Assembly (NCBI GenBank): GCA_041940305.1
Contig: JBGTSJ010000007.1
Location: 1 to 64,000, forward strand
DNA: 64,000 nucleotides
Direction: 5' to 3'
Source of the DNA: Planctomycetaceae bacterium
GTDB taxonomy: Bacteria; Planctomycetota; Planctomycetia; Planctomycetales; Planctomycetaceae
Shown here: one piece after another, positions 1-64,000 of the stretch
Layout of the letters: every line of letters begins with the position of its first letter
Numbering within the stretch: the stretch's first letter is position 1
Notes under the pieces: generated by a model
Database searches by the model: none
Told to the model about the DNA's origin: nothing
What the model saw: the letters and a program-made list of their open reading frames with translations, nothing else
Made by a program: the position numbers and the translations under genes

Positions 1-806
1 TTCGCCATTAGCTTGTGGATGACCGCCACGACCGCTTCCGGGATGCGGTCGTTAATGCGCCGAGGGTCCGGTGGAGCGGATGAATGGTGCCGTTGCAGCT
101 TTTCCGTCACGCTGCCGTCGGGATACGGCGCCTGTCCGGTCAGCATCTGGTACCAGGTGCAGCCCAGCGAATACAGATCGCTCCGAATATCGGCCTTCTT
201 GCTGTCGCTGGCCTGTTCGGGCGACATGAAGTCCACCGTGCCGACCGTCATCCCGTCGCGGGTAATGCTGGTCTCGGTGGTCTCATCAAGGACCCGGGCG
301 AGCCCCATATCGGCCAGCTTCACCAGTCCGTCCTGACGGATCAGCAGGTTGGACGGCTTGATGTCGCGGTGAACGATGTTTCGCTCGTAGGCGTGCTGCA
401 GGGCCGCCGCCACCTGCTTGACGATCTCGATCGTCCGGCGGACCGGCAGCGTCCCGCGCTTGCGGACCAGCTCCTCGACGTTGAGTCCCTCCACGTACTC
501 CAGCGCCAGATACAGGTGTCCGTCGATCTGCCCGGAGTCGAACACTTTGACGATATGGTCGTGTTCCAGCTTCGCGGCCGATTGTCCCTCGCTGTTAAAG
601 CGCTTGACGAGCTGCTGGTTGGACGCCCGGTCCCGGGGGAGAACCTTCAGGGCGACTGTCCGATTCAGGCTGGTATCGAGCGCCAGATAGACGGTCCCCA
701 TCCCCCCCGCGCCGAGACGCCGCTGAATGACGTACTTGCCCAGTTGCTTGGGCTGCGATTCGGCCGGTGCGGTCGTCCCGGACTGGGCTTCTGCGTTCGT
801 CGCCAT
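1..806 (-). CDS. Hanks-type serine/threonine protein kinase, N-terminal catalytic domain; the 3' end runs off the window
   Basis: Reverse-strand translation from ATG at 806..804 gives MATNAEAQS...GKYVIQRRLGAGGMGTVYLA (Gly-rich loop)...IVHRDIKPSNLL (catalytic loop)...LADMGLA...GTVDFMSPEQ...DLYSLGCTWYQMLTG. It is absent from the ORF track because there is no stop inside the window. Confidence 0.85.
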   Translation of the reverse strand, partial: MATNAEAQSGTTAPAESQPKQLGKYVIQRRLGAGGMGTVYLALDTSLNRTVALKVLPRDRASNQQLVKRFNSEGQSAAKLEHDHIVKVFDSGQIDGHLYLALEYVEGLNVEELVRKRGTLPVRRTIEIVKQVAAALQHAYERNIVHRDIKPSNLLIRQDGLVKLADMGLARVLDETTETSITRDGMTVGTVDFMSPEQASDSKKADIRSDLYSLGCTWYQMLTGQAPYPDGSVTEKLQRHHSSAPPDPRRINDRIPEAVVAVIHKLMA

Positions 807-952
807 CAGCACCTCTGGCGCCGCGCGCGACGTGACGGATCGTCAACCGCGCTCGCGGACAAGACGGGGAAAGCGTACCCCGTACTATACCCCGTTTTAG
901 GGCATCCGGTCAAAGAGAGGTTTGAAGACGCGCCGTGAGACCGTGAGGTGAT

Positions 953-1318
953 TCAGCCTTCCGGCCGTTTCGGCACGTTCGCAGCCCAGGGCATCTGCTT
1001 TGCCAGTTTCTCCTCGGCCCCGGTTTCCAGAGCCTTCAGCACCTCTTGCACCGTGCGGTGGAAGCGAATCTCGCGCTCCAGTCGCTTGATCGTCTCGGGG
1101 GTGACGTTGTTCGAACCGCGGCCCGCGCCGCCATCGACGAACCCGCCCTTCTGGTCGAACACCGCCCAATAGATCGTCCGTGGATGCCCTTTGGCGCCAT
1201 CACGGGCCTTCTCGGCCGCCCCTCCTTTCACGCGCTGGCCGTTGATCTGGAACAGGTCCGGCCGTTCGAAGATCACGGCGACGACGTTCCAGTCCTTGCG
1301 GCTGAACAATCCCATGCA
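953..1318 (-). CDS. Hypothetical small protein of about 121 aa; the internal ATG at 1318 is preferred over the 1585 ORF start
   Basis: ORF 953..1585(-). The N-terminal 89 aa are an Arg/Pro-rich low-complexity stretch typical of GC-frame read-through. The downstream part, MGLFSRKDWNVVAVIFERPDLFQINGQRV...TPETIKRLEREIRFHRTVQEVLKALETG, looks protein-like. No family was recognised. Confidence 0.35.
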   Translation of the reverse strand, partial: CMGLFSRKDWNVVAVIFERPDLFQINGQRVKGGAAEKARDGAKGHPRTIYWAVFDQKGGFVDGGAGRGSNNVTPETIKRLEREIRFHRTVQEVLKALETGAEEKLAKQMPWAANVPKRPEG

Positions 1319-1518
1319 TCGACCTAAGATTGGGTCACAGAAGGGAAGGGAGAATTGGACAGCAGGTGATAAAGGAAACAAAGACAGACTCTGCGGGGGG
1401 CGAACTCCGAGGAGAGGCCTTTTCCCATCTTTCGATGGGGGCGTCGTCCGCCTCAATGCTGATCTTCGTTGCCTTCGCGACCTTCTGTAATTCCCGTGCG
1501 CATCTGTGTTGACGGCTT

Positions 1519-3444
1519 TTACTCCCCGCGACCCTGACCGGCGCCGCGGACCTGACCCGGCTGATAATAGTCGCCCGCCATCCACCGCACCACCATGTCC
1601 ATTTCGTGTTCGGTCAACTGCGTCCCGAACGCCGGCATGGCATTGCGCTCACCGTAGAACTCCGCCGGATCTGCAACAAACGCCCGCAGCCAGTTCACGC
1701 CTCCGTAGCCGGTCAGGGGCACATTGCCTCCGTAATCGAAGGCCATCTCGGCCTCCCCCCGCACATGTAGATCATGACAGTCGGCACACGCGCTAAACAT
1801 TTCTCCCTTGGTCAACGTCTCGTCGCCGGCAAACAGCGCTCGGCCGCGCTGGACCGTCTCGTGGTCCGGGGGCAGCGCGTCGGCGCGGCCGCTCTGGGCG
1901 TAGAGGAACTCTGTCAGCGCTTGGAAATCCTCCGCGTTCGCCGGGTCCTGCAAGGCGGCTGCACTTTCCGCCGACCACTCCGCCATCATTCCGGACAGCA
2001 CCTCGGTCGCGGCCTCGCGCGCTTGCGGATTCGCGTTCTCGTCGTTGGCGATGTTCTCCAGAGGAGCGAAATGCGTCTTGAAATCCAGCAGGACCGACTG
2101 AATCCACTCGCGGCTGCCGAACGTCACCTTGTCGCGCTGAACGAGGTCGGCCAGTTCCGGACCGCGCGGCTCCATCGCAAACTCCCCCTTCATCGATGCC
2201 GGCTGGTGGCAGTCGGCGCAGTACCGGCGAAACACGCGCGGCCCCTGTGTGAGCGGATCGTTCTTGAGCAGCTCGATCGCTCCCTGCGGAGGCACGCCGC
2301 TGGGGGACTGCGCCAGCTCAATGGCCCGCTCGCCGTCGATGTGCGCTTCCGTCACGGCGGCCCGGAACGCCCGGCCTTCTTCACTGTCGGCGAACCAGTC
2401 CTCGTAGATGGCCAGTCCCGTCAGGCCCCCCGCTCCCAGCAACATTAGAGACAAAAAGACGATGTTGAACGTGTGCCCCCCCTTGATCTTCGCCGTCAGC
2501 GGCATCAGCACCAGGATGCCCATCAGCGCTCCCGGGATCACCACGGCTCCGAACGCCTCTCCCAATCCCGTCACTTCCCCCGCGTGCGAGACCCACTCGA
2601 ATTTGAGGAATCGGAACAGGAACAGGTAATACCACTCCGGCCGCGCCGCCTCGTACTGCTCGGCGGCGTTGGCGGGGGCGGTGAGTTCGGCCCCCTTCCA
2701 GACGGCGAGGAACAGGACTGCTCCTAGCACCGCCAGACAGGCGATGCCGTCGCGGAGCACCTGGTCCGGCCAGAACGTGGAGTCCGGCGCCTTGAGCGGA
2801 TGCTTCACCGTGATGGCATGCCGACGAAACACATAAATATGCAGAAACAGGAACATCACCAGCAGCGCCGGCAGCACACCGGCGTGCAGCGCGAAGAACC
2901 GTGTCAGCGTGTGATGACCATACTCCGCGCCCCCCTGCGCCAGCTTCTGCACGGCCGGACCGACGACCGGCGTCGACCCCATGATCTCGGTCGCCACCTG
3001 CGTTGCGTAGTACCCCTTCTGGTCCCAGGGAAGCAGATAGCCGGTCAGCCCCAGACCCAGCACGATCTGCATCAACACCAGTCCCAGCCAGAAGTTCACC
3101 TCGCGCGGCGCCTTGTACGCACCGTCGATGACCACCTGGATCAGGTGGAACACGAGCAGGACCACCATGGCCTGCGCGGTGAAGTGATGGATCCCGCGGA
3201 TCAGCCATCCCAGGTGCATCTCATGCGACAGGTAATACACGCTCTCCCAGGCGGTCCGCGTGCTGGGGCTGTAGGCGAACCACAGCATGAAGCCCGTCAC
3301 CACCTGCACGAAGAACGTGAACACCAGCGTGCTGCCCCAGACGTAGCGCCACCGCGCGCCACCGGGGATCGGCTCGTCCAGTGCCTCTTTCATGAGGTCC
3401 CGGTAGCCGGTGCGATCATCGAGCCAGTTCAGAAGTCGTTTCAC
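1519..3444 (-). CDS. Cytochrome b (bc-complex type, qcrB/petB-like) fused to a C-terminal di-haem cytochrome c domain
   Basis: 641 aa. The N-terminal multi-TM cytochrome b core shows WGSTLVFTFFVQVVTGFMLWFAYSP...HHFTAQAMVVLLVFHL...GYLLPWDQKGYYATQV. The C-terminal domain carries two CxxCH haem-c motifs, CADCHQPASMKG and CADCHDLHVRG. Confidence 0.9.
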   Translation of the reverse strand: MKRLLNWLDDRTGYRDLMKEALDEPIPGGARWRYVWGSTLVFTFFVQVVTGFMLWFAYSPSTRTAWESVYYLSHEMHLGWLIRGIHHFTAQAMVVLLVFHLIQVVIDGAYKAPREVNFWLGLVLMQIVLGLGLTGYLLPWDQKGYYATQVATEIMGSTPVVGPAVQKLAQGGAEYGHHTLTRFFALHAGVLPALLVMFLFLHIYVFRRHAITVKHPLKAPDSTFWPDQVLRDGIACLAVLGAVLFLAVWKGAELTAPANAAEQYEAARPEWYYLFLFRFLKFEWVSHAGEVTGLGEAFGAVVIPGALMGILVLMPLTAKIKGGHTFNIVFLSLMLLGAGGLTGLAIYEDWFADSEEGRAFRAAVTEAHIDGERAIELAQSPSGVPPQGAIELLKNDPLTQGPRVFRRYCADCHQPASMKGEFAMEPRGPELADLVQRDKVTFGSREWIQSVLLDFKTHFAPLENIANDENANPQAREAATEVLSGMMAEWSAESAAALQDPANAEDFQALTEFLYAQSGRADALPPDHETVQRGRALFAGDETLTKGEMFSACADCHDLHVRGEAEMAFDYGGNVPLTGYGGVNWLRAFVADPAEFYGERNAMPAFGTQLTEHEMDMVVRWMAGDYYQPGQVRGAGQGRGE

Positions 3445-3488
3445 CGAGGCGCTCCCATGCGCAGACTGGAATCACTGCAGAGGAATCT

Positions 3489-3650
3489 GGAACAGGAGGA
3501 AACGGAGGGAACAGAGGAGTTAAAGTTGCTCAGGCCATTCGATGGGGCTGGATCACCGGCGACTGGCGGCGCAATTCAAGAAACCAGGCAGTAGCCAATC
3601 TGGTGAACCCACGGACGGAATCTTCTCCGTTTCCTCTGTTTCCTCCTGTC
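3489..3650. repeat. Family-4 element: a 30-bp inverted pair of the triple 9-mer motif GAACAGGAGGAAACGGAGGGAACAGAGGAG flanking about 100 bp, between the Rieske and cyt b genes
   Basis: Left arm 3489-3519 (GA-rich on the + strand). Right arm 3625-3650 (CTCCGTTTCCTCTGTTTCCTCCTGTC). On the minus-strand mRNA the CU-rich copy sits about 40 nt upstream of the cyt b AUG. Confidence 0.8.
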
Positions 3651-3666
3651 AGGCCCTTTCGTCACT

Positions 3667-4263
3667 TCAAATCGGCACTCGTTCCTGTATGCCCGCCCGG
3701 TACTTCTGGTACTTGACCCAGACCATGTCGTTCTCGTCCACCCTGCACTCCAGTGAGTCCATGTCGCGCGGCGGAACGTTGTTGGTGCGCTCGCCGGTCA
3801 GGCTGAACGCGCTCTCATGGCACGGACAAACAAACTGCTGCTTTTCCCCTTCGTACTTCACGGTGCACCCCAGGTGCGGGCAGCGCGAGTTGAAGCAACT
3901 GATCTCGTCCCCGTTCTGCTGCAGGTAGACCGATCCCACTTCAGCGTCCGGAAACTTGTTCCAGAAGTCCTGAACGTCGGCGATCACCTTGAACGAACGC
4001 GGCGACCCGTCCGCCGCCAGCGCGGCTTTAGGGGCAATCCGGATGTACCCGTCCGGATCGATCGCGTCTCCCGTCATGCCGACGGCCCGCTTCTTCCGGG
4101 TGAGCGGATCGAGGAAGAACATTACGGCCGCGCCCAGCGGCACGAATCCCACGGTCGAACCGACCACAAACGCCACCGCGCGGCTGAGGAAGCCGCGCCG
4201 CGGCAGCGTGCTGATCTCCTGCGACTCCGGAGCGGGAGGGCGCGGTTTGGATGAATCCTTCAT
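3667..4263 (-). CDS. Rieske [2Fe-2S] iron-sulfur subunit of the cytochrome bc-type complex
   Basis: The Rieske boxes CPHLGC...CPCHES are present with an N-terminal TM anchor. The internal ATG at 4263 (MKDSSKPRPP...) is preceded by AAGGGAG. The gene sits immediately upstream of the cyt b/c gene on the same strand, as an operon. Confidence 0.88.
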   Translation of the reverse strand: MKDSSKPRPPAPESQEISTLPRRGFLSRAVAFVVGSTVGFVPLGAAVMFFLDPLTRKKRAVGMTGDAIDPDGYIRIAPKAALAADGSPRSFKVIADVQDFWNKFPDAEVGSVYLQQNGDEISCFNSRCPHLGCTVKYEGEKQQFVCPCHESAFSLTGERTNNVPPRDMDSLECRVDENDMVWVKYQKYRAGIQERVPI

Positions 4264-4451
4264 AGGTGGACTCCCTTGCGGGTGATGGATCGCCTGCTGT
4301 GCCGACGCGCCAGGCTGCGGTGCCCGCAATAGCGGGTGGGCCAATGACCGTCGGCTTGGATCTCTGAGGCCGCCGCAGCCGTTCCGCGGGAGCGGAAACC
4401 GCCGGGCGATGGGGTGGGACGTTTCTCAGGAGGGATTGCCGGTCGCCGCAC

Positions 4452-5447
4452 TCAAACCGTTGTGGCGTCCAGCGACGTCTGCATGGCTTTGAGGACGCTC
4501 GACTGCGCGCTCGCCAGCGGTCCGGGCAAAGTTGCTCCGGCCGCCTGCTTGTGGCCCCCTCCGCCGAACTGCTCGGCGATGCGGGCCACGTTCACCGGGC
4601 CGCGGCTGCGGAAGCTGGCCTTGATCTGACCCGTCCGCTGCTCCACCAGGATGAACGCGCATTCCACCCCGTCGACGCGCAGACAATCGTTGACGAGGTC
4701 TTCCGTGTCCGTAGGATGAGCTCCGGTCTCACCGTAATCCTTCATCAGTACGAACGTGTGTCCTAGCCGTCCGCCAAACTCAAACTGAATCCGGCTCAAC
4801 ACCAGGGAATGCAGCTTCAGCCGGGCGGCCGACGAGCGCTCGTACAACTCTCGATATAGTACGTTTGGCCGCGCACCACCGTCAATCAGCCGCGCTGCAG
4901 TCCGCAGTGTGCGGCTGTCAGTATTCGAGAACCGGAACCAGCCGGTGTCCGTTGCGATGGCGCAGAACAGGGCGTCAGCCGCGTGTCCCGTCGGCTGAAC
5001 TCCGAGGAACTCCGCCAGCTCCGTAATCAGCACACCGGTCGCCGAGGCGGAGACGTCCTTGAATTCGGTGGCTCCCAGGTCGTCGCCGCTCACGTGGTGA
5101 TCGATCACCACCTTCCGGGCGGCGGTCTGCTTGAGGACCTGATCGACATCGGGAAGCTGCTGCCAGGCGCTGGTGTCCACCACGACGTGCACGTCCACAT
5201 CCAGCGCCTCTTCGACGCTGATGCCGTCCTTCAGCTTGCGGACGCGCCCTTCCGGATCAAGAAACTCGATATGCTTCGCGGCTGCCGACGGATTGGCGAT
5301 CCGTACCGACTTGCCGAGCGATTCGAGTACCGACAGCAGTCCCAGTTCGGAGCCGATCGCATCCGCATCGGGCCGCACATGGCTGGAGATCAGGAACCGC
5401 TCTCCGGCGTCGATGATCTTGCGGAGCGGCGTCCAGTCGAGCGGCAT
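4452..5447 (-). CDS. nrnA: DHH/DHHA1 phosphoesterase, NrnA-like oligoribonuclease / pAp phosphatase
   Basis: DHH motifs are present: SHVRPDADAIGS, VVDTS and VIDHHVSGDD. The DHHA1 GGGH motif (EQFGGGGHKQAAGA) is also present. The ATG at 5447 is preferred; GTG 5471 is the alternative. Confidence 0.82.
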   Translation of the reverse strand: MPLDWTPLRKIIDAGERFLISSHVRPDADAIGSELGLLSVLESLGKSVRIANPSAAAKHIEFLDPEGRVRKLKDGISVEEALDVDVHVVVDTSAWQQLPDVDQVLKQTAARKVVIDHHVSGDDLGATEFKDVSASATGVLITELAEFLGVQPTGHAADALFCAIATDTGWFRFSNTDSRTLRTAARLIDGGARPNVLYRELYERSSAARLKLHSLVLSRIQFEFGGRLGHTFVLMKDYGETGAHPTDTEDLVNDCLRVDGVECAFILVEQRTGQIKASFRSRGPVNVARIAEQFGGGGHKQAAGATLPGPLASAQSSVLKAMQTSLDATTV

Positions 5448-5739
5448 GATTTCTCCGTTTCCGGTTTGCACGATTCTCCGGCGAGCCTCGCAGACTTCGC
5501 CGATGGATTGCGTTGCAGCATACCGGACCGGCCGGCGTCTGTCTCTGTTCGCCGGGCGGCTGTGCGGTCAACTGAGGCGTGGACCGGCCGCGCACTGCCT
5601 GCGCAGCTGCAAGTCGGTGCGACCTCGACCTCGCCAACCGCGAGTTGTCGGCAGTCGTGTCGTTCCTCCAATGAGCCTCAGCGTCCGGGGCCGGCCCCAT
5701 CGAGGATTCGCCGCGGGGGAGGATCGACCGGTTCAGCAC

Positions 5740-6687
5740 TCAGGCCGACAGTTCATCGCGCGCCCGCTCCAGCATCGTTTTCGTGCGACGGATGCCCTCG
5801 TACTCGTCGAGCTGGCCACCCTCGTACTCGATGCCGACGTAGCCGCGATACCCGGCATCCACCACGATCTTCATCATCTTGAGGTAGTCGATCTCGCGTT
5901 CTCCGGCGGTCGTGACGAGCGGACGGTCCTCGGGGAAGTCGTACGATTTCGCGCTCACGGCCTGGGCGAACGGCATGAGTTCCTCGACGCCTTTGTAGAC
6001 GTCGTACCACTCGCCGTTGCCGAGGTTGAAGTTGCCAAAGTCGGGGAGCGTGCCGCAGTGCGGGTGATCGACACGGCGCATCACGGACGCCAGCCATTCG
6101 CCGTTGGAAGAGAGGCCGCCGTGGTTCTCGACGATGACGTTGAGCTGATGGTCTTCGGCGAAGAGCGTGAGAGCGTGGAGTCCGTCGGCGGCGAGAGCGA
6201 GCTGCTCCTCGTACGTGCCACTGCTGGCCGCGTTGACGCGGATGGAGTGGCAGTTGAGGAAGGCGGCGGCTTCGACCCACTTCTTATGGTTGTCCACGGC
6301 CTCGCGACGCTTGGCCTCGTCGGGATCGCCAAGATGTCCCTCGCCGTCGCACATGATCAGCAGGCTGCGGACGCCGTGGTCCTCGCAGCGCTGCTTCATG
6401 TCCGCCAGGTACCCCTGGTCCTTCGCCTTGTCCTTGAAGAACTGGTTGACGTACTCGACCGCATCGATCCCGAATTCCTCCTTCGCCGTCTTCGCGAAGT
6501 CGAGGTGGTCCAGCTTGCCGCCGAAGATCTCCTTGTTGAGCGACCATTCCGCGAGAGAGATCATGTACAGCGGGTCTTTGTCCGCGGCGCGGGCGGAAAG
6601 ACCTGCGGCGGACAGGGATGCGGCGCCGGCGAGCGCGGCGGATGTCTGCAGGAAGTCGCGACGGTTGTATTGGGCGGGCATGGACAC
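5740..6687 (-). CDS. Sugar phosphate isomerase/epimerase (xylose-isomerase-like TIM barrel) with a Tat signal peptide
   Basis: The N-terminus RRDFLQTSAALAGAASLSAAGLSA is a twin-arginine signal. The body is a TIM-barrel AP-endonuclease-2 / xylose-isomerase-like fold (...IRVNAASSGTYEEQLALAADGLHALTLFAEDHQLNVIVENHGG...). Confidence 0.8.
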   Translation of the reverse strand: MSMPAQYNRRDFLQTSAALAGAASLSAAGLSARAADKDPLYMISLAEWSLNKEIFGGKLDHLDFAKTAKEEFGIDAVEYVNQFFKDKAKDQGYLADMKQRCEDHGVRSLLIMCDGEGHLGDPDEAKRREAVDNHKKWVEAAAFLNCHSIRVNAASSGTYEEQLALAADGLHALTLFAEDHQLNVIVENHGGLSSNGEWLASVMRRVDHPHCGTLPDFGNFNLGNGEWYDVYKGVEELMPFAQAVSAKSYDFPEDRPLVTTAGEREIDYLKMMKIVVDAGYRGYVGIEYEGGQLDEYEGIRRTKTMLERARDELSA

Positions 6688-6779
6688 GATCCTGTGGGGT
6701 GGCTCGGTGCGGTTGTGAGGATTCCAACATCATCGAGAACCAGCGGCAAGTCAATCGCATACTGCTCGGCGAAAGGGTT

Positions 6780-6929
6780 GAACAGGAGGAAACAGAGGCA
6801 ACGGAGATTCGTTGAGTGGGAAGCCGGCGGCGAATCCACCGCTGCATGAAGAGATAGTGCAAGCGACCAACCATTCGGCCTTGACGCGACAGACCCTCCT
6901 CCTCTGTTCCCTCCGTTTGCTCCTGTTCC
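6780..6929. repeat. Family-4 element: inverted pair of the same motif in the divergent isomerase/yqiJ intergenic region
   Basis: GAACAGGAGGAAACAGAGGCAACGGAG at 6780-6806 and CCTCCTCCTCTGTTCCCTCCGTTTGCTCCTGTTCC at 6895-6929. Each divergent transcript would carry the CU-rich version in its leader. Confidence 0.8.
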
Positions 6930-7105
6930 ACTTCCCCCAACCGCAAAATCGGCACGGACCTTCGAATAGTTCTCACCCGCAAACTTGCGTCCGCGGGTCG
7001 ATTTTTGTGATCCGATCGGACCGGGTTGCGTTTCCCCGGCGGACTGCCCGGAGGCGTGTTGCATATTGTCAACAGACCCAGGAGGGGGCGAAAGCGAGGC
7101 GGGCG

Positions 7106-7723
7106 ATGATGGATATTCTTCAGCAGTGGTTCTCGTGGCCGACACTGCCGTTCTCAGTGTTGTTGACGGCGGTAGTTGGCTACTGGCTGATGGTGATTGT
7201 CGGCGCGTTTGACCTCGACTTTCTGGACTTCGACCTGGACGTCGAACCCGGCCTGGACGGCCACGAATCGGTGTTTGACTGGGGCCTGGTCGGCCTCAGG
7301 TGGTTCAACCTCGGCGATGTGCCGTTGATGGTGTGGGTCAGCGCGTTCGCACTGCCGGCGTGGCTGGCATCGACCGCATTCGACAAGCGACTGGCGGACC
7401 CGACAACGCAGGAGATCATCGTCGCGGTGCTGCGGGACATCGGCATCGGCCTGGTGGCGGCGAAAGTCATCACCACGCCGCTGAAAGGCAAACTCAAACT
7501 GGTCGAGCCGAACCTCGTGGAAGACATGATCGGCCGGTCCTGCGTGATAACCAGCCTGCAGGCGACGCCTGACTTCGGACAGGCCCAATGTCAGGCCGAG
7601 GGAGCACCGTTAATGCTCAACGTCCGGGCGGTCGAGGGAGCGATCCCCAAAGGAGAACGAGCCGAAATCGTCGACTACTCCGCCGAACAGCGGGTGTACT
7701 TCGTACGCAGCCAGTCGGTTTAG
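7106..7723 (+). CDS. YqiJ-like inner-membrane protein with a C-terminal NfeD-type OB-fold (DUF1449-like)
   Basis: About 206 aa. It has N-terminal TM helices with an acidic loop (DLDFLDFDLDVEPGLDGHE) and a C-terminal beta-rich segment, GRSCVITSLQATPDFGQAQCQAEGAPLMLNVRAVEGAIPKGERAEIVD. The ATG at 7106 is preceded by GGAGGGGG. A flotillin gene follows immediately, matching the yqiJ-yqiK arrangement. Confidence 0.62.
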   Translation: MMDILQQWFSWPTLPFSVLLTAVVGYWLMVIVGAFDLDFLDFDLDVEPGLDGHESVFDWGLVGLRWFNLGDVPLMVWVSAFALPAWLASTAFDKRLADPTTQEIIVAVLRDIGIGLVAAKVITTPLKGKLKLVEPNLVEDMIGRSCVITSLQATPDFGQAQCQAEGAPLMLNVRAVEGAIPKGERAEIVDYSAEQRVYFVRSQSV

Positions 7724-7744
7724 AACCCATCACTGAAAAAGAGA

Positions 7745-7825
7745 GGCCACGGATGACGCGGATTGGACGGATTCACGCAGATCAGATCCGCGTAAATCCG
7801 TCCAATCCGCGTCATCTGCGGCCCC
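7745..7825. repeat. Family-1 palindromic element, copy A, 81 bp
   Basis: GGCCACGGATGACGCGGATTGGACGGATT-CACGCAGATCAGATCCGCGTA-AATCCGTCCAATCCGCGTCATCTGCGGCCCC, a near-perfect hairpin about 30 bp long between yqiJ-like and flotillin. Confidence 0.9.
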
Positions 7826-7879
7826 TTTGAAACGAATCAGCCAATCCCATCTCACGAGTTCTGACTCGGGCTTGAAACC

Positions 7880-9964
7880 ATGGAATACATCGTCGGCGGT
7901 ATCATCGGTCTGTTCATCCTCTTCGGCCTGCTGATCCTGATCTCGCGGTTCTACCGCAAGGTCGGCCCGGAAGAGGCGCTGATCATTACCGGCGTCGGCG
8001 GACTGCGGGTCGCCACCGGGCGCGGGACGATCGTGATTCCGATCGCTCACCGCGCGGAGCAGATGGACCTGTCGGTCAAGCGGATCGAGATCGCCCGCCG
8101 CGGCGAGTCGGGACTGATCTGCCGCGACAACATCCGGGCCGATATCGAGGTCGCGTTCTTCGTCCGCGTGAACAACACGCGCGAGGACATTCTGCAGGTG
8201 GCTCAGTCACTGGGCTGCCGTCGGGCGAGCGAGCACCAGGCACTGGTCGAACTGTTCGACGCCAAGTTCTCCGAGGCCCTGAAGACCGTCGGCAAGCACT
8301 TCGATTTCGTCGACCTCTACACTGAGCGGGACAAGTTCAAGGACGAGATTCTCAAGCACATCGGGACAGACCTCAACGGCTACATTCTCGACGACTGCGC
8401 GATCGACTACCTCGAGCAGACGCCAGTCGAGAAGCTGAGCGCGAACAACATCCTCGACGCCGAGGGTATCAAGAAGATCACCGAGTTGACGGCCCGAGAG
8501 CACGTCCGCTCGAACGAGATCACGCGCGAAAAAGAGAAGACGATCAAGAAGCAGGACGTCGAGGCGCAGGAAGCGATCCTGGAGCTGGAGAAGCAGCGCG
8601 TCGAGGCGGTCGAGAAGCAGAAGCGGGAGATCGCGGAGATCACGGCCCGCCAGCACGCCGAGGCGGCCAAGGTGCAGCAGGAAGAGCGGCTCAAGTCGGA
8701 ACGGGCCCGCATCACGACCGAGGAAGAGGTGGAGGTCGCGACGCAGAACAAGGACCGCCAGGTCATTGTTGCACAGCGAAACAAGGAACGCACCGACGCC
8801 GTCGAGCGCGAACGCGTGGAGAAGGACCGGCAGCTCGAAGTGACCGAGCGCGAGCGGATCGTCGGCCTCGCCCAGATCGACAAGGAAAAGGCGATCGAAG
8901 TCGAGAAGCGGAACATCCAGGAGGTGATCCGCGAACGGGTGACCGTCGAACGGACGGTGGTCGAAGAACAGCAGAAGATCAAGGACACCGAGGAGTTCGC
9001 CACGGCGGACCGCGAGAAGCAGGTCAAGATCACGCTCGCCGAGATGGCGGCCCAGGAGTCGTTGGTCAAAGAGATCAAGGCAGCCGAGGCGGCCAAGCAG
9101 TCGGCCGAATTCGTGGCTCAGCAGATGGTGATCGAAGCCGAGGCGGAGCGGCAGGCGGCCGAGAAGCAGACTGCGGCCAAGAAAATGCTGGCCGAGGCTG
9201 TGCAGGCCGAGACCGCCGCCACCGGACTCGCCGAAGCGCAGGTGATCCTCGCAAAGGCCGATGCCACCGAGAAGCAGGGAACGGCCGAAGCGGTCGTCAT
9301 CCAGAAGAAGCTGGTTGCCGAAGCCGAAGGTCATAAGGCGAAGGCGGACGCCGTCCAGAAGCTGGGCCTGGCGGAAGCCGACGTCATGCACCAGAAGTTC
9401 TCCGCCGAAGCCCGCGGCATCGAGGAGAAGGCCGAAGCGATGAAGCTGTTCGACGGCGTGGGCCGCGAGCACGAAGAGTTCAAGCTGCGGCTGAACAAGG
9501 ACAAGGACATCGAGATTGCCGCGATCTCCGCGCAGGAAGAGATCGCCAAGAGCCAGGCGGACATCGTCGGCAAGGCGCTGCAGACGGCCCGCATCGACAT
9601 CGTCGGCGGCGAGACGGAGTTCTTCGACAAGATTGTCGACTCGGTCAAAGCCGGCAAGGCGGTCGACCGCTGGGTCTACAACAGCGACGTGTTGAGCGAC
9701 GTGAAGAACACGTTCTTCAACGGCGAGTCGAACGGCGACTTCCGCTCGAGCCTCAGAAAGTTCACGGACCACTTCGGGATGAGCTTCGAGGACGTGAAAG
9801 ACATGACCGTCACGGCCCTGCTGGCGAAGTTCATGCTGCAGGCCGACGACGACGCGACGACCAGCGCACTCAAACGACTGCAGCGCGTGGTGCAGTCAGC
9901 GGGAGTCAGCGACAAGAAGGTGGCGTCCCTGGGAATCGGGGCGGCGGAGCAGTCGCATGCTTGA
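7880..9964 (+). CDS. Flotillin / SPFH (band-7) family protein, YqiK-like
   Basis: 694 aa. N-terminal TM anchor MEYIVGGIIGLFILFGLLILISRFYRKVGPEEALIITG. An SPFH domain and a long E/A/K/Q-rich coiled-coil flotillin repeat region follow. Confidence 0.9.
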   Translation: MEYIVGGIIGLFILFGLLILISRFYRKVGPEEALIITGVGGLRVATGRGTIVIPIAHRAEQMDLSVKRIEIARRGESGLICRDNIRADIEVAFFVRVNNTREDILQVAQSLGCRRASEHQALVELFDAKFSEALKTVGKHFDFVDLYTERDKFKDEILKHIGTDLNGYILDDCAIDYLEQTPVEKLSANNILDAEGIKKITELTAREHVRSNEITREKEKTIKKQDVEAQEAILELEKQRVEAVEKQKREIAEITARQHAEAAKVQQEERLKSERARITTEEEVEVATQNKDRQVIVAQRNKERTDAVERERVEKDRQLEVTERERIVGLAQIDKEKAIEVEKRNIQEVIRERVTVERTVVEEQQKIKDTEEFATADREKQVKITLAEMAAQESLVKEIKAAEAAKQSAEFVAQQMVIEAEAERQAAEKQTAAKKMLAEAVQAETAATGLAEAQVILAKADATEKQGTAEAVVIQKKLVAEAEGHKAKADAVQKLGLAEADVMHQKFSAEARGIEEKAEAMKLFDGVGREHEEFKLRLNKDKDIEIAAISAQEEIAKSQADIVGKALQTARIDIVGGETEFFDKIVDSVKAGKAVDRWVYNSDVLSDVKNTFFNGESNGDFRSSLRKFTDHFGMSFEDVKDMTVTALLAKFMLQADDDATTSALKRLQRVVQSAGVSDKKVASLGIGAAEQSHA

Positions 9965-9972
9965 TCGAAAGA

Positions 9973-10056
9973 GGGGCCACTGATGACGCGGATCTGGCGG
10001 ATTCTCGCGGATAGAATCTGCGTAAATCCGCGTCATCCGTACCATCTGCGGCCCCC
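9973..10056. repeat. Family-1 palindromic element, copy B (left boundary of GxxExxY cassette 1)
   Basis: GGGGCCACTGATGACGCGGATCTGGCGGATTCTCGCGGAT...AATCTGCGTAAATCCGCGTCATCCGTACCATCTGCGGCCCCC. Confidence 0.9.
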
Positions 10057-10073
10057 TTTGACGGGAGACTCCT

Positions 10074-10496
10074 ATGCCCAGCGACAAGCTCCTCCACGCC
10101 GACCTCACCGACGCGATCATCAAGTCGTTCTATCACGTCTACAACACGCTCGGCTTCGGCTTCCTCGAAAAGGTCTACGAGAACTCGATGGCAATCTCGC
10201 TGAGAAACGCCGGCCTGTTCGTCGTGCCCCAGATGCCGGTGGAGGTGTACTTCGAGAAACTGCGGGTCGGCACCTACTGCGCGGACCTGCTGGTTTCGAA
10301 CCTGGTCATCGTCGAGATCAAATCCGTCGAGAACCTGCACCCCGCACACGAGGCTCAGCTGATCAACTACCTGAAAGCCACTGATATCGAAGTCGGCCTG
10401 CTGCTCAACTTTGGCGAGAAACCTGAGTTCCGGCGCAAGGTTTTCAGCAACGAACGCAAGCAGCACCGAGTCGTCCCCAAAGGAGACCACGGATGA
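10074..10496 (+). CDS. GxxExxY family protein (PD-(D/E)XK nuclease-like fold)
   Basis: The motif G-F-L-E-K-V-Y-E-N is present. It is a paralog of ORF 56988..57449 with a shared core: ...ADL(I/L)V...V(I/V)VE(I/L)KS(V/A)E...HEAQL(I/V)NYL(K/R)ATDIEVGLLLNFG.KP...RKVF(S/T)N. The last codons (...VPKGDHG*) are encoded inside the right-hand palindromic repeat. Confidence 0.78.
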   Translation: MPSDKLLHADLTDAIIKSFYHVYNTLGFGFLEKVYENSMAISLRNAGLFVVPQMPVEVYFEKLRVGTYCADLLVSNLVIVEIKSVENLHPAHEAQLINYLKATDIEVGLLLNFGEKPEFRRKVFSNERKQHRVVPKGDHG

Positions 10497-10564
10497 CGCA
10501 GATGACGCGGGTTCTCGCTGATCCGCGAAAATCCGCCAGATCCGCGCCATCCGCGGTCCCCCCT
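10486..10564. repeat. Family-1 palindromic element, copy C (right boundary of GxxExxY cassette 1)
   Basis: ACCACGGATGACGCAGATGACGCGGGTTCTCGCTGATCCGCGAAAATCCGCCAGATCCGCGCCATCCGCGGTCCCCCC. Confidence 0.9.
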
Positions 10565-10567
10565 TGA

Positions 10568-13500
10568 ATGCCCGATCCCACTCCCCAACCCGATGCCGCT
10601 CCGCAGCTGGAAGGCGGCACTTATGAGATCATCCGCAACCGGTTGCGGGGGTACGGGGAGGAGCTGCGCGCGCGACTGTCGCGGCTGAACGCGGCGCGGA
10701 AGGATGTCTTCGGGTCGATCGACGTCAAGCTGCTGGCGACCGAGCGGATCACGACGGAGCACAACTGTGTCCCGCGGGATATGGCGGCCGTCGGGGACCG
10801 GTTTCTGTTCGGGTACAACGTGCACTTCGGGCTGAAAACCGAGCGGCACATCGCCGACGTCTTCGCTGCATATGAGTTCCGGCGTCCCGGCGGTGAGAGC
10901 GGCGAAGCTTCTGCAGAGGCCCACGGGTTGCAGCCGGTAGGCTTCGATGTGCTGGGTCTCAACGACCCGCGGTTCGAGAAGGACCTGCAGGACGTTTACC
11001 GTTACTACAAGAACGCCACGTTCGCGCAGTTCGTGCATCGCGGGCCGCACCTGTTCATGGTGTTTCAGGTCGGCCGCTCGCCGCTGGACGTCAAAACGTT
11101 TAAATGGCTGCTGCGGCCCGAAGGCCTGCAGTATCTCGACAACCGCAGCGACCACGAGGTCCGCCCGCCGCCGCAGCACGAGTTTGAATGGATCCGCTGC
11201 ACGCGCGACATGCATCGGCAGGGAGTTCACCCGCACATCTCTATCGAAGACCGCCTGTTCGTGGAGACAGTCGGCGGCGACCTGACCATCAAGATCGAGA
11301 ACAATACCGACTCGGGGCAGGGGATCTACTCCGAACCGGTCGACAACGCCGACCAGACGCTCGACGACGCCGAGACCTATTACGCGATCGTCGGCAACCT
11401 GATCCTGCTGAAGATCAAGCCGTACCAGGAGGCGCGGTTCCGCTATATCGTCTACAGCGAAAAGATCGAGCAGGCCCGCCGGCTCGACGCCATTGAGCAG
11501 GCGTGCGTGCTGCTGCCCGATGATCACGGGCTCATCTTCTCCAGCGGCTACTTCCTGCAGTCGGGGGAGTACAAGACTTTTGACAGCGCTCATACCGGGC
11601 TGCTGTTTGAGCGGCGGATTGCCAGCCCCAACGGCGAGGACACGCTCTTTGTGTTCCATCAGCCGCAGTCGGGGGATTACGTGCTGCTCGGCTACAACAT
11701 GATCGAGCAGAAGGTCGAGACGCCGGTCGTGTGCAACGGCTTCACGCTGTTTCACGCCGGCGAGATGCTGCAGTTCAAGGTGCAGCCGGAGCCCCAGAAG
11801 CACCACGCCGTGCAGGTCTGGCAGACTCCCTACGTCGGTGAAAACTACGTGCCGCCGACGAACTCCGATTCCTACCTGTACAAGATCGGCAATCGCGACA
11901 TCGTCCGCGGCATGGCCGAATGCCAGGCGATTCTCAAGCTGATCGACAAAGAGGATTCGTACTCCGGCCTGTATGTCGATCTTGTCAAACTGACGACCGA
12001 CGTCCTCGACTCCTACTTCTGGATCGGACACGCGGGGGCCGAGAACCTGGCAGAGCCGCTGGCGCAGATCCGCGACGCCGCGCGATCGGCCGTGGATGAG
12101 TTCGAGAAGGTTGTCCGCGTCCGCAAGAACACTGCCGAACAGACGCAGCAGGTCCAGCAGAAGACGCGGGCTCTGCTGTCGGAAGTGCATCGCGCCCGGT
12201 TCGACGCGATCGACGGCTTCGTGAGATCACTCGCCGGCCTGCGGGGCATCCGCGGTGAGATCATCGGCCTGAAGGAATTGCGGTACGTCGATCTCCCGAC
12301 CGTCGAGGGTCTGGAACAGGAGGTCACTCAGGAGACGGAGCGGCTGTCGCATCGCTGCGTCGAGTTCCTGCTCAGGCCGGATGCACTGCAGCCCTACGCC
12401 GACAAGGTCGCCGATGAGCAGGCGGCGATCGAAGGCCTGCAGAAAGTCAGCGAAGCGAAAAAGCAGGCGGAGCGGATCGGCGCATCGGCGACCGAGCTGG
12501 AGATGCTGATCGAGATCGTCTCGAACCTGAAGATCGACGACGCCACGCAGCGAACCGCCATCATCGACGGCATCTCGGCGGTCTTCACCAAGGTCAACAC
12601 CGCGCGGGCTGCGCTCAAGCGGAAGATGCAGGAGCTGGCTTCGGTCGAAGGGGCGGCCGAGTTCGGCTCACAGCTCAAGCTGCTCAACCAGTCGGTCGTC
12701 AACTTCCTCGACGTCTGCGACGCCCCGCAGAAGTGCGAAGAGTACCTCACCAAGCTGATGGTGCAGGTCGAGGAACTCGAGGGGAAGTTCGCCGAATTCG
12801 ACGAATTCGTGGTCCAGCTCGCCGAGAAGCGGGACGAAATCTACAACGCGTTCGAGACCCGACGGCTGCAGCTGGTCGAAGCCCGCAACAAGCGGGCCGG
12901 CGCCCTTGCGTCCGCGGCCGACCGCATCCTCAAGGGGATCAAGTCCCGCGTCGACGGGCTCGAATCGGTCAACGACATCCACGGCTACTTCGCCGGGGAC
13001 CTGATGATCGAAAAGGTCCGCGACATCGTGCGGCAGCTGGACGGCCTCGGCGACAGCGTCAAGGTGGACGACATCCAGTCGCGGCTGAAGACGATCCGCG
13101 AAGACGCCGTCCGCCAGCTCAAGGACAAGCAGGAGCTGTACGAAGATGGCGAGAACGTTATCAAGTTCGGCAAGCACCGCTTCTCAGTGAATACACAGGT
13201 GCTGGACCTCACCACCGTTCAGCGCGACGGCGACCTCTGCCTGCACCTTACCGGCACCGACTTCTACGAGCCGCTCAACAATCCCGAGATCGACGCCCTC
13301 GATGACGTCCGTGACATGGAAGTCGTCAGCGAGAACCGGGACGTGTACCGCGCCGAGTACCTGGCGTACCAAATCCTGAGCACGGCCCGCACTAACGACG
13401 AGAGCCCGTTTATCCGCGACCCGAAGGGGAGCGCGGCCCCGCGCGATCTCGATTCCCTCACGGCCGAAGTCCAGCGCTTCATGGCCCCGCGCTACAGCGA

Positions 13501-16204
13501 AGGCTACACGAAGGGGGTCCACGACCACGATGCCGCCCTTCTGTTGCAGGCATTGCTCGAGATCGACGCGACCTGCGGCCTGCTCCGCTACTCGTCGCTG
13601 GCCCGCGCCGTCGCCCGCCTGTTCTGGGAGTACTTTGCCGACAAGCGGGTCAAAACCCTGATGGGGGCGCGCCTCGCGGGCTTCGGCGCCGTCGCACAGG
13701 CCTTCCCCGGGACCACGCAGCAGGCCGAGTACATCGAAGAGCTGCAGGAAATGCTCGCCGCGTTTTTGGCGGAAGTCGATCTCTTTGGTAGCCCGTCGCG
13801 TCAGCAAGGGCCGAGTACTCCACCCGACGCCGACTCCAAATCCCCCTCGCTTGCGCGTCGGGCTAGCGTTGACGACGCCCTCGCCGGCGAAGCCGCTGAG
13901 TACCTGTTCTACGAGCTGACCACCGGCGACACGTTCGCTGTCAGCCAGGCGGCCGCCGACCTGGTCCGCGAGTTCAAGGAACACCTCCACGTCCACGGCC
14001 GGAGTGAGCGGTTCACCGAGTCGCTGCACTCGCTGCAGAAAGCCACCGCGCCGGCCTTTGAACTCATCCGGGACTGGGTACGCGCGTATGTCGACTCCCG
14101 GAGCGCGACCCACGATTACGTCGACGAAGCGTCCGTTTGTCTCCTCGCCGGTTCCATCGACGAGCGGCGCATCGTCGCCGCAGAGACCGATCGGGAGATC
14201 AACGGCCTGGCCGGCACGCATCCGGCCATCGCGGGAGGCCGTTACTCACTGAACTTCAACCGCTTCCTGCACAAGCTGGCCGCGTTCGAACGGGACGTGG
14301 TGCCGCGATTTCAGCGTTATCACCATCTCAAGACCGAGATCGTGGACGACGCCCGCAGCGAGATGAAGCTGAACGAGTTCAAGCCGCGGGTGTTGACGTC
14401 CTTCGTCCGCAACAGGCTGATCGACACCACTTATCTTCCCCTGATTGGCGACAACCTTGCCAAGCAGGTCGGCACCGCCGGCGAGCAAAAGCGGACCGAC
14501 CGGCAGGGCCTGCTGCTGCTCATCTCCCCCCCCGGCTACGGCAAGACGACGCTGATGGAGTACGTCGCCAACCGGCTGGGGATCATATTCATGAAGATCA
14601 ACGGCCCGGCCCTCGGCCACGAGGTGAAGTCGCTCGACCCGCAGGCCGCTCCCAATGCCGGCGCCCGTGAGGAGGTCGAAAAGCTCAGCCTTGCGTTCGA
14701 GATGGGGGACAACGTGATGATCTATCTGGATGACATTCAGCACTGTCATCCGGAGTTCCTGCAGAAGTTCATCTCGCTCTGCGACGCCCAGCGGAAGGTC
14801 GAAGGCGTCTACAAGGGGCACACCCGCACGTACGACTTCCGCGGCAAGAAGGTCTGCGTGGTGATGGCGGGGAACCCGTACACCGAGAGCGGCGAGAAGT
14901 TCAAGATCCCCGACATGCTCGCCAACCGGGCCGACATCTATAACCTTGGCGAGATCATCGGCGACAGCGGGGCCGCATTCGAGATGAGCTATCTCGAGAA
15001 CGCCCTCACGTCGAATCCCGTACTCGCCCGTCTCGCGTCCCGCAGCCGCGGCGACGTGCAGGCCGTCATCCAGATGGCCGAACGTGCCCGCACCCGGGCC
15101 GACGGCTCCGCCGTCAGCGCCCCCGAGAACCTGGCGGCGCTCACCGAGGGCATCGACCTCGAAGGGACGTACCCGCTCGACGAACTCGGCGAGTACGTCA
15201 ACACGATGATCAAGCTGCTTCGCGTGCGCGACGTCGTACTGACGATGAACAAGGAGTACATCAAGTCGGCCGCCACGCACGACGACTATCGCACCGAGCC
15301 GCCGTTCCTGCTGCAGGGCTCCTACCGCAACATGAACCGCATCGCCGAGAAGGTGCTGCCGGTTATGAACGTGCAGGAACTGGAGACGCTCATCGTCTCC
15401 AGCTACCAGAACGACGCGCAGACCCTTACCAGCGGCACGGAGTGGAACCTGCTCAAATTCAAGGAGCTGCTGGGCAAGCTGACCCCTCAGGAACAGGAGC
15501 GCTGCGAAGACATCCGCCGCACGTTTCGGCAAAACGTCAAGCTACGCGGCGTCGGCGCCGACGACAAGGTCGGCCTCGTCATCGCTCAGCTCTCGACGTT
15601 TGCGGACGGCCTAGACTCCATCCGCAAGGCCGTGACCACCGGTGTCGGCCAGCTTACCGACCGCAACGGCCACGACGACCACATCGCCGCCGCCGTCAAT
15701 AAGATCGAAGCGCTCAATACAGGGCTTACGTCACTCTCGGAACGGATCAACGATGGCCTGGCCCAGATCGCGCGTCTCGCCGATCGGCCCATTGAAATCG
15801 ACGTGCCGCCCATCGACGTTAAGTGGCCCGAAACGCTGCCCGCCGCACTCTCTGACCGATCAGCGGGCGGACAAAGTGCCCCCGCTGTCACACAGGCCGC
15901 ACCGGCCGAGAACAGGCCGATTGTCCGCGACGCGACCGACGCCGACGACGACCAGGGCGACGACTCCTCTCGACCCGACCGCATCACCGTCGTCAACCGC
16001 CTCCCGCGATCGGTTCTCAACGTGATGGAGCAGCAGTTCCAGCTCATGAACGGCTGGATGAAACCGGTCCTGGAGCTGACCGCCCAGCAGCGAACCGAAA
16101 TGGCCGAACTGCGGCCGATGATCGAGGAATGCCTCCGCCATTACCGCTCTCTCCTCCGCAAACTCGAAGAAGCCCACGACCGCGACGCGCCCTCCCAGGC
16201 CTAA
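10568..16204 (+). CDS. Giant 1878-aa protein with a single MoxR/dynein-related AAA+ (AAA_5-like) module; function unknown
   Basis: Walker A LLLISPPGYGKTTLMEYVANRLG at about aa 1295. Walker B plus the MoxR-like segment VMIYLDDIQHCHPEFLQKFISLCDAQRKVEGVYKGHTRTYDFRGKKVCVVMAGNPYT parallels MoxR's LLLADEINRATPKTQSALLETMQEGTVT...PFFVMATQNP. An Arg finger is in IPDMLANRADIYNLGE. An N-terminal region of about 1290 aa and a C-terminal region of about 450 aa have long coiled-coil stretches and no catalytic motif I can recognise. Confidence 0.85.
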   Translation: MPDPTPQPDAAPQLEGGTYEIIRNRLRGYGEELRARLSRLNAARKDVFGSIDVKLLATERITTEHNCVPRDMAAVGDRFLFGYNVHFGLKTERHIADVFAAYEFRRPGGESGEASAEAHGLQPVGFDVLGLNDPRFEKDLQDVYRYYKNATFAQFVHRGPHLFMVFQVGRSPLDVKTFKWLLRPEGLQYLDNRSDHEVRPPPQHEFEWIRCTRDMHRQGVHPHISIEDRLFVETVGGDLTIKIENNTDSGQGIYSEPVDNADQTLDDAETYYAIVGNLILLKIKPYQEARFRYIVYSEKIEQARRLDAIEQACVLLPDDHGLIFSSGYFLQSGEYKTFDSAHTGLLFERRIASPNGEDTLFVFHQPQSGDYVLLGYNMIEQKVETPVVCNGFTLFHAGEMLQFKVQPEPQKHHAVQVWQTPYVGENYVPPTNSDSYLYKIGNRDIVRGMAECQAILKLIDKEDSYSGLYVDLVKLTTDVLDSYFWIGHAGAENLAEPLAQIRDAARSAVDEFEKVVRVRKNTAEQTQQVQQKTRALLSEVHRARFDAIDGFVRSLAGLRGIRGEIIGLKELRYVDLPTVEGLEQEVTQETERLSHRCVEFLLRPDALQPYADKVADEQAAIEGLQKVSEAKKQAERIGASATELEMLIEIVSNLKIDDATQRTAIIDGISAVFTKVNTARAALKRKMQELASVEGAAEFGSQLKLLNQSVVNFLDVCDAPQKCEEYLTKLMVQVEELEGKFAEFDEFVVQLAEKRDEIYNAFETRRLQLVEARNKRAGALASAADRILKGIKSRVDGLESVNDIHGYFAGDLMIEKVRDIVRQLDGLGDSVKVDDIQSRLKTIREDAVRQLKDKQELYEDGENVIKFGKHRFSVNTQVLDLTTVQRDGDLCLHLTGTDFYEPLNNPEIDALDDVRDMEVVSENRDVYRAEYLAYQILSTARTNDESPFIRDPKGSAAPRDLDSLTAEVQRFMAPRYSEGYTKGVHDHDAALLLQALLEIDATCGLLRYSSLARAVARLFWEYFADKRVKTLMGARLAGFGAVAQAFPGTTQQAEYIEELQEMLAAFLAEVDLFGSPSRQQGPSTPPDADSKSPSLARRASVDDALAGEAAEYLFYELTTGDTFAVSQAAADLVREFKEHLHVHGRSERFTESLHSLQKATAPAFELIRDWVRAYVDSRSATHDYVDEASVCLLAGSIDERRIVAAETDREINGLAGTHPAIAGGRYSLNFNRFLHKLAAFERDVVPRFQRYHHLKTEIVDDARSEMKLNEFKPRVLTSFVRNRLIDTTYLPLIGDNLAKQVGTAGEQKRTDRQGLLLLISPPGYGKTTLMEYVANRLGIIFMKINGPALGHEVKSLDPQAAPNAGAREEVEKLSLAFEMGDNVMIYLDDIQHCHPEFLQKFISLCDAQRKVEGVYKGHTRTYDFRGKKVCVVMAGNPYTESGEKFKIPDMLANRADIYNLGEIIGDSGAAFEMSYLENALTSNPVLARLASRSRGDVQAVIQMAERARTRADGSAVSAPENLAALTEGIDLEGTYPLDELGEYVNTMIKLLRVRDVVLTMNKEYIKSAATHDDYRTEPPFLLQGSYRNMNRIAEKVLPVMNVQELETLIVSSYQNDAQTLTSGTEWNLLKFKELLGKLTPQEQERCEDIRRTFRQNVKLRGVGADDKVGLVIAQLSTFADGLDSIRKAVTTGVGQLTDRNGHDDHIAAAVNKIEALNTGLTSLSERINDGLAQIARLADRPIEIDVPPIDVKWPETLPAALSDRSAGGQSAPAVTQAAPAENRPIVRDATDADDDQGDDSSRPDRITVVNRLPRSVLNVMEQQFQLMNGWMKPVLELTAQQRTEMAELRPMIEECLRHYRSLLRKLEEAHDRDAPSQA

Positions 16205-16340
16205 GGGGGCCGCGGATCAGCGCGGATCGCTAAGCCAAGCTGTAAGTCCAGCCGTGTTGACAACACCTGAGCTGCAAATCGAGGAGGGACCTGGCGGCGC
16301 CCGGAATCCGCGCGAATCCGCCCATTCCGCGTCATCCGCG
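16205..16340. repeat. Family-1 palindromic element, copy D, 136 bp with a roughly 65-bp non-palindromic core
   Basis: Arms GGGGGCCGCGGATCAGCGCGGATCGC and GGAATCCGCGCGAATCCGCCCATTCCGCGTCATCCGCGGCCCCCCC. It lies between the giant ATPase stop and the GGDEF gene. Confidence 0.9.
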
Positions 16341-17168
16341 GCCCCCCTTTCCCGCCCCGTGTGGCTCCTGCTCGTCATCGAAGCCGCACTCGTCACGGCT
16401 TGCACCGCCCTCCTGGGCACACTGGCCGGTCTCCCTCTCGTTGCCGTCGCGCTCTGCGCCCCGCAGATCGTCGCCGCCGCCTGGATCGCCGGGACCCGCC
16501 CCGCACTGGTGCTGACGTTCGGCTCCGCATGCGGCTGGTATCTTCCGGCCATTTCGTACCGGGGAGTTGACCACGCGGCCGTCGATCTGCCATCAGCCGT
16601 GATCGGCACCGCGGTCCTCATCGCCTTCACGCTGCTGGTCCAGAAGTGGAAGGAGTCCATCCGCCGCGCCCATGAAGCGGCCGAAACGGACCCACTGACC
16701 GGTCTGCTCAATCGCCGCGGCTTCCTGGCGCGCGTCGAAGCCGAACGCAATCGCAGTCAGCGGAGCGGTGCACCGCTCGCCGTCGCCTTCCTCGACTGCG
16801 ACCGCTTCAAGGAGCTCAACGACACCCGCGGCCATCAGACGGGAGACCGCCTGCTGATCGCGACCAGCGAAGTGCTGCGGGCGAACGTCCGCAACTACGA
16901 CAGCGTGGCCCGGCTCGGAGGCGACGAATTCGCCGTGCTCTTGCCGGATGTCGAAGAGGCCGGCGCCTGTGCCGCCTCCGACCGTCTGCTCACGGCGCTG
17001 CACGCGGAGATGACCCGGCAAGGATGGCCCGTCACCTTCAGTATCGGCGTCGCCGTCTTCGCGAGGCCGCAGGCGACGACCGAGATGATCGCCGCGGCCG
17101 ACGCCGCGATGTACGAAATCAAACGCTCCGGCCGAGCCGCCGTCCGGGTCACCGTCATCAATAGCTGA
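16254..17168 (+). CDS. Membrane-anchored GGDEF-domain diguanylate cyclase; the real start is probably GTG near 16361
   Basis: 2-3 TM helices (WLLLVIEAALVTACTALLGTLAGLPLVAVALCA...) are followed by a GGDEF domain with DPLTGLLNRRGF, the active-site RLGGDEFAVLL and the I-site-like LLIATSEV. The first 35 codons of the ORF are a translation of palindromic repeat 16205-16340. Confidence 0.82.
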   Translation: MLTTPELQIEEGPGGARNPRESAHSASSAAPLSRPVWLLLVIEAALVTACTALLGTLAGLPLVAVALCAPQIVAAAWIAGTRPALVLTFGSACGWYLPAISYRGVDHAAVDLPSAVIGTAVLIAFTLLVQKWKESIRRAHEAAETDPLTGLLNRRGFLARVEAERNRSQRSGAPLAVAFLDCDRFKELNDTRGHQTGDRLLIATSEVLRANVRNYDSVARLGGDEFAVLLPDVEEAGACAASDRLLTALHAEMTRQGWPVTFSIGVAVFARPQATTEMIAAADAAMYEIKRSGRAAVRVTVINS

Positions 17169-17223
17169 AGAGGCGAGAGCCGTCCTTTCCGTACCGTTCG
17201 AACTGCGAATCCCGCCCACACGA

Positions 17224-17260
17224 GCCCGCCGCGCCAGCAAAGGCCGAACGTTGCCGAGCA
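17224..17260. repeat. 36-bp near-identical motif, copy 1: AGCCCGCCGCGCCAGCAAAGGCCGAACGTTGCCGAGCA
   Basis: 34/36 identical to copy 2 at 22317-22353. It lies downstream of scpB. Confidence 0.8.
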
Positions 17261-17336
17261 CCCCTCGTGGTCGGATCTCCCTTACAGAGAAAACGAGTCT
17301 CACGCCGTCGAAGCGGCTGCATCACCCCGCTGCCCT

Positions 17337-18176
17337 CTACTTGAACATCAGGTCGTCCGGCTGCGGCAGGTCTTCCAGTTCCGCAAGCCCGAACAACTCG
17401 AGGAACCGCCCGGTCGTGCGATACCGCACCGCGTCGTTGTCGGTGGACCGCTCCAGCTCGATCAGCTCCCGCCGCAGCAGTTGCCGCAGCAGCGCCCCCG
17501 CATTCGGCTTGCCGGTCGCTTCGATCGTCTCCTTGTCCACCGGCTGCTGGTACGCGACGAGCGCCAGAATCTCCAGCGCGTCCTGCGAGAGTTTCACGTC
17601 CTTCGGCCCCAGTCCGTACACGCGGTTCCGGACCGGTTCGAACTCCGGCGAAAGCTCCAGCCGATACCCGCCGGATCCCAGCCGCACCTCGTAGGGCCGC
17701 CCCTCCTGCTGGTACTGTCGGTTCAGTTCTTCAATCAGTTCATCCACCTGCTCGTGATCAAACCCGCCGCCGAGCAGATCCGCCAGACGTTTGCCCGTCA
17801 GCGGCTCTCCTCCGACGAACAGCAGCGCCTCCAGCACCTGCCGTGGAGTGACGGCCGGCGAGCCCTGCTCCGGTTCCGCCACCGCCGGCCCGGTCTCTGA
17901 CGCCACACCCGTGAAGTCCGATTCCCTTGGACCCCCGGTCGCATCGGCGGCGAAGACATCCCCCGATACTGGCTCCTCCTCGACTGCGTCGCCGATCTCC
18001 GCCGTCAGCTGCAGATCGGCGAATTCGGCGGCCTCCAGGGCGCGCAGGTACGCCGCCTCCAGATCCTCCGGCGACCAGTCGCACCCCTCATCCCGTGTAA
18101 CGCCCGTGAGCATCGCGCCGGCCTCGGCCGGCTCGATGATCGCGCGGAACGGCGTGTCGTCGCCGGAGTGGGACAT
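17337..18176 (-). CDS. scpB: Segregation and condensation protein B (ScpB)
   Basis: Tandem winged-helix ScpB signatures: RQVLEALLFVGGEPLTGKRLADLL and ILALVAYQQPVDKETIEATGKPNAGALLRQLLRRELIE. Confidence 0.82.
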   Translation of the reverse strand: MSHSGDDTPFRAIIEPAEAGAMLTGVTRDEGCDWSPEDLEAAYLRALEAAEFADLQLTAEIGDAVEEEPVSGDVFAADATGGPRESDFTGVASETGPAVAEPEQGSPAVTPRQVLEALLFVGGEPLTGKRLADLLGGGFDHEQVDELIEELNRQYQQEGRPYEVRLGSGGYRLELSPEFEPVRNRVYGLGPKDVKLSQDALEILALVAYQQPVDKETIEATGKPNAGALLRQLLRRELIELERSTDNDAVRYRTTGRFLELFGLAELEDLPQPDDLMFK

Positions 18177-18353
18177 GACGCTCTCTGCCTTGCAGCCTTA
18201 GGGGCCGAACTATAGGGACGAGGCCGGATCCGCCTCAAGACCGGTCGAACCCCGTCGGAGATTGGCCGTCCCTCCCGGACCTCATCTCGTCTTGACGCTC
18301 CTCGCCGGGCGAATTACATCGCCCAGTCCCCTCATCGCACGAAGGGTGCCAAC

Positions 18354-19271
18354 ATGCCCCGACCAAGCTTCCTGATCATCGGCGCGCCCAAGTGCGGCAC
18401 GACGGCGATGTATGAGTATCTCCGGCGTCACCCGGACGTCTTCATGCCGGAGAACAAGGAGCCGCACTACTTCGCCGATGACATCCACCAGGACACCTAC
18501 ATCCGCTGCGCCCACCGGTACGATGCGCTGTTCGCTCCGGCGCACGACGCGGCCGCGATCGGCGAAGCGTCCGTCTGGTACCTCTATTCCCGGACTGCCG
18601 CGCGGCGGATTCGAGCCGAGCTCGGCCCCGTCCGCATCATCGCCATGCTTCGAAACCCGGTCGATATGCTGCACTCGCTGCACAACCAGGGGCTCCTCGC
18701 CGGTACCGAGAATATCCGCGAATTCTCCGCCGCCCTCGCCGCCGAACACCGCCGCCGCCAGGGGGTGGACTGGCCTCACGGTCGCCCGGATTCCCGCCTC
18801 CTTTATCGCGACGTCGTCGATTTCGCGCCGCAGCTGGAGCGCTACTTCGACGAATTCGGACGGGAACACGTGCACGTAGTGCTGTACGACCGGTTCGCCC
18901 GGGATCCCGCCGCAGCCCATGCCGATTGCCTGTCGTTCTTACGGTTGCGGAGCGTTGCGGATTCGGAGTTCCCGGTCATCAACCGGAGCCGCAGCGTTCG
19001 CAGCCTGCGCCTGCAGCGACTGGTCCGCTATCCCCCCGCCTGGCTGAAGTCGTCCGCTCGCGCCGTCACGCCGACCCGACTGCGTCACGCGGCGATCCGC
19101 AGTCTGCTTCAGATTAATACGCCCCGCGCACCCCGCGTGCCGATCCCGCCTGATCTCCGCGTCCTGCTGACAGAACAGTTCGCTCCCAACGTCGAGCGGC
19201 TCGAGCGCCTGCTCGGCTGCAATCTCGCCGATTGGCGAACGACAAAGGAATCCGCGGACGCGGCAGCCTGA
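18354..19271 (+). CDS. PAPS-dependent sulfotransferase family protein
   Basis: The 5'-PSB P-loop IIGAPKCGTTAMYEYL and the 3'-PB region (...IIAMLRNPVDMLHSLH) are present. About 305 aa, typical of bacterial Sulfotransfer_3/1 proteins. Confidence 0.8.
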   Translation: MPRPSFLIIGAPKCGTTAMYEYLRRHPDVFMPENKEPHYFADDIHQDTYIRCAHRYDALFAPAHDAAAIGEASVWYLYSRTAARRIRAELGPVRIIAMLRNPVDMLHSLHNQGLLAGTENIREFSAALAAEHRRRQGVDWPHGRPDSRLLYRDVVDFAPQLERYFDEFGREHVHVVLYDRFARDPAAAHADCLSFLRLRSVADSEFPVINRSRSVRSLRLQRLVRYPPAWLKSSARAVTPTRLRHAAIRSLLQINTPRAPRVPIPPDLRVLLTEQFAPNVERLERLLGCNLADWRTTKESADAAA

Positions 19272-19326
19272 ACTCCGACCGCCTCGTCCTTCCTCTTGAC
19301 ACTTTCCGAGGGCCGCTGCTAATCCT

Positions 19327-19360
19327 CCCCAGCCGCGCTGGGGTAGCCCTTTCTACAGCT
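19327..19360 (+). terminator. Possible intrinsic terminator after the sulfotransferase gene
   Basis: GC hairpin CCCCAGC-CGC-GCTGGGG followed by TAGCCCTTTCTAC. The U-tract is weak. Confidence 0.3.
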
Positions 19361-19607
19361 GAGGAGTCCCCCCGGCCCTGGATGTTTCGGCGCCGACTCC
19401 CAAACGGGGTGCATGTCCGGAAGCAGACCGAGCGCCGGTCCCCGGACATCCGTGAGTTATCGATGGCCTCGCATCGAATGTCGGCCGTCCGCCGTCGTAC
19501 CGGCGAAATCGTGCCTCGCAACCCGTATTGACCCCCCGCAGGAAGTGGGGCATAGTTCAGCGGCACTATGCCGCGAGCTGTTCCACTCGCGTTGAGGAGT
19601 CAACGAA

Positions 19608-20435
19608 ATGCTGCAATCGATTCGAGTTGTCGGGCGTCCTGTCGTCGTGGGATTGATGTTCGCGCTCGGCGCGACCGCTCTCGTCGCCAATCGCTCCGTC
19701 GCGGACGACCCCGCTGCCCAAACCGCTGCCGCGCCCGGAGAAACGGCTGCCGAGCATCCGCTCAAGCCCGCCATCCGCCTCGCCCAGGCCAGCCTGGAGG
19801 CGCTGCAGACGGTCGAGGACTATGAAGCCGTCATCACTCGCCGCGAGCTGATCAACGGCCAGCTCAACACGGAGACGATGCGGATGAAGTTCCGCGAGGA
19901 CCCGTTTAGCGTTTACCTGCTGTTCGGCGGGGAGAACGCCGGCCGAGAGGTGCTGTTCGTCAAAGGGCGGAACCAGGACATGCTGCTTGCCCACGAAGGC
20001 TCCGGTTTCAAGTCCTTCTTCGGCACGATCTCCCTCAAGCCCGATGATCCGCAGGTGACGGCCGAGAGCCGCCACAAGATCACCGACATTGGTCTCCGCA
20101 ATATGATCACCGCCATCGCCGAGCGCTGGGAGGAAGAGTCGAAGTACGGCGAATGCGAGGTCCAGTACTACCAGAACGCCAAGCTCAATGAAAAACCGTG
20201 CCTCGTCATCGAGTGCACGCATCCGCGCCCGCGCAAGCAGTTTCAGTTCCACACCTCGCGGCTGTTCCTCGACAAGGAGACCAATTACCCGGTCCGCGTC
20301 GAAAACTGGGGCTTTCCCGCCCAGGCCGGCGGCAAGCCCTACCTCATCGAGGAATACACCTACAGCGATCTGAAGACGAACCTCGGCCTCACTGACATCG
20401 ACTTCGACCGCTCGAACCCGGCGTACAAGTTCTGA
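19608..20435 (+). CDS. Secreted hypothetical protein with an N-terminal signal peptide
   Basis: Signal peptide MLQSIRVVGRPVVVGLMFALGATALVANRSVA. A globular body of about 240 aa. No enzyme motif was recognised. Confidence 0.55.
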   Translation: MLQSIRVVGRPVVVGLMFALGATALVANRSVADDPAAQTAAAPGETAAEHPLKPAIRLAQASLEALQTVEDYEAVITRRELINGQLNTETMRMKFREDPFSVYLLFGGENAGREVLFVKGRNQDMLLAHEGSGFKSFFGTISLKPDDPQVTAESRHKITDIGLRNMITAIAERWEEESKYGECEVQYYQNAKLNEKPCLVIECTHPRPRKQFQFHTSRLFLDKETNYPVRVENWGFPAQAGGKPYLIEEYTYSDLKTNLGLTDIDFDRSNPAYKF

Positions 20436-20491
20436 TCGTCCGAGCGCGCCGAGTGACACAAAGCCTAGTCCGGCTGCGATGGACTGTTTCA

Positions 20492-20824
20492 TCACGTCTC
20501 GTCGATATCTTCGGCCCCCAGCCAGTCCTGTCCCGGACCGAGAACGCGCAGGATGAGGACGTCCCGGCCGCGAATCTCAAAGACGCCGCGGTAGACGCGA
20601 CCTCGACGCGTCTTGAACAGGAACTGACGCAGGTCACGGCCTGGAAAAAACTCCGACTCTTCCAGACGGGAATATCCGGCAGGCGCCGCTTTGATCCTTC
20701 GGAGGGCAGCCTCGTAAGCCGCGAACCAACTGATGGCGCCTGCCCGCGACCGGGCGTGCAGCCACTCGACAATGCTGCGAACGTCGCGGCGGGCGAGCGA
20801 ATGCGTGACGACGCGATGCGTCAT
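20492..20824 (-). CDS. Type II toxin-antitoxin toxin, ParE/RelE family
   Basis: 110 aa. ...FFPGRDLRQFLFKTRRGRVYRGVFEIRGRDVLILRVLGPGQDW is the ParE/RelE core. Its start overlaps the stop of the upstream small gene by 4 bp (ATGA). Confidence 0.72.
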   Translation of the reverse strand: MTHRVVTHSLARRDVRSIVEWLHARSRAGAISWFAAYEAALRRIKAAPAGYSRLEESEFFPGRDLRQFLFKTRRGRVYRGVFEIRGRDVLILRVLGPGQDWLGAEDIDET

Positions 20825-21081
20825 TGTCGCGATAACTTCTCCAGCAGCTGACGCGTTTCCTGCAGATGCGCGTCGACAGAAATGCTCACATCCCCGGCAT
20901 CAATCTCATCGAGTGCCTGCTGCACCATTGAGACGGCCTTTTCCCGGCGGGCAGCCTGATTCTGCAGTTCCCACTCAACCAGTACTTCCTCCGGAGATGG
21001 TGTGGGTTCGCCTGTGCGCAATCGTTCCCCGACGTACTGATGAAATGCAGCCAGTTCGGCGGTCTGTTCCGTCGCGGGCAT
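20821..21081 (-). CDS. Putative cognate antitoxin (ParD/addiction-module-component-like)
   Basis: 86-aa acidic helical protein encoded immediately upstream of the toxin and translationally coupled to it. Confidence 0.55.
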   Translation of the reverse strand: MPATEQTAELAAFHQYVGERLRTGEPTPSPEEVLVEWELQNQAARREKAVSMVQQALDEIDAGDVSISVDAHLQETRQLLEKLSRQ

Positions 21082-21168
21082 TGAAGGATCCTTTGTTCTG
21101 CAATCCGGCCATTATATGGGTCGGCCGCATTGCGCGGAATCCGGAACGCCCTTCCCGAAAGCCACCGC

Positions 21169-22275
21169 TCACCCCACTCGGACGGCTCCCCCGCCGTCCC
21201 GCGCCGACGCCAGGCACGCATCCAGCACCTGCTGCGTCTTCAGCGCGATCTCCGGCCAGTAGTTGTCCGGCTTCCCGCTCAGCGCCAGTTCCGAGAACGT
21301 CCGGAACAGTTGTGTCTCCTGGGCCGTCGGGTGCCCGTGGCTGTATTCGGAGACCGCGATCCGCCGCGGATGCCGCTCCATCGTGAAATCGCACACCCGC
21401 TGCGACATGTGCGAGTTCTCCACGACGAACGCTGATTCGCTCCCCTGAAACGGCAGCACGAAGTCGTCCACGTGCAGCCACCCCTTCGAACCGCTGACCG
21501 TCGCGTGCTGCTGGTGCGCCGTCAGGAATGAACAGTAGAACCCCGCCGTCACGCCGCCGTCGAAGAACAACTCGGCTGAGAACTCCGTCGGCACCGGCTC
21601 CGGGCTGTCGCCCCGGCCGTACTCGCCCAGCATCTGCCCCGTCACCTTCCGCGGCAGCTGCCCGTTCATCACCCACAGCGCGAACCGGGCCGTGTACCAG
21701 CCCAGGTCCCCCAGGCAGCCGTACGGCTCCAGTTCGCTGCTGACACGGATGTTCCCCTGCAGAAAGTCATCCGGCGCCCGAAAGCTGAAATGCGCGTGAA
21801 TTCGCCGAACCTCGCCGATGCTCTCGCCGTCATTCAGCACGTCACGGATTTTCGGCAACCGCCCGCTGTGCATGAACATCACGCCGTCCATGAACTGCAC
21901 CTTGTTCTTCCGGCAGGCGTCGATCATCTCCTGCAGGTCGTCGCCATTGAGCGCGCACGGCTTCTCACACAGCACATGCTTCCCGGCTTCCGCCGCCCGG
22001 ATCACCCACTCCTTCCGCAGCCCCGTCGGCAGCGGGATGTACACAGCGTCCACGTCTGTGCGGGCGAGAAGCTTCTCATATCCTCCCACCGCTGCCGGAA
22101 CCTCCGGAAACACCACATCCGACTGGCACTCCCGGATGAACTCCGCCGCCCGCGATTGCTCCCGGCTGGCGACCGCCGTGAGCGTCGCGTTCCCCGCGTT
22201 CCGGATCGAGCGCCAGTTCTTCCGCGCGATCCCCGCCGCCCCCAGAATTCCCCAACGGCATACCGACTGACTCAT
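21169..22275 (-). CDS. Gfo/Idh/MocA family NAD(P)-dependent oxidoreductase
   Basis: N-terminal Rossmann motif WGILGAAGIARKN. EKP motif HVLCEKPCA. The ATG at 22275 is preferred because the ORF's 44 upstream codons read through an upstream repeat motif. Confidence 0.82.
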   Translation of the reverse strand: MSQSVCRWGILGAAGIARKNWRSIRNAGNATLTAVASREQSRAAEFIRECQSDVVFPEVPAAVGGYEKLLARTDVDAVYIPLPTGLRKEWVIRAAEAGKHVLCEKPCALNGDDLQEMIDACRKNKVQFMDGVMFMHSGRLPKIRDVLNDGESIGEVRRIHAHFSFRAPDDFLQGNIRVSSELEPYGCLGDLGWYTARFALWVMNGQLPRKVTGQMLGEYGRGDSPEPVPTEFSAELFFDGGVTAGFYCSFLTAHQQHATVSGSKGWLHVDDFVLPFQGSESAFVVENSHMSQRVCDFTMERHPRRIAVSEYSHGHPTAQETQLFRTFSELALSGKPDNYWPEIALKTQQVLDACLASARDGGGAVRVG

Positions 22276-22316
22276 GTGTTCCTCGCTCAGGTGATGTAGC
22301 CGCACACTGCTAGCCC

Positions 22317-22353
22317 GACGCGCCAGCAAGGGCCGAACGTTGCCGAGCATTGA
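22317..22353. repeat. 36-bp near-identical motif, copy 2
   Basis: AGCCCGACGCGCCAGCAAGGGCCGAACGTTGCCGAGCA, 40-75 nt upstream (minus strand) of the Gfo/Idh/MocA oxidoreductase start. Confidence 0.8.
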
Positions 22354-22411
22354 TCCCTCCAGAAACCCGGCCTCTTCGAGAATCCAGGTTTCCGGAGATG
22401 TCGGCATTCAC

Positions 22412-22440
22412 TCGACCGCTCCCTGCCGGTCGCGGCTCTT
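22412..22440. repeat. Family-3 half-copy, intergenic
   Basis: CGACCGCTCCCTGCCGGTCGCGGCTC matches the reverse complement of the family-3 left arm (CGGGCCGCTCCCTTCCGGTCGCGGCTC). Confidence 0.55.
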
Positions 22441-22557
22441 CAGCGATACGCCGCCAACATAGACGCTCCGCCCCCGGTTGCAAACCACCACGACGTCTGG
22501 GAAATTCAGCGCCAACGAGCGGCGGGGTTCAACCCCGCCGCTCATACGAGAGACACC

Positions 22558-24051
22558 ATGCCGCAACACGTCCCCCCGCTCGATGAATTCCGCCAGCTGG
22601 CGACCCGGTCGCGCCTCGTCCCCATCTACCGTCGCCTCCTCAGCGACACGCTCACCCCGGTCTCGGCTTACTGCTGCATCGCCGACGCCGACAGCTCATT
22701 CCTCTTCGAAAGCGTCGTCGGGGGGGAAAAGGTCGGTCGCTACAGCTTCGTCGGGGCCGATCCGTTCCTGCACTTCGCCGCCACTCGCACCTCGCTCACC
22801 ATCACCGGCCCCGACGGGTCGCACACCCGCGAAGTCGCCGACCCTCTCGCCGAACTCGGCACGCTCCTCGCCGAGTACCCCGCCCCGCATCTTCCCGGGC
22901 TGCCACGATTCAGCGGCGGAGCCGTCGGCTACGCCGGCTACGACGTCGTCCGCTACGCCGAGCATCTTCCCGACGCACCCGAGGACGACCGACAAATCCC
23001 TGACCTGGAGTTCGCCCTCTACGACCGCATGGTCATCTTCGACAACATCAACAAGACGGTCACCATCGTCGTCCACGCCCGGGCCGACGCGCCCGACCTC
23101 GACACCGAATACGGCCGCGCCGTCGAGCGCATCGATGAACTCTGCCGGCGACTCGCATCCGTCCCCGCCGCGCTCAAGCCGCTCGAAGCCCCGCAGCGCG
23201 GCAATCCGGCTCTCGCATTTCAGTCCAACACGACGCAGCCCGAGTTCGAATCCGCCGTCGAGCGCTGCCAGGAGTACATCCGCGCCGGCGACATTTTCCA
23301 GGTCGTGATCAGCCAGCGCCTCCAGCTGGAAACCCGGGCCCGTCCGCTCGATATCTACCGTGCCCTCCGCGTGGTGAATCCCAGCCCCTTCATGTTCCTG
23401 CTCAATACCCCGGACGTCACGCTCGTCGGCAGTTCCCCCGAGATCATGGTTCGCGTCGAAGACGGCGAGACGACGATCCGCCCGCTCGCCGGCACGCGCC
23501 GCCGCGGTGCGACTGAAGCTGAAGACCGCGCCCTTGCCGAAGAGCTGCTGGGCGATCCCAAGGAACGGGCCGAGCACGTGATGCTCGTCGATCTCGCCCG
23601 CAACGACGTCGGCCGCGTCGCTCAATACGGCAGCGTCCGCCTCTCCGACGTCATGCAGGTCGAGCGCTACAGCCACGTGATGCACATCACGTCCAACGTC
23701 AACGGCCTACTCAAGCCCGGCCTCACCTCTCTCGACGCCCTCCGCGCCGGCCTTCCGGCCGGCACGGTCTCCGGCGCGCCGAAAGTCCGAGCCATGGAGA
23801 TCATCGACGAAGTCGAGAAACACCGCCGCGGCCCTTACGGCGGAGCCGTCGGCTACATCGACTTCACCGGCAACATGGATACCTGTATCGCCCTGAGGAC
23901 GCTCGTCATGCAGGACCAGACCGTCTACGTCCAGGCCGGCGCCGGCATCGTGGCCGACAGCGTGCCGGCGAGCGAGTATCAGGAGACGCTGAACAAAGCC
24001 CAGGGGTTGTTGCGGGCGATTGAGGTCGCCGAGTCGTGGAATGATGGGTGA
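22558..24051 (+). CDS. trpE: Anthranilate synthase component I
   Basis: TrpE hallmarks: [65 protein letters not shown]. Confidence 0.9.
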
Positions 24052-24115
24052 ACCGGCAGCGGACGGCGTGAGCCAGTCAGGCGGTCGGTAATCCGTGGGA
24101 ACACGCTCGACAGAC

Positions 24116-24721
24116 TTACGTCTGCCGCTCTCGGTTCGCATCCTTCACGTACCGCCGAAAGACCGTCCGCCCGGCGCCACGCAGGAGCCCGCGGCGCGCC
24201 CCATTGTGCAGCACTCCGAAAGCGAAGAGCAGTAGGGTGGCCGCTCCGACCCAGAGGCGCTGCCGCAGCACATCGTCAGCCGCCACGCGGCGAAACAAAG
24301 GGACGAACCATGCGTCCGCGATCACGGCGTTCGGGGCTTCCGAACTGGTCACGAGGGGATCATATGCGAGTTCTTCGGGGAGTGGAATCACCTCCGCCCC
24401 GGGGGTCGACGCCGCCAGTTCACTCCGCGCCAGCCGTGCGGCGAAGTCGGGATCAGTCTCGAGGGCGTCGGCGACCCGCTGCAGATGCCGGACTTCCCGC
24501 TGGCGTCCGATGAGTTCCGCCTGCCGGGTGCGATGCTCACGGTCCAGATCGGCCCAGATCACCACGCGCGCCGAGAGAGCGCACACGGCGTACATCCCGA
24601 TTGCGGCGAACAGACAGAGCCAAAACAGAAGCGACGTGATCGTCCGTCGCGGCGTCAAGGTGTCCGATTCGGCGGTCATCTCTCCGGCCTCCTGCCGGCT
24701 GGCGACGTCGGGCGATGTCAA
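24116..24721 (-). CDS. ftsB: Septum formation initiator family protein (FtsB/DivIC-like)
   Basis: One TM helix (SLLFWLCLFAAIGMYAVCAL), then a coiled coil and a DPDFAARLARSELA box that resembles the FtsB DPEYIEELAR motif. It lies downstream of eno, as in many bacteria. Confidence 0.5.
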   Translation of the reverse strand: MTSPDVASRQEAGEMTAESDTLTPRRTITSLLFWLCLFAAIGMYAVCALSARVVIWADLDREHRTRQAELIGRQREVRHLQRVADALETDPDFAARLARSELAASTPGAEVIPLPEELAYDPLVTSSEAPNAVIADAWFVPLFRRVAADDVLRQRLWVGAATLLLFAFGVLHNGARRGLLRGAGRTVFRRYVKDANRERQT

Positions 24722-24762
24722 TCGCCGCTGCCCTCTAGATTCAGCCGCAGTCGCCTGTCGGT

Positions 24763-25086
24763 TCAGCCGACGTTTCGCGGTGGATACTGCTGCTCCAGGA
24801 TCGCGTCCAGTGACTCGTACGCTTCGAGGGCATAACCTGTATCGCCGTCATAGAGTTGTGCACGATCCAGAACGTTGCCCGAAATCCTTCCAAATGCGGC
24901 ACAGATGCTATCAGCATCCAGTCCCGACTCGTACGCCCGATTCAGGAACAGGAAAATACAACCATTGATGGCATCCCGGTTGCCGGCGGATTTCTTGAGG
25001 CAATCCGCGGCTTCGATGACGAACGCATAGGCAGGGTGATTCTCATCGATGGCTGCAGTTTCGATCGGACGGGACGAATCGGACAT
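24763..25086 (-). CDS. Hypothetical protein of 107 aa
   Basis: ORF between ftsB-like and eno with normal codon usage and no recognisable motif. Confidence 0.4.
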   Translation of the reverse strand: MSDSSRPIETAAIDENHPAYAFVIEAADCLKKSAGNRDAINGCIFLFLNRAYESGLDADSICAAFGRISGNVLDRAQLYDGDTGYALEAYESLDAILEQQYPPRNVG

Positions 25087-25119
25087 GCCACTGTTCCCCC
25101 CGGGAAGCCGGGCGTTGCT

Positions 25120-26430
<1,311 letters not shown>

Positions 26431-26431
26431 T

Positions 26432-26467
26432 CAGAAACCCGGTTTCTCCGAAGAAACCGGGTTTCTG
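26432..26467. promoter_or_regulatory. Tandem 15-bp palindromes (putative TetR operator) in the divergent eno/tetR intergenic region
   Basis: CAGAAACCCGGTTTCT-CCGA-AGAAACCGGGTTTCTG. Each half is self-complementary around a CCCGG/CCGGG core, and the two halves form a perfect 16-bp inverted repeat. It lies about 185 bp upstream of the tetR start. Confidence 0.5.
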
Positions 26468-26652
26468 CAGCGTGGTTTGTGAGTTTCGCCGGCCGATTTG
26501 TAGCGGAGAACGCCCCCGCTGCCAACTGCGGGTCCGCTCTACAACCGGGAAGCAAGGAGGCACCCCTTCGAAGTTTTGGTGCAGCAACGCTGAGTTTCGG
26601 ACAGACCATTGATTTCCTGAAACCGGCTCAATTCCGCGTGAGTATTACTCAC

Positions 26653-27243
26653 ATGAAATCAGTGCGACGTTACCAGCAGTCAGCTAGAGCGGAGTCCGCT
26701 GCAGCGACCGGGGCTCGTATCGTCGAGGCGTTCCTCATGCGACTCAACGAGCAATGGTACGACGAGATCACACTGGATCAGGTCGCCATAGACGCCTCCG
26801 TAACGGTGCAGACCATCGTGCGGCGTTTTGGAGGCAAAGCCGGGCTGCTCGGCGAGGCAATTCGAGAAATGATTCGCCGCGCCGGGGAACGTCGTGCCGC
26901 TCCGCCGGGCGACCTGAATCAACTCGTCCGAAATCTGGTTGCCGACTATGAGGGGACCGGTGACACGATCATCCGATTACTTGCCGTTGAAGGACGGAAC
27001 GCGGTGCTTCACGAATTCCTCACGCATGCACGCGGCCGGCATCGTGACTGGATCGCGAAGGCGTTTGCAGATGATTTGGAACTGCTCGATGCGGCAGCGC
27101 GGCAGGCAACTCTTGACTCGCTGGTCGTCGCCACCGACGTCTACACATGGAAGCTGCTGCGCCGCGACATGGGTCGCTCCGTGGGTGCGGCTCGGGCTGC
27201 AATCAGCGGGATGATCCGCTCGACACTCGCCGCCTCGAAATAG
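26653..27243 (+). CDS. TetR/AcrR family transcriptional regulator
   Basis: N-terminal HTH ITLDQVAIDASVTVQTIVRRFGGKAGLL, about 196 aa. The annotated ORF start at 26422 reads through the operator palindrome and is rejected. Confidence 0.82.
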   Translation: MKSVRRYQQSARAESAAATGARIVEAFLMRLNEQWYDEITLDQVAIDASVTVQTIVRRFGGKAGLLGEAIREMIRRAGERRAAPPGDLNQLVRNLVADYEGTGDTIIRLLAVEGRNAVLHEFLTHARGRHRDWIAKAFADDLELLDAAARQATLDSLVVATDVYTWKLLRRDMGRSVGAARAAISGMIRSTLAASK

Positions 27244-27265
27244 TTGCTGCAGGGAACGCGCCTGA

Positions 27266-29356
<2,091 letters not shown>

Positions 29357-29407
29357 CGCGACTCTGCAACAGGCGTCCTTGCGTCGGGCATAGCGACCCT
29401 CCGTACC

Positions 29408-31222
29408 TCAGCGGCTCTGCGTCAGAACTCCTTCCGACTGAGTAGCCCGCCGTCCCCCCAACTCGGGCGATGCCGCCACGTCGTCCTGCAGTGCTTCCGC
29501 CGCGGCCCGCAGGACGTCCAGTTCGTTCACGGCGGCCCGCGCCTCTGCACATGCTCGTTCGACGTCCGGGAAGAGGCCGACCGCCAGTTGACGTTGCACC
29601 AGTTCTCCTGCGAGCGCGTGCACTTCCTGCTTGAGACCGCGGCGGAGGCGGCGGACGAAGGCCATCAGGAGGAGGGCGGACCAGAGGAGCAGGAAGAGGA
29701 TGGCGGGCCAGTAGAAGTCGGAGGTGAGCAGAGGCTGGCCGTCGAGCCAGGAGTCGACGAAGAAGTTCCGGCCGACGCGGTAGAGGATGAAGCCGAGGTA
29801 CAGGGTGAACGCGATCTCGTAGAACGCCCGCACCCACCATTTGGAGTTCCGCTCCGCGAGGCGGCCGATGAGGTCGTCGATGCGGCGGCCGGCGTCGCCG
29901 AGGAAGTCCTGCTCGACGTCCGCCGCGCGGCCGCGGAGCTGCGTCAGCGAATGGCCGCCCCCCAGCGACAGGCCGGCCGAGCGGATGTGACCCTGGATCA
30001 CTAGTTCCGTCTCACGGAGCAATGAGTCATCAAGGCAGAACGCGCCTTCCAGTTTCTCTTCGGCTGTGCGCTCGTCCCGCTTGCTCGTCAGCCAGCGGCT
30101 CCCCTGCACGGCCCCGACGAGCGCCATCTGGGCCGCACTCCGGGCGCGATACAGGCTGAACGACGTCAGCAGCGCTCCCAGCCCCTGCCACACGCGCAGC
30201 AGGGCCGAGAACGGGCTGAACCCCCACGTGTCGGCGACGGCCGCCATCAGCCGCCGCTCCCACAGATGACGGCTGCCGAGCAGCTCCCGCTGCAGCTTCG
30301 TCGCCAGCTTCTCGCGGATCGCTCCCTGCTGATGCGCGAGCGCCGTCTCCAGCGGCACCAGGTCGTCCACCCGCGCCGACAGCGTACGGTCGCAGCGCTC
30401 CAGCGATCCGCACAACAGGTCCACCACGTTCGCGCGGCGGATCCGCATGCGTTCTGAGGCCGCGAGTTGCGTGGTGAGCAGGTCCTGCAGTCGGGCCAGG
30501 TCGCCGCTCGGCCGCTGTCCGGCCTGCTGCTCCTTAAGGCCGCGGACGGAGTCGATGAAGAACACATCCGGAATCTCGTAATGCTCGCGGAGCTGTCGCC
30601 GCCAGTCTTCGCGGATGTCCTCATCGAGGTCGGCGTGCGTCTGCACGAACACCAGCCGGCAGCCGGCTGCGGCCTGCCCCAGCTCATCGGCGACACGAGC
30701 GGAGCGGTACTTCTGCTGTGTCGAGACATACACCAGCACGTCGCAGTAGGGGAGCAGTGCGTGCAGCCGGGCGAGATTGCTGCCGGCGGTCTCGGCCTCG
30801 TTCGTATCCGGATCGGGACAATCCAGAATCACCAGGTCCCGCAGCACATCCGTCTCGCGGCGGACGACGTCGAAGTCCTCCAGCGGCAGACCGAGGGCCT
30901 CCAGGTGCGTCTTGGGGTGGGCGATGAGGATCGGCTTCGTCGTCGTGGGGCGTTCGCGCCCGGTGCGCGTGCACTCCTCGCCGACGATCGCATTCACCAG
31001 CGAACTCTTCCCCGTTCCCGTCCCGCCAAACGTGGCCGCCACGATGGGCGCCTCCAGCCGCACGCGCAAAGCATCCACTCGCGACAACGTTCGCCCCACC
31101 AGCGCCTGCGCTTCCTTGAGCGGTTGCCACGCCGTCTCGCGCCGCGACCACTCGGTGGCGCGCGCCGTCAACGCATCCATCCGCGCCAGCATCTCCAACT
31201 GAATCAACTGCGGTTCGGACAT
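29408..31222 (-). CDS. Membrane-anchored dynamin-like P-loop GTPase, paralog 1
   Basis: P-loop ATFGGTGTGKSSLVNAIVG. Switch-II-like ILDCPDPD. VFVQTHADLDED is G4-like. Two C-terminal TM helices (...WPAILFLLLWSALLLMAFV). The start at ATG 31222 (MSEPQLIQLEML) lies just after a leader motif. Confidence 0.68.
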   Translation of the reverse strand: MSEPQLIQLEMLARMDALTARATEWSRRETAWQPLKEAQALVGRTLSRVDALRVRLEAPIVAATFGGTGTGKSSLVNAIVGEECTRTGRERPTTTKPILIAHPKTHLEALGLPLEDFDVVRRETDVLRDLVILDCPDPDTNEAETAGSNLARLHALLPYCDVLVYVSTQQKYRSARVADELGQAAAGCRLVFVQTHADLDEDIREDWRRQLREHYEIPDVFFIDSVRGLKEQQAGQRPSGDLARLQDLLTTQLAASERMRIRRANVVDLLCGSLERCDRTLSARVDDLVPLETALAHQQGAIREKLATKLQRELLGSRHLWERRLMAAVADTWGFSPFSALLRVWQGLGALLTSFSLYRARSAAQMALVGAVQGSRWLTSKRDERTAEEKLEGAFCLDDSLLRETELVIQGHIRSAGLSLGGGHSLTQLRGRAADVEQDFLGDAGRRIDDLIGRLAERNSKWWVRAFYEIAFTLYLGFILYRVGRNFFVDSWLDGQPLLTSDFYWPAILFLLLWSALLLMAFVRRLRRGLKQEVHALAGELVQRQLAVGLFPDVERACAEARAAVNELDVLRAAAEALQDDVAASPELGGRRATQSEGVLTQSR

Positions 31223-31236
31223 GTGACGGAGAGATT

Positions 31237-31266
31237 GAACAGGAGGAAACAGAGGGAACGGAGGAG
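31237..31266 (-). promoter_or_regulatory. Solo family-4 motif in the leader of GTPase paralog 1; CU-rich on the coding strand, 15-45 nt upstream of the AUG
   Basis: On the + strand it reads GAACAGGAGGAAACAGAGGGAACGGAGGAG. The mRNA reads CUCCUCCGUUCCCUCUGUUUCCUCCUGUUC...AUG. Confidence 0.75.
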
Positions 31267-31286
31267 CAATACGTCGGCGACTCAAT

Positions 31287-31634
31287 TCAGTTTAGCCCCG
31301 GTCCATCGGACGGGGCTTCTATTCCAGTCATGTCGGTTGCGATCGAACCTCGACGCCTAATCCCGATGAATCCCCCGATCGATCCGATCAACCCTCCGAC
31401 CAGCGCGGCCATTGAGAATGCCGTGACCGTATCGAGTGAAACTCGAAACAGACTTCGCCGCATCATGTGCAGCGCATCGATTACCGTCATCTCGGGGCGG
31501 CGAGTCAACACTCCAATCAGCGTCCCGATGAGAAAGAGCACGCAGATCCCAAGTACTGCGCCAATCACCAGATAACGCAGTGAGCGACTTCGGTCGAAAG
31601 TAGCGGGCATTTCAATGCGCTCAGACATGCACAT
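31287..31634 (-). CDS. Small integral membrane protein of 115 aa with 3 predicted TM helices
   Basis: Hydrophobic segments LVIGAVLGICVLFLIGTLIGVL and AFSMAALVGGLIGSIGGFIGI. Its stop abuts the start region of GTPase paralog 1. Confidence 0.5.
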   Translation of the reverse strand: MCMSERIEMPATFDRSRSLRYLVIGAVLGICVLFLIGTLIGVLTRRPEMTVIDALHMMRRSLFRVSLDTVTAFSMAALVGGLIGSIGGFIGIRRRGSIATDMTGIEAPSDGPGLN

Positions 31635-31775
31635 CGGACGTAGGTTGCGACATCATCCAGTTTGTCGTCCTCACATCAACAATCGCAATCCCGAATCTCT
31701 CTTCGTTCCCTTGGCGGCCTTCTGTAACCGCCTTTCTTTGTCCTCCTCTGTGCCACCGTGTCTTTGTGTCAGCCT

Positions 31776-32672
31776 TCACGCCAGCGCCACCAGCACGGCG
31801 ATCAGCAGCAGCACCGCTCCCGTCAGCCGGAACGCCAGCGTCCGCGTCGAGTGACGACCCTCCGGGCTCCGCGCCAGCCGTCCCAGCCACCACGCCAGCA
31901 GCACCGACCACAACCCGCGCAGCGCGTACACGATGTTCACTCGCGTCGCGTCCCCGAAGCGGCCCAGCGAGTACGACATGCTCACCGCCTGCGTCGCCAT
32001 CAGCAGCGACGTCACCGCCAGCGGCCACGCGGCCTCCATCTCCCGTACGCGCGACGGCCGGTCGGACCACGGCAGCAGGCCGCACGAGATCAGCCCCATG
32101 CACACGAACATCGTCGCCAGAAACGGCGCCGCCCCGTGCCTGCGGCCGTAGATCTGCAGGGCGATGTCGAACAGCGAGAGCGCGGCCGCCGCGATGATCG
32201 CCAGTCCGATCGAAACCGCGACCCGCCGCGGCGACACCTTATGTCCGGCCGGCGCCGCACCGACCTGGATGACACCGACTCCCATCGCCGCCAGCACCGA
32301 CGCAATCCACACCGGCACGCCGATTGGCGTGTCGGTCAGCCACGCGCCAAGCGCCGCGACCATGATGATCTTCACTCCCAGCACCGGTGTCGCGAGAGAG
32401 ACGTCCCCGTACTGGAACGCCAGGAACGTGCACAACTGCCCGATCACGAACAGCGATCCGACCGCCGCCGCAAGGCCCCATTCGGCCGTCGGCAGAAACT
32501 CGCCGCGCGCAGCACCGATGCTGCCCCACATCGCCGCCAGGCAGATGTTGGAGTAAGCCGCGTTGGAAAACGGACTGACCCCCCGCACGCCCGCGGCCTT
32601 GGAGGTCATGGCGGCGAACACGAAGACGATGCTGGAGAACAGCGGCAGCAGGAGGTGGGCGGAATTGGACAA
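31776..32672 (-). CDS. DMT-superfamily (EamA-like) transporter
   Basis: 298 aa, about 10 TM helices, duplicated EamA-like halves. Confidence 0.65.
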   Translation of the reverse strand: MSNSAHLLLPLFSSIVFVFAAMTSKAAGVRGVSPFSNAAYSNICLAAMWGSIGAARGEFLPTAEWGLAAAVGSLFVIGQLCTFLAFQYGDVSLATPVLGVKIIMVAALGAWLTDTPIGVPVWIASVLAAMGVGVIQVGAAPAGHKVSPRRVAVSIGLAIIAAAALSLFDIALQIYGRRHGAAPFLATMFVCMGLISCGLLPWSDRPSRVREMEAAWPLAVTSLLMATQAVSMSYSLGRFGDATRVNIVYALRGLWSVLLAWWLGRLARSPEGRHSTRTLAFRLTGAVLLLIAVLVALA

Positions 32673-32903
32673 TTCGGCAACCAGACGTCGTCTCTCCGGA
32701 ATTCAAGAATCAACAAGCGTGAACAGCGCGTCCCGTCCCCGACGTTCATCCCGCATGCTCGGGAGTCGGAGAGCGGCCGTAAAAACAGGTTCGCGCCATT
32801 CCGCCAGTTGGGGCGTCCTTCATGGACTACTCCCTGCGTCTGGGCGCCTGCGCGTCAGTGTTCCGAGGCGGCGTCGCGCTTTGCTGCTTTCGTTCTTCCC
32901 TGT

Positions 32904-34853
32904 TCAGCCCTTCGCCGACAGCAGGCCTCGCAACTCCCGAATCGCCCCGTCCACCTCGCGGTACGCCCCCGACTCAGGCAACCCAGCCGCCCGCTGAATC
33001 TCCTCTCCCAGCGTCCCCAGCAGTTCCTCATTGAGCAGCCCCCACAGCCACGCCCCGCGCCGCGCCGTAAACGCCGCGTGCAGTTGCCGCAGCTTGGCTT
33101 CGACATAACCCGACCCCGTCGCGGCTCCTTCGCTGATTACGGTCTCTCCCACCGCCGCCGTGATCGTTCCCCCCAGCACGTCGCTCGCCACGTGCATCGC
33201 CCCGGTCGCCGCAAAGTCCGGCAGCGGAATCCCGCTGATGAACAGCACCACGCTGGTCACCGGCCGGGCCGCCGCCGCCGCCATATCCAGCCGCCTCACC
33301 ATGTTGAAATGCCGCGGACTCTCCTCCCGAAAGTTCGACAACTGTCGCCGCACTACGTCTTCCAGTTCCGCATCCAGATTCACCGCGCGATGCGCCGCTT
33401 CAACTTTCGACAGCAGCGCACTCCGCGACGTCCCGCTCAACAGTCGTTCCAGCCGCTCACGCAGCACCGAGTTCCCCATCTCCGACACGAACGCCAGTCG
33501 TTCATAGATCCGCTCGACCGTCGTCAGGATCGCCGACCACTCCTGCCGGCGGTACGCCTCCCACGGCGACTCCGGCTTCCCCTGGATCACATCCCGCGCC
33601 GCCTTCACCGGCCAGATGATCCCCTGCCCGACGACGTTGTAAAACCCGTGCACCTTCGCCGACCACCCCTCCCGCTGCCCGCGCCACCAGTTGCGGACCT
33701 CGCCGATCAGCACCGCATTTGGCACCGGCGGCCACGCCGATACCCGCTCCGCCTGATGCGGCAGCAGCATCTCCGCCGCCGACCGGAACTCCCGCGAAGC
33801 CGCCGCCACCTCCGCCAGATACCCCGGCGCACCATCCGGCCGCACCACCCGCTCCAGCGCTCCGCGCAACGCCCGCAGTTTCACATCGGCAAACCGCAAC
33901 CGCGAAAGGTCCGCCATAATATTCCGCGCCGCCCCATCCGCATCCCCCCTCTCCCCGCCACGCCGCTCCCCACTCTCATTCCGCTCCACGCGGGGAGAGG
34001 GGCCGGGGGTGAGGGGCAACTCACCGTCGGCCGCGATCCTCGTTGAGTCGCCGCTAAGCGGTGTTGAGTCGCCAAACGCCCGCTCATAAAAGGGCAGTCG
34101 CAACCCCTCCGCCCCCCGACGGTCATTCGGCGCCACATACAACCATTCGGGCCTCACCCCCGTCTCGCGCATAAACGTCTCCAGCCAACGCGGCCAGAAC
34201 TCCTCATCCTCCGGCAGCAGGCACTGGTTGAACAGCACCACCACCCCCTTGTCTTCCGCCGCCGCATGCCGGAAGAACTCCTTCACCGCCGCGTCGTTGT
34301 ATTTCTGCTGCGTCAGCACCGCGATCAACAGGTCCGCGCACTGCCGGATATGATCCGCCCGCTCCCAGTTAATCCGCGCATCGCTGTCCACATCGGGGGT
34401 GTCCAGCACCAGCAGGTTCTCCGGCGTCGCATCGCTCTCCCGCCAGTAGAGGCGGTGGGCATCCGTCTCATCGAGCGCCGCCTCCGCCCGCTCCCACGGA
34501 ATCAACTCGAACCCCGGAAACACCGCCGCCAGGTCGTGTCGCTCCGCAAACCCCCGCGGCACGATGCACACCGGATGCTTCGTCCCCGAGGCCAGCGGAC
34601 TCGAAGCGCTCGCCTTCTCCCCGGCGATGTGGTTGAACACCACGCTCTTGCCGATGTTCGTCCCCCCGACGACCGCCACCACCAGGTAGGCATCATCGGT
34701 CAACTGCGGAATCAGCTTCCGCTCCAGCAGCTCAAACCACTCCCGCCCCGCCAGCCCCCGCACCCCCGCACCCCGGCTCTCCTCCTCCACCCGCAAGAGC
34801 GCATCCCGCAACCCCCGCACCGCCTCAGCAAACTCATCAAATGCGGCTGGCAT
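32904..34853 (-). CDS. Membrane-anchored dynamin-like P-loop GTPase, paralog 2
   Basis: P-loop VVGGTNIGKSVVFNHIAG. LLVLDTPDVDS. The start at ATG 34853 (MPAAFDEFAEAV) is preferred because the 28 upstream codons translate palindromic repeat E. A 72-bp family-2 palindrome is in-frame at 33945-34016. Confidence 0.68.
   Translation of the reverse strand: MPAAFDEFAEAVRGLRDALLRVEEESRGAGVRGLAGREWFELLERKLIPQLTDDAYLVVAVVGGTNIGKSVVFNHIAGEKASASSPLASGTKHPVCIVPRGFAERHDLAAVFPGFELIPWERAEAALDETDAHRLYWRESDATPENLLVLDTPDVDSDARINWERADHIRQCADLLIAVLTQQKYNDAAVKEFFRHAAAEDKGVVVLFNQCLLPEDEEFWPRWLETFMRETGVRPEWLYVAPNDRRGAEGLRLPFYERAFGDSTPLSGDSTRIAADGELPLTPGPSPRVERNESGERRGGERGDADGAARNIMADLSRLRFADVKLRALRGALERVVRPDGAPGYLAEVAAASREFRSAAEMLLPHQAERVSAWPPVPNAVLIGEVRNWWRGQREGWSAKVHGFYNVVGQGIIWPVKAARDVIQGKPESPWEAYRRQEWSAILTTVERIYERLAFVSEMGNSVLRERLERLLSGTSRSALLSKVEAAHRAVNLDAELEDVVRRQLSNFREESPRHFNMVRRLDMAAAAARPVTSVVLFISGIPLPDFAATGAMHVASDVLGGTITAAVGETVISEGAATGSGYVEAKLRQLHAAFTARRGAWLWGLLNEELLGTLGEEIQRAAGLPESGAYREVDGAIRELRGLLSAKG
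33945..34016. repeat. Family-2 palindromic element P4, in-frame inside GTPase paralog 2
   Basis: CCCCCCTCTCCCC-(38 bp)-GGGGAGAGGGGCCGGGGGTGAGGGG. The right arm is an exact reverse complement of P2's left arm. It encodes PLTPGPSPRVERNESGERRGGERGDADGAARN. Confidence 0.85.
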
Positions 34854-34863
34854 GAGGCACGAA

Positions 34864-35094
34864 GGGGGTACGCAGATGACGCAGATGCAGAGGATTGACG
34901 CAGATGCTGCGCAGGTCTTGAAGGACGGCAGAAACACTAATAGCCGCTAATCTACGCTAATTCCTGCATGAGTGTCGATTAGCGGTGATTAGCGTTCCCC
35001 TCTTCGCTTTTTTTTCCATCCCGTCGTTCGCTGTCCGCCGTCACCTCTTGAAATCCGCGTCAATCCGCCCCATCCGCGTCATCCGCGGCCCCCC
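34864..35094. repeat. Family-1 palindromic element, copy E, 231 bp, with nested internal inverted repeats
   Basis: Arms GGGGGTACGCAGATGACGCAGATGCAGAGGATTGACGCAGATGC and GAAATCCGCGTCAATCCGCCCCATCCGCGTCATCCGCGGCCCCCC. The core carries CCGCTAATC...GATTAGCGG inverted repeats. It overlaps the last 11 codons of the PVC dehydrogenase gene. Confidence 0.9.
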
Positions 35095-38000
35095 TTCCCT
35101 CCACCCCCAGCGACTCGAGGTACGCCAACAGGTCGCGGAACTCCTGCACCGTCATCCGCTCCCACAGTTTCTCCGGCATCACCGACACCCGCTGCGGCAC
35201 CCGCTCCTCGATCTCATACGTCGAGATCTCCGTCGTCCGCCCCTCGCTGTCCCCCAGCACTGTCCGCCCCTCGTTCTCATGCACGATCATCCCCGTATGC
35301 ACCACGCCGTCCGTGGTCAGCATGTTCCACGTCGTAAACTGCGGCGACACGTCCTTGCTGGGCTCCAGGATCGAATCGATCAGCTTCTCCCGCGTAAAGC
35401 TCCGCCCCACATAAGATAAATCCGGCCCCACCCGCCCCCCGCGCCCTTCAACGGTGTGGCACTTGTAACAACCGGGCCCGTTGGGGTGATAGAACACGCG
35501 GCGACCGGAGGCGACTGGATCAATGCCGGTACTCGAGCGAAGCTCCTCGTAATCGGAGGTTACCGGCAACAGCTCGGCCTTCCAGACTTCGATACGCTGA
35601 GGACGTTTGCTCCATGCCTCCTCATACATGTTGAAGCGAGCGTCATCCGCTGGCGCTGCGAGATAAAGCTGCTCCAGCCACTCCTGCAGGCTCCATGGAT
35701 TGCCGGAGTAGGCGTTCAACGAGCCTGCCACTTCGTCGCGAATTCGCTCATCAGATCGCGAGAGCGGCCGGAGTGAGCGAATCGCCGCCATTGCGAAATC
35801 GAAGTCCGAGCGCAGGAACTCCGTCAGCGCGGCCGTGGCTGGCTGATTGCCGCCGCCTTGAGCCGCGATCTTGGATAAGCCGAGCATGGCTTCTTCCACC
35901 AGAGCTGAGTATCGCGAGCGGGCCAGGCTCAGTTCAGCAAACTCGGCTTCGCTCAGTTCATCAATGGCTGCGTCGCTGAGACCGGATTCGTCGAACGGAT
36001 CCGGCTGCTTCGCTACCTCAATCAATAGCCCCTCCACTTCTTTGAGCGGCGACTCGCACAGCGACCGTACCGTCTCCAGCCGCAGATCAAAGTCGTCGCT
36101 CGCCAGCAACGCTTTCCACACGTCGATCGTGAGTTGCGGATCATCCGCCTCCACCAGCCGCAGCGCCTGCACCTTCACCGCATCCGGCGTCTCGGCATTC
36201 GTCAGCAGCGGCACAACATATTTCCCGATCGGCGCCTGCTCAAACTCCCGCGGACTCCGCCCATCCAGCATGTCCAGCGCCGCGATCGTCGCCAGAAACA
36301 ACTCCGTCGTCATCGGCTCGCTGGTGAGCACCCCCTCCACCTGCGGCCGCAATTCGGAAAGCCCCTCTTCCGCCGCCCACTGGACCGCGATGCGTCGGAC
36401 CTCGGGATCAGTATTAGCAATTGCGATCCGCAGAAACTCGTCGTCCTCTGCAAACGCGCGCCGCACCGCCAGCACCAAGACACATCGTGATGCAGACGAG
36501 ATCTCTCCAAGTCGCCGCCTCACAATTTCATCGCCGAACGTACGAGGTTCTCGATTCGCAATCGCCATTCGAAAGTAGATCCTGAGTTCCTCCTTATCCC
36601 GGGCGAGCGAGTCCACGAGGGCCGATGCCAGATTCTGAGGAATCTGCTCACGCTGTAGCTGATGAATCCTGAGAGTGCGCGCCTGCTCAAGTGGATGGCC
36701 GCCGTTGGAAAAGAACGCGGCGACGCTTCGCGATTCCCATGATTCGTACTTATCTGGCAACGTAGCGTTCCTCGGCCAGAGGAGCATGTAGTTCCAGTCG
36801 CGGTAATCCCGCACAGGACATTGAGGCACGCGACCGATGACTCTCATCATAGCGGTGCGCACTTCGTCCAGGGGCCAATGGATCACATTGGACTCTGTGC
36901 CGGTAAACCCGTAGTCAAATTCCTCAATTGGAACTTGAACGGCCTGCCAGGCAGCTTCGACTCGAGCGCGTGCGCTTAACGAACCATCATTCAGGATGTC
37001 GCTCAGCTTCTCTCGACCGTCGGCAGTTCCTCGCAATTGTTTCGCCGCGAGGCGTCGCATCGTCAACTGCCGTGAATTGAGCATTTTCGCAAGTGTTCCA
37101 ACTTCCAGTTCCGCGGATCCTCCGTCGCCACCGGAATCTTCCTCAGGCCGGGTCGGCGGCGGCTTCCCGCTAAACGGCGGATCGACGGCGCTGATCCGCC
37201 ACACCCGCCCATGCCCGTGCAGGTTGTAGTCCCGCTTCACCCAGTCGGTGCAATACAGGCTGCCGTCCGGAGCAAGCGCCAGTCCCACCGGTCGGAAATC
37301 CTCACCCCCCACGACCAGCGGCTCCGCAATCGACTCGAACGACGCACCCCGCGGCTGCAGCCGGAACCGGTCGATCCGGTGATCCCCCCAACTCGTCACC
37401 AGCAGGTTGCCCAGATACTCCTCCGGAAACGCATCGTGCTCATACGCCACAATCCCGCTCGGAGCTTCCCCCGTCCCTGCCACCATCGGCAGCGTCCCCG
37501 GGATCTCCCCGTTCCAGGCGGTAAACGGATGCTGCCCCTTGCGGCCGTTGCGGAACTTGTACCCGTAGTCCCCCCCTTCGATGACATGCAGCAACCGGCA
37601 CGGCGGCCTGCTGTCCGGATCGTTATCAACCGTGAACAACCGCCCGAACGCATCCACGCACGAAGCATGCGGATTCCAGAACCCGGTCGCCCAGTGGGAG
37701 AGCTGCGTCCCATCCGGCCGCATGCGGTAGATGTTGCCCCCCTCGCCACCGCCGGTGAGGGCCAATGAGCCGCGACCGGAAGGGAGCGGCCCGTCGGTCG
37801 CACCGGCGTCGTCGTCAATTTCTAGGCCGCTTCCCGCCGGGCGCGGCTCTTTGAGCGACTCTCGACCAACAAGCGTGTAGTCCTCGCCCAGATTCTCCCC
37901 GAACCCGAAGTACATCCACCCCAGCGCATCAAACGCAAACCCCGCCAGCCCGTTATGCGGATAGTTCCCCTTCGTCTCCAGCCGCGCCAGCACCGTCTGC

Positions 38001-38548
38001 CGATCGCACACATCATCCCCGTCCAGGTCCTCCAGCAGCAGAATCTCCCGCCGCGTCGCCAGAAACACCTGCAGCGGGTGCTGAGAGCCGCGACCGGCAG
38101 GGAGCGGTTCGGCGGTGGGATCATCGTCCATCTCCGGGCCGCTTCCCGCCGCGCGCGGCTCCTTCCCATCTCCATCGACCATCGTCTCTCGACCATCGAC
38201 CCTCACCGCGTCCATCCACACTGGCCGCACCGCCACGCTCATCGCATGCGTGAACCCGTCCGTGAATACCCGCACGTCATCCGCTCGCCCGTCCCCGTCG
38301 GTGTCCGCCATCACCAGCAGCCGGTCGCTCGGATGCCCGTCATATCCCTCCGGCCGGAAGTGCGTATTGCTCTCAATGGCCCACACGCGCCCCCGCGCAT
38401 CCACATCCATCCCCGTCGGCGTCCGAATCTGAGGCTGCTCCGCAAACAGCTCGATCCGAATCCGCGCATCCACCGATCGCGGCCCTTCCTCTGCCGAGCT
38501 GACCGAGCACGCACACAACACCAGTCCGACGACGCAAAGTCTGAGCAT
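35060..38548 (-). CDS. PVC-type membrane-bound dehydrogenase domain plus HEAT repeats plus C-terminal CxxCH haem-binding domain protein (TIGR02604/TIGR02603-like)
   Basis: Signal peptide MLRLCVVGLVLCACSVSSA. An N-terminal beta-propeller dehydrogenase-like region, HEAT-like repeats and a C-terminal CYKCH haem-c motif. The last 10 aa (GAADDADGAD*) are encoded inside palindromic repeat E. Confidence 0.85.
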   Translation of the reverse strand: MLRLCVVGLVLCACSVSSAEEGPRSVDARIRIELFAEQPQIRTPTGMDVDARGRVWAIESNTHFRPEGYDGHPSDRLLVMADTDGDGRADDVRVFTDGFTHAMSVAVRPVWMDAVRVDGRETMVDGDGKEPRAAGSGPEMDDDPTAEPLPAGRGSQHPLQVFLATRREILLLEDLDGDDVCDRQTVLARLETKGNYPHNGLAGFAFDALGWMYFGFGENLGEDYTLVGRESLKEPRPAGSGLEIDDDAGATDGPLPSGRGSLALTGGGEGGNIYRMRPDGTQLSHWATGFWNPHASCVDAFGRLFTVDNDPDSRPPCRLLHVIEGGDYGYKFRNGRKGQHPFTAWNGEIPGTLPMVAGTGEAPSGIVAYEHDAFPEEYLGNLLVTSWGDHRIDRFRLQPRGASFESIAEPLVVGGEDFRPVGLALAPDGSLYCTDWVKRDYNLHGHGRVWRISAVDPPFSGKPPPTRPEEDSGGDGGSAELEVGTLAKMLNSRQLTMRRLAAKQLRGTADGREKLSDILNDGSLSARARVEAAWQAVQVPIEEFDYGFTGTESNVIHWPLDEVRTAMMRVIGRVPQCPVRDYRDWNYMLLWPRNATLPDKYESWESRSVAAFFSNGGHPLEQARTLRIHQLQREQIPQNLASALVDSLARDKEELRIYFRMAIANREPRTFGDEIVRRRLGEISSASRCVLVLAVRRAFAEDDEFLRIAIANTDPEVRRIAVQWAAEEGLSELRPQVEGVLTSEPMTTELFLATIAALDMLDGRSPREFEQAPIGKYVVPLLTNAETPDAVKVQALRLVEADDPQLTIDVWKALLASDDFDLRLETVRSLCESPLKEVEGLLIEVAKQPDPFDESGLSDAAIDELSEAEFAELSLARSRYSALVEEAMLGLSKIAAQGGGNQPATAALTEFLRSDFDFAMAAIRSLRPLSRSDERIRDEVAGSLNAYSGNPWSLQEWLEQLYLAAPADDARFNMYEEAWSKRPQRIEVWKAELLPVTSDYEELRSSTGIDPVASGRRVFYHPNGPGCYKCHTVEGRGGRVGPDLSYVGRSFTREKLIDSILEPSKDVSPQFTTWNMLTTDGVVHTGMIVHENEGRTVLGDSEGRTTEISTYEIEERVPQRVSVMPEKLWERMTVQEFRDLLAYLESLGVEGRGAADDADGAD
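37767..37849. repeat. Family-3 palindromic element, copy 1, in-frame inside the PVC dehydrogenase gene
   Basis: GAGCCGCGACCGGAAGGGAGCGGCCCG-(31 bp)-GGCCGCTTCCCGCCGGGCGCGGCTC. It encodes [28 protein letters not shown] on the minus strand. Confidence 0.85.
38084..38162. repeat. Family-3 palindromic element, copy 2, in-frame inside the PVC dehydrogenase gene
   Basis: GAGCCGCGACCGGCAGGGAGCGGTTCGGCGG-(22 bp)-CCGGGCCGCTTCCCGCCGCGCGCGGCTCC. It encodes [30 protein letters not shown] and lies 317 bp from copy 1 in the same orientation. Confidence 0.85.
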
Positions 38549-38644
38549 CCGTCCCCTCCCAACACGTTTAGCCGCGACTCGAAGAGCGCGCCCCCCTCTA
38601 AGGTACCTCCAACACGTTAAACAAGGTCCCCACAATCCCCTCCC

Positions 38645-38715
38645 CCTGACCTCCGAGCCCCTGACCTCCGAGCCCCTGACCTCTGACCTCTGACCTCTGT
38701 CCTCTGTCCACCGAC
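38645..38715. repeat. Degenerate TGACCTC (GAGGTCA) heptamer / 15-mer tandem repeats in the 5' region of the PVC dehydrogenase gene
   Basis: (CCTGACCTCCGAGCC)x2, then TGACCTC x3, then TGTCCTC and TGTCCAC. This is the reverse complement of the (AGAGGTC)n tract at 54764 and it reads GAGGTCA toward the downstream gene at both loci. Confidence 0.85.
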
Positions 38716-38729
38716 CCCTGACTCCGTCC

Positions 38730-39611
38730 TCACTCCCCTGCCACCCGCTTCACAAACTCAAACAACGCTTCCGACGGCGCATCCCCATCCGTCCCCAGGT
38801 TGTCGTTCAGCTTCACATGATCCGTGTCCCGCGCCCCGTACGGCGTCGAGTCGATCCCCGCCTCGCTCAGCACATTGTGCAGCCGCCGCGCCTGCGCCGA
38901 GACGTCCGGATGATTGCTCACGTACAGAATCAGAAACGGCGGAATCCCCTTCTCGGGCGCGATGTGCGTCACCGTCGAGAAGTCCACGTGCTTCTCCGGG
39001 TCGTTGCCGAACTTCTGACGATGCCCGAATGTCGGCAGCGGGAATCCATGAGCGCGGCAGCGGACTTCCGCCACTTCGATGATCGCCGGGATGTCGTACG
39101 TGTCCCCGTCCACCGGCACGCACCCCTTCAGCACCGACGGCGACACCCCTTCCGCCTCGATGTATCGGTGATCGCAGCACAGCAGCGCCGCCAGCTGCGC
39201 CCCCGCCGAGTGCCCCATCACGAGGATCCGCTCCGGGTCCCCGCCGTACTCGGCGATATGCGCATGCACCCACCCCAGCGCCTTGGCCACGTCCTGCACC
39301 AGCGTCTCCATGTCCACGTCCGGCAGCAGGCGGTAGTTCGTCGACACGAACACCAGCCCCCGCTCCACGAACGCCCGCGGCTTCGCTTCCACCTCCGACT
39401 TGTCCCCCACCTGCCAGCCCCCGCCATGAATCCAGAACACCACGGGCGCCCCGCGCGCATCATCCGGCGCATAAATATCCAACACCTGCCGCTCTCCCGC
39501 CGGCTCCGCATACGGCACGTCCTGCACCACCACGTCTCCCCGCACCGCAGGTACGAGAATGCACAACGCTCCCACCACCAGCGCACACAACGCGAACTGA
39601 TTCCGCATCAC
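38730..39611 (-). CDS. Secreted alpha/beta-hydrolase-fold esterase/lipase (Abhydrolase_3-like)
   Basis: Signal peptide [23 protein letters not shown]. Oxyanion HGGGW ([14 protein letters not shown]). Nucleophile elbow GHSAG ([10 protein letters not shown]). Confidence 0.85.
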
Positions 39612-39702
39612 CCGGCTCCCCTGTTTGAGAACGACCCTTCACGACAACAAGTCCGATCATCCACGCTTACGAGTGCGAATCCATCCGCCGAGCCGTGGCG
39701 CT

Positions 39703-40911
39703 TTACCGGACCTGGACGCGGGCCGTCTCCCGGGGGAGCGTCAGCCGAAAGCACGTCCCCGGACCGCCGCTCGACTCCACCTCGATCCGCCCCCGGTGCC
39801 CCTCCACGATCCGCTTGGCGATCGACAGCCCCAGTCCCGTTCCTCCTTTGCCGTCGCGGGCAGCGCCGCTCACGAACGGCCGGAACAGGTTCCGCTGCGT
39901 CTCCGGATCGATCCCCGGCCCCCGATCGCTCACCCGTACGATCACGTATTCCGGGTCCGAAGACAGGTTCAGCCGCACCCGCTCTCCTGCCGGAGAGAAC
40001 TTAACCGCATTGTCAATCAGGTTGTTGAACACCTGCTCCAGCTTCCCCGCGTCCCCGTTGATCTCGGCATCCGCGGAGGAGTTCGCATCCAGGTCCAGCT
40101 CCACCCCCGACTTCCGCGCAATCGGCCGGAACCTCTTCACCAGCCCGTCCAGAAACGGCACGATCGGAATCAGCGTCAGCTCCAGCTGCAACCGCCCCGC
40201 CTCGATCGACGACACGTCCAGCACATTGTTGACCAGCCGGTTCATCGACTCCGCCGTCTGGTGCATCGTCCGCAGCATGTCCCGCTCTTCCTCGTTCAGC
40301 CGCGCGTCCGCCGCCAGAATCAGATATTCGCTATACATCTGCAGGATGGCGATCGGATTGCGCAGGTCATGCGCAACCACCCCCAGCGCCCGGTTCTTCT
40401 CCTCGTTCATCCGGTTGAGCTGCGCCGCCTGCTTGTGAAGCTGGCGCTGCGTGTTGACCAGCTCGTTGTTGAGCCGGCTCATCTCGTCGTACACCCCCGC
40501 ATCGCTCAGCCGCCGCGACCGCGTGACGAGAATCTGCTTCACCGCGTCCCGGACCAGGTTCGCCTGCTCGTTGTTGATGCCTGCCAGCTCTTCCAGGTAC
40601 GCCAGCACCGAATGCCGCGACTGGATCCCGCAGATCAGATAACCGTCTCCCGTCCATCCTCCGACGAAATGCAGCGTCTGCGGCAGTTCTCCCAGGCACG
40701 CGTCCAGTTCCCAGTCGAACGCCGCCCCGGTGAACCGCACCGCATCCAGAAACGCCTGCCCCTTCGCGCGGCTCGATTCGTCCAGTAGCAACTTGAAGGA
40801 ACGCCCCACGAAGTGATCGGCGATCTGCAGGTCGTCCCGCACAAACCGCTCGACCACACCGTCCCCGCGGCAGATCACGCCGAATCCCACAGAGCCTGAG
40901 CCCGTGCTCAT
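39703..40911 (-). CDS. PAS-domain sensor histidine kinase
   Basis: H-box VVAHDLRNPI, an N-box and the G-boxes of an HATPase_c domain, with an N-terminal PAS-like domain. ATG 40911 overlaps the stop of the upstream B12-binding gene (ATGA). The long GC-rich N-terminal extension of the ORF is rejected. Confidence 0.82.
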   Translation of the reverse strand: MSTGSGSVGFGVICRGDGVVERFVRDDLQIADHFVGRSFKLLLDESSRAKGQAFLDAVRFTGAAFDWELDACLGELPQTLHFVGGWTGDGYLICGIQSRHSVLAYLEELAGINNEQANLVRDAVKQILVTRSRRLSDAGVYDEMSRLNNELVNTQRQLHKQAAQLNRMNEEKNRALGVVAHDLRNPIAILQMYSEYLILAADARLNEEERDMLRTMHQTAESMNRLVNNVLDVSSIEAGRLQLELTLIPIVPFLDGLVKRFRPIARKSGVELDLDANSSADAEINGDAGKLEQVFNNLIDNAVKFSPAGERVRLNLSSDPEYVIVRVSDRGPGIDPETQRNLFRPFVSGAARDGKGGTGLGLSIAKRIVEGHRGRIEVESSGGPGTCFRLTLPRETARVQVR

Positions 40912-41969
40912 GGCCGCGCCCCTCCGGTCATCAGTTGCCGACCTGTTAAGACCGCCTGCTCCGCATCGGCCGCCCAGCCGTCGGCTCCCACCCGCTCCCA
41001 CAGCTTGCCGTCCAGTAGAAACGGCCTTCCGCCCACCAGCACGCGCACCGCGGCTGCCGCGCGCACCGCCACGATCGTCTCCCGCAGCTTCGGCAGGTGG
41101 TACGTCATCGTCGCCGACAGCGCCAGCAGATCGGCCCCACGTTCCTGCACCTGCTGCACGATCCCCTGCACCGGCGTGCTCGCCCCCAGGAAATAACTGT
41201 CCCATCCGTCCAGTTCAAAGAAGTCCGCAATCATCCGCGACCCGATCTCGTGCAAATCCCCCCCGATGCACGCGCACACCATCACCCAGCCGTTCCGCTC
41301 TCCCCTCAGCAGATGCGGATACAGCTGCGACATCACCAGCTGCGTCACCGCCGTGCAGTAATGCTCCTGCGCGACGGAGATCTCGTTCACCTGCCACAAC
41401 CGCCCGATCTCATACTGCACCGGCTGGAAAACATGCAGGTAAACGTCCCGCACCGGCGTCCCCCCGGCGACGGCGTCCAGGATCAGCTTCAGCGCCCCCG
41501 CCCGATCCGCTCGCAAGAGCGCCGCGAGATAATCACGCGCCAGCGCACGCGTCCCGTCCGACAGCAGTGACCTCTTCTCCACCACGGCGTGACTCAACTG
41601 GGCGAGTCCGGCCTCAATCGCGTTCGAGAACACCGCCGCCTGCTCCGACGGCAGCCGCTCATCCAGCGTCTGGCGCAGGCACTCCAGGTTGACGATCAGG
41701 TCCTCCGTCCCCACGTTCCGCTCTTCGAGCACCACCCGTGCCCAGTTCACATAGTCCGCAAACAGCACCGCGCTCTCGGCTTCCACTGCCTCGGCGAGGT
41801 ACCGCAGGTGATACTCCGCGTCCTCCAGGCACCGCGCCCGCCCCGCTGCGCCGTATCGCTGCAGCACGTCCGGAGCGCGCACCGCATGCCGCTCCACGAT
41901 CGCAGACGCCAGCTCAGCCGTCCGCCCGCGCAGCTGCTCAACGGCAGCGGCTGCATGAGAATCCATCAC
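40908..41969 (-). CDS. Cobalamin (B12)-binding domain protein with an N-terminal helical (B12-binding_2-like) domain; CarH/AerR-like sensor module without a DNA-binding domain
   Basis: C-terminal B12-binding Rossmann motif VMVCACIGGDLHEIGSRMIADFFELDGWDSYFLGASTP contains the DxHxxG signature. About 190 aa of helical N-terminal domain. Confidence 0.78.
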   Translation of the reverse strand: MMDSHAAAAVEQLRGRTAELASAIVERHAVRAPDVLQRYGAAGRARCLEDAEYHLRYLAEAVEAESAVLFADYVNWARVVLEERNVGTEDLIVNLECLRQTLDERLPSEQAAVFSNAIEAGLAQLSHAVVEKRSLLSDGTRALARDYLAALLRADRAGALKLILDAVAGGTPVRDVYLHVFQPVQYEIGRLWQVNEISVAQEHYCTAVTQLVMSQLYPHLLRGERNGWVMVCACIGGDLHEIGSRMIADFFELDGWDSYFLGASTPVQGIVQQVQERGADLLALSATMTYHLPKLRETIVAVRAAAAVRVLVGGRPFLLDGKLWERVGADGWAADAEQAVLTGRQLMTGGARP

Positions 41970-42265
41970 GACGCCACATGTTCAAACTGCAGAACGCGGT
42001 TCTTTCCCGGCACCAGCTTCAGCCCCCGCGGTATCCCCGCGTGCGCCTCCTGGTATTGATGCCCCCGATGCCACGACTGGAAGTGCTGTTCCGTTTCCCA
42101 GAATGTCATCAGCCAGAACGCCGCCGGCTCATCCCGCGGACAGAGCACCTCCATCCGCACGAACCCCGGCGCGGAGTCCACCAGATGCGGCCGGCGCCGA
42201 AACGCCTCCCTCACCTCCCCCTCCATTCCGTTTGCCACGGTGAACTGACTGATCGCAACGAACAT
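41966..42265 (-). CDS. ABM (antibiotic-biosynthesis-monooxygenase / haem-degrading IsdG-like) domain protein
   Basis: 99 aa, MFVAISQFTVANGMEGEVREAFRRRPHLVDSAPGFVRMEVLCP...FWLMTFWETEQHFQSWHRGHQYQEAH. Its stop overlaps the start of the B12-binding gene. Confidence 0.62.
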   Translation of the reverse strand: MFVAISQFTVANGMEGEVREAFRRRPHLVDSAPGFVRMEVLCPRDEPAAFWLMTFWETEQHFQSWHRGHQYQEAHAGIPRGLKLVPGKNRVLQFEHVAS

Positions 42266-42765
42266 CCAAATCCCACAACAGTGAGCGTGCCACTCCGATT
42301 TGCCAGTAAAACAGAGTATCAAAGCCCGCGACCCCTTCCAACAAGGCTGATTCGTCGTCCCAGGGCAACCAACTTCGGCCAGCGTTGCCCTGCTTATTCC
42401 GGATCAGTCTCGGTTGACAAATCACCGTCCGCCGCCCCTGAGATCGGGCAAGCAGGCCACCGGCCTGGACGCCCGGATTCAGTCATCCTGGGGCGTATTC
42501 GATACGGGAGCAGTTGCTCAGCGCCCCGACGGGGAAAGCCGTCGCACGGGACACGTAACCCGGCGTTGCTGCGCTTGCCGATTGATTTCGGGCTGAGGCG
42601 CCGTCGCGACCATTCCGATCGCCAATGTCGACCGCTCCCGGAATGCGGTGATGGTCAGCGCGATGTCGAGACCGGCCTCAGGCGCTCGGCGACGGGTCGA
42701 CAGTGGCCTGCCACCGCGATGGGCTCCACCGTGCCAGGGAAGTCGTGTCAGCGTACGATTGTGGC

Positions 42766-43674
42766 ATGTCCGAGTCCCATCGCAGTCCCGTCCGGCACTT
42801 CGACGAACTGGACCGCATTCCACTTCTCCTCGACGGTCCCACCGGCACCGAACTCTCTCGCCGCGGCTACGACGTCAACGTCCCGGGCTGGTCCGCTTCC
42901 GCGCTCGTTCACGCAGCGGAACTCCTCCGCTCCATCCACGCCGACTACGTCGCCGCCGGGGCGGCACTGATCACCGCGAACACCTTCCGCACCCACGCCC
43001 GCAACGTGGAACAGGCTGCACTCGGGCAGTCGGCAGCCGAACTGACCAACCACGCCGTCCGGCTGGCCCGCGAGGCCGCCGGCGGCCGCGCCCTCATCGC
43101 CGGTTCCCAGGCCCCGTTGGAGGATTGCTACTCCCCGCACCTCGTGCCGCCCGACTCAGAGCTGCGCGGCGAACACCGTTCTCACGCCCATAATCTCGCT
43201 GCGGCTGGAGCGGACCTGATCCTCATCGAAACCATGAGCACCATCCGCGAAGCCGTCGCCGCCTCCGAGGCCGCGCGGGAAACCGGGCTCCCGTTCTTCG
43301 TCAGCTTCGTCTGCCGCGCCGACCCCGCCGGACGCCTCCTCTCCGGCGAATCCCTCGCCGACGCCGCGCGGGCCATCCTCCCCCACGGCCCTACCGCCCT
43401 CCTCATCAACTGCCTCCCCGCTCCCGCCGCTGCTCAGCTCCTCCCCCAACTCCGCGCCGCGGCTCCCGATCTCCCGCTCGGCGTCTATGCCAACACCGCC
43501 CAACTCCAACCCGACGGCCGCTGGACCGACACCCCCGCCACCGATCCAGCCATCTACGCCCGCCACGCTGCCGACTGGCTCGCCGCCGGCGCCAAAATCA
43601 TCGGAGGCTGCTGCGGCGCCACTCCCGCCCACATCGCGGCGCTCGCTGACCAACCTCGTCAGCTGCGGACCTAA
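42766..43674 (+). CDS. mmuM: Homocysteine S-methyltransferase (Pfam S-methyl_trans)
   Basis: ...LLLDGPTGTELSRRGY..., a C-terminal GGCCG Zn/Hcy-binding motif (KIIGGCCGATPAHIAAL) and about 303 aa. Start at ATG 42766 (MSESHRSP). Confidence 0.78.
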   Translation: MSESHRSPVRHFDELDRIPLLLDGPTGTELSRRGYDVNVPGWSASALVHAAELLRSIHADYVAAGAALITANTFRTHARNVEQAALGQSAAELTNHAVRLAREAAGGRALIAGSQAPLEDCYSPHLVPPDSELRGEHRSHAHNLAAAGADLILIETMSTIREAVAASEAARETGLPFFVSFVCRADPAGRLLSGESLADAARAILPHGPTALLINCLPAPAAAQLLPQLRAAAPDLPLGVYANTAQLQPDGRWTDTPATDPAIYARHAADWLAAGAKIIGGCCGATPAHIAALADQPRQLRT

Positions 43675-43897
43675 GAGATAGCATCGGTGCCTCTCCAAGG
43701 TGAGCTGTGATGCCTTGTCCCGAAGAACCAGACGAACGGAGATCGAAGCGACAGCCGGAACTGGGTTGGTACCACGTCATTAATCTGCTGCTCTGCGTGC
43801 TCGCGCGACGCGATCATCGCCGGTTCTGCGTCGCCAAGGCTGATACAGCCGTGCCCCCTCGTCTCTTCTCGCGTCTTTGAGCCTCAGCGACCTGGCG

Positions 43898-43922
43898 TCG
43901 CTCTTCCCCTCTCCCCTCTGCA
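43898..43922. repeat. Solo C-rich half-site resembling a family-2 arm
   Basis: TCTTCCCCTCTCCCCTCTGCACCC, with no G-rich partner nearby. Confidence 0.4.
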
Positions 43923-44217
43923 CCCAATTCGCGCACACCACCGCGCAACTCCCCCTAATCAGGTAGACCGCCAGATCGGCCACCGGAGCCGCGCGATGCC
44001 TGATCTCCCACTGACCAGTTTCTCACAAACTGGCGGCAACTTTGCGAAAACTTATCACCAACCTGGCCACCCCCCCCACACCCCGCGCAAGTTGAAAAGT
44101 GGAAAGTTGCCCAACCCCCAGGCACTTCGCCACGCAACCGGACGCCCCGAATTCCCCCAACTTTTGATTTCGTTGTACGAACTTCCAATACGGGATAGAC
44201 TTCATGCGTAATCTCCG

Positions 44218-45924
44218 ATGAAAATGGGCAACAACCGGGCGCGGAGACCGTCCGCGCCGGCTTCCACTTGCCTGCAAGACGGGACGGCTGTCATGAGCGA
44301 GTTCCCCCAGTCGCAGCGGCTGCTTCAGCGGGTCATCTGGCGGATGTACGCCGTGCGGCTTGCCCGGCGCGTGTTCGTGTGGTTCGTCGTGGCGGCCACG
44401 CTGTATGCGATCGCGCTGCTCACCGCCCGGCTGACCGGGTTGATCACGGACGTTTTCGCGCCCGAGACGCTGTGGTTCATCCCCGCGGCCGCGGTGGTGC
44501 TGGGACTGCTCTCGACCCGCCGCCCGAGCCTGGAAGACGCGGCCCGCCGTACTGATACCGGCCAGGGAACGAAGGACCTGTTCCTCACGCTGACGATGCT
44601 TGACCGGTGCGCGGGCGAGTACAAGCCGCTGGTGGGCCGCGATGCCGAGCAGCGTGCCAAGGCACTGCACGCCGAGCAGGTTGTTCCGTTCGACTGGCAG
44701 AAGCCGTCGCTGCTGGGAGGGGTCGTTGCGCCGGCGACCATCGGCCTGCTGGCGCTGGGGATCTTCTTCCTGCCGTCGCTCGATCCGTTCGCGGTCCAGG
44801 CGCAGGCGAAAGAGGAAGCGACGCGCGCCGAGCGGCTGGCCGAGTCCCGCAAGGAGACGGAGGTCCGCCGCGCCCAGCTGACGCAGCGCAAGGAAACCGA
44901 CGACGAGAACTCGGAAGAGGTCGCGCAGGCGCTGGAGCGGCTGCAGGCGGACTTCCGCAAGATGCGCAAGGACCAGAAGATCCCCAACGCCGAGCGGCTG
45001 GCCGTGAATCAGAAGGACCTTGGCGAGAAGTGGCGGAAGCTCAACGCCGAGCAGCTCAAGCAGCTGATGAACTCGGAGAACCTCGACCAGCGGTTTGGCG
45101 GCGAGGACGCCGAGCAGTTCCGCGAATGGCAGAAGGAGCTGCAGCAGGGTTCGGCGGACGCGCTGGAGCAGGCGATGGAGGAACTGAAGGAAGACCTGCA
45201 GCAGCTGGCGAAGACGGATGATCCGGTCGAGCGCAGCGAGATGAAGCGGAAGATCGAGAAGCAGCTGCGCGAGATGTCGGAGTTCGCGGCGAACGAGGCC
45301 GGTTCGCCGCAGCTGGCGGCCGCGCTGCAGCGGGCGATGGACCAGATGGAGGCCATGCAGAACAGCGAATCCGAAGCGCTGGAGGCGGAAGCGCTGGCGG
45401 CGATCCAGGAGTCGATGGAGCTGGCGCAGATGGAGGCGCAGGAACTGGCTCAGGCCGCGCGCGACCTCCAGTCGCTGGAGGAGGCCCTCAATCTGATCAG
45501 CATGGCCAAGCAGCTGAACGCTGAGGAGATGCTGGACGGGGAGAGCGCCGAGGCCGCACAGTCACTGGCCGATTACGCCGAGATGTATGCGCAGATGATG
45601 GCCGACATGCAGGGGATGGGCGAACTCGGCGGCGAAGGATTCGGCGAGGGGGGCGAGGCGCCGGAGGATGAAACGGTCGAGACCGAGTTCGTCGACGAGA
45701 CTTCGAAGTCGGCGATTCAGAAGGGGAAGATCCTGCTGTCGATGAAGACGAAGGGGCTCAGCGACACGGGAGAGGCGGTGAAGGAGTACCGGGACGCCAT
45801 TGAAGACGTGAAGCAGGGAGCGGCCGAGGCCATCGAGCAGGAGGAAATTCCTCCCGGGTACATCGAGGCGATCCAGAAGTACTTCGACAAGATCGAGACC
45901 GTTGATGCCGCCGAGCCGCAGTAG
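44218..45924 (+). CDS. Membrane-anchored coiled-coil protein of unknown function
   Basis: Two N-terminal TM helices (VFVWFVVAATLYAIALLTARL and WFIPAAAVVLGLLST). A long E/Q/A/K-rich coiled coil follows, then an acidic C-terminus. Confidence 0.6.
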   Translation: MKMGNNRARRPSAPASTCLQDGTAVMSEFPQSQRLLQRVIWRMYAVRLARRVFVWFVVAATLYAIALLTARLTGLITDVFAPETLWFIPAAAVVLGLLSTRRPSLEDAARRTDTGQGTKDLFLTLTMLDRCAGEYKPLVGRDAEQRAKALHAEQVVPFDWQKPSLLGGVVAPATIGLLALGIFFLPSLDPFAVQAQAKEEATRAERLAESRKETEVRRAQLTQRKETDDENSEEVAQALERLQADFRKMRKDQKIPNAERLAVNQKDLGEKWRKLNAEQLKQLMNSENLDQRFGGEDAEQFREWQKELQQGSADALEQAMEELKEDLQQLAKTDDPVERSEMKRKIEKQLREMSEFAANEAGSPQLAAALQRAMDQMEAMQNSESEALEAEALAAIQESMELAQMEAQELAQAARDLQSLEEALNLISMAKQLNAEEMLDGESAEAAQSLADYAEMYAQMMADMQGMGELGGEGFGEGGEAPEDETVETEFVDETSKSAIQKGKILLSMKTKGLSDTGEAVKEYRDAIEDVKQGAAEAIEQEEIPPGYIEAIQKYFDKIETVDAAEPQ

Positions 45925-45965
45925 GGGCCGCGGATGACGCGGATCGGGGGGATTGACGCAGATCT
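45925..45965. repeat. Family-1 half-copy F (left arm only)
   Basis: GGGGCCGCGGATGACGCGGATCGGGGGGATTGACGCAGATC, located directly after the stop of the coiled-coil gene. No recognisable right arm is present. Confidence 0.8.
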
Positions 45966-46014
45966 GGACAGGGCGGCACGCGGGGACGCGGGTGACCGGC
46001 AGATCGTGGGGATC

Positions 46015-47049
46015 ATGAGGGCTCCGATTTCGCCCGGCCGGATATGGCCGTGCTGCATCCTGCTGGCCGCAGTTCTCGCCGTGGGCTGTCCCGGGTCGGG
46101 GCCGGAGGGGGACCCTCTGGTCGTGTACTGCTCGCACGACTCGATCTACTCGGAAGAGGTGCTGCGGCGGTTTGAGGAGGAGACCGGGGTGCCGGTGTCG
46201 GTGAAGTTCGACACCGAAGCGACCAAGTCGCTGGGGCTGGTCAATCTCCTCATCGCGGAGAAGCAGAACCCGCGGTGCGATGTGTTCTGGAACAACCAGT
46301 CGCAGAGCACCGTGCAGCTGGAAGATGAGGGAGTGCTGCTCCCCTATACCGGTTCCGGTTACGAGCGGATCCCGGGTTCGTTCAAGGATTCGGAAGGACA
46401 CTGGGCGGGGTTCGGAGCGCGGCTGCGGGTGTTTATCGTCAACACCGACAACATGGAGCCGAGCGAGGAGGCGATCGCCGAGCGGCTGGCAGCCGACGAT
46501 CTGTCCCGAGTCGCGATGGCGAAGCCGCTGTACGGCACCACGCTGACCCAGTATGCGGTGCACTGGCATCAATGGGGGCCCGAGAGGGTGCAGGAGTGGC
46601 ATCGGGACTTGCGGGCGCGCGGCCTGCGGGAGGCGAGCGGCAACGGGCAGGTCAAGGACTTGGTCGCGGCGGGCGTGTGCGACTTCGGCTGGACCGACAC
46701 TGACGACTTCTACGTCGCGGAGGACGCCGGGATGCCGGTGGCCATGGTGCCGGTCCGCGTCGACGGCGGCGCGACGATCTCCATTCCGAACACGGTCGCG
46801 CTGATCCACGGATCGAGCATCGTCGAGCAGGCGCAGCAGCTGGCGGATTATCTGCTGTCTGCGGAGAACGAGCTGGCGCTGTCGCGCTCGAAGGCGCGGC
46901 AGATCCCGCTGGGGCCGGTGGACGAGTCGCAGCTGCCGGACGACGTGCGGCAGCTTAAGGAATGGGCGGCGGACGGGTATGATCTGAACCAGCTCGCGGC
47001 GGCGCACCGCGAGTGTCTCGACTGGCTGAAGACGGAGTACCTGGAGTGA
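46015..47049 (+). CDS. ABC transporter periplasmic substrate-binding lipoprotein, Fe3+/FbpA-AfuA-type family
   Basis: Lipobox CCILLAAVLAVGCPGS. SBP core LVVYCSHDSIYSEEVLRRFEEETGVPVSVKFD...GLVNLLIAE...DVFWNN. Confidence 0.78.
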   Translation: MRAPISPGRIWPCCILLAAVLAVGCPGSGPEGDPLVVYCSHDSIYSEEVLRRFEEETGVPVSVKFDTEATKSLGLVNLLIAEKQNPRCDVFWNNQSQSTVQLEDEGVLLPYTGSGYERIPGSFKDSEGHWAGFGARLRVFIVNTDNMEPSEEAIAERLAADDLSRVAMAKPLYGTTLTQYAVHWHQWGPERVQEWHRDLRARGLREASGNGQVKDLVAAGVCDFGWTDTDDFYVAEDAGMPVAMVPVRVDGGATISIPNTVALIHGSSIVEQAQQLADYLLSAENELALSRSKARQIPLGPVDESQLPDDVRQLKEWAADGYDLNQLAAAHRECLDWLKTEYLE

Positions 47050-48650
47050 GCCTGACGGCGGCCTGCGGTTGGACGCTCTGCCGCGCCGTGCTGGTCGCTC
47101 TCCTCGTCCTGCCCGCGGCCTGGGGACTGCGCAGCCGGCTGGACGGCATGCGTCCCGGACAGCGCACGCTCCTCTGGACGCTGCTGCTGACGGCGTTCTT
47201 CACTCCGGCCCTGCTGACCGGCTACGCCTACTCCAAGTGGTCGCTGGCGCTGATCCGCTATCCGCTGTGGAACGAAGCGCTGTACGCCGCCCTGCTCACG
47301 TTCCGGCTGATCCCTGTGGGCGGCATCATTCTGCAGTTCTGCCCCCCGCCGCCGCTTTCGCCGGAGGGACTGCACTGCGCGCGGCTGGCGGCGGAGCGAA
47401 GCGGCGGTCCGGTCCGGCTGCGGTTTCTGCTGCCGTTCGCGATGCGGGGCGAGATGCGGAATGCGCTGCCGGTGTTCTGCGTGGTGTGGCTGCTGGCGTT
47501 CCAGGAGTTCGAGACGGCGTCGCTGATGGGGACGGCATCGTGGACGGTCTGGCTATTCGATGCACAGGCCGGCGGGATCATCCTCGGAGAGTCGCTGGAC
47601 CGAGCACTGTTGCCGATGGCGTGCCAGCTGCTGGTGATTGGATTGTTCGCCGTGTTTGCACTGCAAAGCCGCCGGCTGCCGTCGGCGCGGCGGCGGGAAC
47701 CGGGGAGAGTGTCGCCGCTGCGGGACGCCGCGGCCTGGGGGGTCGCGGTCGCGGCGGCGGCCGTGGCGACCTTCATTCCCCTGATGCTCCTCGGGCGGGA
47801 TGCCGTACAGGGGATCTCCGGGATGTTGCGAAGCCGGGAGATGGTCCGTGAGATCGGGATTGCCGGGGCGTTTGGACTGGTCTCGGGACTGGCGGCGGCG
47901 GCACTGGCGTACGGAGTGCGGCGGGGAATGGATCGAGTGCGGGGGGCGCGAGCGACGGTTGGCGATGATGGCCTTCAGGTTGATCGCGGAGCGAAGACTG
48001 AAATGGCCCCTCAACCCCGGCCCCTCTCCCCGCATGAGGCGGCGTGGGGTGGCACGCTTGGCAGCGGGGAGAGGGGGGAAGCGAACGGAACGCGTTCTCT
48101 GCGGAACGCCGGGCCGGGATGGATCATGGCGTGTGTGGGGCTGGCGGCGATGCTGCCGGGTCTGCTGGGATCGCTGGTGGTGAGCCTGGTGGTGTTGCGG
48201 GCGTTCCAGTGGCCGGTGCTCAACACGTTGTACGACACGCCGCTCCCGGCCGTGGTGGCGCTGGTGTGGTACCTGCTGCCGCGTGCGGTGCTGCTGCAGC
48301 TACTGTTCGGCGCGCTCAGCCGGCAGTCGAATGCGCATGCGGCGGCGCTGCTGGCGCACTCGGCTTCGGTTCATCAGCGACGGGCCGGGGGGGAACTCGT
48401 CTGGCGATTGCGGTGGCGATACCAGTTCCTCGCGGCGGGGATCCTGTGCGTGTGGGGTTATCTGGAACTGACGCCGGTGGCGATCCTCGCGCCGCCCGGC
48501 ATGACGTCTGCGCCCGTGCGGCTGTACAACCTGATGCACTATGGCCGCAGTTACGTGGTGGCGGCGATGACGCTCGTCGCGATGGCGGTGCCGCCGGCGG
48601 TGCTGGTGGCGGCGGGAGGGGTCAGGCGGGTGTGGGCGGCAGTGCGGTGA
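47046..48650 (+). CDS. ABC transporter permease with two fused transmembrane domains, FbpB-like
   Basis: The GTG start overlaps the SBP stop (GTGA). About 12 TM segments in two halves. A 72-bp family-2 palindrome is in-frame in the inter-domain loop at 48007-48078. Confidence 0.78.
   Translation: MSLTAACGWTLCRAVLVALLVLPAAWGLRSRLDGMRPGQRTLLWTLLLTAFFTPALLTGYAYSKWSLALIRYPLWNEALYAALLTFRLIPVGGIILQFCPPPPLSPEGLHCARLAAERSGGPVRLRFLLPFAMRGEMRNALPVFCVVWLLAFQEFETASLMGTASWTVWLFDAQAGGIILGESLDRALLPMACQLLVIGLFAVFALQSRRLPSARRREPGRVSPLRDAAAWGVAVAAAAVATFIPLMLLGRDAVQGISGMLRSREMVREIGIAGAFGLVSGLAAAALAYGVRRGMDRVRGARATVGDDGLQVDRGAKTEMAPQPRPLSPHEAAWGGTLGSGERGEANGTRSLRNAGPGWIMACVGLAAMLPGLLGSLVVSLVVLRAFQWPVLNTLYDTPLPAVVALVWYLLPRAVLLQLLFGALSRQSNAHAAALLAHSASVHQRRAGGELVWRLRWRYQFLAAGILCVWGYLELTPVAILAPPGMTSAPVRLYNLMHYGRSYVVAAMTLVAMAVPPAVLVAAGGVRRVWAAVR
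48007..48078. repeat. Family-2 palindromic element P1, in-frame inside the ABC permease inter-domain loop
   Basis: CCCCTCAACCCCGGCCCCTCTCCCC-(35 bp)-GGGGAGAGGGGGG. It encodes MAPQPRPLSPHEAAWGGTLGSGERGEANGT. Confidence 0.85.
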
Positions 48651-48814
48651 CGGCGGCCAGAGCGCTTTGCAGAACTGTGCTTCGTGTACCGCAGACGGTC
48701 CAGGTCCACGTTTGCACGTGCCAGTCCATTTGCCGGGGTTTCGGTGCCGAGCTTACCAACCAACGTATTTTGGTACAGCGGGGCGCGTGATGGCTGCTCG
48801 CCCGTGTAGGCGGG

Positions 48815-49192
48815 GTGTCGGCTTCGTCTTTCACGGGTTATATCGCCGGGCAGACGACGCCCTCCCAGCAGGCGGCCACCGGGGGATGCACGGCAATGAT
48901 GCGACTGCGGCTATCACTCTGGATCGCGCTCACGTTCATTCTGACGCCCACGATGTGCTTTATCGCGTGGTTAGTCGGGTATGGTCCCGGTGGTCTCCGC
49001 GAGTTTCGCAGCGGATACATGCTACCCGACCTGGTCTGGACGATGATCATCCTTGGTGTGATTAACTTCGTCAGCGTGTTCGCATCGGACACGCCCAAAG
49101 GCCAATTCATTGCAGTCTTTGCCGTGGGCGTGCCGTTCCTGCTCGCATTGCTTTACTGGTTCGGCATTGCAGCAGCCATCGCACACGTGTAG
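48815..49192 (+). CDS. Small hypothetical membrane protein
   Basis: 3 hydrophobic helices (LWIALTFILTPTMCFIAWLVG, WTMIILGVINFVSVF, AVFAVGVPFLLALLYWFGIAAAIA). The start is uncertain. Confidence 0.4.
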   Translation: MSASSFTGYIAGQTTPSQQAATGGCTAMMRLRLSLWIALTFILTPTMCFIAWLVGYGPGGLREFRSGYMLPDLVWTMIILGVINFVSVFASDTPKGQFIAVFAVGVPFLLALLYWFGIAAAIAHV

Positions 49193-49385
49193 TGCAGAAC
49201 ACAAAACGCAGGGCAGGCTGATGGGCCACCCGGCGTGCGTGGGTTATGGTGGTGGGCTGCGGGCTACTTGGGGAGCCTGTACCGGCCATCATCGTCCCGC
49301 ACGATGTGTCCAATGAACCGAGCTGATGTGCGCTGCGCCGCGTCGTTACCCGGCATGAATGCCGGGCCGACTACAGAAGGTGTCA

Positions 49386-49401
49386 CATGGAGATCTCCAT
49401 G
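49386..49401. promoter_or_regulatory. Perfect 16-bp palindrome CATGGAGATCTCCATG in a relatively AT-rich stretch upstream of the ABC ATPase gene
   Basis: Seen directly. It lies in the 560-bp gap between the small membrane ORF and the ABC ATPase. It is a candidate dimeric regulator site. Confidence 0.35.
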
Positions 49402-49539
49402 CATCGCCCGTATTGTCCATGCATAACGCCACAGACTGAACTGCGAACCGCTCCAGGAGGGGGGGAAAGCGATCCAACGGACGTGGGGGATGAGGCGTAG
49501 TGGTGGGAACGGGATTGGGGGCGCGGGCGGTGCGTTGTG

Positions 49540-49620
49540 CCCTCACCCCCGGCCCCTCTCCTGCGATGGTGCGGTACTGTCATTGACACTGTTCGCGCGG
49601 GAGAGGGGGGTACTTCATGC
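49540..49620. repeat. Family-2 palindromic element P2, intergenic
   Basis: CCCTCACCCCCGGCCCCTCTCC-(46 bp containing TTGACA)-GGGAGAGGGGGG, located upstream of the ABC ATPase gene. Confidence 0.85.
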
Positions 49621-49752
49621 GGCGGAATGGAGACTGGCGGGGGGTGGCGATACAATTCAGACACATTGTGTGAAATGCAGGATCGCCGGACGATTCCGTC
49701 CGCGTGCGGTCCGGCAGCGGCTGGGAGCGAACAGCGGAGTCGGGTCGCCTGA

Positions 49753-51666
49753 TTGCGGTCCGGCCGACGGGACCCTATGACGACCGCGCTCTGGCAACTG
49801 ACGGAGGTTACTCTCCGGGGACGGGACCGTCCCCGACTGGACGGGATCTCTGTCGAGATTCCGCGCGGCGTCTGCGCCGTGATGGGACACTCCGGCGCCG
49901 GCAAGACGTCGCTGCTCAATCTGCTGGTAGGGTTTGAGCGGGCGGATGCCGGGAGAATCGTCCGCGTGAACGGGAACGGCGGGGGGACGGAGAGAGGGGG
50001 AGATGGAGAGAACGATTCGAAGTCTCCCCCTCTCTCCATCGCCCCGTCTCTCTCGCCTCCCTCACTCGCCGTCTACTGGGTGCCGGCTGATGACGGGCTG
50101 TGGCCGCATCTGACTGTGCGACGGCATCTCGCGGCGGTGACCGAAGATGAAATTCGGATTGCGAACCTGCTGCGCGATTTCGATCTGGGTGAACTCGCCG
50201 CTGCGCGGCCGGCGACGCTGTCCGAAGGAGAGCGGTCGCGGCTCTCGGTCGCGCGGGCGCTGGCGACGGGAGCACGCGTGCTGGTGATGGACGAGCCGCT
50301 GGTGCACGTGGATCCGATGAGGATGGGCAAGTACTGGGACGCGGTACGGCAGCACTGCGGGAAGAGCGGCACCTCGCTGGTGTTTGCGTCGCATCATCCA
50401 GAAACGGTGCTGCGCGAGGCGGAGCGAGTGATCTGTCTCGATCGTGGACGTATCGCCTGGCAGGGGGCCGTCCGCGAACTGTATGAGCAGCCGCCCACGC
50501 CGGAACTGGCGATGTTCCTCGGTCCGGTCAACTGGCTGGAGGCGGGGGAGGCCGCGGAGTGGCTGCAGCAGGCACGCCCGGGCCCGCTGGCGTTACGGCC
50601 GGAGCGGCTGCGGATCGAAGCGGTCGGGGAGAGCCCGATCGTCGTCGAGGAGACGCGGTTCAGCGGGGCGTATGCCGAGGTGGATCTCAGGAACGAGCGG
50701 ACGGGCAGTCGGCGACGGATGGTGCATCGTCCGGTCGCCGGAGCCTTGCGACGCGGGATGCGTGTGGCACTCGGCGCGACGCTGGGGCTGTTGCTGGCCG
50801 TCAGCGCGGGCTGCACCGTGCAGAGCGCCGAAGCGAAGCTGCCGGTGAAGCCGGTGCGGGTCGAGTCGCTGCCGGTGGAGGACGGGTTCCTGCCGGCGCC
50901 GCGGTCGATGGACATCGGACCGGACGGGCAGCTGTACGTGCTGGACGACGCCGGCCGCGTCATCATCTATGCGGCGGACGGATCGCTCGTGCGGACATGG
51001 TGGATGCCGGAGTACTCGGTCGGCCGCCCGGAGGGGATCGAAGTCCTGCAGGACGGGCGGCTGGCGATCGCCGATACCCATTACCACCGCGTGCTCATCT
51101 GCGACCAGGAGGGGACAGTACTGCAGATGTGGGGTGAAGAGGGGGAGGAGCCGGGGCAGTTCATCTTCCCGTGCGACGTGGCACAGGACCCTGAGGGGAA
51201 CCTGTACGTCTCCGAGTACGGCGGAAACGACCGCGTGCAAAAGTTCACGATCGAGGGGGAGTTCCTGCTGGAGTTCGGCGAACCCGGGACCGGGCCGGGG
51301 CAGTTCCAGCGGGCCAGCGGACTCGACTGGCATGACGGCACGGTCTACGTCGCGGACGCGATCAATAACCGCGTGCAGGCGTTCTCGGCTGAGGGGAAGC
51401 GGCAGCCGTGGGGCGGGGAGCAGCCGCCGGAACTCGATTATCCGTATGATCTGCGGATCCTTCCCAATGAGAGGATGCTGGTCGTCGAATACAAGTCGGG
51501 ACGGGTGACACTGCTGACGCTGGATGGCACAGTGCTGGGCCGCTACGGCAGTACGGGCCGCGGCGAGGGAGAATTCTGGACGCCGTGGGGGCTGGCCGCG
51601 ACCGAGGAGGGACGGCTGGTTGTCGCGGATACGGGGAATCGCAGGATCGTGGAGCTCGCCCTGTGA
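49753..51666 (+). CDS. ABC transporter ATP-binding protein (FbpC-like, with a TOBE-like C-domain) read in-frame into an NHL-repeat beta-propeller lipoprotein-like domain
   Basis: Walker A GHSGAGKTSLLNLL. Signature LSEGERSRLSVARAL. Walker B VLVMDEP. At about aa 336 an internal lipoprotein signal MRVALGATLGLLLAVSAGC is followed by NHL/YD-like repeats (YVSEYGGNDRVQKF, VYVADAINNRVQAF, LVVADTGNRRIVEL). There is no stop between the two parts. Confidence 0.75.
   Translation: MRSGRRDPMTTALWQLTEVTLRGRDRPRLDGISVEIPRGVCAVMGHSGAGKTSLLNLLVGFERADAGRIVRVNGNGGGTERGGDGENDSKSPPLSIAPSLSPPSLAVYWVPADDGLWPHLTVRRHLAAVTEDEIRIANLLRDFDLGELAAARPATLSEGERSRLSVARALATGARVLVMDEPLVHVDPMRMGKYWDAVRQHCGKSGTSLVFASHHPETVLREAERVICLDRGRIAWQGAVRELYEQPPTPELAMFLGPVNWLEAGEAAEWLQQARPGPLALRPERLRIEAVGESPIVVEETRFSGAYAEVDLRNERTGSRRRMVHRPVAGALRRGMRVALGATLGLLLAVSAGCTVQSAEAKLPVKPVRVESLPVEDGFLPAPRSMDIGPDGQLYVLDDAGRVIIYAADGSLVRTWWMPEYSVGRPEGIEVLQDGRLAIADTHYHRVLICDQEGTVLQMWGEEGEEPGQFIFPCDVAQDPEGNLYVSEYGGNDRVQKFTIEGEFLLEFGEPGTGPGQFQRASGLDWHDGTVYVADAINNRVQAFSAEGKRQPWGGEQPPELDYPYDLRILPNERMLVVEYKSGRVTLLTLDGTVLGRYGSTGRGEGEFWTPWGLAATEEGRLVVADTGNRRIVELAL
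49988..50068. repeat. Family-2-related palindrome P3, in-frame inside the ABC ATPase domain
   Basis: GGAGAGAGGGGGAGA-(18 bp)-TCTCCCCCTCTCTCC, a perfect 15-bp stem, plus a CT-rich tail. It encodes an atypical insertion GGGTERGGDGENDSKSPPLSIAPSLSPPS between the Walker A strand and the Q-loop. Confidence 0.75.
50758..51666 (+). CDS. Alternative model: NHL-repeat lipoprotein translated separately from the internal ATG 50758
   Basis: The lipobox LLLAVSAGC lies directly after this ATG. Five or six NHL-type repeats follow. Confidence 0.45.
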   Translation: MRVALGATLGLLLAVSAGCTVQSAEAKLPVKPVRVESLPVEDGFLPAPRSMDIGPDGQLYVLDDAGRVIIYAADGSLVRTWWMPEYSVGRPEGIEVLQDGRLAIADTHYHRVLICDQEGTVLQMWGEEGEEPGQFIFPCDVAQDPEGNLYVSEYGGNDRVQKFTIEGEFLLEFGEPGTGPGQFQRASGLDWHDGTVYVADAINNRVQAFSAEGKRQPWGGEQPPELDYPYDLRILPNERMLVVEYKSGRVTLLTLDGTVLGRYGSTGRGEGEFWTPWGLAATEEGRLVVADTGNRRIVELAL

Positions 51667-54600
51667 AGATCAAACGCACGCTCAAGAGCTTCGTTCCCTC
51701 ACCGCGCATGAAGCTGCGCTGGACCGATGCACTGCCGCTGGCGATCTTTCTGGCGGTCTACGCGGTGGTGATCCTGCTGGTGGACGCGTCGAAACTGCTG
51801 CCGGAGGGATTCACCGCCCGGCTGCCGGCGGGCGTCGTGAACGCGTTGCGGACATGTGAAGTCGTGTTGTTCACGCGGCCGGTGGCGTTCTGGCTGATGG
51901 CTGTGACGGTGTGGATGTGGTGGATGTCGCTGAACGGCTACAGCGGCCTCAACCGGTCGCGGGCGCTCACCGCGCTGCTGGTACGGCTCACGCTGGTGGG
52001 GGTGTTCGTCGCGCTCATCGCCGAGCCCCGGGCCGTGCGGACCAACGACGAGCTGTCGGTCGTGTATGCCCTCGATATCTCGGACTCGGTGGGGGACGCC
52101 ACCAACAAGGCGGCGGACTTTATTGCGAACTCGGTTTCGCAAAAGCCTCCGGAGGACGAGGCGGGCCTGATCACCTTCGGCAGCAACGCGGCGGTCGAAC
52201 TGCCGCCGCAGCAGAGCTTCCCGCTGGAGGGGGGACGGCTGGTCCTCAACTCGCGGATCAACCGGGACGCCACGAACATCGAGCAGGCGCTGTCGCTGGC
52301 GTCGGCAATGATCCCCGAAGAACTGCGGGGCAGGATCGTGCTGATCAGCGACGGCAGCGAAACCGCCGGAAACCTGCGGCAGGTGCTCGATGAACTCCGC
52401 TCGCGCGAGATCACGGTCGACGTCCTGCCGATCAGCTACAGCTACGACGAAGAGGTGTGGGTCGAGCGGCTGGAGCTGCCCCAGTTCGTGAAGATCGGCG
52501 AGGCGTACGAGGCGTCGGTCGTCGTCTCGGCCCTGCAGGAAGGGAGCGGGCAGCTGATTCTCGAGGAAAACGGCCAGGAGATCGCGGAACTCGAGATCGA
52601 CTTCCAGTCGGGCAAGAACCGGTACGACATTCCGCTGTCGATCCGCGCTCCCGGCTACTACGAGTACAAGGCCATCATCAAGCCGGCCGACGCGCAGGAT
52701 CATCTCGCGGAGAACAACGAAGCGGTCAGCTACATCTATGTCGAGGGGGAGGGGAAAGCGCTGCTGGTGACGGATCCGCTGGGCGAGCAGCGGGACTGGC
52801 AGTCGCTGCAGCAGGCAATCGTGGAAGGGGAGCGGGCCGTCGAGGTGATGGACGCCTACGACTTCCCCCGCGATCCGCTGTCGCTGATGCCCTATGACTG
52901 CGTGATCTTCGTCAATGCGCCGCATGATGCGTTCGACAGCGTGCAGCTGCAGGCGCTGCACGACGCCGTCTACAACCAGGGGCTCGGCTTTCTGATGGTG
53001 GGGGGCGAGAACAGCTTCGGTCCCGGCGGCTATCACCGCACGGTGGTCGAGGACGTGCTGCCGGTGTCGATGGACATCACCAAGAAGAAAATTCTGCCGA
53101 AGGGAGCGCTGGCCATCATCCTGCACACCTGCGAGTTCCCGGAGGGGAACACATGGGGGAAGCGGATCACCAAGCAGGCGATCAAGGTGCTGGGGGAGCA
53201 GGACGAGGTGGGCGTGCTGGCGTACGGGGCGGGGGGCGAAGACTGGCTGTTCGAGCTGACGCCGGCCGGCGAGTACGAGAAGCTGGTGCCGGCCATCAAC
53301 AACGCCGTGATCGGCGACATGCCGGCCTTCGGCCCCACCATGACCAACGGGCTGGATGCGCTGGTGAAAAGCGACGCGGCGACGCGGCACATGATCATCA
53401 TCTCCGACGGCGATCCCCAGCCTCCCGACCCGCCGCTGGTACAGCGGTTCATCCAGGAGCAGGTGAGCGTTTCGATGGTGGCGATCTTTCCGCACGGAGG
53501 AGCCGAAGTCTCCAAGATGCGGGCGATCGCCAGCGTGACCGGCGGGCGGTACTACTTCCCGGCCGATCCGAACGAGTTGCCCAGCATCTTCATCAAGGAG
53601 GCGAAGACCCTCAAACGGAGCATGATCCAGAACGAGGAGATCTTCCCGCAGTCGGGGTTCCCGTCGCAGGTGCTCGACGGCATCGACGCGGTCCCCTCGC
53701 TGCAGGGGTACGTGCTGACGTCGCTAAAGGAGACGGGGCCGGTCGAGGACATTCTCTACACCATCCCGAAGGACGCGACCGAGGGTGAGACCGACCCCGT
53801 GCTGGCCGTGTGGCGCTACGGACTGGGAGTCACCGGCGCATTCACCAGCGATCTCTCACCGAACTGGGGAGCGAACTGGGTCGGCTGGGAGGAGTACCAG
53901 GCGTTCGTCAAGCAGCTGCTGATCCGCGTCTCGCGCGTGCGGAAGGAGGGGCATCTCAAGCTGTGGAGCTATACCTCCGGCAGCGAGGGGATCGTGATGA
54001 TCGAGGATTTCCATCCCGAGGAGATGTTCCTCGACGTGGTGGCGCAGGTGGGAGGACCGGGCGAACAGACGGAGACGGTGACGCTCAAACAGGTAGGCCC
54101 GCGGCGCTATCAGGCGTCTTTCCCGCTGTGGGGGAAAGGGCGCTACCAGGTGATGGTGCTCGGCAAGAAGGGGGAACGCGAGGACCGCGCGAACGGCGGG
54201 TTCATCGTGTCGTACTCGCCGGAGTACATCAACTTCCGGTCGAACTGGTCGGTGCTCGAGCAGATCATGCAGGAGACCGGGGGCACCCGGCTCGAGCCGA
54301 CGGCGACGTCGGAGGAGATCTACAACCGCCGGGTCCCCAAGCAGAGTTCGCAGCCGATCTTCGACTGGTTCCTCGTCGCCCTCGCCTGTCTGCTGCCGCT
54401 GGACGTGGCCGTGCGGCGCGTGCAACTCGACTGGCACACGTTCAAGAGCATGCTGGGCTTCGACCGGCGCGGCGAATCGACGCAGACGATGGGTGCCCTG
54501 CTGGCCCGCAAGAAGGACGTGAGTTCCCAGTTGCAGCGGCGGGAAGAGCGGCCGCTGCAAACACTCGCGGCCAGCACGGCGTACCTCAGAGAACAGCAGG

Positions 54601-54752
54601 CCCGGCGCACCGCGGCCATCAAGCCCAAGTCGGGCGACGCGGCCGATGGCGGGCAGCGCTCCCCGACGTCCACCACACCGGGGAATACGACCACCAGCCG
54701 GCTGCTGGATATGAAGCGACGACGCCAGCAGGAGGGGGAGAAGGAGGAGTGA
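51663..54752 (+). CDS. Large membrane protein: BatA-like N-terminal double-TM, vWA domain, class-I-glutamine-amidotransferase-like domain, second vWA domain
   Basis: GTG 51663 overlaps the upstream stop (GTGA); ATG 51708 is the alternative. vWA MIDAS-like motif VVYALDISDSVGD. GATase1-like region ALLVTDPLG...DCVIFVNAPHDAF...GLGFLMVGGENSFG. Second vWA DEVGVLAYGAG...MIIISDGDPQ. Confidence 0.72.
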   Translation: MKIKRTLKSFVPSPRMKLRWTDALPLAIFLAVYAVVILLVDASKLLPEGFTARLPAGVVNALRTCEVVLFTRPVAFWLMAVTVWMWWMSLNGYSGLNRSRALTALLVRLTLVGVFVALIAEPRAVRTNDELSVVYALDISDSVGDATNKAADFIANSVSQKPPEDEAGLITFGSNAAVELPPQQSFPLEGGRLVLNSRINRDATNIEQALSLASAMIPEELRGRIVLISDGSETAGNLRQVLDELRSREITVDVLPISYSYDEEVWVERLELPQFVKIGEAYEASVVVSALQEGSGQLILEENGQEIAELEIDFQSGKNRYDIPLSIRAPGYYEYKAIIKPADAQDHLAENNEAVSYIYVEGEGKALLVTDPLGEQRDWQSLQQAIVEGERAVEVMDAYDFPRDPLSLMPYDCVIFVNAPHDAFDSVQLQALHDAVYNQGLGFLMVGGENSFGPGGYHRTVVEDVLPVSMDITKKKILPKGALAIILHTCEFPEGNTWGKRITKQAIKVLGEQDEVGVLAYGAGGEDWLFELTPAGEYEKLVPAINNAVIGDMPAFGPTMTNGLDALVKSDAATRHMIIISDGDPQPPDPPLVQRFIQEQVSVSMVAIFPHGGAEVSKMRAIASVTGGRYYFPADPNELPSIFIKEAKTLKRSMIQNEEIFPQSGFPSQVLDGIDAVPSLQGYVLTSLKETGPVEDILYTIPKDATEGETDPVLAVWRYGLGVTGAFTSDLSPNWGANWVGWEEYQAFVKQLLIRVSRVRKEGHLKLWSYTSGSEGIVMIEDFHPEEMFLDVVAQVGGPGEQTETVTLKQVGPRRYQASFPLWGKGRYQVMVLGKKGEREDRANGGFIVSYSPEYINFRSNWSVLEQIMQETGGTRLEPTATSEEIYNRRVPKQSSQPIFDWFLVALACLLPLDVAVRRVQLDWHTFKSMLGFDRRGESTQTMGALLARKKDVSSQLQRREERPLQTLAASTAYLREQQARRTAAIKPKSGDAADGGQRSPTSTTPGNTTTSRLLDMKRRRQQEGEKEE

Positions 54753-54763
54753 GGTCGGAGGGC

Positions 54764-54898
54764 AGAGGTCAGAGGTCAGAGGTCAGAGGTCAGAGGTCAG
54801 AGGTCAGAGGTCAGAGGTCAGAGGTCAGAGGTCAGAGAGCAGAGAGCAGAGAGCAGAGAGCAGAGAGCAGAGAGCAGAGAGCAGAGAGCAGAGAGCAG
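54764..54898. repeat. Heptanucleotide microsatellite: (AGAGGTC)x~10 followed by (AGAGAGC)x~9
   Basis: A perfect tandem tract of 135 bp lies between the stop of the vWA membrane-protein gene (54752) and moxR (54992). Confidence 0.95.
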
Positions 54899-54991
54899 AA
54901 CGCCGCTAACGCGGCGTGAATGCCGGGCCTAATACAGGAACGCAATTCGCAACACGCGTACCACCGATAACCGATTAGCCAATTACCCACC

Positions 54992-56005
54992 ATGCCCAAT
55001 AACTCCGCTGATCTTGACGCGCTCCAGCATGAAGCTGAGGACTTTCGTAAGACTTTTGCCGCCTGCCGGGCGGAGGTTGGCAAGTTGATTGTCGGCCAGG
55101 AGCGGGTTGTCGAATGCTCGCTGACGGCCATCTTTGCCGGCGGCAACGTGCTGCTGGAAGGTGTGCCGGGGCTCGGCAAGACGGAGCTGGTGAAGGCGAT
55201 GGGGCAGGTGCTGGACCTGGACTTCCGGCGGATCCAGTTCACGCCCGACCTCATGCCGGCCGACATCATCGGCACGAACATCATGCAGACGGATGAGCAT
55301 GGCCGGTATCAGTTCGAGTTCCGGCAGGGGCCGATCTTCACCCAGCTGCTGCTGGCGGACGAGATCAACCGGGCGACGCCGAAGACACAGTCGGCGCTGC
55401 TGGAGACCATGCAGGAGGGAACGGTCACCACGGCCGGCCAGCACTTCAAGCTCAAGCAGCCGTTCTTCGTGATGGCGACGCAGAACCCGATCGAGCAGGA
55501 AGGGACGTACCCGCTTCCGGAGGCACAGCTGGACCGGTTCCTGTTCAAGGTGGATGTCCCGTTCGTTTCGCGGCAGGAGATGAACGAGATCGTCAGCCGG
55601 ACGATCCTGCGGAAGTCGGTGCAGCTGGAGAAGCTGCTCGACTCCGAGCGGATCCTGCATCTGCGCAGCGTCCTGCAGAAAGTGGTCGTGGCGGACCCGA
55701 TCCGCGATTTCGCCTGTCGTCTCGTGCTGGCGACGCATCCCAACACCGATTTCTCGACCGAATCGGTGAAGCGGTTCATCCGCTGGGGAGCCAGTCCGCG
55801 GGCGGCGCAGTCGCTGATCAAGGCGGCGCGGGTGCGGGCGCTCAGCCAGGGACGGGCCCACGTCGCGTTCGACGACATCCGTCACTTCGCCGACGAAGTC
55901 CTGCGGCACCGCACGCTGCTCAACTATGACGGCCAGGCGGAGAACGTGGTGGTGGGGGATCTCATCCGGGAATGCGTGACGGCACTGCCGGAACAGGCGG
56001 CGTAA
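54992..56005 (+). CDS. moxR: MoxR-family AAA+ ATPase
   Basis: GQERVVECSLTAIFAGGNVLLEGVPGLGKTELVKAMG...LLLADEINRATPKTQSALLETMQEGTVT...PFFVMATQNPIEQEGTYPLPEAQLDRF. Confidence 0.92.
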   Translation: MPNNSADLDALQHEAEDFRKTFAACRAEVGKLIVGQERVVECSLTAIFAGGNVLLEGVPGLGKTELVKAMGQVLDLDFRRIQFTPDLMPADIIGTNIMQTDEHGRYQFEFRQGPIFTQLLLADEINRATPKTQSALLETMQEGTVTTAGQHFKLKQPFFVMATQNPIEQEGTYPLPEAQLDRFLFKVDVPFVSRQEMNEIVSRTILRKSVQLEKLLDSERILHLRSVLQKVVVADPIRDFACRLVLATHPNTDFSTESVKRFIRWGASPRAAQSLIKAARVRALSQGRAHVAFDDIRHFADEVLRHRTLLNYDGQAENVVVGDLIRECVTALPEQAA

Positions 56006-56062
56006 TCAATTCGCCAACTACCGCACGATTTCAAGACTCGATCTCACCGGCACGCGACATTC

Positions 56063-56956
56063 ATGTCGACGACTCAATTCACATCGCTGTTGCCGAACGA
56101 CGTACTGGCCCGTGTCGAGCGGATGCGGCTGAATCCGGTGCGGCGGCAGACGAACCGGATGCGGGGGGAGCATCTGTCGTCGAAGGGGGGGACCAGCATC
56201 GAGTTCGCGGACTACCGCGATTACGTCCCCGGCGACGACATCCGGTATGTGGACTGGAACATCTTCTCGCGTCTCAATCACCCCTATCTCAAGCTGTTCG
56301 CGCATGAGGAGGAGATGCACGTGGTGCTGATCCTCGATGCCTCCGCGTCGATGCAGTACGAGGGGAAGTTCGAATTGGCGCGGCAGGTGGCGGCGGCGCT
56401 GGGGGTGATGGGGCTGATGAACGTGGAGCGGGTGAGCGTGTACTCGTGCGCCTCGCTCAATAAGGAACCGGTGATCCTGCCGCCGGTCACCGGCCGCGCG
56501 AGCCTGCAGCGGTTCCTCAAGTTCCTGGAGAAGCTGGACGGGGGCGGCGAGTTTCCGGTGGAGAAGGCGATCGAGGAGATCCTCAAGCGGCATCGCGGGA
56601 AGGGAGTGGCCGTGGTGCTGTCGGACTTCCTGACGTTCGGCGACATGACGCGGCCGTTCAACATGCTCTTTAACGGCGGCCTGGAGATTTACGGGCTGCA
56701 GATCATGGGGCCGACCGAACTCGATCCCGAATTGACGGGAGACCTGCGATTCATCGATTCCGAAACGCAGCAGACGCTGGATGTCTCGTCGGTGGGCGAA
56801 CTGATCGGCATCTATCACGAGCACCGGATCGCGCTGGAGACGCACCTCTCGGCCGAGTGCCGCAAGCGGAGCGGGCGGTTCGTGTCGGTGTCGTCGAGCG
56901 AGCCGATCAAGACCGTGCTGTTTGACACACTGCTGCGACGCGGGTGGGTGCGGTAG
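56063..56956 (+). CDS. DUF58 (vWA-like) protein, MoxR partner
   Basis: IEFADYRDYVPGDDIRYVDWNIFSRLNHPYLKLF...VVLILDASASMQY. The canonical moxR-DUF58 pairing. Confidence 0.85.
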   Translation: MSTTQFTSLLPNDVLARVERMRLNPVRRQTNRMRGEHLSSKGGTSIEFADYRDYVPGDDIRYVDWNIFSRLNHPYLKLFAHEEEMHVVLILDASASMQYEGKFELARQVAAALGVMGLMNVERVSVYSCASLNKEPVILPPVTGRASLQRFLKFLEKLDGGGEFPVEKAIEEILKRHRGKGVAVVLSDFLTFGDMTRPFNMLFNGGLEIYGLQIMGPTELDPELTGDLRFIDSETQQTLDVSSVGELIGIYHEHRIALETHLSAECRKRSGRFVSVSSSEPIKTVLFDTLLRRGWVR

Positions 56957-57489
56957 GGGATAACGGGACGCAGTTGAACGCAGATGAATGGGGATTTCCG
57001 CAGATCAGGAAAGGAAGAGTGGGGCAATGGTGGGCGAGACCGATGATCTGCACTCGGAAGTGACCGGTGAAGTTATTGGCGCGTTCTACCATGTCTACAA
57101 TGCACTCGGTGAATCGGTATATCAGAATGCACTTATGTTGACGTTGCGCAAGCGAGGGTGTCTGGTGGAGGTGCGACAGGCTGTCGATGCGCGGTTTGAA
57201 GGCGTCATTGTTGGAGAATACTTCGCAGACCTGATCGTGAACGGGGTGGTGATCGTCGAGCTGAAGTCAGCGGAGACGTTGTGCGACGCTCATGAGGCGC
57301 AACTCGTGAACTATTTGCGTGCCACCGATATTGAGGTCGGGCTGCTACTGAACTTTGGACCCAAACCGCAGGTCAAACGCAAAGTTTTCACGAACGCACG
57401 AAAGCGCCGTGATTTGGCACCCTCGCCATCAGACTTGCTGCCCTCCTGATCTGCGACAATCCAGTTGATCTGCGTCCATCTGCGTTCCC
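56957..57489 (+). mobile_element. Second repeat-bounded GxxExxY cassette, inserted between the DUF58 and batA-like genes of the MoxR operon
   Basis: Left arm GGGACGCAGTTGAACGCAGATGAATGGGGATTTCCGCAGATC at 56957-57007. Right arm GATCTGCGACAATCCAGTTGATCTGCGTCCATCTGCGTTCCC at 57448-57489. These are imperfect inverted repeats and a divergent version of family-1 arms. Confidence 0.5.
56988..57449 (+). CDS. GxxExxY family protein (PD-(D/E)XK-like), paralog of 10074..10496
   Basis: It shares a core with the other paralog: ADLIVNGVVIVELKSAETLCDAHEAQLVNYLRATDIEVGLLLNFGPKPQVKRKVFTNARK. The probable start is the internal MVGETDD... at 57027. Confidence 0.75.
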   Translation: MGISADQERKSGAMVGETDDLHSEVTGEVIGAFYHVYNALGESVYQNALMLTLRKRGCLVEVRQAVDARFEGVIVGEYFADLIVNGVVIVELKSAETLCDAHEAQLVNYLRATDIEVGLLLNFGPKPQVKRKVFTNARKRRDLAPSPSDLLPS

Positions 57490-57509
57490 TCTTCCGATCG
57501 ACGATCATC

Positions 57510-59426
57510 ATGTCCTGGTTGCCTGGGTTTTCGGCGTTGTGGGGGGCGTGGCTGTTTTTGCTGCTGATCCCGCTGCTGATTTTTTACTTTCTGAAGCTGA
57601 AGCGGCCGCGGCTGGAGATTGCTTCGCTGGCGCTGTGGCGGCAGGTGATCAGCGATCAGCGGGTGAATTCGCCGTTCCAGAAGTTCAAGAGGAACCTGCT
57701 GCTGCTGCTGCAGATCATCATCCTCACGCTCATCGCGCTGGCGGCGATGCAGCCGTTCATCCGGGGGGAAGCGGCGCGGTCGGAGTATCTGCCGATCCTG
57801 ATCGACACTTCCGCGAGCATGGCGGCGATCGACGAGGAGACCGGCCAATCGCGGCTGGACCTCGCCAAGGAAGAAGTCCGCGAGATTATCGAGGGGATGC
57901 TTCCCGGCCAGCAGATCACGCTGATCGCGGTGGGCTCCACGGTCCGGCGTCCGACGGAGTTCACGGACAACAAGCCGCTGCTGCTGTCGGCCCTCGACGG
58001 CATCGAGGCGTCGGACGTGCCGAGCCGGTTCGAGGACGGGCTGCAGGTGGCACAGGCGCTCACGCGGACGTTCGCGATCGACAAGGTGCGGCTGTATTCG
58101 GACGGGAACCTGCCGACGCGTCCGACCCCCACCGGTCAGCACGTGGCGGCGGTGGACTTCGACCTTTCGTACCAGCTCGAGTTCTTCCAGCTGCCGCCGG
58201 CGGGGCGGAATATGGGGATCACGGCGCTCAATGCCCGGCGGCGGTCGGTGGATGAATGGCAGATCTTCGTGCGGGTCGAGGCGGCGGAGGCGGCGTCCGT
58301 GACGGGGCAGGTCGAGCTGCTGCTGAACGGGCAGCCGCTGGGTGCACCGGAACCGGTCGTGCTCGACCCATCGGAGTCACAGCGGCTGGAGTTCGCCGTG
58401 AGTGCGCGGGAGGCGGCCTTCCTGGAAGCGCGGCTGAAGGTGGACGGCCACGATTCGCTCGAGTCGGACAACGTCGCGTTTCTGGAGCTGCCGGTCGGTC
58501 GCGAACTACTGGTGTACTGCGCGACGAGCCTGGCGACGTACCGGCATTCGCTGTCGGGGCTGGAAGGGCTGATCATGGAACCGAGCCCGCAGGGGGAGGA
58601 AAGCCTGTCTTCGTACGATCTGGTCATTACGGACACGCTGGACGATCTGTCGAAGGACTCGACGACCTACTTCTTCGTGGGGGTCATTCCGGCTGATTTA
58701 AGAGAATTGATCACCGTGCAGACCGATCTGGCCGAAGTGGTGGACTGGAAGCGCGACGCACCGTTGCTGCAGCACGTGCAGCTCAAGGAAGTGCAGATCT
58801 CCGATCTGCCGAAGCGGCAACCGGACGTGGAAGACGGAGACTTTGAGGAACTCGGTTACGAACTGCTGGCGTTCGGCAACGAGGGGCCGTTGATTGTCCG
58901 AAAACGGGACGGCCGCAAGCTGCTGTATTACTTCCTGTTCCACACGGACCGGTCCACCCTGCCCTATCGCGTCGGCTTTCCGATCCTGGTCCAGAACGTG
59001 GTGAACGAGGCGCTGCAGCAGGCATCGCTGTCGGAACTGAGCGCGATGACGACCGGGATCCTGCCCCCGCTGCGTGTCGAGGGAAACTCCACTTACCGCG
59101 TGACGACGCCCAGCGGCGAGTCGATCGAGGCCACGACGGGGGAGAACGGCCTGCTGGAGGGGATCCCGGCGGGCAAAGTCGGCGAATACGAAGTGCGGCA
59201 GGGAGGGAATGTGGTCCGGCGATTCGGCGTCGGGCTCCTCAATTCGACCGAGTCGTCGCTGGTGGGGGTGGACGAAATTCAGTTCCGCGAGATCAAGGTG
59301 GCCGCCGAGGAGGAACGGCTCAAAACCGACAAGCCGCTGTGGACGACGCTGGCCATCGTGGCGTTCAGCGTGTTGATGATCGAGTGGTGGTATTTTCAGA
59401 AGAAACCCGCCGGGATGCCGAACTGA
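57510..59426 (+). CDS. BatA-like protein: N-terminal double-TM anchor plus a vWA domain
   Basis: MSWLPGFSALWGAWLFLLLIPLLIFYFLKLKRP...LLLLLQIIILTLIALAAMQPF (two TM helices). vWA motif LPILIDTSASMAA. A C-terminal TM helix. An upstream TTG at 57465 is the alternative start. Confidence 0.78.
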   Translation: MSWLPGFSALWGAWLFLLLIPLLIFYFLKLKRPRLEIASLALWRQVISDQRVNSPFQKFKRNLLLLLQIIILTLIALAAMQPFIRGEAARSEYLPILIDTSASMAAIDEETGQSRLDLAKEEVREIIEGMLPGQQITLIAVGSTVRRPTEFTDNKPLLLSALDGIEASDVPSRFEDGLQVAQALTRTFAIDKVRLYSDGNLPTRPTPTGQHVAAVDFDLSYQLEFFQLPPAGRNMGITALNARRRSVDEWQIFVRVEAAEAASVTGQVELLLNGQPLGAPEPVVLDPSESQRLEFAVSAREAAFLEARLKVDGHDSLESDNVAFLELPVGRELLVYCATSLATYRHSLSGLEGLIMEPSPQGEESLSSYDLVITDTLDDLSKDSTTYFFVGVIPADLRELITVQTDLAEVVDWKRDAPLLQHVQLKEVQISDLPKRQPDVEDGDFEELGYELLAFGNEGPLIVRKRDGRKLLYYFLFHTDRSTLPYRVGFPILVQNVVNEALQQASLSELSAMTTGILPPLRVEGNSTYRVTTPSGESIEATTGENGLLEGIPAGKVGEYEVRQGGNVVRRFGVGLLNSTESSLVGVDEIQFREIKVAAEEERLKTDKPLWTTLAIVAFSVLMIEWWYFQKKPAGMPN

Positions 59427-59446
59427 GGCGTAGGTCAGGGAAACAA

Positions 59447-59586
59447 GGCCGCGGATGACGCGGATCCGGCTGGTCTTCGCGGAGAACAAGAACGTCATGG
59501 ACCAGCGGTAATCGGCCGGCCACAAATCTCACCCCTGTCTGGATTCTGATCCGCGGAAATCCGCCTGATCCGCGTCATCCGCGGCC
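59447..59586. repeat. Family-1 palindromic element, copy H, 140 bp
   Basis: GGCCGCGGATGACGCGGATCCGGCTGGTCTTCGCGGAGAAC...GATTCTGATCCGCGGAAATCCGCCTGATCCGCGTCATCCGCGGCC. It lies between the batA-like stop and the next gene. Confidence 0.9.
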
Positions 59587-59618
59587 TCCTTTCACGTCGT
59601 TCGCAATCACCCCTTCCT

Positions 59619-61757
59619 ATGCCTGCCGCAGCCGACATTCCGATCCGGTCATTGAGACTGGCAGTCGTCGTCCTCGCCTGTGCTGCGTCGGCGAGATCGC
59701 TCCCTGCTCAGACCAGGTTCCCTCTCAAGATCGAGATCGAACAGTCCTCGCATGTCAGCCGCACGTGCGGTCCGGTCCGGCTGGATCTGAAGTTCACCTG
59801 GGGCGGTGCGGGCATTCTCGACGGGCAATTGCTGTTCGAACTGCGCGACCCGATGGGAGAACAGCTGGGGGTGTTCCGGATCGACGATCTGTACCTGACG
59901 CCGGGTGAACAGCGGCAGGAGGTGATGCTGCCGGGGTTCCGCATCCACGGACAGAATCAGGCGCTCGCGCTACTGCCGGTGATTCTTGACGACGAAGGAG
60001 ACCGGCTGGCCACCCTGCCGCTCCTCGATCTGCGAATTCCGGGGGCCGAACAGCGCAGCCTGGTGGTGGCGGTGTTTCGTCCCGAGTTCGCGCTCGGCCG
60101 CCGCGCCGAAAGCGATCTGATCGACGCGATGAAGCTGGAGAATCTCGCTCCCGACTATGAGACGGGACGCCCCTGGGCGCCGGTCATCACGCGGTCCGTG
60201 TCACTTCCGGCCGAAGACGCGCCGCAGGAGCCGCTGCGCTACTGCACCTACGACGTCGTGCTGCTCCCGGGGGACGGACTCGCGACGCTGAGCGAGCACC
60301 AGTTGGGGGCGCTGCTGTCCTGGATCGACGCGGGCGGCGCCCTGTTCGTCCTTGTGGACGATGCGTCCCTCAAGGGTCATCACGCCGACTTCCTGAATCA
60401 GGTCGCCGGAGCCGACGAAGACGCCCCGCAGTTCCTGCTCGACACCGAGCGCCGCTTGATCTATGGAGCGGCCGAGGTCCCCTCCGTTCCGCTCACGTAT
60501 CGCCGGGGGCTGGGGCGGGCCGTCGTGATCGGCTGGAATCCGGATCTGACTGACTTTGATGCCGCCCATTGGCCGCTGACGACCGCCTTCCTCTGGAAAC
60601 TGCGGCACGACCACGTGAACTCTGTCGCCGCGACCGGATTGTGGGATCGCCAGGTGACGTTGGACAACGTGCGGCGGCTGTTTCAGCAGGGAGGTTACAA
60701 TAACTACGGAGATATCGAGGAAGCCGCCCGGATGCAGGCCAGCGACCTGACCCCGGTCCCGATCACCGGCGGCACCGGCCTCCTGACGCATCTGATGCCT
60801 CAAGGGATGAAGGTCGTCCCCATCTGGATGATCGGCTCGATCCTGATCGCGTATGTGCTGCTCATCGGCCCGGCCGACTATCTGATCCTCGGCAGGCTCG
60901 GCTTGCGGCGCTGGACGTGGGTGACATTCCCGTTCATCACATTTGGCTTTACGGCGTTCAGCGTGCTGATCTCCAATCGCTACATGCAGACGGTCGATCA
61001 CCGCAGCGGCGTGATCGTGCGGGACGTGGTCGACGCGGGGCGGATTGCCCGTGAGAGCCGGTTCGATTTGCTGTTCCCCAGCACGTCCCGGCACATCGAC
61101 ACCGACGTCGGCCGCGGCCTGTTCATGCCGCTCAGGCACCAGGACTTCGGGCAGGTGCAGTACTGGATGTACGGCCCGTATGGTTACAACATGTGGCAGG
61201 AGCAGCGGAGCGGCCCGGCCTCATTCTCCGGCCGCATGCCGAACCGCTGCATCGTCGGACAGGCGGTGCCGCAGTGGACGCCGCAGCTGAACCGGCTGTT
61301 TACAATCCCGCTGATGGCCGCCGCCGCCGAACCGGCCGGCAGCTTCGACTGGAACGACGTGCCCGCATTCGGCACACCGGGGGCCGAGGCGGCGATCGTG
61401 CAGCGCGTACAGCAGACGTTCGGCTCCGGGGCGTCGGTCTATCTGTATCACGAACGCGAGGCCAAAGCGCTGCGGGGCGACCAGCTCCTGTTTCGGGATG
61501 CTCAGTCCGGATGGAACCAGATCTACGTCAACGGTCAGTACATCCAGCATCAGTCCGATTTCCTCCGCGAACTGTGCGTCCGCGACCAGACGGGCTTCTT
61601 CGGGATCGTCTCGCAGTACGCGCCGACCGGAGGAGACCGCCTCGAAGACATGGCCATGCTTGATTTGTCCGACCCGCGGCAGTGGCTGCTGGTCGTCGCC
61701 GTCCCCGAAGATGACTCACTCGTAATCTACCGCCGGCTCTATGTCCTCAATGATTGA
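59619..61757 (+). CDS. Hypothetical exported/membrane protein of 712 aa
   Basis: Signal peptide MPAAADIPIRSLRLAVVVLACAASARSLPAQ. An internal pair of TM helices near aa 390-450. No catalytic motif was recognised. Confidence 0.55.
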   Translation: MPAAADIPIRSLRLAVVVLACAASARSLPAQTRFPLKIEIEQSSHVSRTCGPVRLDLKFTWGGAGILDGQLLFELRDPMGEQLGVFRIDDLYLTPGEQRQEVMLPGFRIHGQNQALALLPVILDDEGDRLATLPLLDLRIPGAEQRSLVVAVFRPEFALGRRAESDLIDAMKLENLAPDYETGRPWAPVITRSVSLPAEDAPQEPLRYCTYDVVLLPGDGLATLSEHQLGALLSWIDAGGALFVLVDDASLKGHHADFLNQVAGADEDAPQFLLDTERRLIYGAAEVPSVPLTYRRGLGRAVVIGWNPDLTDFDAAHWPLTTAFLWKLRHDHVNSVAATGLWDRQVTLDNVRRLFQQGGYNNYGDIEEAARMQASDLTPVPITGGTGLLTHLMPQGMKVVPIWMIGSILIAYVLLIGPADYLILGRLGLRRWTWVTFPFITFGFTAFSVLISNRYMQTVDHRSGVIVRDVVDAGRIARESRFDLLFPSTSRHIDTDVGRGLFMPLRHQDFGQVQYWMYGPYGYNMWQEQRSGPASFSGRMPNRCIVGQAVPQWTPQLNRLFTIPLMAAAAEPAGSFDWNDVPAFGTPGAEAAIVQRVQQTFGSGASVYLYHEREAKALRGDQLLFRDAQSGWNQIYVNGQYIQHQSDFLRELCVRDQTGFFGIVSQYAPTGGDRLEDMAMLDLSDPRQWLLVVAVPEDDSLVIYRRLYVLND

Positions 61758-62733
61758 CGCATCCACCGCACCGCCGCCGACATCGACCACCGCTCCGCCG
61801 CGGGATGTGGTCGCCGTACAGGACCTGTGGGTCCGCTACGGCAAACTGGACGCGGTCAAGGGGATCTCGTTCAACATTCCCCGCGGCGAGGTGTTCGGCT
61901 TTATCGGTCCCAACGGAGCGGGCAAGTCGTCGACGATCCGCGTGCTCGCCACGCTGCAGACGAAATTCGAGGGGACGGCGTCGGTCAATGGGGTCCGCGT
62001 CGATGAGGACCCCGATCGCGTCCGCGAGATGATGGGCTACATGCCGGACTTCTTCGGCGTCTACGAAGACCTCACCGCCCGCGAGTACCTGCACTTCTTC
62101 GCCGCGGCGTACCACATCCCGCGGAAGCAGCGGAACGCCGTGGTGGACGACGTGCTGCAACTGACCGACCTGACCCACAAGATCGACTCCCCGGTCGATT
62201 CGCTGTCGCGCGGCATGAAGCAGCGGCTGGCGCTGGCCCGCGTGCTGCTGCACGATCCCGATCTGCTGCTGCTCGACGAGCCGGCGTCCGGTCTCGATCC
62301 CCGCGCCCGCATCGAAGTCCGTGAACTGCTCAAGGCGCTGCGCGAGATGGGGAAAACGATCCTGATTTCCAGCCACATCCTGCATGAACTGGCCCAGCTC
62401 TGCACGCGGATCGGCATTATCGAAGCGGGACAGATCGTGGCCGAAGGATCACTGGACGACATCTTCCGGCAGCTGTCGCTCCGCCGGGTGATCCACGTCC
62501 AGTTGGCCGGCTCATTCAACGGGCTCGTCGAGGACCTGCGGCGCATCCCCGGAGTGGACTCGATTGACCAGCAGACCGACCGGCTCGCGATCCGGCTGCG
62601 GGAGGATGAACTGCCTATCGAAGACCTGCACGCCGAAATGGTGCGACTGGGGGCCCGGATCCGCATGTTCCAGCCCGAAGCCATGGACATGGAGACGGCG
62701 TTTATGAAGCTGACCGAGGGAGTGACGGCATGA
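61741..62733 (+). CDS. ABC transporter ATP-binding protein (ABC-2 type)
   Basis: Walker A GFIGPNGAGKSSTI. Q-loop, signature LSRGMKQRLALARVL, Walker B LLLLDEPASGLD, H-loop SSHIL. Confidence 0.9.
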   Translation: MSSMIDASTAPPPTSTTAPPRDVVAVQDLWVRYGKLDAVKGISFNIPRGEVFGFIGPNGAGKSSTIRVLATLQTKFEGTASVNGVRVDEDPDRVREMMGYMPDFFGVYEDLTAREYLHFFAAAYHIPRKQRNAVVDDVLQLTDLTHKIDSPVDSLSRGMKQRLALARVLLHDPDLLLLDEPASGLDPRARIEVRELLKALREMGKTILISSHILHELAQLCTRIGIIEAGQIVAEGSLDDIFRQLSLRRVIHVQLAGSFNGLVEDLRRIPGVDSIDQQTDRLAIRLREDELPIEDLHAEMVRLGARIRMFQPEAMDMETAFMKLTEGVTA

Positions 62734-62963
62734 AAGAGAACATGCGTGAAGTGGCTCAACACAGAGTCACTGAGGGAGCACGGAGGCCGCACGGAGATTG
62801 AAGTGCAGACTGATTCATTGAAGTGCGAACGTCTTGCTGAGCACGAGATCCGGGACACGAAGCGTACTGCAGGTTTTCCGGCAGTCTCAACTGAATGTGG
62901 CTGCGCCTTGCGGATCGTCTCTGTGCGGCCGCTGAGCCAACTCTGTGACTCCGTGTTAAACCC

Positions 62964-64000
62964 ATGAACCGTTTTCGCGTCAAATCCTGGAACTTGCCGC
63001 TGCTCGTCAAGGAACTGGCGGAGCAGTCCTCGCGCAAGCGGACCTACGTGATCCGCACGCTGTATGCGGTGCTGCTGTTCGCGTTCGCCACGCTCATCTT
63101 CTGGGGGAGCGTCTACCGGGAGATCAACAGCCCTTTCGATGTGCTGGGGCGCGGGCGCGAGATGTTCATGGCTGTTCTGTCGCTGCAGTTCGGCGGCGTG
63201 TACCTGTTCATGCCGGCCATCACCTGCGGCGTGATCACGTCGGAGAAGGAGCGGAACACGATTGGTCTGCTGCTGCTGACCAAGCTGGGCCCGACCACGA
63301 TCCTGCTGGAGAAACTGCTGGGCAGGCTGGTGCCGATGGGGACGTTCCTGCTGCTCTCTCTGCCGCTGCTGGGGTTCTCGTACGCGCTGGGGGGCATCAC
63401 TCAAAGCGAGCTGTGGATCGGCATCTGGGCGCTGGGCATCACCGTGCTGCAGGTGGGGACGCTGGCGCTCCTCTGTTCGGCGTTCTTCCGCACCACCGTG
63501 CAGGCCTTCATTGCCACGTACATCTTCGGATTCCTGATGTACTTTGGCCCGATGATGCTGGGAGAGATGTCGTACACGGTCTCGCAGATCTACGAAGTCT
63601 GGGCCGGGATGTACAACGGGATCGCCAACGCCTTCGCCCGGCTGGCCTTCGACGGGCGGCTTTCCCTGTTTTTCGTTTCGACGGGGTCGTCCACTTTTGA
63701 ACCGCTCGACCTGCGGCAATACGATTTTCCGGGCCTGTTCTTCACGCCTGTGATGCTGGTGGATCGCTGGAACATGGCGGCCTGGCAGGTGATTCCCCGC
63801 AGTCTACCGACGCTGGTCTCCGTCGCCGTGTTCTTTGGTCTGGCGCGGGTGTTCGTGGTTCGCCGGGCGTTTGTCCCGTCGCGGAACCTGCTGCTCAAGG
63901 TGTTCCACCGGCTGGACGGTCTGTTCCAGCGGCTGAACCAGAACCGCGTCACCAAGGGCATCATCCTGATCAACGAGTCGGCCACGCTCCCCGCGGGCGA
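62964..64000 (+). CDS. ABC-2 family transporter permease; the 3' end runs off the window
   Basis: From ATG 62964 it reads MNRFRVKSWNLPLLVKELAEQSSRKRTYVIRTLYAVLLFAFATLIF..., with multiple TM helices. There is no stop in the window, so it is absent from the ORF track. Confidence 0.7.
   Translation, partial: MNRFRVKSWNLPLLVKELAEQSSRKRTYVIRTLYAVLLFAFATLIFWGSVYREINSPFDVLGRGREMFMAVLSLQFGGVYLFMPAITCGVITSEKERNTIGLLLLTKLGPTTILLEKLLGRLVPMGTFLLLSLPLLGFSYALGGITQSELWIGIWALGITVLQVGTLALLCSAFFRTTVQAFIATYIFGFLMYFGPMMLGEMSYTVSQIYEVWAGMYNGIANAFARLAFDGRLSLFFVSTGSSTFEPLDLRQYDFPGLFFTPVMLVDRWNMAAWQVIPRSLPTLVSVAVFFGLARVFVVRRAFVPSRNLLLKVFHRLDGLFQRLNQNRVTKGIILINESATLPAG

Follow-up and report, generated by a model that had tools for sequence, protein, structure and literature searches.

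Short palindromic REP sequences that form inverted doublets (REPINs) are mobilized by REP-associated tyrosine transposases (Bertels & Rainey, 2011, PMC3116915; PMC3337134), and published work treats REPIN-RAYT pairs as specific to their lineage and passed on vertically (bioRxiv 10.1101/2021.07.10.451892). REP dimers of the GTAG/CGTC type can also lie within genes, where they are in-frame, add 20–30 aa and sometimes occur twice per ORF, for example in Opitutus terrae (Di Nocera et al., 2013, PMC3733652). In Acidobacteria, the same study described TIRtrons/TIRYT, in which the inverted repeats flanking a Y1 transposase gene also make up a dispersed family. Rickettsia palindromic elements (RPEs) are selfish palindromes that sit in-frame and in a fold-compatible manner in functional protein genes (Ogata et al., 2000, reviewed in PMC10969869). 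Here we report that two palindromes lying in-frame in a planctomycete dehydrogenase gene are probably REPINs. Each would be an inverted doublet of a 23-nt REP unit, and the REP family concerned would have a Y1/HUH transposase of the RayT type as its cognate enzyme. Since in-gene REP dimers are documented (Di Nocera et al., 2013; the Rickettsia RPEs), the kind of event is not new: that REP dimers are tolerated in-frame in genes is already known, and the picture of how such inserts originate is unchanged.

The features discussed below lie in a 64-kb stretch of DNA, the whole of which is referred to here as the window (Table 1). In the host protein a signal peptide and an sGDH-like six-bladed propeller are followed by a HEAT-like middle region, and a cytochrome c domain lies at the C-terminus. 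It matched TIGR02604 in its N-terminal part (270 bits, cutoff 122.2) and the heme-binding model TIGR02603 at its C-terminus (99.5 bits, cutoff 68.15), and with both matches above their cutoffs it is a PVC-type heme-binding CxxCH protein. DUF7133 was also matched, the best Foldseek matches were PQQ glucose/aldose dehydrogenases (7cdy, 1cq1, 2g8s), and all 35 family-invariant columns of a 114-sequence alignment were kept. The predicted model had a pLDDT of 81.8 and a pTM of 0.84.

Table 1. Coordinates of the host gene, the palindromes and the related arm in the window.
Feature	Position	Strand	Details
PVC-type heme-binding CxxCH protein gene	35060..38548	minus	1162 aa
Probable REPIN copy, site 2	37767..37849	plus	83 nt; arm A 37767-37789, 37-nt spacer, arm B 37827-37849
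Probable REPIN copy, site 1	38085..38161	plus	77 nt; arm A 38085-38107, 31-nt spacer, arm B 38139-38161
REP singlet	22416..22438	minus	Complete arm A, 23/23 match, partner absent within 260 nt
Probable left half of older, unrelated palindrome family	38162..38210	minus	Adjoins site-1 REPIN; encodes VDGRETMVDGDG

The original prediction had described two imperfect palindromes of about 80 bp, in one orientation, that encode near-duplicate peptides within this gene. Both were found as described, imperfect, alike in orientation and in-frame, with 318 nt between their starts, and the peptides read from the minus-strand ORF were exactly those quoted. The site-2 copy encodes a 28-residue peptide and brings a net gain of 30 aa at a "GSDGT" β-turn, and the site-1 copy encodes about 26–30 residues in the "xDGx" β-turn that precedes VFLATR. 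Arm A is the 23-mer GAGCCGCGACCGG(A/C)AGGGAGCGG and arm B is GAGCCGCGC(C/G)CGGCGGGAAGCGG, and the arms are free of stop codons in all six reading frames. Between the two copies, the A/B heterodimer arms match with one difference per arm, and the spacers are related, sharing a DDD core and 80–84% identity over 44-nt blocks. Each copy folds into a single long hairpin (−52 to −60 kcal/mol), with z-scores of −4.0 and −4.95 for site 2 and −4.1 and −5.1 for site 1, and at most one of 200 shuffles was equally stable. Searching for the arm motif, as had been suggested, revealed a real repeat family, with five matches in the window vs. 0.04 expected and none of 100 dinucleotide shuffles reaching five. 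An Rfam search of the window returned no match at the gathering threshold, and the identity of a known structured RNA was rejected, five loci having matched generic miRNA-precursor hairpins below threshold only. We also dropped the idea that the two departures seen in the coding-strand arm, A9C and G18A, reflect synonymous adaptation, because the same arm-B type occurs beside RayT genes.

That these segments are in-frame insertions was borne out by comparison with orthologues. The site-2 segment measures 24–26 aa in 108 of 113 homologues vs. 55 aa in the window protein, and the site-1 peptide is present in none of the 113, so it is not the case that all orthologues contain the segments. The nearest insert-free homologues reach at most about 72% identity, and every member of the closest subclade has some expansion at site 2; no empty-site allele was found in a close relative, a metagenome scan giving no relative above 66% identity. 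Because P0040, the closest homologue, has the site-2 insert as well, the insertion is probably older than the divergence of the two lineages, and the presence of that insert at the corresponding site of an independent metagenome contig rules out an assembly artefact. Searching 5.8 billion proteins with an alignment of the concatenated inserts yielded 160 word candidates, of which none reached E ≤ 10, a search that was uninformative since even P0040 was missed. The sole phmmer match of the 30-aa insert among 1.84 billion representatives (P0241) was discarded as the translation of an unrelated tandem repeat.

On the structure model both inserts were placed between β-strands, with pLDDT values falling below 50–60, in agreement with the loop placement that had been put forward for checking. 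The site-1 insert lies between strands E104–107 and E159–164 (pLDDT 47–68 over residues 108–158), and the site-2 insert between strands E221–228 and E264–268 (pLDDT 46–61 over residues 229–263). Both are thus predicted to be disordered loops at tight β-turns of the sGDH-like propeller. Taken together, the earlier observation is confirmed and its interpretation supported.

Outside the host gene, a half-copy of the arm had been reported in intergenic DNA at 22412–22440. An intergenic arm is indeed present there, but it is a complete arm and a normal REP singlet rather than half of one. It occupies the divergent region between genes for a GFO/IDH/MocA oxidoreductase and anthranilate synthase I, 9 nt upstream of the first ATG of the oxidoreductase ORF, and three loci of the REP family are therefore visible within 64 kb of the source genome. 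Next to the site-1 copy, the segment listed last in Table 1 contains a 14-nt tandem repeat (38175–38202) and has homologues that form full palindromes, namely GTTGATGGTCGAGGG...CCCTCGACCATCAAC in L123 (z −7.9) and VESRE...STLDS in L138. Judging from this repeat and these homologues, the segment is probably the left half of an older palindrome unrelated to the REPIN, and site 1 is probably a hypervariable turn in which the remains of that palindrome were already present before the REPIN.

The palindromes had been taken for an independent repeat family; the family is real, but instead of being specific to one genome it is a REP/REPIN family that has a cognate RayT and extends over several phyla. 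Acidobacteriota, Planctomycetota and Chloroflexota together supplied at least 114 genome tiles with the 23-mer, which occurs as lone arms, inverted pairs of 55–226 nt (modes 84, 75, 67 and 152; 56 pairs in other genomes), dimers of opposite orientation, and tandem arrays with a period of 30–34 or 60 nt. The family occupies at least 15 tiles of the OZ252029.1 chromosome and 14 of the JBJXGR01 assembly, with singlets, doublets and tandem arrays all represented. Judged by Pfam checks and a GC3 heuristic, in-gene copies made up 3 of 90 and 3 of 32 in multi-copy genomes other than the source, and roughly 5–8% family-wide; a stop-free spanning ORF was abandoned as a test of coding status, the GC-rich background already having a median of 451 codons. 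Other in-gene copies with Pfam domains on both sides lie in a GT1 glycosyltransferase (L107), a NACHT-TPR protein (L113) and a molybdopterin oxidoreductase (L104).

A single 23-nt arm folds as CCGC-GA-CC[GGAA]GG-GA-GCGG (−5.4 kcal/mol with DNA parameters), a weak stem of 6 bp with a 2×2 internal loop, and is thus a short (20–40 nt) imperfect palindrome, as a REP is. The arms start with NGAG-CCGC and end with GCGG, and neither GTAG nor CGTC was present on either strand of them, which sets the family apart from the GTAG/CGTC REP superfamilies. No paper was found in a full-text literature search for the arm sequence, and the REP-RAYT family behind the window copies is apparently previously undescribed. 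Comparison of the flanks for direct repeats revealed no target-site duplication at the window copies or at 14 intact pairs elsewhere; with IS200/IS605-like single-strand transposition, none is expected.

The link to an enzyme came from L039, which encodes a Y1_Tnp protein (PF01797, 24.8 bits, cutoff 23) with 672 homologues that carry the JGI name "REP element-mobilizing transposase RayT". Arms were found on both sides of the RayT (Y1/HUH) gene, within 8–130 nt, in all five loci examined (L039, L184, L185, L186/187 and L188/189), each from Acidobacteriota or a metagenome. The window copies, like the P0040 copy and the REPINs beside the RayT of L039, L184 and L185, are all of the A/B heterodimer type. 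As no RayT homologue was detected in the window or in any of the 36 Planctomycetota tiles, the enzyme is demonstrated in Acidobacteriota only. It is the repeat forms, the flanking of RayT genes and the lack of target-site duplication that lead us to read the window palindromes as REPINs, and an anonymous planctomycete palindrome is now assigned to a concrete REP-RayT family.

As REPINs, the copies would have arrived by RayT-mediated single-strand transposition, or else one copy may have transposed and the other arisen by conversion from the first. They may have survived as stop-free inserts of 3n length that are tolerated at surface turns, the site-2 copy presumably being older than the split from the P0040 lineage. 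The outcome would be loops of 28–30 residues rich in Gly, Pro and Asp, plus an mRNA hairpin of −50 to −60 kcal/mol. If only one transposition occurred and the second copy was made by ectopic gene conversion or duplication within the gene, "inserted twice" overstates mobility, and the closeness of the copies, the A/B arms differing once each and the related spacers would all fit. Moreover, with in-gene copies so rare in this family, a gene hit twice independently is unlikely from the outset. Against this, no similarity between the two copies extends beyond the element into their flanks, and the spacers are unequal in length (37 vs. 31 nt). REPIN families are normally made up of near-identical copies, so the similarity of the two does not separate the two routes. 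We regard a single transposition as possible, if somewhat unlikely.

At residues identical between the window gene and P0040, the third-codon position is conserved in 14 of 14 cases in the arms vs. 199 of 376 gene-wide and 75 of 108 locally (53–69%; Fisher p = 1.7e-4 and 0.009, respectively), a comparison of one orthologous pair, and the spacer is identical at only 14 of 30 positions. An old dead copy in plain neutral decay would not be expected to show such arm conservation. In other lineages, unrelated palindrome families sit at the same two turns (z −4 to −9), and several close relatives carry decayed or shortened inserts that are free of a palindrome (P0001, P0008 site 2, L151 and P0039). 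A far-reaching reading of these data, which we advance as speculation and think improbable, is that the intragenic REPINs are not dead passengers, and that their arms are actively maintained by RayT-dependent re-templating, gene conversion or selection on an mRNA/DNA hairpin. Several REPIN-type palindrome families would time and again target these two β-turns or take one another's place there, serving as loop-diversifying cassettes for PVC-type dehydrogenases, and the REP-RayT pair would have crossed between Acidobacteriota, Planctomycetota and Chloroflexota. If true, such a crossing contradicts the view that REPIN-RAYT systems are strictly vertical and lineage-specific. Within one enzyme family, at least four palindrome families of different kinds have colonized these two β-turns, and this colonization, along with the synonymous conservation of the arms, offers a natural system in which to ask whether intragenic REPINs are merely tolerated or maintained.

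Less probable again, and in our view quite doubtful, is that the host itself has co-opted the hairpins or peptides and keeps them by selection, as an mRNA structure modulating translation or export of the secreted propeller protein, as a RayT-binding site or as an acidic surface loop. The third-codon identity of the arms, set against the gene-wide, local and spacer values, and the recurrence of unrelated palindromes at these turns are what such selection could explain. However, the former comes from a single pair and is a conservation of primary sequence, not of pairing, that better fits gene conversion or RayT recognition than structural selection; in addition, the four relatives named above lack a palindrome in decayed or shortened inserts, and the majority of homologues function insert-free. 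A classical MITE origin, in which the elements would derive by deletion from an insertion sequence with a DDE transposase and the arms would be its terminal inverted repeats, is very unlikely indeed: the inverted repeats around a variable interior and a 152-nt variant with a conserved interior in one Acidobacteriota genome (L016, L018, L077, L097 and L111) would suit it, but none of the copies shows a target-site duplication, MITEs would not be expected to occur as lone arms or as 30-nt head-to-tail arrays, no arm-bounded element of 0.7–3 kb with a DDE transposase was found (a search for arm-bounded insertion sequences of 300–6000 nt yielded only neighboring independent elements, and one candidate between arms, in L008, was rejected as a Uma2 endonuclease), and the sole arm-bounded gene is the Y1/HUH RayT.

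Among the described systems, TIRtrons/TIRYT resemble this family in having an acidobacterial Y1 transposase flanked by inverted repeats of a dispersed family, but their published GGGGWSAS terminal motif is absent here. The likeness to RPEs is functional only, in that both are in-frame palindromic inserts compatible with the fold; RPEs are about 100–150 bp long, confined to Rickettsia and AT-rich, with a conserved peptide and no transposase (PMC10969869). Closer are the intragenic GTAG/CGTC REPs, which likewise form in-frame dimers, with two inserts in some ORFs and proteins otherwise intact, and whose example organism, Opitutus terrae, also belongs to the PVC superphylum. The family described here differs from them in its lack of both tags and in its host, which is a periplasmic dehydrogenase; PMC3733652 stresses DNA-repair genes. 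REPIN-RAYT systems share with it the short imperfect-palindrome unit, the inverted doublets that form one hairpin alongside singlets, the lack of target-site duplication and, as seen in genomes other than the source, clusters, a mostly extragenic location and a Y1/HUH RayT flanked by its own units. In contrast to them, the unit here begins with 5′ GAG, not GTAG, the doublets near RayT and in the host gene are A/B heterodimers, and the cognate RayT is known from genomes other than the source, whose window yielded none. The 23-mer also occurs in three phyla and, because REPIN-RAYT systems are thought to be vertically inherited, this shared unit offers a testable case for their horizontal spread.

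We consider it very probable that the two imperfect palindromes in the dehydrogenase gene are REPINs (inverted doublets of REP units) of a REP family associated with RayT, the REP-associated Y1/HUH transposase, which sit in-frame at two surface beta-turns of the propeller (sites 1 and 2) and are tolerated there. As the original prediction had stated, they share one orientation and are translated into near-duplicate peptides, of 28 and 30 residues. The distance from start to start is 318 nt, and both belong to the minus-strand ORF 35060-38548. Their inverted symmetry at the DNA level is above chance: both strands of each copy fold into one long hairpin (-52 to -60 kcal/mol, z -4.0 to -5.1), and the 23-nt arm motif GAGCCGCGMNCGGNAGGGAGCGG has five matches in the window against 0.04 expected from dinucleotide shuffles. 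Two arms belong to each palindrome; the fifth is a lone arm in the intergenic region where a half-copy had been placed at 22412-22440, but its extent is 22416-22438. Diverged arms (up to 5 mismatches) did not exceed background elsewhere in the window. The first ATG (22407) of a GFO/IDH/MocA oxidoreductase ORF comes 9 nt after the end of the lone arm, whose AGGGAG, ~11 nt upstream if this putative start is correct, could act as a Shine-Dalgarno-like sequence.

Palindromes, RayT gene, in-gene copies and REP-unit tile counts (P-numbers, homologous proteins; L-numbers, DNA loci or genome tiles fetched for comparison; tile counts are among the matches listed)
Feature	Location	Details
Imperfect palindrome, site 2	window 37767-37849	83 nt
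Imperfect palindrome, site 1	window 38085-38161	77 nt
Site-1 palindrome	P0010 (L117)	perfect 29-nt arms CTTCGGAGCGGGGGGCGTAAGCCCCCTGA, z -9.1; sub-hairpin GGGGGCGTAAGCCCCC
Site-1 palindrome	P0037 (L118)	z -4.0
Site-1 palindrome	P0008 (L116)	GAGAG-type arms, z -5.5
Site-1 palindrome	L123	z -7.9
Site-1 palindrome	L130-L136	z -5 to -6
Site-2 palindrome	L138	own GAGAGCC/GGCTCTC palindrome
RayT gene	L039 4604-5147 (OZ252029.1 tile 1120001-1128000)	REPINs flanking
In-gene copy	L107	GT1 glycosyltransferase, split by 84-nt pair
In-gene copy	L113	NACHT-TPR protein
In-gene copy	L104	molybdopterin oxidoreductase, lone arm
REP-unit tiles	OZ252029.1 chromosome, 9.1 Mb	15
REP-unit tiles	JBJXGR01 assembly	14
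REP-unit tiles	Frigoriglobus MAG	8
REP-unit tiles	Planctomycetota B31T1B8	6

The host ORF encodes a PVC-type heme-binding CxxCH protein (TIGR02604, 270 bits; TIGR02603, 99.5 bits; also DUF7133), and the gene does not resemble a pseudogene, since every one of the 35 columns invariant across a 114-sequence alignment is retained. Residues 1-499, modelled with AlphaFold (pLDDT 81.8, pTM 0.84), gave a beta-propeller, with PQQ-dependent soluble glucose and aldose dehydrogenases (7cdy, 1cq1, 2g8s) as the nearest solved folds. One insert is located between strands E104-107 and E159-164 of this model and the other between E221-228 and E264-268, and their pLDDT, below 50-60, indicates disordered surface loops. 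An AT-richer inverted repeat (AACACTAATAGCCGCTAATCTACGCTAAT / ATGAGTGTCGATTAGCGGTGATTAGCGTT) at 34933-34996, 64-127 nt past the stop codon, may serve as a terminator or be one more repeat.

Comparison with homologues likewise upheld the predicted insertions. At site 2, the stretch running from GEDY to GGEGGNIYR measures 24-26 residues and forms a tight hairpin (...IGSDGTTLSGGGEGG) in 108 of the 113 homologues, versus 55 residues in the window protein, 53 in its closest homologue, P0040, and 31-38 in other close relatives; among 35 further loci analysed from a metagenome scan, 32 had 25 residues and three had 36, 37 and 54. At site 1, the "xDGxVYVATR" turn is 20 residues long in ~75 distant homologues and shows expansions of variable size (24-72 residues) in the nearest ~35, and the window's own peptide was present in none of the 113. 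P0040 is encoded on an independent JGI contig, and its 78-nt palindrome agrees with that at site 2 in type, codon position and orientation; because of this match we regard the site-2 insert as no assembly artefact and its insertion as probably older than the split of the two lineages.

The arm motif marks a real repeat family: scanning the degenerate 23-mer over 185,579 species genomes, with about 10 matches expected by chance (a rough estimate), matched at least 114 tiles. By record title, the 114 tiles listed comprised 72 from Acidobacteriota (mainly Bryobacterales/Solibacteraceae), 36 from Planctomycetota, 4 from Chloroflexota and 2 singletons, and the matches listed were concentrated in particular genomes. 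Lone arms made up the majority among the tiles listed; we also saw inverted pairs, 55-226 nt long and variable in their interiors, dimers of opposite relative orientation, and head-to-tail arrays with a period of 30-34 or 60 nt. Arrays of this last kind occur at L080 7023-7385, L006 56-160 and L003 7568-7824 (periods 30, 34 and 60 nt), and one frame of the 30-nt array in L080 gives a putative (EPRPEGSGPS)n. A 152-nt variant in which these arms enclose a conserved interior of 106 nt (L016, L018, L077, L097 and L111, from Acidobacteriota SMAG_U4449) appears to be an expanded subfamily specific to one genome. One arm folds into a small imperfect hairpin, CCGC-GA-CC[GGAA]GG-GA-GCGG (-5.4 kcal/mol), and no target-site duplication was found at any copy inspected, in the window or in other genomes. 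Arms are of two types, A (GAGCCGCGACCGGNAGGGAGCGG) and B (GAGCCGCGCGCGGNAGCAAGCGG); A/B heterodimers constitute both window copies, the P0040 copy and the RayT-flanking REPINs of L039, L184 and L185, while L186 has only B-type arms, L188/189 has single flanking A arms, and many dispersed copies are A/A.

The link to RayT comes from L039, a locus on a Bryobacterales chromosome where two palindromes of the family stand on either side of a 544-nt gene. With one frameshift corrected, its product is a Y1/HUH protein (motifs HVRSNHVHVVV and AIRYVLEGQG), which matched Pfam Y1_Tnp at 24.8 bits (threshold 23) and, as its best NCBIfam match, REP_Tyr_transpos, with a score under the cutoff. Many of its 672 database homologues carry the JGI name "REP element-mobilizing transposase RayT", and one, full-length at 180 aa with 81% identity, confirms the frameshift reconstruction. 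The frameshift, near 4850 and needed for the full 180-aa protein, is either a long-read assembly error or the mark of a recently inactivated copy; the same chromosome has at least one RayT paralogue (P0216, 52% identity). Window-type arms were found on both sides of the gene, 8-130 nt from its ends, in all four further homologous loci examined (L184, L185, L186/187 and L188/189; 54-81% identity), and L052 has a lone arm at a distance of 135 nt from a C-terminal RayT remnant. RayT transposition would have placed the window copies. Neither the window nor the Planctomycetota tiles searched gave a RayT homologue; RayTs are usually single-copy, so this absence carries no information.

Read directly, all six frames of the arms are free of stop codons, and any insert with a length divisible by three and an open spacer is therefore read through. 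In-gene copies are a minority of the family: conservative GC3-based calls gave 3/90 in Acidobacteriota and 3/32 in Planctomycetota, the latter including the window's own two. Pfam domains on both sides validated three more (see table). The initial reading of a repeat family colonising a gene in-frame is supported.

Unrelated palindromes (z -4 to -9) occupy the same two turns in homologous genes of other Planctomycetaceae-like lineages, a recurrence that could reflect tolerance alone or could arise from targeting of hairpins already present. The site-1 REPIN adjoins the apparent left half of an L123/L138-type palindrome (VDGRETMVDGDG), which suggests nesting or replacement. A 15-nt inverted repeat (37753-37767 versus 38194-38208, 87% complementary) between the outer flank of the site-2 REPIN and this older remnant is probably due to chance. 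Elsewhere in the window, a purine-rich palindrome (arms GGAGAGAGGGGGAGATGGAGAGA / TCTCTCCATC...CTCTCTC) at 49970-50072 is in-frame within the stop-free frame 49753-51663, at ~aa 72-106 and inside an ABC_tran ATPase domain match (aa 29-183); the GAGAG-type palindrome that P0008 has at site 1 is similar. Palindromes at 7742-7826, at the extreme end of ORF 7733-8206, and at 59440-59593 have a common arm type, CCGCGGATGACGCGGATCC, which would mark a third REP-like family; the latter copy appears intergenic, as no stop-free frame spans it.

The arms are better conserved than the surrounding gene in a comparison of the window with P0040 alone (52% identity over 786 codons). At identical residues, the third codon position was identical in 14/14 cases within the arms, versus 199/376 for the gene (Fisher p = 1.7e-4) and 75/108 for the local flanks (p = 0.009); spacer identity was 14/30. 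This could be due to conversion by other copies, to maintenance linked to RayT, to selection acting on the hairpin or to repeated insertion.

The family matches described REP/REPIN systems (PMC3116915, PMC3337134, PMC3733652) in its arrangements, arm hairpin and absent target-site duplication. In-frame REP dimers in genes are an established phenomenon: Di Nocera et al. (2013) reported REPs within genes of several species, more than half of them dimers or groups encoding 20-30 amino acids, with two inserts per ORF in some ORFs of Opitutus terrae (also of the PVC superphylum) and Rickettsia conorii (PMC3733652), and Rickettsia RPEs are the classical case of in-gene palindromes (PMC10969869). The arms lack the tags of GTAG/CGTC-tagged REPs (PMC3733652), no paper in the full-text collection searched contains the arm sequence, and the elements have no Rfam family, so the family seems undescribed so far. 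Worth following up are the family itself, its cross-phylum spread, the conserved arms and the way palindromes have repeatedly colonised the same two turns. REPIN-RAYT pairs are viewed as vertically inherited and lineage-specific (bioRxiv 10.1101/2021.07.10.451892), whereas here an identical 23-nt REP unit occurs in three phyla, an uneasy fit with that view.

What the first reader, a model, noticed from the sequence alone, without database searches (positions are those of the whole stretch)
39703..42265. ABM-domain protein, standalone B12-binding sensor protein and PAS histidine kinase form a translationally coupled operon
The three minus-strand genes overlap by 4 bp at each junction (ATGA at 41966 and 40908). 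The middle protein pairs a helical domain with a canonical B12-binding domain (DxHxxG: GGDLHEIG) but has no DNA-binding domain. This is the architecture of AerR/CarH-type cobalamin photosensor or antirepressor modules. The preceding ABM protein is of the haem-degrading IsdG type. Coupling such a module to a PAS kinase suggests a light- or cobalamin/haem-responsive two-component input that I have not seen described. No response-regulator gene is adjacent.
Basis: partly seen in the sequence, partly recalled or inferred. Interest (0 to 1): 0.6.

Follow-up and report, generated by a model that had tools for sequence, protein, structure and literature searches.

The report
Photocobilin light sensor with kinase operon
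The three overlapping genes encode a haem-degrading-type enzyme, a B12-plus-bilin light sensor of the known "photocobilin/photoglobin" family and a soluble histidine kinase; this is a real and widely conserved light-input module, but the family and its links to kinases and ABM genes are already published.

Summary
Three minus-strand genes (ABM 41966-42265, B12 protein 40908-41969, kinase 39703-40911) overlap at both junctions, and the 64-kb window has no response regulator.

The B12 protein's N-terminal ~125 residues form a phycobiliprotein-like globin, a photoglobin. The protein is therefore a globin-first photocobilin. Its best solved relatives are the photocobilins SasPcob/AbPcob. It keeps the W-x9-EH and DxH AdoCbl-photoreceptor motifs and the bilin-binding Asp.

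This family, and the presence of histidine kinase and ABM genes in its operons, was described in 2021 and 2024. It is a new member of a known kind.

The methyltransferase-partner alternative is refuted: no related locus carries a homocysteine methyltransferase, and 72% carry a kinase or GGDEF effector directly downstream.

Three points may be new:
- The ABM belongs to a subfamily found next to a photocobilin gene in about 90% of loci. It keeps the haem-ligand His and the Trp, but the catalytic Asn is always Ser.
- ABM presence correlates with a Cys at the phycobiliprotein attachment position.
- The kinase N-terminus is a PAS fold that Pfam does not detect. It is always N-terminal and occurs on kinases and diguanylate cyclases that follow photocobilin genes.

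The parts
41966..42265 (-). ABM-domain protein (99 aa), member of a photocobilin-linked subfamily of IsdG/MhuD/HmuQ-like proteins; putative haem-degrading bilin supplier
   Evidence: Pfam ABM E 3.9e-17. Best NCBIfam hits are HmuQ 2.2e-12 and IsdG-type haem oxygenases, all below their cut-offs. Best PDB hits are TT1380, MhuD, HmoB and IsdI. Invariant S6, N12, R25, W65, H75 in 9 orthologues. 61 of 72 testable metagenome loci have a photocobilin gene directly downstream, and 4 more have it directly upstream.
40908..41969 (-). Standalone photocobilin / photoglobin-B12 protein (353 aa from GTG 41969; 352 aa from ATG 41966)
41595..41960 (-). Photoglobin (phycobiliprotein-like globin) domain, aa ~4-125, with C47-L-E-D50 motif
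41310..41546 (-). Four-helix-bundle B12 cap (B12-binding_2), aa ~142-220, with W192-x9-E202-H203
   Evidence: Pfam PF02607 E 6e-16. W, E and H are invariant in 120 homologues.
40926..41285 (-). Rossmann B12-binding domain, aa ~229-348, GGDLH240EIG (lower axial His) and G-x3-P
   Evidence: Pfam PF02310 E 3e-21. H240 is invariant. Foldseek top hits are light-sensing CBDs.
39703..40911 (-). Soluble sensor histidine kinase (402 aa), phospho-acceptor His181
   Evidence: HisKA aa 172-239 E 1.7e-15 and HATPase_c aa 286-395 E 1.2e-30. About 115 full-length orthologues of 380-430 aa.
40624..40887 (-). Cryptic N-terminal PAS-fold domain of the kinase (aa ~9-96; module with linker helices to ~aa 160), invariant C14 and W67
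40908..40911 (-). ATGA stop/start overlap between the photocobilin and kinase genes
   Evidence: Sequence. The same overlap of 4 nt or less, or a gap of a few nt, is seen in homologous loci.
41964..41969 (-). GTGATG junction between the ABM and photocobilin genes (4-nt GTGA overlap, or 1-nt overlap if the ATG is used)
   Evidence: Sequence. Public gene calls.
42266..42702 (.). Divergent intergenic region upstream of the operon, shared with the oppositely oriented homocysteine S-methyltransferase gene; presumed promoter region
   Evidence: ORF map. No Rfam family, including the cobalamin riboswitch, reaches its gathering score. No sigma-70-like consensus found.

Best explanation
The operon encodes the input side of a light-responsive two-component system built around a photocobilin.

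(1) The 99-aa ABM protein, an IsdG/MhuD/HmuQ-like enzyme, degrades haem to a linear tetrapyrrole.

(2) The 353-aa protein binds that bilin in its N-terminal phycobiliprotein-like globin. Asp50 is the key contact, and Cys47 sits at the phycobiliprotein attachment position. It binds adenosylcobalamin in its C-terminal CarH-type domain, with His240 as lower ligand and W192/E202/H203 capping the adenosyl group.

(3) Light cleaves the Co-C bond. Green light acts directly on AdoCbl; red light may act through the adjacent bilin, as shown for SasPcob. The protein's conformation or oligomeric state then changes.

(4) The change passes by protein-protein contact to the co-translated soluble kinase, most likely through the kinase's N-terminal cryptic PAS domain. 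This alters autophosphorylation at His181.

(5) The kinase signals to an orphan response regulator encoded elsewhere.

Shown here: domain identities, motif conservation, fold assignments and conserved gene linkage.
Inferred: cofactor binding, haem degradation by the ABM, light response, the contact surface and the direction of regulation.
For: Family identity:
- All light-responsive CBD signatures are present and at least 97% conserved in 120 homologues: GxxW, EH, GxxH and GxxxP (signature list from PMC11796333, read; conservation).
- D50 aligns with the biliverdin-binding Asp270 of SasPcob (PMC10979010).

Linkage to signalling:
- 55 of 76 testable genome loci have a kinase core or an effector carrying the same N-terminal domain directly downstream.
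- That N-terminal domain is also fused to GGDEF, PAS-GGDEF, GAF-GGDEF and hybrid kinases.
- 6 of 7 looked-up kinases with this domain have a photocobilin gene immediately upstream, overlapping it or separated by a few nt.
- Standalone photocobilins regulate an enzyme in trans in vitro (PMC10979010).

ABM:
- Its best characterised relatives are haem degraders.
- The haem-ligand His75, Trp65 and Arg25 are invariant.
- About 90% of loci with this ABM subfamily have an adjacent photocobilin gene.
- ABM presence correlates with Cys at the attachment position: 16 of 18 ABM-linked clusters against 6 of 24 clusters without ABM, at 55% clustering.
Against: - No biochemical data exist for any globin-first photocobilin, for this ABM subfamily or for this kinase.
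- The ABM lacks the catalytic Asn. Ser6 is invariant at the IsdG Asn7 / MhuD Asn7 position, and Asn7 is described as critical (PMC6018153). Scores are far below the NCBIfam haem-oxygenase cut-offs (47 against 130 bits).
- Only 7 of 71 genome loci found through the photocobilin carry the ABM, so the ABM is not required by the family in general.
- 22 loci have a downstream kinase without a detectable copy of the cryptic PAS domain. In Paenibacillus the kinase has no room for it, because HisKA starts at aa 78. In Novipirellula rosea the downstream kinase ORF is only 330 aa. That domain therefore cannot be the only possible contact surface.
- The organism is probably a non-phototrophic planctomycete (inference), and the regulated output is unknown.
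Confidence: 0.62

Rival explanations
1. The B12 protein is a methyl-carrying corrinoid protein that serves the divergently transcribed homocysteine S-methyltransferase (42703-43674), and the kinase is merely a neighbour.
For: A PF02574 homocysteine S-methyltransferase lies about 440 nt upstream on the other strand. The same neighbour is present in all three copies of this contig. NCBIfam lists weak similarity to MtgC, MtbC and MetH corrinoid domains. Automatic annotations call homologues 'methanogenic corrinoid protein MtbC1'.
Against: Corrinoid-protein scores are 47-55 bits against cut-offs of 215-370. The W-x9-EH photoreceptor motif is invariant. The best PDB relatives are photoreceptors. 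No homologue of the methyltransferase occurs within 6 kb of the photocobilin in any of 80 related genome loci, whereas 72% have a kinase or GGDEF effector directly downstream.
Confidence: 0.02
2. The module is a dark chemosensor rather than a photoreceptor. It would report cobalamin form or availability, haem or bilin level, or redox/O2 state to the kinase, in the manner of AerR or SCHIC-domain proteins.
Against: The AdoCbl-specific cap (W-x9-EH) and the full light-responsive signature are invariant. The closest sequence relatives are experimentally light-responsive. The cobalt-ligand His is retained, so this is not SCHIC. AdoCbl bound this way is intrinsically photolabile.
Confidence: 0.12
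3. The photocobilin-kinase reading is right, but the ABM protein is not a haem oxygenase. It could be a bilin carrier or attachment helper, or a cofactor-independent oxygenase that modifies a bilin, with the bilin itself coming from a canonical haem oxygenase elsewhere in the genome.
For: The catalytic Asn of IsdG/MhuD is replaced by an invariant Ser. Asn7 is reported as critical or important for activity. All haem-oxygenase equivalog cut-offs are missed. The closest solved structure, TT1380, has no assigned function. ABM presence tracks with the Cys attachment residue, which would also fit a lyase-like helper.
Against: The proximal His, the ruffling Trp and the Arg aligned with MhuD Arg26 are invariant. 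All characterised relatives that score are haem degraders. No canonical haem oxygenase (PF01126) appeared among the top 25 Pfam families of the upstream neighbours. By my own knowledge, haem oxygenase genes placed beside bilin photoreceptor genes are an established pattern (bphO-bphP).
Confidence: 0.22

Closest known systems
Photocobilins SasPcob and AbDPcob/AbPcob (Zhang et al. 2024, PMC10979010; PDB 8J2W, 8J2X, 8J2Y)
   Same: CarH-type AdoCbl domain (W-x9-EH, DxH) fused to a phycobiliprotein-like globin with the conserved bilin-binding Asp. About 33-35% identity over the B12 part. Standalone form, like SasPcob. In-trans regulation of an effector was shown in vitro.
   Different: The domain order is permuted here (globin N-terminal). 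A Cys sits at the phycobiliprotein attachment position where SasPcob has Thr. The natural partner is a histidine kinase encoded by an overlapping gene, rather than a fused diguanylate cyclase or STAS/SpoIIE neighbours. There is a dedicated ABM gene upstream. Nothing has been tested experimentally.
Photoglobin family and its operons (Schneider et al. 2021, PMC8717448)
   Same: This is the same family. The paper's representative has C46, D49 and L80 in an N-terminal photoglobin followed by B12-binding_2 and B12-binding, with identical numbering to the 352-aa product here. The paper lists Planctomycetaceae, Paenibacillus and Methanoregula members, and reports operon association with histidine kinases and 'ABM monooxygenase'.
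   Different: In the sections I read, the paper treats the ABM generically (degrading 'antibiotics') and not as a bilin source. Those sections do not single out the cryptic N-terminal PAS domain of the downstream effectors, the ABM-Cys correlation or the KaiBC neighbourhood. I did not read the whole paper.
CarH / LitR (MerR-type AdoCbl photoreceptor repressors)
   Different: There is no MerR HTH domain. Output goes through a partner kinase, not DNA binding. There is an additional bilin-binding globin.
AerR-CrtJ and PpaA-PpsR (standalone B12/SCHIC proteins acting on PAS-containing regulators)
   Different: The partner is a kinase, not a CrtJ/PpsR repressor. The CarH-type W-x9-EH cap is present. 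There is an extra globin. No photosynthesis gene context.
bphO-bphP operons (haem oxygenase plus bacteriophytochrome histidine kinase)
   Same: Same logic: a haem-degrading enzyme is co-transcribed with a bilin-dependent light sensor that controls a histidine kinase (my own knowledge of the bphO-bphP arrangement).
   Different: The oxygenase here is ABM/IsdG-like, not a canonical HO. The bilin pocket is a globin, not PAS-GAF-PHY. A second chromophore (AdoCbl) is present. Sensor and kinase are separate polypeptides.
BBAG-2 / B12-binding protein / pre-2 FDBR clusters (Rockwell et al. 2023, PMC10151467)
   Same: A globin related to phycobiliproteins is associated with a B12-binding protein and with haem-to-bilin enzymes. 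BBAG-2 proteins were shown to bind biliverdin.
   Different: In those clusters the globin and the B12 protein are separate, carry an RGMC rather than a CxQD/CxED motif, and come with a ferredoxin-dependent bilin reductase. No FDBR is present here.

Membership tests
Photocobilin / photoglobin-B12 photoreceptor | Rossmann B12-binding domain with E/DxH lower axial His | tested here: met
   GGDLH240EIG; Pfam PF02310 E 3e-21. The His is invariant in 120 homologues.
Photocobilin / photoglobin-B12 photoreceptor | Four-helix bundle with the W-x9-EH adenosyl cap, plus the light-responsive signature GxxW, EH, GxxH, GxxxP | tested here: met
   W192...E202-H203, G189xxW, G237xxH, G262xxxP266, all 97-100% conserved. 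Signature taken from PMC11796333.
Photocobilin / photoglobin-B12 photoreceptor | Fused phycobiliprotein-like (photoglobin) domain | tested here: met
Photocobilin / photoglobin-B12 photoreceptor | Conserved bilin-contacting Asp (SasPcob D270; photoglobin D49) | tested here: met
   D50 aligns with SasPcob D270, using the +6 numbering offset derived from W61/E71/H72. It is invariant in the family.
Photocobilin / photoglobin-B12 photoreceptor | Domain order of the solved structures (B12 domain first, globin last) | tested here: not met
   The globin is N-terminal here. Both orders are included in the published family definitions, so this does not exclude membership.
Photocobilin / photoglobin-B12 photoreceptor | Binds AdoCbl and a bilin; light-induced spectral and functional change | not testable with these tools
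   Needs purified protein and spectroscopy.
CarH / LitR transcription factors | N-terminal MerR-type HTH DNA-binding domain | tested here: not met
   No HTH family among the Pfam hits; the N-terminus is a globin.
AerR / PpaA / SCHIC antirepressors | SCHIC variant: loss of the cobalt-ligand His with haem binding; partner is CrtJ/PpsR | tested here: not met
Methyltransferase corrinoid proteins (MtbC / MtgC / MtaC / MetH cap-B12 module) | Score above the family cut-off and a conserved adjacent cognate methyltransferase | tested here: not met
   47-55 bits against cut-offs of 215-370. No methyltransferase homologue in 80 related loci.
IsdG / MhuD / HmuQ haem-degrading ABM enzymes | ABM ferredoxin-like domain with the proximal His and the ruffling Trp | tested here: met
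   PF03992 E 3.9e-17. W65 and H75 align with MhuD W66 and H75 and are invariant in 9 orthologues.
IsdG / MhuD / HmuQ haem-degrading ABM enzymes | Catalytic Asn (IsdG Asn7, MhuD Asn7) | tested here: not met
   Ser6 occupies this position in the window protein and in all 8 orthologues. An invariant Asn12 lies six residues later; its role is unknown.
IsdG / MhuD / HmuQ haem-degrading ABM enzymes | NCBIfam equivalog score cut-off | tested here: not met
   HmuQ 47.2 against 130; PRK13315 36.8 against 119; IsdI 18.8 against 200.
IsdG / MhuD / HmuQ haem-degrading ABM enzymes | Haem binding and turnover to a bilin | not testable with these tools
   Needs an enzyme assay.
PAS-domain sensor histidine kinases | PAS fold N-terminal to HisKA-HATPase_c | tested here: met
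PAS-domain sensor histidine kinases | Match to a Pfam PAS sequence profile | tested here: not met
   No PAS family at E<=0.01 for this kinase. None over residues 1-160 of 17 other proteins with the same domain, although their other PAS domains are detected.

The most novel reading that the evidence does not exclude
The ABM-linked, Cys-bearing clade of globin-first photocobilins may use a chromophore other than biliverdin. The Asn-to-Ser IsdG/MhuD-like enzyme would make a mycobilin- or staphylobilin-type oxo/formyl-bilin, and this would attach covalently to Cys47. The light signal would then pass to kinases and diguanylate cyclases through a dedicated, so far unannotated PAS subfamily (804 sequence clusters) that acts as a 'photocobilin receiver' domain. 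That would be the first natural two-chromophore (B12 + bilin) two-component system, with a new bilin source and a new chromophore. In some bacteria it may feed KaiBC timers.
Probability: 0.15. Interest if true: 0.7.

Novelty: new member of a known kind. Interest (0 to 1): 0.35.

Why it matters
Photocobilins are of interest as two-colour (green plus red) optogenetic parts, but their natural outputs are poorly defined. The 2024 paper states that the function of standalone photocobilins is 'less clear'.

This locus and its relatives point to a natural output. The partner is a soluble kinase encoded by an overlapping gene, with a recognisable, profile-invisible PAS domain that recurs on kinases and diguanylate cyclases. 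The locus also carries a compact candidate chromophore-supply gene.

That gives a three-gene cassette that can be tested directly in E. coli. It also means that many database entries labelled 'methanogenic corrinoid protein MtbC1' are mis-annotated photoreceptors.

Tried and rejected
- Corrinoid partner of the neighbouring homocysteine methyltransferase: rejected. tblastn of the methyltransferase against 80 related loci gave no hit.
- Conserved role for the alpha/beta hydrolase downstream of the kinase (38730-39611): Paenibacillus loci also have a hydrolase after the kinase, but it is not detectably homologous. Treated as coincidence.
- Searching the word-indexed protein database with the kinase N-terminal 160 aa alone found nothing. 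The exhaustive HMMER search was needed.
- Cobalamin riboswitch or any other Rfam element in the window: none. Sigma-70 promoter and terminator scans were uninformative.
- Response regulator in the window: none.
- A canonical haem oxygenase as the usual upstream neighbour in ABM-less loci: not seen among the top Pfam families. Upstream genes are lineage-specific: MarR in Paenibacillus and a VirK-like secreted protein in Bacteroidota.
- One kinase with the cryptic PAS domain (L169) has about 1.1 kb upstream with no ORF of at least 80 aa on the kinase's strand and no photocobilin hit. Left unexplained.
Full report
OBSERVATION. The three minus-strand ORFs exist at the stated coordinates.

- ABM protein: 41966-42265, 99 aa, Pfam ABM E 3.9e-17.
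- B12 protein: 40908-41969, 353 aa, with B12-binding_2 at aa 144-216 and B12-binding at aa 230-340.
- Kinase: 39703-40911, 402 aa, HisKA + HATPase_c.

The photocobilin/kinase junction is a true ATGA overlap at 40911-40908. The ABM/photocobilin junction reads GTGATG. It is a 4-nt GTGA overlap if GTG 41969 is the start, and a 1-nt overlap if ATG 41966 is used, as in public gene calls that give a 352-aa product. GGDLHEIG is present and there is no DNA-binding domain. A REC-domain search of the whole window, by tblastn with five queries and by an HMM at E<=1, found nothing. The kinase's response regulator is therefore encoded elsewhere. No other kinase is present in the window.

WHAT THE MIDDLE PROTEIN IS. 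Pfam also reports a Phycobilisome-protein (PF00502) match over aa 7-119, at 23.2 bits against a cut-off of 22.2. So the 'helical domain' is two domains: a globin and the four-helix B12 cap.

A sequence search of the PDB puts the photocobilins SasPcob (8J2W/8J2X, E 1e-34) and AbPcob (8J2Y, E 4e-28) at the top. Two separately aligned stretches are returned. Query aa 145-339 matches the target's N-terminal B12 domain, and query aa 12-105 matches the target's C-terminal globin. The order is circularly swapped.

The W192-x9-E202-H203 cap, His240, and the GxxW/EH/GxxH/GxxxP light-responsive signature of PMC11796333 are all present. They are 97-100% conserved in 120 homologues. Asp50 aligns with SasPcob Asp270, the main biliverdin contact, and is invariant. 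Cys47 occupies the position of the phycobiliprotein attachment Cys, where SasPcob has Thr. Its motif C-L-E-D corresponds to the photoglobin 'CXQD' motif noted by Rockwell et al..

The numbering C46/D49/L80 of the representative used by Schneider et al. is identical to that of the 352-aa product. This is the globin-first photoglobin-B12 family already described in 2021. It is renamed photocobilin and biochemically characterised, for B12-first members, in 2024.

IS IT A CORRINOID METHYL CARRIER? No. Similarity to MtbC, MtgC and MetH is far below the family cut-offs. The neighbouring homocysteine S-methyltransferase has no homologue within 6 kb in any of 80 related genome loci from many phyla. 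Of 76 loci with enough downstream sequence:

- 27 have a kinase with the same N-terminal domain as here.
- 6 have that domain fused to other outputs, which were GGDEF-type in the five I scanned.
- 22 have a kinase core without a detectable copy of that domain.

Together these are 55 of 76 loci (72%).

THE KINASE N-TERMINUS. No Pfam PAS model matches it. None matches the equivalent 160 residues in 17 other proteins whose additional PAS domains are readily detected.

An exhaustive HMMER search finds 804 cluster representatives with this domain. In 147 of the 150 listed matches it begins within the first 25 residues. The proteins are of very different lengths. Those scanned are kinases, hybrid kinases, multi-PAS kinases and diguanylate cyclases. 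C14 and W67 are invariant.

In 6 of 7 looked-up kinases carrying this domain, a photocobilin gene lies immediately upstream, overlapping it or a few nt away. The seventh has an unexplained ORF-free 1.1 kb.

I infer that this divergent PAS domain is the usual docking or receiver module for standalone photocobilins. It is not universal. Paenibacillus kinases start almost directly with HisKA, and the Novipirellula rosea downstream kinase ORF is only 330 aa with no detectable copy.

THE ABM PROTEIN. Its best characterised relatives are haem degraders: NCBIfam HmuQ 2e-12 and IsdG-type haem oxygenases, and PDB MhuD 1e-9, HmoB and IsdI. All scores are below the curated cut-offs. The top PDB hit, TT1380, has no assigned function.

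Eight orthologues next to photocobilin genes share invariant W65 and H75, aligned to MhuD W66 and H75. They also share R25, aligned to MhuD R26 (that residue's role is from my own knowledge). The IsdG/MhuD Asn7 position is Ser in all nine sequences. Asn7 is described as critical for IsdG, and its mutation lowers MhuD activity (PMC6018153). 'IsdG-type haem-degrading' is therefore a reasonable but unproven assignment.

From the ABM side the linkage is very tight. A metagenome scan with the subfamily profile found 527 relatives. Of the best 80, 72 have enough flanking DNA to test. 61 of these have a photocobilin gene directly downstream, and at least 4 more have it directly upstream. From the photocobilin side, only 7 of 71 genome loci carry the ABM. 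The ABM is thus an accessory of one clade.

In that clade the globin keeps the Cys. 63 of 73 ABM-linked photocobilins have CxxD, against 10 of 66 without ABM. After single-linkage clustering at 55% identity, the figures are 16 of 18 ABM-linked clusters against 6 of 24. This is not corrected for phylogeny.

The simplest reading is that the ABM supplies the bilin, by analogy with haem oxygenase genes beside bacteriophytochrome genes. Because IsdG and MhuD make staphylobilin and mycobilin rather than biliverdin, the chromophore could be unusual. That is speculation.

MECHANISM. See the best explanation. It rests on homology to SasPcob/AbDPcob. For those proteins, AdoCbl and biliverdin binding, red-light sensitisation of B12 photochemistry and in-trans activation of a diguanylate cyclase were demonstrated. 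It also rests on the conserved, translationally coupled gene pair seen here. No step has been tested for this protein.

NOVELTY. The family, its predicted two-chromophore light sensing, and its operon association with two-component kinases and with 'ABM monooxygenase' are all published. No paper in the searchable library describes a characterised photocobilin-kinase pair, or links an IsdG-type enzyme to photoreceptor chromophore supply. The locus is therefore a new member of a known kind.

Three side observations are modestly new: the dedicated ABM subfamily with Asn replaced by Ser, the ABM-Cys correlation, and the profile-invisible PAS receiver domain.

Source. The window matches MAG GCA_041941145.1, contig JBGTQU010000090.1. 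The closest ABM-photocobilin-kinase relatives include Planctomycetaceae and Pyrinomonadaceae MAGs and Novipirellula rosea. A planctomycete origin is my inference from these relatives and from the neighbouring DUF7133 / haem-binding protein.

Noticed in passing
L171 6395-8216; L087 299-2139; also L021, L026, L032, L041, L065, L143: KaiB and KaiC genes lie within a few kb of the photocobilin-kinase pair in 8 of 171 fetched loci (Blastocatellia, Bacteroidota and Spirochaetales MAGs). This suggests a light input to KaiBC timers in non-cyanobacteria. They are not present in the window itself.
   Followed up: partly
window 38730-39611 (-): A secreted-looking alpha/beta hydrolase (BD-FAE / carboxylesterase) follows the kinase after 91 nt on the same strand. 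Paenibacillus loci also have an alpha/beta hydrolase after their photocobilin-linked kinase (8 of 35 downstream genes). The two are not detectably homologous.
   Followed up: partly
window 35060-38635 (-): A 1191-aa DUF7133 / cytochrome-c-motif protein contains two near-identical inserted segments ([27 protein letters not shown] and [29 protein letters not shown]), visible in the translation. This looks like an internal duplication or low-complexity insertion.
   Followed up: no
window ~44000: GC skew switches sign from negative to positive at about 44 kb, where the cumulative skew reaches its minimum. The switch coincides with a change in gene orientation. It could be only strand bias of genes, or it could be a replication-related switch.
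   Followed up: no
L169 3889-5000: A kinase with the cryptic PAS domain is preceded by about 1.1 kb, the size of a photocobilin gene. This stretch has no ORF of at least 80 aa on the kinase's strand and no tblastn hit to the photocobilin. It may be a decayed or masked gene.
   Followed up: partly
Bacteroidota loci, e.g. L018 5447-5968, L026 5520-5996, L027 2461-2976: In eight Bacteroidota loci, a conserved secreted protein of about 160-200 aa sits directly upstream of the photocobilin gene, where the ABM sits in the window. Seven members of the upstream-gene set match Pfam VirK, and I take them to be this cluster.
   Followed up: partly
database annotations of homologues: Many homologues of the photocobilin are automatically named 'methanogenic corrinoid protein MtbC1', 'methylmalonyl-CoA mutase cobalamin-binding domain' or 'MerR family light-induced regulator'. 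These names are very likely wrong for this family.
   Followed up: no
window 40366-40584 (kinase aa 110-182): A weak, sub-threshold Pfam match to the 'Tri-helical' domain PF24465 (E 0.0014, 19.4 bits against a cut-off of 27) covers the helical linker between the PAS fold and HisKA.
   Followed up: no

Follow-up and report, generated by a model that had tools for sequence, protein, structure and literature searches.

A GxxExxY nuclease-like gene between inverted repeat arrays occupies the DUF58-BatA junction of a Planctomycetaceae moxR operon

Results

Organization of the locus

The 64,000-nt stretch of DNA analysed here (the window) carries genes for MoxR, a DUF58 protein and a BatA/VWA protein, all on the plus strand (Table 1). 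The spacer between the DUF58 and BatA/VWA genes is 553 nt long and contains one real ORF. This ORF belongs to a 532-bp unit, referred to here as the cassette, in which a small nuclease-like gene lies between inverted arrays of a 10-bp motif. The DUF58 stop codon is 1–2 nt ahead of the left end of the unit, and the batA start, ATGTCCTGG, is kept across the orthologues of the cassette. A preliminary description of this DNA had placed an extra ORF-bearing unit at 56957–57489, between the DUF58 stop (56956) and the batA start (57510); gene calls and profile matches confirmed the unit, and the proposed limits agree almost exactly with the ends of the inverted arms.

Table 1. Coordinates of the moxR operon genes, the cassette and related elements in the window
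Feature	Position	Strand	Remarks
ORF-less hairpin, same repeat family	7741-7829	.	Four units, 3-nt loop, four inverted units
Cassette 1	9971-10565	+	Second GxxExxY gene (10074-10496); between co-directional genes
Left arm and right arm	34863-35097	.	ACGCAGAT-type left and ATCCGCG-type right arm, enclosing 184 nt with a nested CGCTAAT-unit hairpin
moxR	54992-56005	+	PF07726, E 5.8e-63
DUF58 gene, upstream neighbour	56063-56956	+	PF01882, E 7e-33; stop TAG 56954-56956
Left arm of cassette	56958-57012	+	Terminal GGATAACGGGAC, then four units at 10-nt spacing
Left-arm units	56968; 56978; 56988; 56998	+	ACGCAGTT; ACGCAGAT; ATGGGGAT (degenerate); CCGCAGAT
Purine-rich spacer	57013-57026	+	GGAAGAGTGGGGCA, just 5' of the cassette ATG
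GxxExxY / PDDEXK_3 ORF	57027-57449	+	140 aa; Pfam and NCBIfam matches
Right arm of cassette	57444-57489	-	Four units, then TCCC; overlaps the ORF stop codon
Right-arm units (minus-strand reading)	57449; 57459; 57468; 57478	-	ATCTGCGA; ATCCAGTT (degenerate); ATCTGCGT; ATCTGCGT
Residual native spacer upstream of batA	57490-57509	+	45% identity among orthologues
BatA-N + VWA gene (batA), downstream neighbour	57510-59426	+	PF07584, E 2e-10; PF13519, E 3e-12
Same-family element directly 3' of batA	59446-59589	.	CGCGGAT-type arms around ~100 nt of non-coding DNA

Arms of the cassette

The arms are complementary over two stretches, 56958–56988 with 57465–57495 (31 nt, 77% complementary) and 56992–57010 with 57444–57462 (19 nt, 89%). 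The flank-to-flank inverted-repeat score of the window cassette was 46, compared with 21.6 at the 95th percentile of shuffled flanks. In the left arm, the window copy differs by three changes from the consensus of its orthologues, GGAACGCAGATGACGCAGAT, and agrees with the consensus of the whole family, aaTaGaACaCnGATgAcaCnGAT. In the right arm, for which the orthologue consensus is ATCTGCGTCATCTGCGTTCC, it has one 1-nt insertion. From a sample of 80 loci described below, we defined an inverted-repeat-flanked GxxExxY element as an ORF between at least two inward ACRCRGAT units on each side at 9–10-nt spacing; the window copy has four units per arm. The spacer just ahead of the cassette ATG possibly serves as the ribosome-binding region of the ORF, judging from its purine-rich composition. 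The orthologues have a purine-rich GAAGAAGG or GAGG at the same place, and identity over the spacer is 36%. Inspected by eye, the cassette ends read GTTCC and GTTCTATT and do not correspond to the integron attC core GTTRRRY; the cassettes are also dispersed rather than arrayed, and an integron gene cassette was set aside on these grounds.

The cassette protein

The ORF product matched PDDEXK_3 (PF13366; E 2.5e-32, 112.1 bits, cut-off 22) and GxxExxY (TIGR04256; E 1.6e-30, 105.9 bits, cut-off 35). PF13366 was the only domain found in the Pfam search, and the Y1/HUH domain PF01797 was absent. Both the orthologues and public gene calls place the start at the ATG at 57027, not at the upstream ATG at 56988. 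The window ORF contains a RecB/Cas4-like PD-(D/E)XK core (E29, D68, E78-x-K80 and Q92-x3-Y96); in an alignment of 48 sequences D68, E78, K80 and Q92 were invariant, and E29 and Y96 were at least 90% conserved. The signature motif itself is damaged by an in-frame 12-nt deletion that removed the residues YGFL. It now reads L-G-E-S-V-Y, in which G and E are adjacent and E and Y are kept, so that the G-x-x-E-x-x-Y pattern is lost, and the window copy is the only one of the 48 aligned members without the nearly invariant G-F-L.

The AlphaFold2 model of the ORF product (pLDDT 86.5) has the predicted fold of a PD-(D/E)XK nuclease, and its Foldseek matches were to lambda-exonuclease-like, MGME1, AdnAB, Cas4 and Hjc structures at TM scores of ~0.4–0.5. 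The protein shares with the Cas4, RecB and lambda-exonuclease nucleases both this fold and the E...D...ExK...QxxxY layout of the active site; unlike them, it is a minimal domain with no Fe-S cluster, accessory domains or CRISPR context, and a sequence search of the PDB with it returned no match. A PHROGs search returned none either. A PADLOC search gave marginal Cas4 matches only (E ~0.005–0.008), and a recognised defence system was therefore rejected. Tandem two-domain fusion proteins are present in the GxxExxY family.

Related elements in the window and across the family

The gene of cassette 1 lies between two complete left-right hairpins (9971–10059 and 10483–10565), and its protein is 54% identical to that of the moxR-operon cassette, within the 51–54% found among paralogues. 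Cassette 1 is syntenic in two relatives, L106 (91% protein identity) and L107 (77%). At the position directly after batA, relative L016 has an element whose arms are of the CGCAGAT type and whose interior is unrelated; in L014, inspection by eye showed a possible degenerate remnant at most. In relatives, the same operon also contains true Y1_Tnp genes at other places, and their REP-like flanks are of a different kind.

We then compared the cassette with 80 metagenome loci carrying GxxExxY genes, at 30–62% GC. The flank inverted-repeat score of these loci had a median of 37 versus 16 for shuffled flanks, and upstream flanks averaged 2.65 units on the plus strand and downstream flanks 2.88 on the minus strand, against a background of 0.47. 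Units were spaced at 9–10 nt, and the terminal consensus was common to the sampled loci. The order left arm, ORF, right arm dominated (34 of 78 loci), and the gap from left to right arm was bimodal, at either 0–120 nt or 380–800 nt; ORF-less hairpins of the same units were found near the sampled genes. Most of the GxxExxY genes sampled, from very different genomes, have this architecture around them. The unit variants (CAC or CGC; CAGAT, CGGAT or CTGAT) did not correlate significantly with GC content (rho 0.22 and 0.17). By a crude longest-ORF rule, 37 loci had the GxxExxY ORF in the direction of both neighbours, and 4 had it antisense to both.

PF13366/TIGR04256 matched 10,299 representatives of 50%-identity clusters (E up to 1e-3). 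Matches were found in none of 50,697 phage records and in 6 of 72,556 plasmid records, and because of this near absence from both collections we rejected the view that the genes are cargo of classical mobile elements. At the gathering threshold, Rfam had no match in the window or in the 80 loci, and none of the 80 loci was in an rRNA gene.

Age and conservation of the insertion

The DUF58 orthologues of the compared lineages (L001–L018) are 58–94% identical. In six of these lineages (L002, L004, L005, L006, L008 and L012) at most 70 nt separate the stop of DUF58 from the start of BatA, or the two overlap. The six are more distant Planctomycetaceae in which the two genes abut or overlap, which bears out the earlier statement that DUF58 and batA are normally adjacent, and a gene at this position is not universal among the orthologous operons. 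Every close relative, with DUF58 identity of at least 86%, has a GxxExxY gene at the junction; in five it is orthologous to that of the window and in L001 it is non-orthologous, and the junction is occupied in seven of seven clade members. The nearest database homologues of the cassette protein (70–76% identity) are likewise all at the DUF58-BatA junction. We found no near-identical copy of the cassette in another context; all homologues above 70% identity are at the orthologous locus. Among the orthologues, synonymous differences amount to 0.60–0.81 per site, at which synonymous sites are saturated.

Because DUF58 and batA abut or overlap in the more distant Planctomycetaceae, the cassette is an insertion, a call of gain over loss that hinges on the root of the DUF58+BatA tree. 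Its sharing among relatives, the saturated synonymous sites and the lack of a near-identical copy elsewhere show that the insertion is old and fixed: it predates the divergence of a Planctomycetaceae subclade and was then inherited vertically. The preliminary description had called the cassette direct evidence of mobility; this holds in that the unit was inserted into a tight junction, but not for a recent hop, since all relatives with DUF58 identity of at least 86% have a GxxExxY gene at the junction. The flanks of the 16 best-preserved elements, like those of the window copy, contained no target-site duplication.

The DUF58-BatA junction has been hit repeatedly, as seen from its contents in three lineages. 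The L001 GxxExxY protein is 55–60% identical to the orthologue group, compared with 75–88% within the group, and its ORF and right arm lie between the copies of a 53-nt direct duplication that covers the DUF58 stop and the left arm. The L011 junction contains a DUF4058 gene, and that of L013 a 330-bp inverted-repeat element without an ORF. L007, L009 and L010 are uninformative on this point, their operon being broken after DUF58.

The protein is under purifying selection, and selection on the outermost 20 nt of the two arms is equally strong. The dN/dS of the cassette ORF is ~0.07–0.10 among orthologues, and these 20-nt arm ends show 90–96% conservation, compared with 46% identity at codon third positions and 29–45% in spacers. 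The conservation of the arms could also be due to a host factor or to RNA structure. Decay appears to affect gene and arms together. The L003 copy of the cassette is a pseudogene with five arm changes, and the window copy has four, versus 0–1 in the intact copies, in a comparison of just two lesioned with four intact copies. Given the four residues missing from its signature motif and its four arm changes from the clade consensus, the window copy is probably weakened or dead. The batA gene, in turn, remains under purifying selection. No terminator-like or sigma-70-like site was found in region 56800–57650, which, together with the selection on batA and the family-wide co-orientation with neighbouring genes, argues for read-through rather than strong polarity on batA.

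Discussion

We propose that the cassette is a persistent REPIN-RAYT-like element built on a PD-(D/E)XK nuclease. Taken as a whole, this explanation is in our judgement about evenly poised between right and wrong. Its anatomical and evolutionary part is very probably correct; the part in which the nuclease would act on the arms falls somewhat short of an even chance. The GxxExxY element would be a self-contained, promoterless-looking gene for a small RecB/Cas4-like PD-(D/E)XK nuclease within two inverted arms, each with two to four (here four) ACRCRGAT units, one per helical turn, and an end of about (A)ATAGAAC. The gene would be expressed by read-through within the host operon, and its product, probably a dimer or a higher oligomer, would bind the periodic arrays of units and nick or cut there. 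A protein acting on the arrays would explain why ORF and arms are conserved and decay jointly. Its nuclease activity may at times lead arms and cassettes to be copied or replaced at arm-bearing sites, and the turnover at such a site in L001, with its replaced cassette and 53-nt duplication, counts in favour of this step. The resulting behaviour would be REPIN-RAYT-like with a different enzyme, rather than that of a hopping insertion sequence.

REPIN-RAYT systems combine short palindromic repeats with a Y1 transposase gene flanked by them (PMC5581495; bioRxiv 10.1101/2021.07.10.451892; 10.1101/2022.05.22.493013). The GxxExxY element resembles them in that an enzyme gene is flanked by an inverted short repeat, which is also dispersed as intergenic hairpin doublets (in the window at 7741–7829, 9971–10059, 10483–10565 and 59446–59589). 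The two are also alike in vertical inheritance at fixed, long-lived loci where the gene is under purifying selection, both window cassettes being syntenic across relatives, and in a chromosomal location rather than one on plasmids or phages. They differ in the enzyme, here a PD-(D/E)XK nuclease of 130–140 aa and not a Y1/HUH transposase, in copy number, with many diverged gene copies per genome (two within 64 kb) versus a single copy, and in the arms, here arrays of units with a 9–10-bp period versus a single REP hairpin with a GTAG box; moreover, the mobilisation of repeats by the GxxExxY enzyme is putative.

The arms might instead work in RNA, pairing in the operon transcript as a long stem around the ORF, so that RNase III cuts it or the cassette ribosome-binding site is hidden; their conservation would then serve mRNA processing or the regulation of DUF58 and BatA, not a DNA transaction. 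The intervening sequences of 23S rRNA in Coxiella and Leptospira (S23p) offer a precedent, as they carry an ORF, are bounded by inverted repeats and are cut by RNase III (PMC4990558). Like the cassette, they are ~0.4–0.7 kb long, have a small ORF of unknown function in sense orientation within a transcription unit, and persist vertically; the cassette, however, lies outside rRNA, has an ORF of another family and shows no RNA-strand signature in its arm mismatches. Minimum-free-energy folds do pair the left with the right arm (z = -4.1 for the window, -4.8 for L014), and the strong co-orientation with neighbours suggests that the sense transcript matters. Against this, ~19% of arm positions are mismatched, the conservation across phyla is of a specific unit sequence at helical-turn spacing, beyond mere complementarity, and Rfam and rRNA genes gave nothing among the 80 loci. 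The mismatches have no sense-strand G.U bias (99 sense-compatible versus 112 antisense-compatible, p = 0.41), and for this reason an RNA stem was not adopted as the primary explanation; we consider it unlikely. The cassette gene could also be a free-standing homing endonuclease gene, of which the phage Seg and Mob genes are examples. Host REP-like hairpins, maintained by something else, would be its landing site: the nuclease would cut hairpins that are empty, and the ORF would enter the loop when the break is repaired from a filled one. The element is like such genes in that conserved host genes enclose a small nuclease gene, which is sporadic across lineages and has copies that are replaced or decay, and PD-(D/E)XK is a known homing fold, that of I-Ssp6803I. 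The ORF does occupy the loop position of the ORF-less hairpins, with bimodal arm gaps, the cassette of L001 was replaced at an arm-bearing junction, and the L003 pseudogene and the window lesion would fit the decay phase of a homing cycle. The element differs from homing genes in having its own conserved terminal arrays, and the arms directly beside the gene are its most conserved part. Once a homing gene is fixed, purifying selection this strong, kept up at a single locus beyond the saturation of synonymous sites, would be unusual, and a polymorphism of filled and empty sites was not seen among close relatives. We judge homing to be unlikely as well.

Another reading is that of a domesticated host gene, useful to the cell in DNA repair or defence, with the arrays as operators or insulators that have no role in mobility today. 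Long vertical persistence with dN/dS below 0.1, the synteny of cassette 1, the near absence from plasmids and phages and the weak Cas4-like matches (E ~0.005–0.008) are consistent with it. It sits poorly with the many diverged copies in unrelated contexts per genome region, with the ORF-less hairpins scattered through intergenic DNA, with pseudogenisation in one lineage and with the merely marginal PADLOC matches, and an insertion between translationally coupled genes points to opportunism, not to a locus shaped by design; we regard it as quite improbable. The cassette might also be an active mobile element that recently hopped into the operon, a stronger form of the mobility named in the preliminary description. 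That the unit is an insertion relative to outgroups, has terminal inverted repeats and is one of two cassettes in 64 kb speaks for this reading, and TIR transposons and MITEs are similar in having terminal inverted repeats with several subterminal repeats that resemble binding sites, and classes with and without an ORF that share the same ends. Unlike these, the element lacks target-site duplications and near-identical copies, carries neither a DDE nor any other recognised transposase, and occupies evolutionarily stable loci. The junction gene is in all close relatives, the closest homologues are at the same junction, the synonymous sites are saturated, the paralogues are just 51–54% identical and the window copy is itself lesioned, all of which make a recent hop exceedingly improbable. 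It is also highly improbable that the gene is an ancestral operon member, cleanly lost in other lineages with no insertion at all. The unrooted tree splits presence and absence in two, and a single loss would be equally parsimonious if the root lay on that branch; the empty group, however, is far more diverse, includes the named genera Thalassoglobus and Planctomicrobium, and its stop/start overlaps are free of arm remnants, whereas the unit has its own terminal repeats, occurs family-wide in unrelated contexts and is represented by a different family member at the L001 site.

A survey of PD-(D/E)XK proteins in 2012 listed the function of PF13366/TIGR04256 as "Unknown" (PMC3424549), and beyond that entry we found no functional literature on GxxExxY, PDDEXK_3, PF13366 or TIGR04256. 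Neither an occurrence of the arm repeat strings nor a description of this family of arm-bracketed units was found in the literature. The periodic arm motif provides a candidate substrate for the GxxExxY family, and binding or cleavage of ACRCRGAT arrays is the corresponding hypothesis. For annotation, the element accounts for the small ORFs that repeatedly interrupt operons in Planctomycetota and other phyla, for spurious N- and C-terminal extensions ("MTRIWRI..." and "...IRENPPDP"), which are translated arms, and for short intergenic hairpins. In the moxR operon the cassette is an old, tolerated passenger, with no sign of recent rearrangement. In a wider and more tentative proposal, about which we remain rather doubtful, the GxxExxY genes (~10,000 clusters at 50% identity), their ACRCRGAT arms and the ORF-less hairpins may together be unrecognised, persistent intragenomic replicators found across phyla, a PD-(D/E)XK counterpart of REPIN-RAYT in which the nuclease would read arrays spaced by the helical turn and the cassettes would ride in host operons for their expression. 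If true, this would add a second enzyme class to the few vertically persistent bacterial "replicators".

The GxxExxY cassette and its encoded protein

The cassette is a compact unit of a nuclease gene and inverted arms of periodic units, inserted into an operon spacer. The window (GC content 64%) contains four co-directional genes encoding a VWA protein, MoxR, DUF58, and a BatA-N/VWA protein, and the 553-nt spacer between the last two holds a single ORF with a strong family match (PF13366 PDDEXK_3, E 2.5e-32; TIGR04256 'GxxExxY protein', E 1.6e-30). Based upon the orthologue alignment and public gene calls, this ORF starts from the ATG at 57027 and encodes 140 aa. Direct reading of the imperfect inverted repeats that bracket it showed that each arm is a four-unit array with 10-nt spacing; the left-arm units are, in order, ACGCAGTT, ACGCAGAT, ATGGGGAT, and CCGCAGAT, and the right-arm units are complements of left-type units. 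The arm ends agree with the limits (56957–57489) that the preliminary description assigned to an insertion with its own ORF between DUF58 and batA, and the presence of this unit is confirmed. The cassette region contains no match to an Rfam family and neither a sigma-70-like promoter nor an intrinsic-terminator-like site. In the window copy, each arm has gained one nucleotide between its first and second units (56976–56978 and 57475–57477), which shifts the spacing on both sides from 9 to 10 nt; this paired change could be symmetric (compensated) or a coincidence.

Features of the moxR operon and of the repeat family in the window
Feature	Position	Strand	Remark
VWA protein, 1055 aa	upstream of moxR	+	operon gene call
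MoxR	54992–56005	+	gene call
DUF58	56063–56956	+	gene call
Cassette arms	56958–57010 and 57444–57495		inverted-repeat search
BatA-N/VWA protein	57510–59426	+	gene call
Cassette 1 (second GxxExxY copy)	9971–10565		complete left-right hairpin on each side, not a single arm per side
ORF-less hairpin	7741–7829
Arm pair	59446–59589		~100-nt non-coding interior; just downstream of batA
Nested element	34863–35097		left arm of ACGCAGAT units, right arm of ATCCGCG units
Lone left arm (GGGGCCGCGGATGACGCGGATCGGGGGGATTGACGCAGAT)	45923–45966		directly upstream of apparent gene start

In the GxxExxY protein, E29, D68, E78-x-K80, and Q92-x3-Y96 are at least 90% conserved to invariant and are predicted to form a RecB/Cas4-type PD-(D/E)XK active site. 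Its AlphaFold2 model (pLDDT 86.5) matches lambda-exonuclease-like LHK-Exo, MGME1, AdnAB nuclease domains, Cas4 SSO0001, and Hjc resolvases at TM ~0.4–0.5. Searches with the cassette protein gave no sequence match in the PDB, none in PHROGs, and only marginal Cas4 matches in PADLOC. The sole functional mention of the family that we found, a 2012 PD-(D/E)XK survey, lists its function as 'Unknown' (PMC3424549). Some proteins of ~250–270 aa (P0307–P0311 and P0321) carry two tandem GxxExxY domains.

The cassette is an old insertion

With the DUF58 protein as the query, we collected 13 loci from genomes of GTDB species; further loci came via the closest cassette-protein homologues. In six Planctomycetaceae loci (L002, L004, L005, L006, L008, and L012), whose DUF58 is 60–71% identical to that of the window, the DUF58 stop and BatA start overlap or lie ≤70 nt apart, and no arm remnants are present at the junction. 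All loci with DUF58 at least 86% identical (L016, L014/L015, L003, L017, L018–L020, and L001) carry a GxxExxY gene there, and the four best database homologues (P0002, P0004, P0005, and P0006; 70–76% identity) all reside at the same junction with the same arms. In an unrooted neighbour-joining tree of DUF58 and BatA, all carriers form one clade, with L001 sister to the others. The cassette ORF orthologues show 0.60–0.81 synonymous differences per site, i.e., saturation, and a dN/dS of 0.07–0.10, which is comparable to that of DUF58 (0.05–0.11); BatA is higher (0.12–0.26). The empty outgroups, the universal carriage in close relatives, the tree, and the saturated synonymous sites with low dN/dS together indicate a single entry before the carrier clade diversified, followed by inheritance as a selected gene. 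A gene at this position is not universal in moxR operons. In taking the insertion as direct evidence of mobility, the preliminary description claims more than one ancient event can show. In the same genome pairs, the synonymous divergence of the cassette ORF clearly exceeds that of DUF58 (0.39–0.62) and BatA (0.45–0.61); codon bias that is weaker in this ORF, locally faster mutation, or occasional paralogue exchange could each account for this.

The insertion disrupted a DUF58/BatA junction that was ancestrally tight or overlapping. In every carrier, BatA nonetheless retains its full length and evolves under purifying selection, and the cassette contains no terminator-like site; hence, the cassette is tolerated inside the operon, as first proposed, and strong polarity on batA is unlikely.

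Arms and ORF are jointly constrained

The cassette is vertically persistent, and its ORF and outer arms are jointly constrained. In a six-way DNA alignment of orthologous cassettes, mean pairwise identity is 90–96% for the outer 20 nt of each arm (GGAACGCAGATGACGCAGAT / ATCTGCGTCATCTGCGTTCC), 92% for codon second positions of the ORF, 46% for third positions, and 29–45% for the spacers outside and inside the arms; by this measure the arms appear as constrained as the encoded protein. The copies richest in arm changes are the two whose ORF is damaged: five changes in L003, alongside several frameshifts, and four in the window copy, alongside a 12-nt in-frame deletion, versus zero to one in each of the four intact copies. 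This small sample (two lesioned versus four intact) fits mutual dependence of ORF and arms. The window deletion takes YGFL out of the G-F-L-E-x-x-Y signature, a loss seen in no other of the 48 aligned members. Together, the ORF lesion and the arm changes suggest that the window copy is weakened or dead.

Turnover at the junction and in other operon spacers

The L001 cassette stands apart. Its GxxExxY protein is 55–60% identical to the orthologue group (75–88% within the group), no closer than random family members of other phyla (mean 59.5%); its nearest database relatives are only 61–67% identical, and its arm units are ACGGAT-type. Its ORF and right arm lie between the two copies of a 53-nt direct duplication (L001 6891–6943 and 7441–7493, 96% identical), which contains the last DUF58 bases, the DUF58 stop codon, and the left arm. 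The L001 cassette came about either by replacement or by a second, independent insertion into this site, and the repeat could be a footprint of cassette entry at arm-bearing sites. The junction also holds a DUF4058 gene in L011 (1991–2752; PF13267, E 4e-59) and a 330-bp inverted-repeat element without an ORF in L013 (2915–3245). Given these other inserts in L001, L011, and L013, it is a recurrent landing place.

DUF4058 genes also lie between MoxR and DUF58 in L014 (2198–2983) and L016 (793–1557); the DUF4058 genes of L014, L016, and L011 have no ACRCRGAT arms. Each operon spacer hosts some small passenger gene (DUF4058, Y1_Tnp, or GxxExxY) in one lineage or another. The spacer between the VWA gene and moxR contains tandem 7-nt arrays (54751–54899 and 54900–54935), GAGGTCA ~12 times and then ~8 copies that by eye read GAGAGCA; TRF merges the whole run (consensus GAGGGCA). 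Next comes CGGCGTGAATGCCGGGCCTAATACAG, resembling the right end of the REP-flanked Y1_Tnp cassette (RAYT-like, PF01797) that occupies this spacer in L014 (559–894); in L017, a Y1_Tnp gene lies further upstream. The window spacer seems to retain only a relic of such a cassette.

The architecture is family-wide

The left arm-ORF-right arm architecture is family-wide, and ORF-less hairpins share the same ends. The family has >7,800 matches at E <1e-10 in a 90%-identity clustered database, and, at E ≤1e-3, 10,299 cluster representatives (50% identity), tandem two-domain fusions among them. In a sample of 80 metagenome loci (GC 30% to 62%), the flanks formed inverted repeats well in excess of chance: their median score was 37 (shuffled flanks, 16; cross-locus pairs, 20), and, as read from the score list, the shuffled 95th percentile was exceeded at roughly 65 of 76 loci. 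Everywhere the arms consist of the same unit, ~A-C-R-C-N-G-A-T, at 9–10-nt spacing with two to four units per arm and an outer end of ~AATAGAAC. Units are about six-fold enriched at the flanks, and their polarity is strict: upstream flanks average 2.65 units on the + strand and downstream flanks 2.88 on the − strand (background 0.47). Left arm-ORF-right arm is the commonest layout (34/78 loci), and ~24 further loci bear additional complete hairpins on one side or both, as cassette 1 does. The left-to-right arm distance is bimodal, 0–120 nt (ORF-less) or 380–800 nt (ORF-bearing). No target-site duplications were visible in the 16 best-preserved elements. By a crude longest-ORF rule, both neighbours run in the direction of the ORF in 37 loci and both run against it in 4. 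By eye, N- or C-terminal tails of some database proteins resemble translated arms (e.g., 'MTRIWRI...' and '...IRENPPDPPDPR'). The family is essentially absent from phage (0/50,697) and plasmid records (6/72,556, all non-mobilizable).

Cassette 1 is syntenic in relatives (91% and 77% protein identity). Its upstream hairpin has gained ~70 nt of interior in L107; in L106 (1605–1808), a 67-aa ORF without a Pfam match follows this hairpin, ahead of a further right arm. The nested element encloses a hairpin of a different unit (CGCTAAT / ATTAGCG), and its arms, where mismatched, would oppose A to C on the + strand and G to U on the − strand. The lone left arm has no right-arm partner nearby. Unrelated intergenic hairpins with arms of tandem short units (TCGCAAC/TCGAAAC, GTCAGT-type, GTAGGGCCGGTG...) occur in L013 (2915–3245), L010 (3595–3690), and L007/L009 (~6960–7020); building hairpin arms from such units appears to be a general habit of these Planctomycetaceae genomes.

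Mechanism and alternatives

We consider the anatomical and evolutionary part of this account very probable. On an unrooted tree, one loss of an ancestral gene in the empty lineages and one gain are formally of equal parsimony; however, the empty group is diverse, its stop and start codons overlap, and the element has its own terminal structure, which make gain the better reading. Other alternatives are a recent hop of the cassette, a domesticated host gene, and a nuclease gene homing into host hairpins.

For the mechanism, we favour tentatively, at somewhat below even confidence, a nuclease acting on the arms. Given the co-orientation and the lack of promoter or terminator consensus, the gene would be expressed by read-through from the host operon. 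The protein would bind the unit arrays and nick or cut there, which would explain both the cross-phylum conservation of the unit sequence and the co-decay. The tandem two-domain proteins suggest a functional unit of at least a dimer, and these fused forms, with the repeat units set one helical turn apart, make an oligomer likely. Where arms are already present, the activity may occasionally copy or replace arms and cassettes, a reading suggested by L001. The main rival is that the arms act at the RNA level: in the predicted operon RNA the left and right arms pair with each other (z −4.1 and −4.8), but arm mismatches show no sense-strand G.U bias (99 vs 112, p = 0.41), and the conserved feature is a specific unit at fixed spacing, not complementarity alone. 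The nuclease-arm system is proposed to work similarly to REPIN-RAYT (PMC5581495; 10.1101/2021.07.10.451892), from which it differs in enzyme class and in its many gene copies.

The protein family is already known and named. In our literature search, whose coverage was incomplete, we found no published description of the flanking periodic arrays, the left arm-ORF-right arm layout, the operon co-orientation, or the vertical persistence. We class it with persistent systems of a repeat and an enzyme, or with selfish ORFs bounded by inverted repeats. A single old cassette in one operon is a modest finding; its value is as an entry point to the family-wide pattern.
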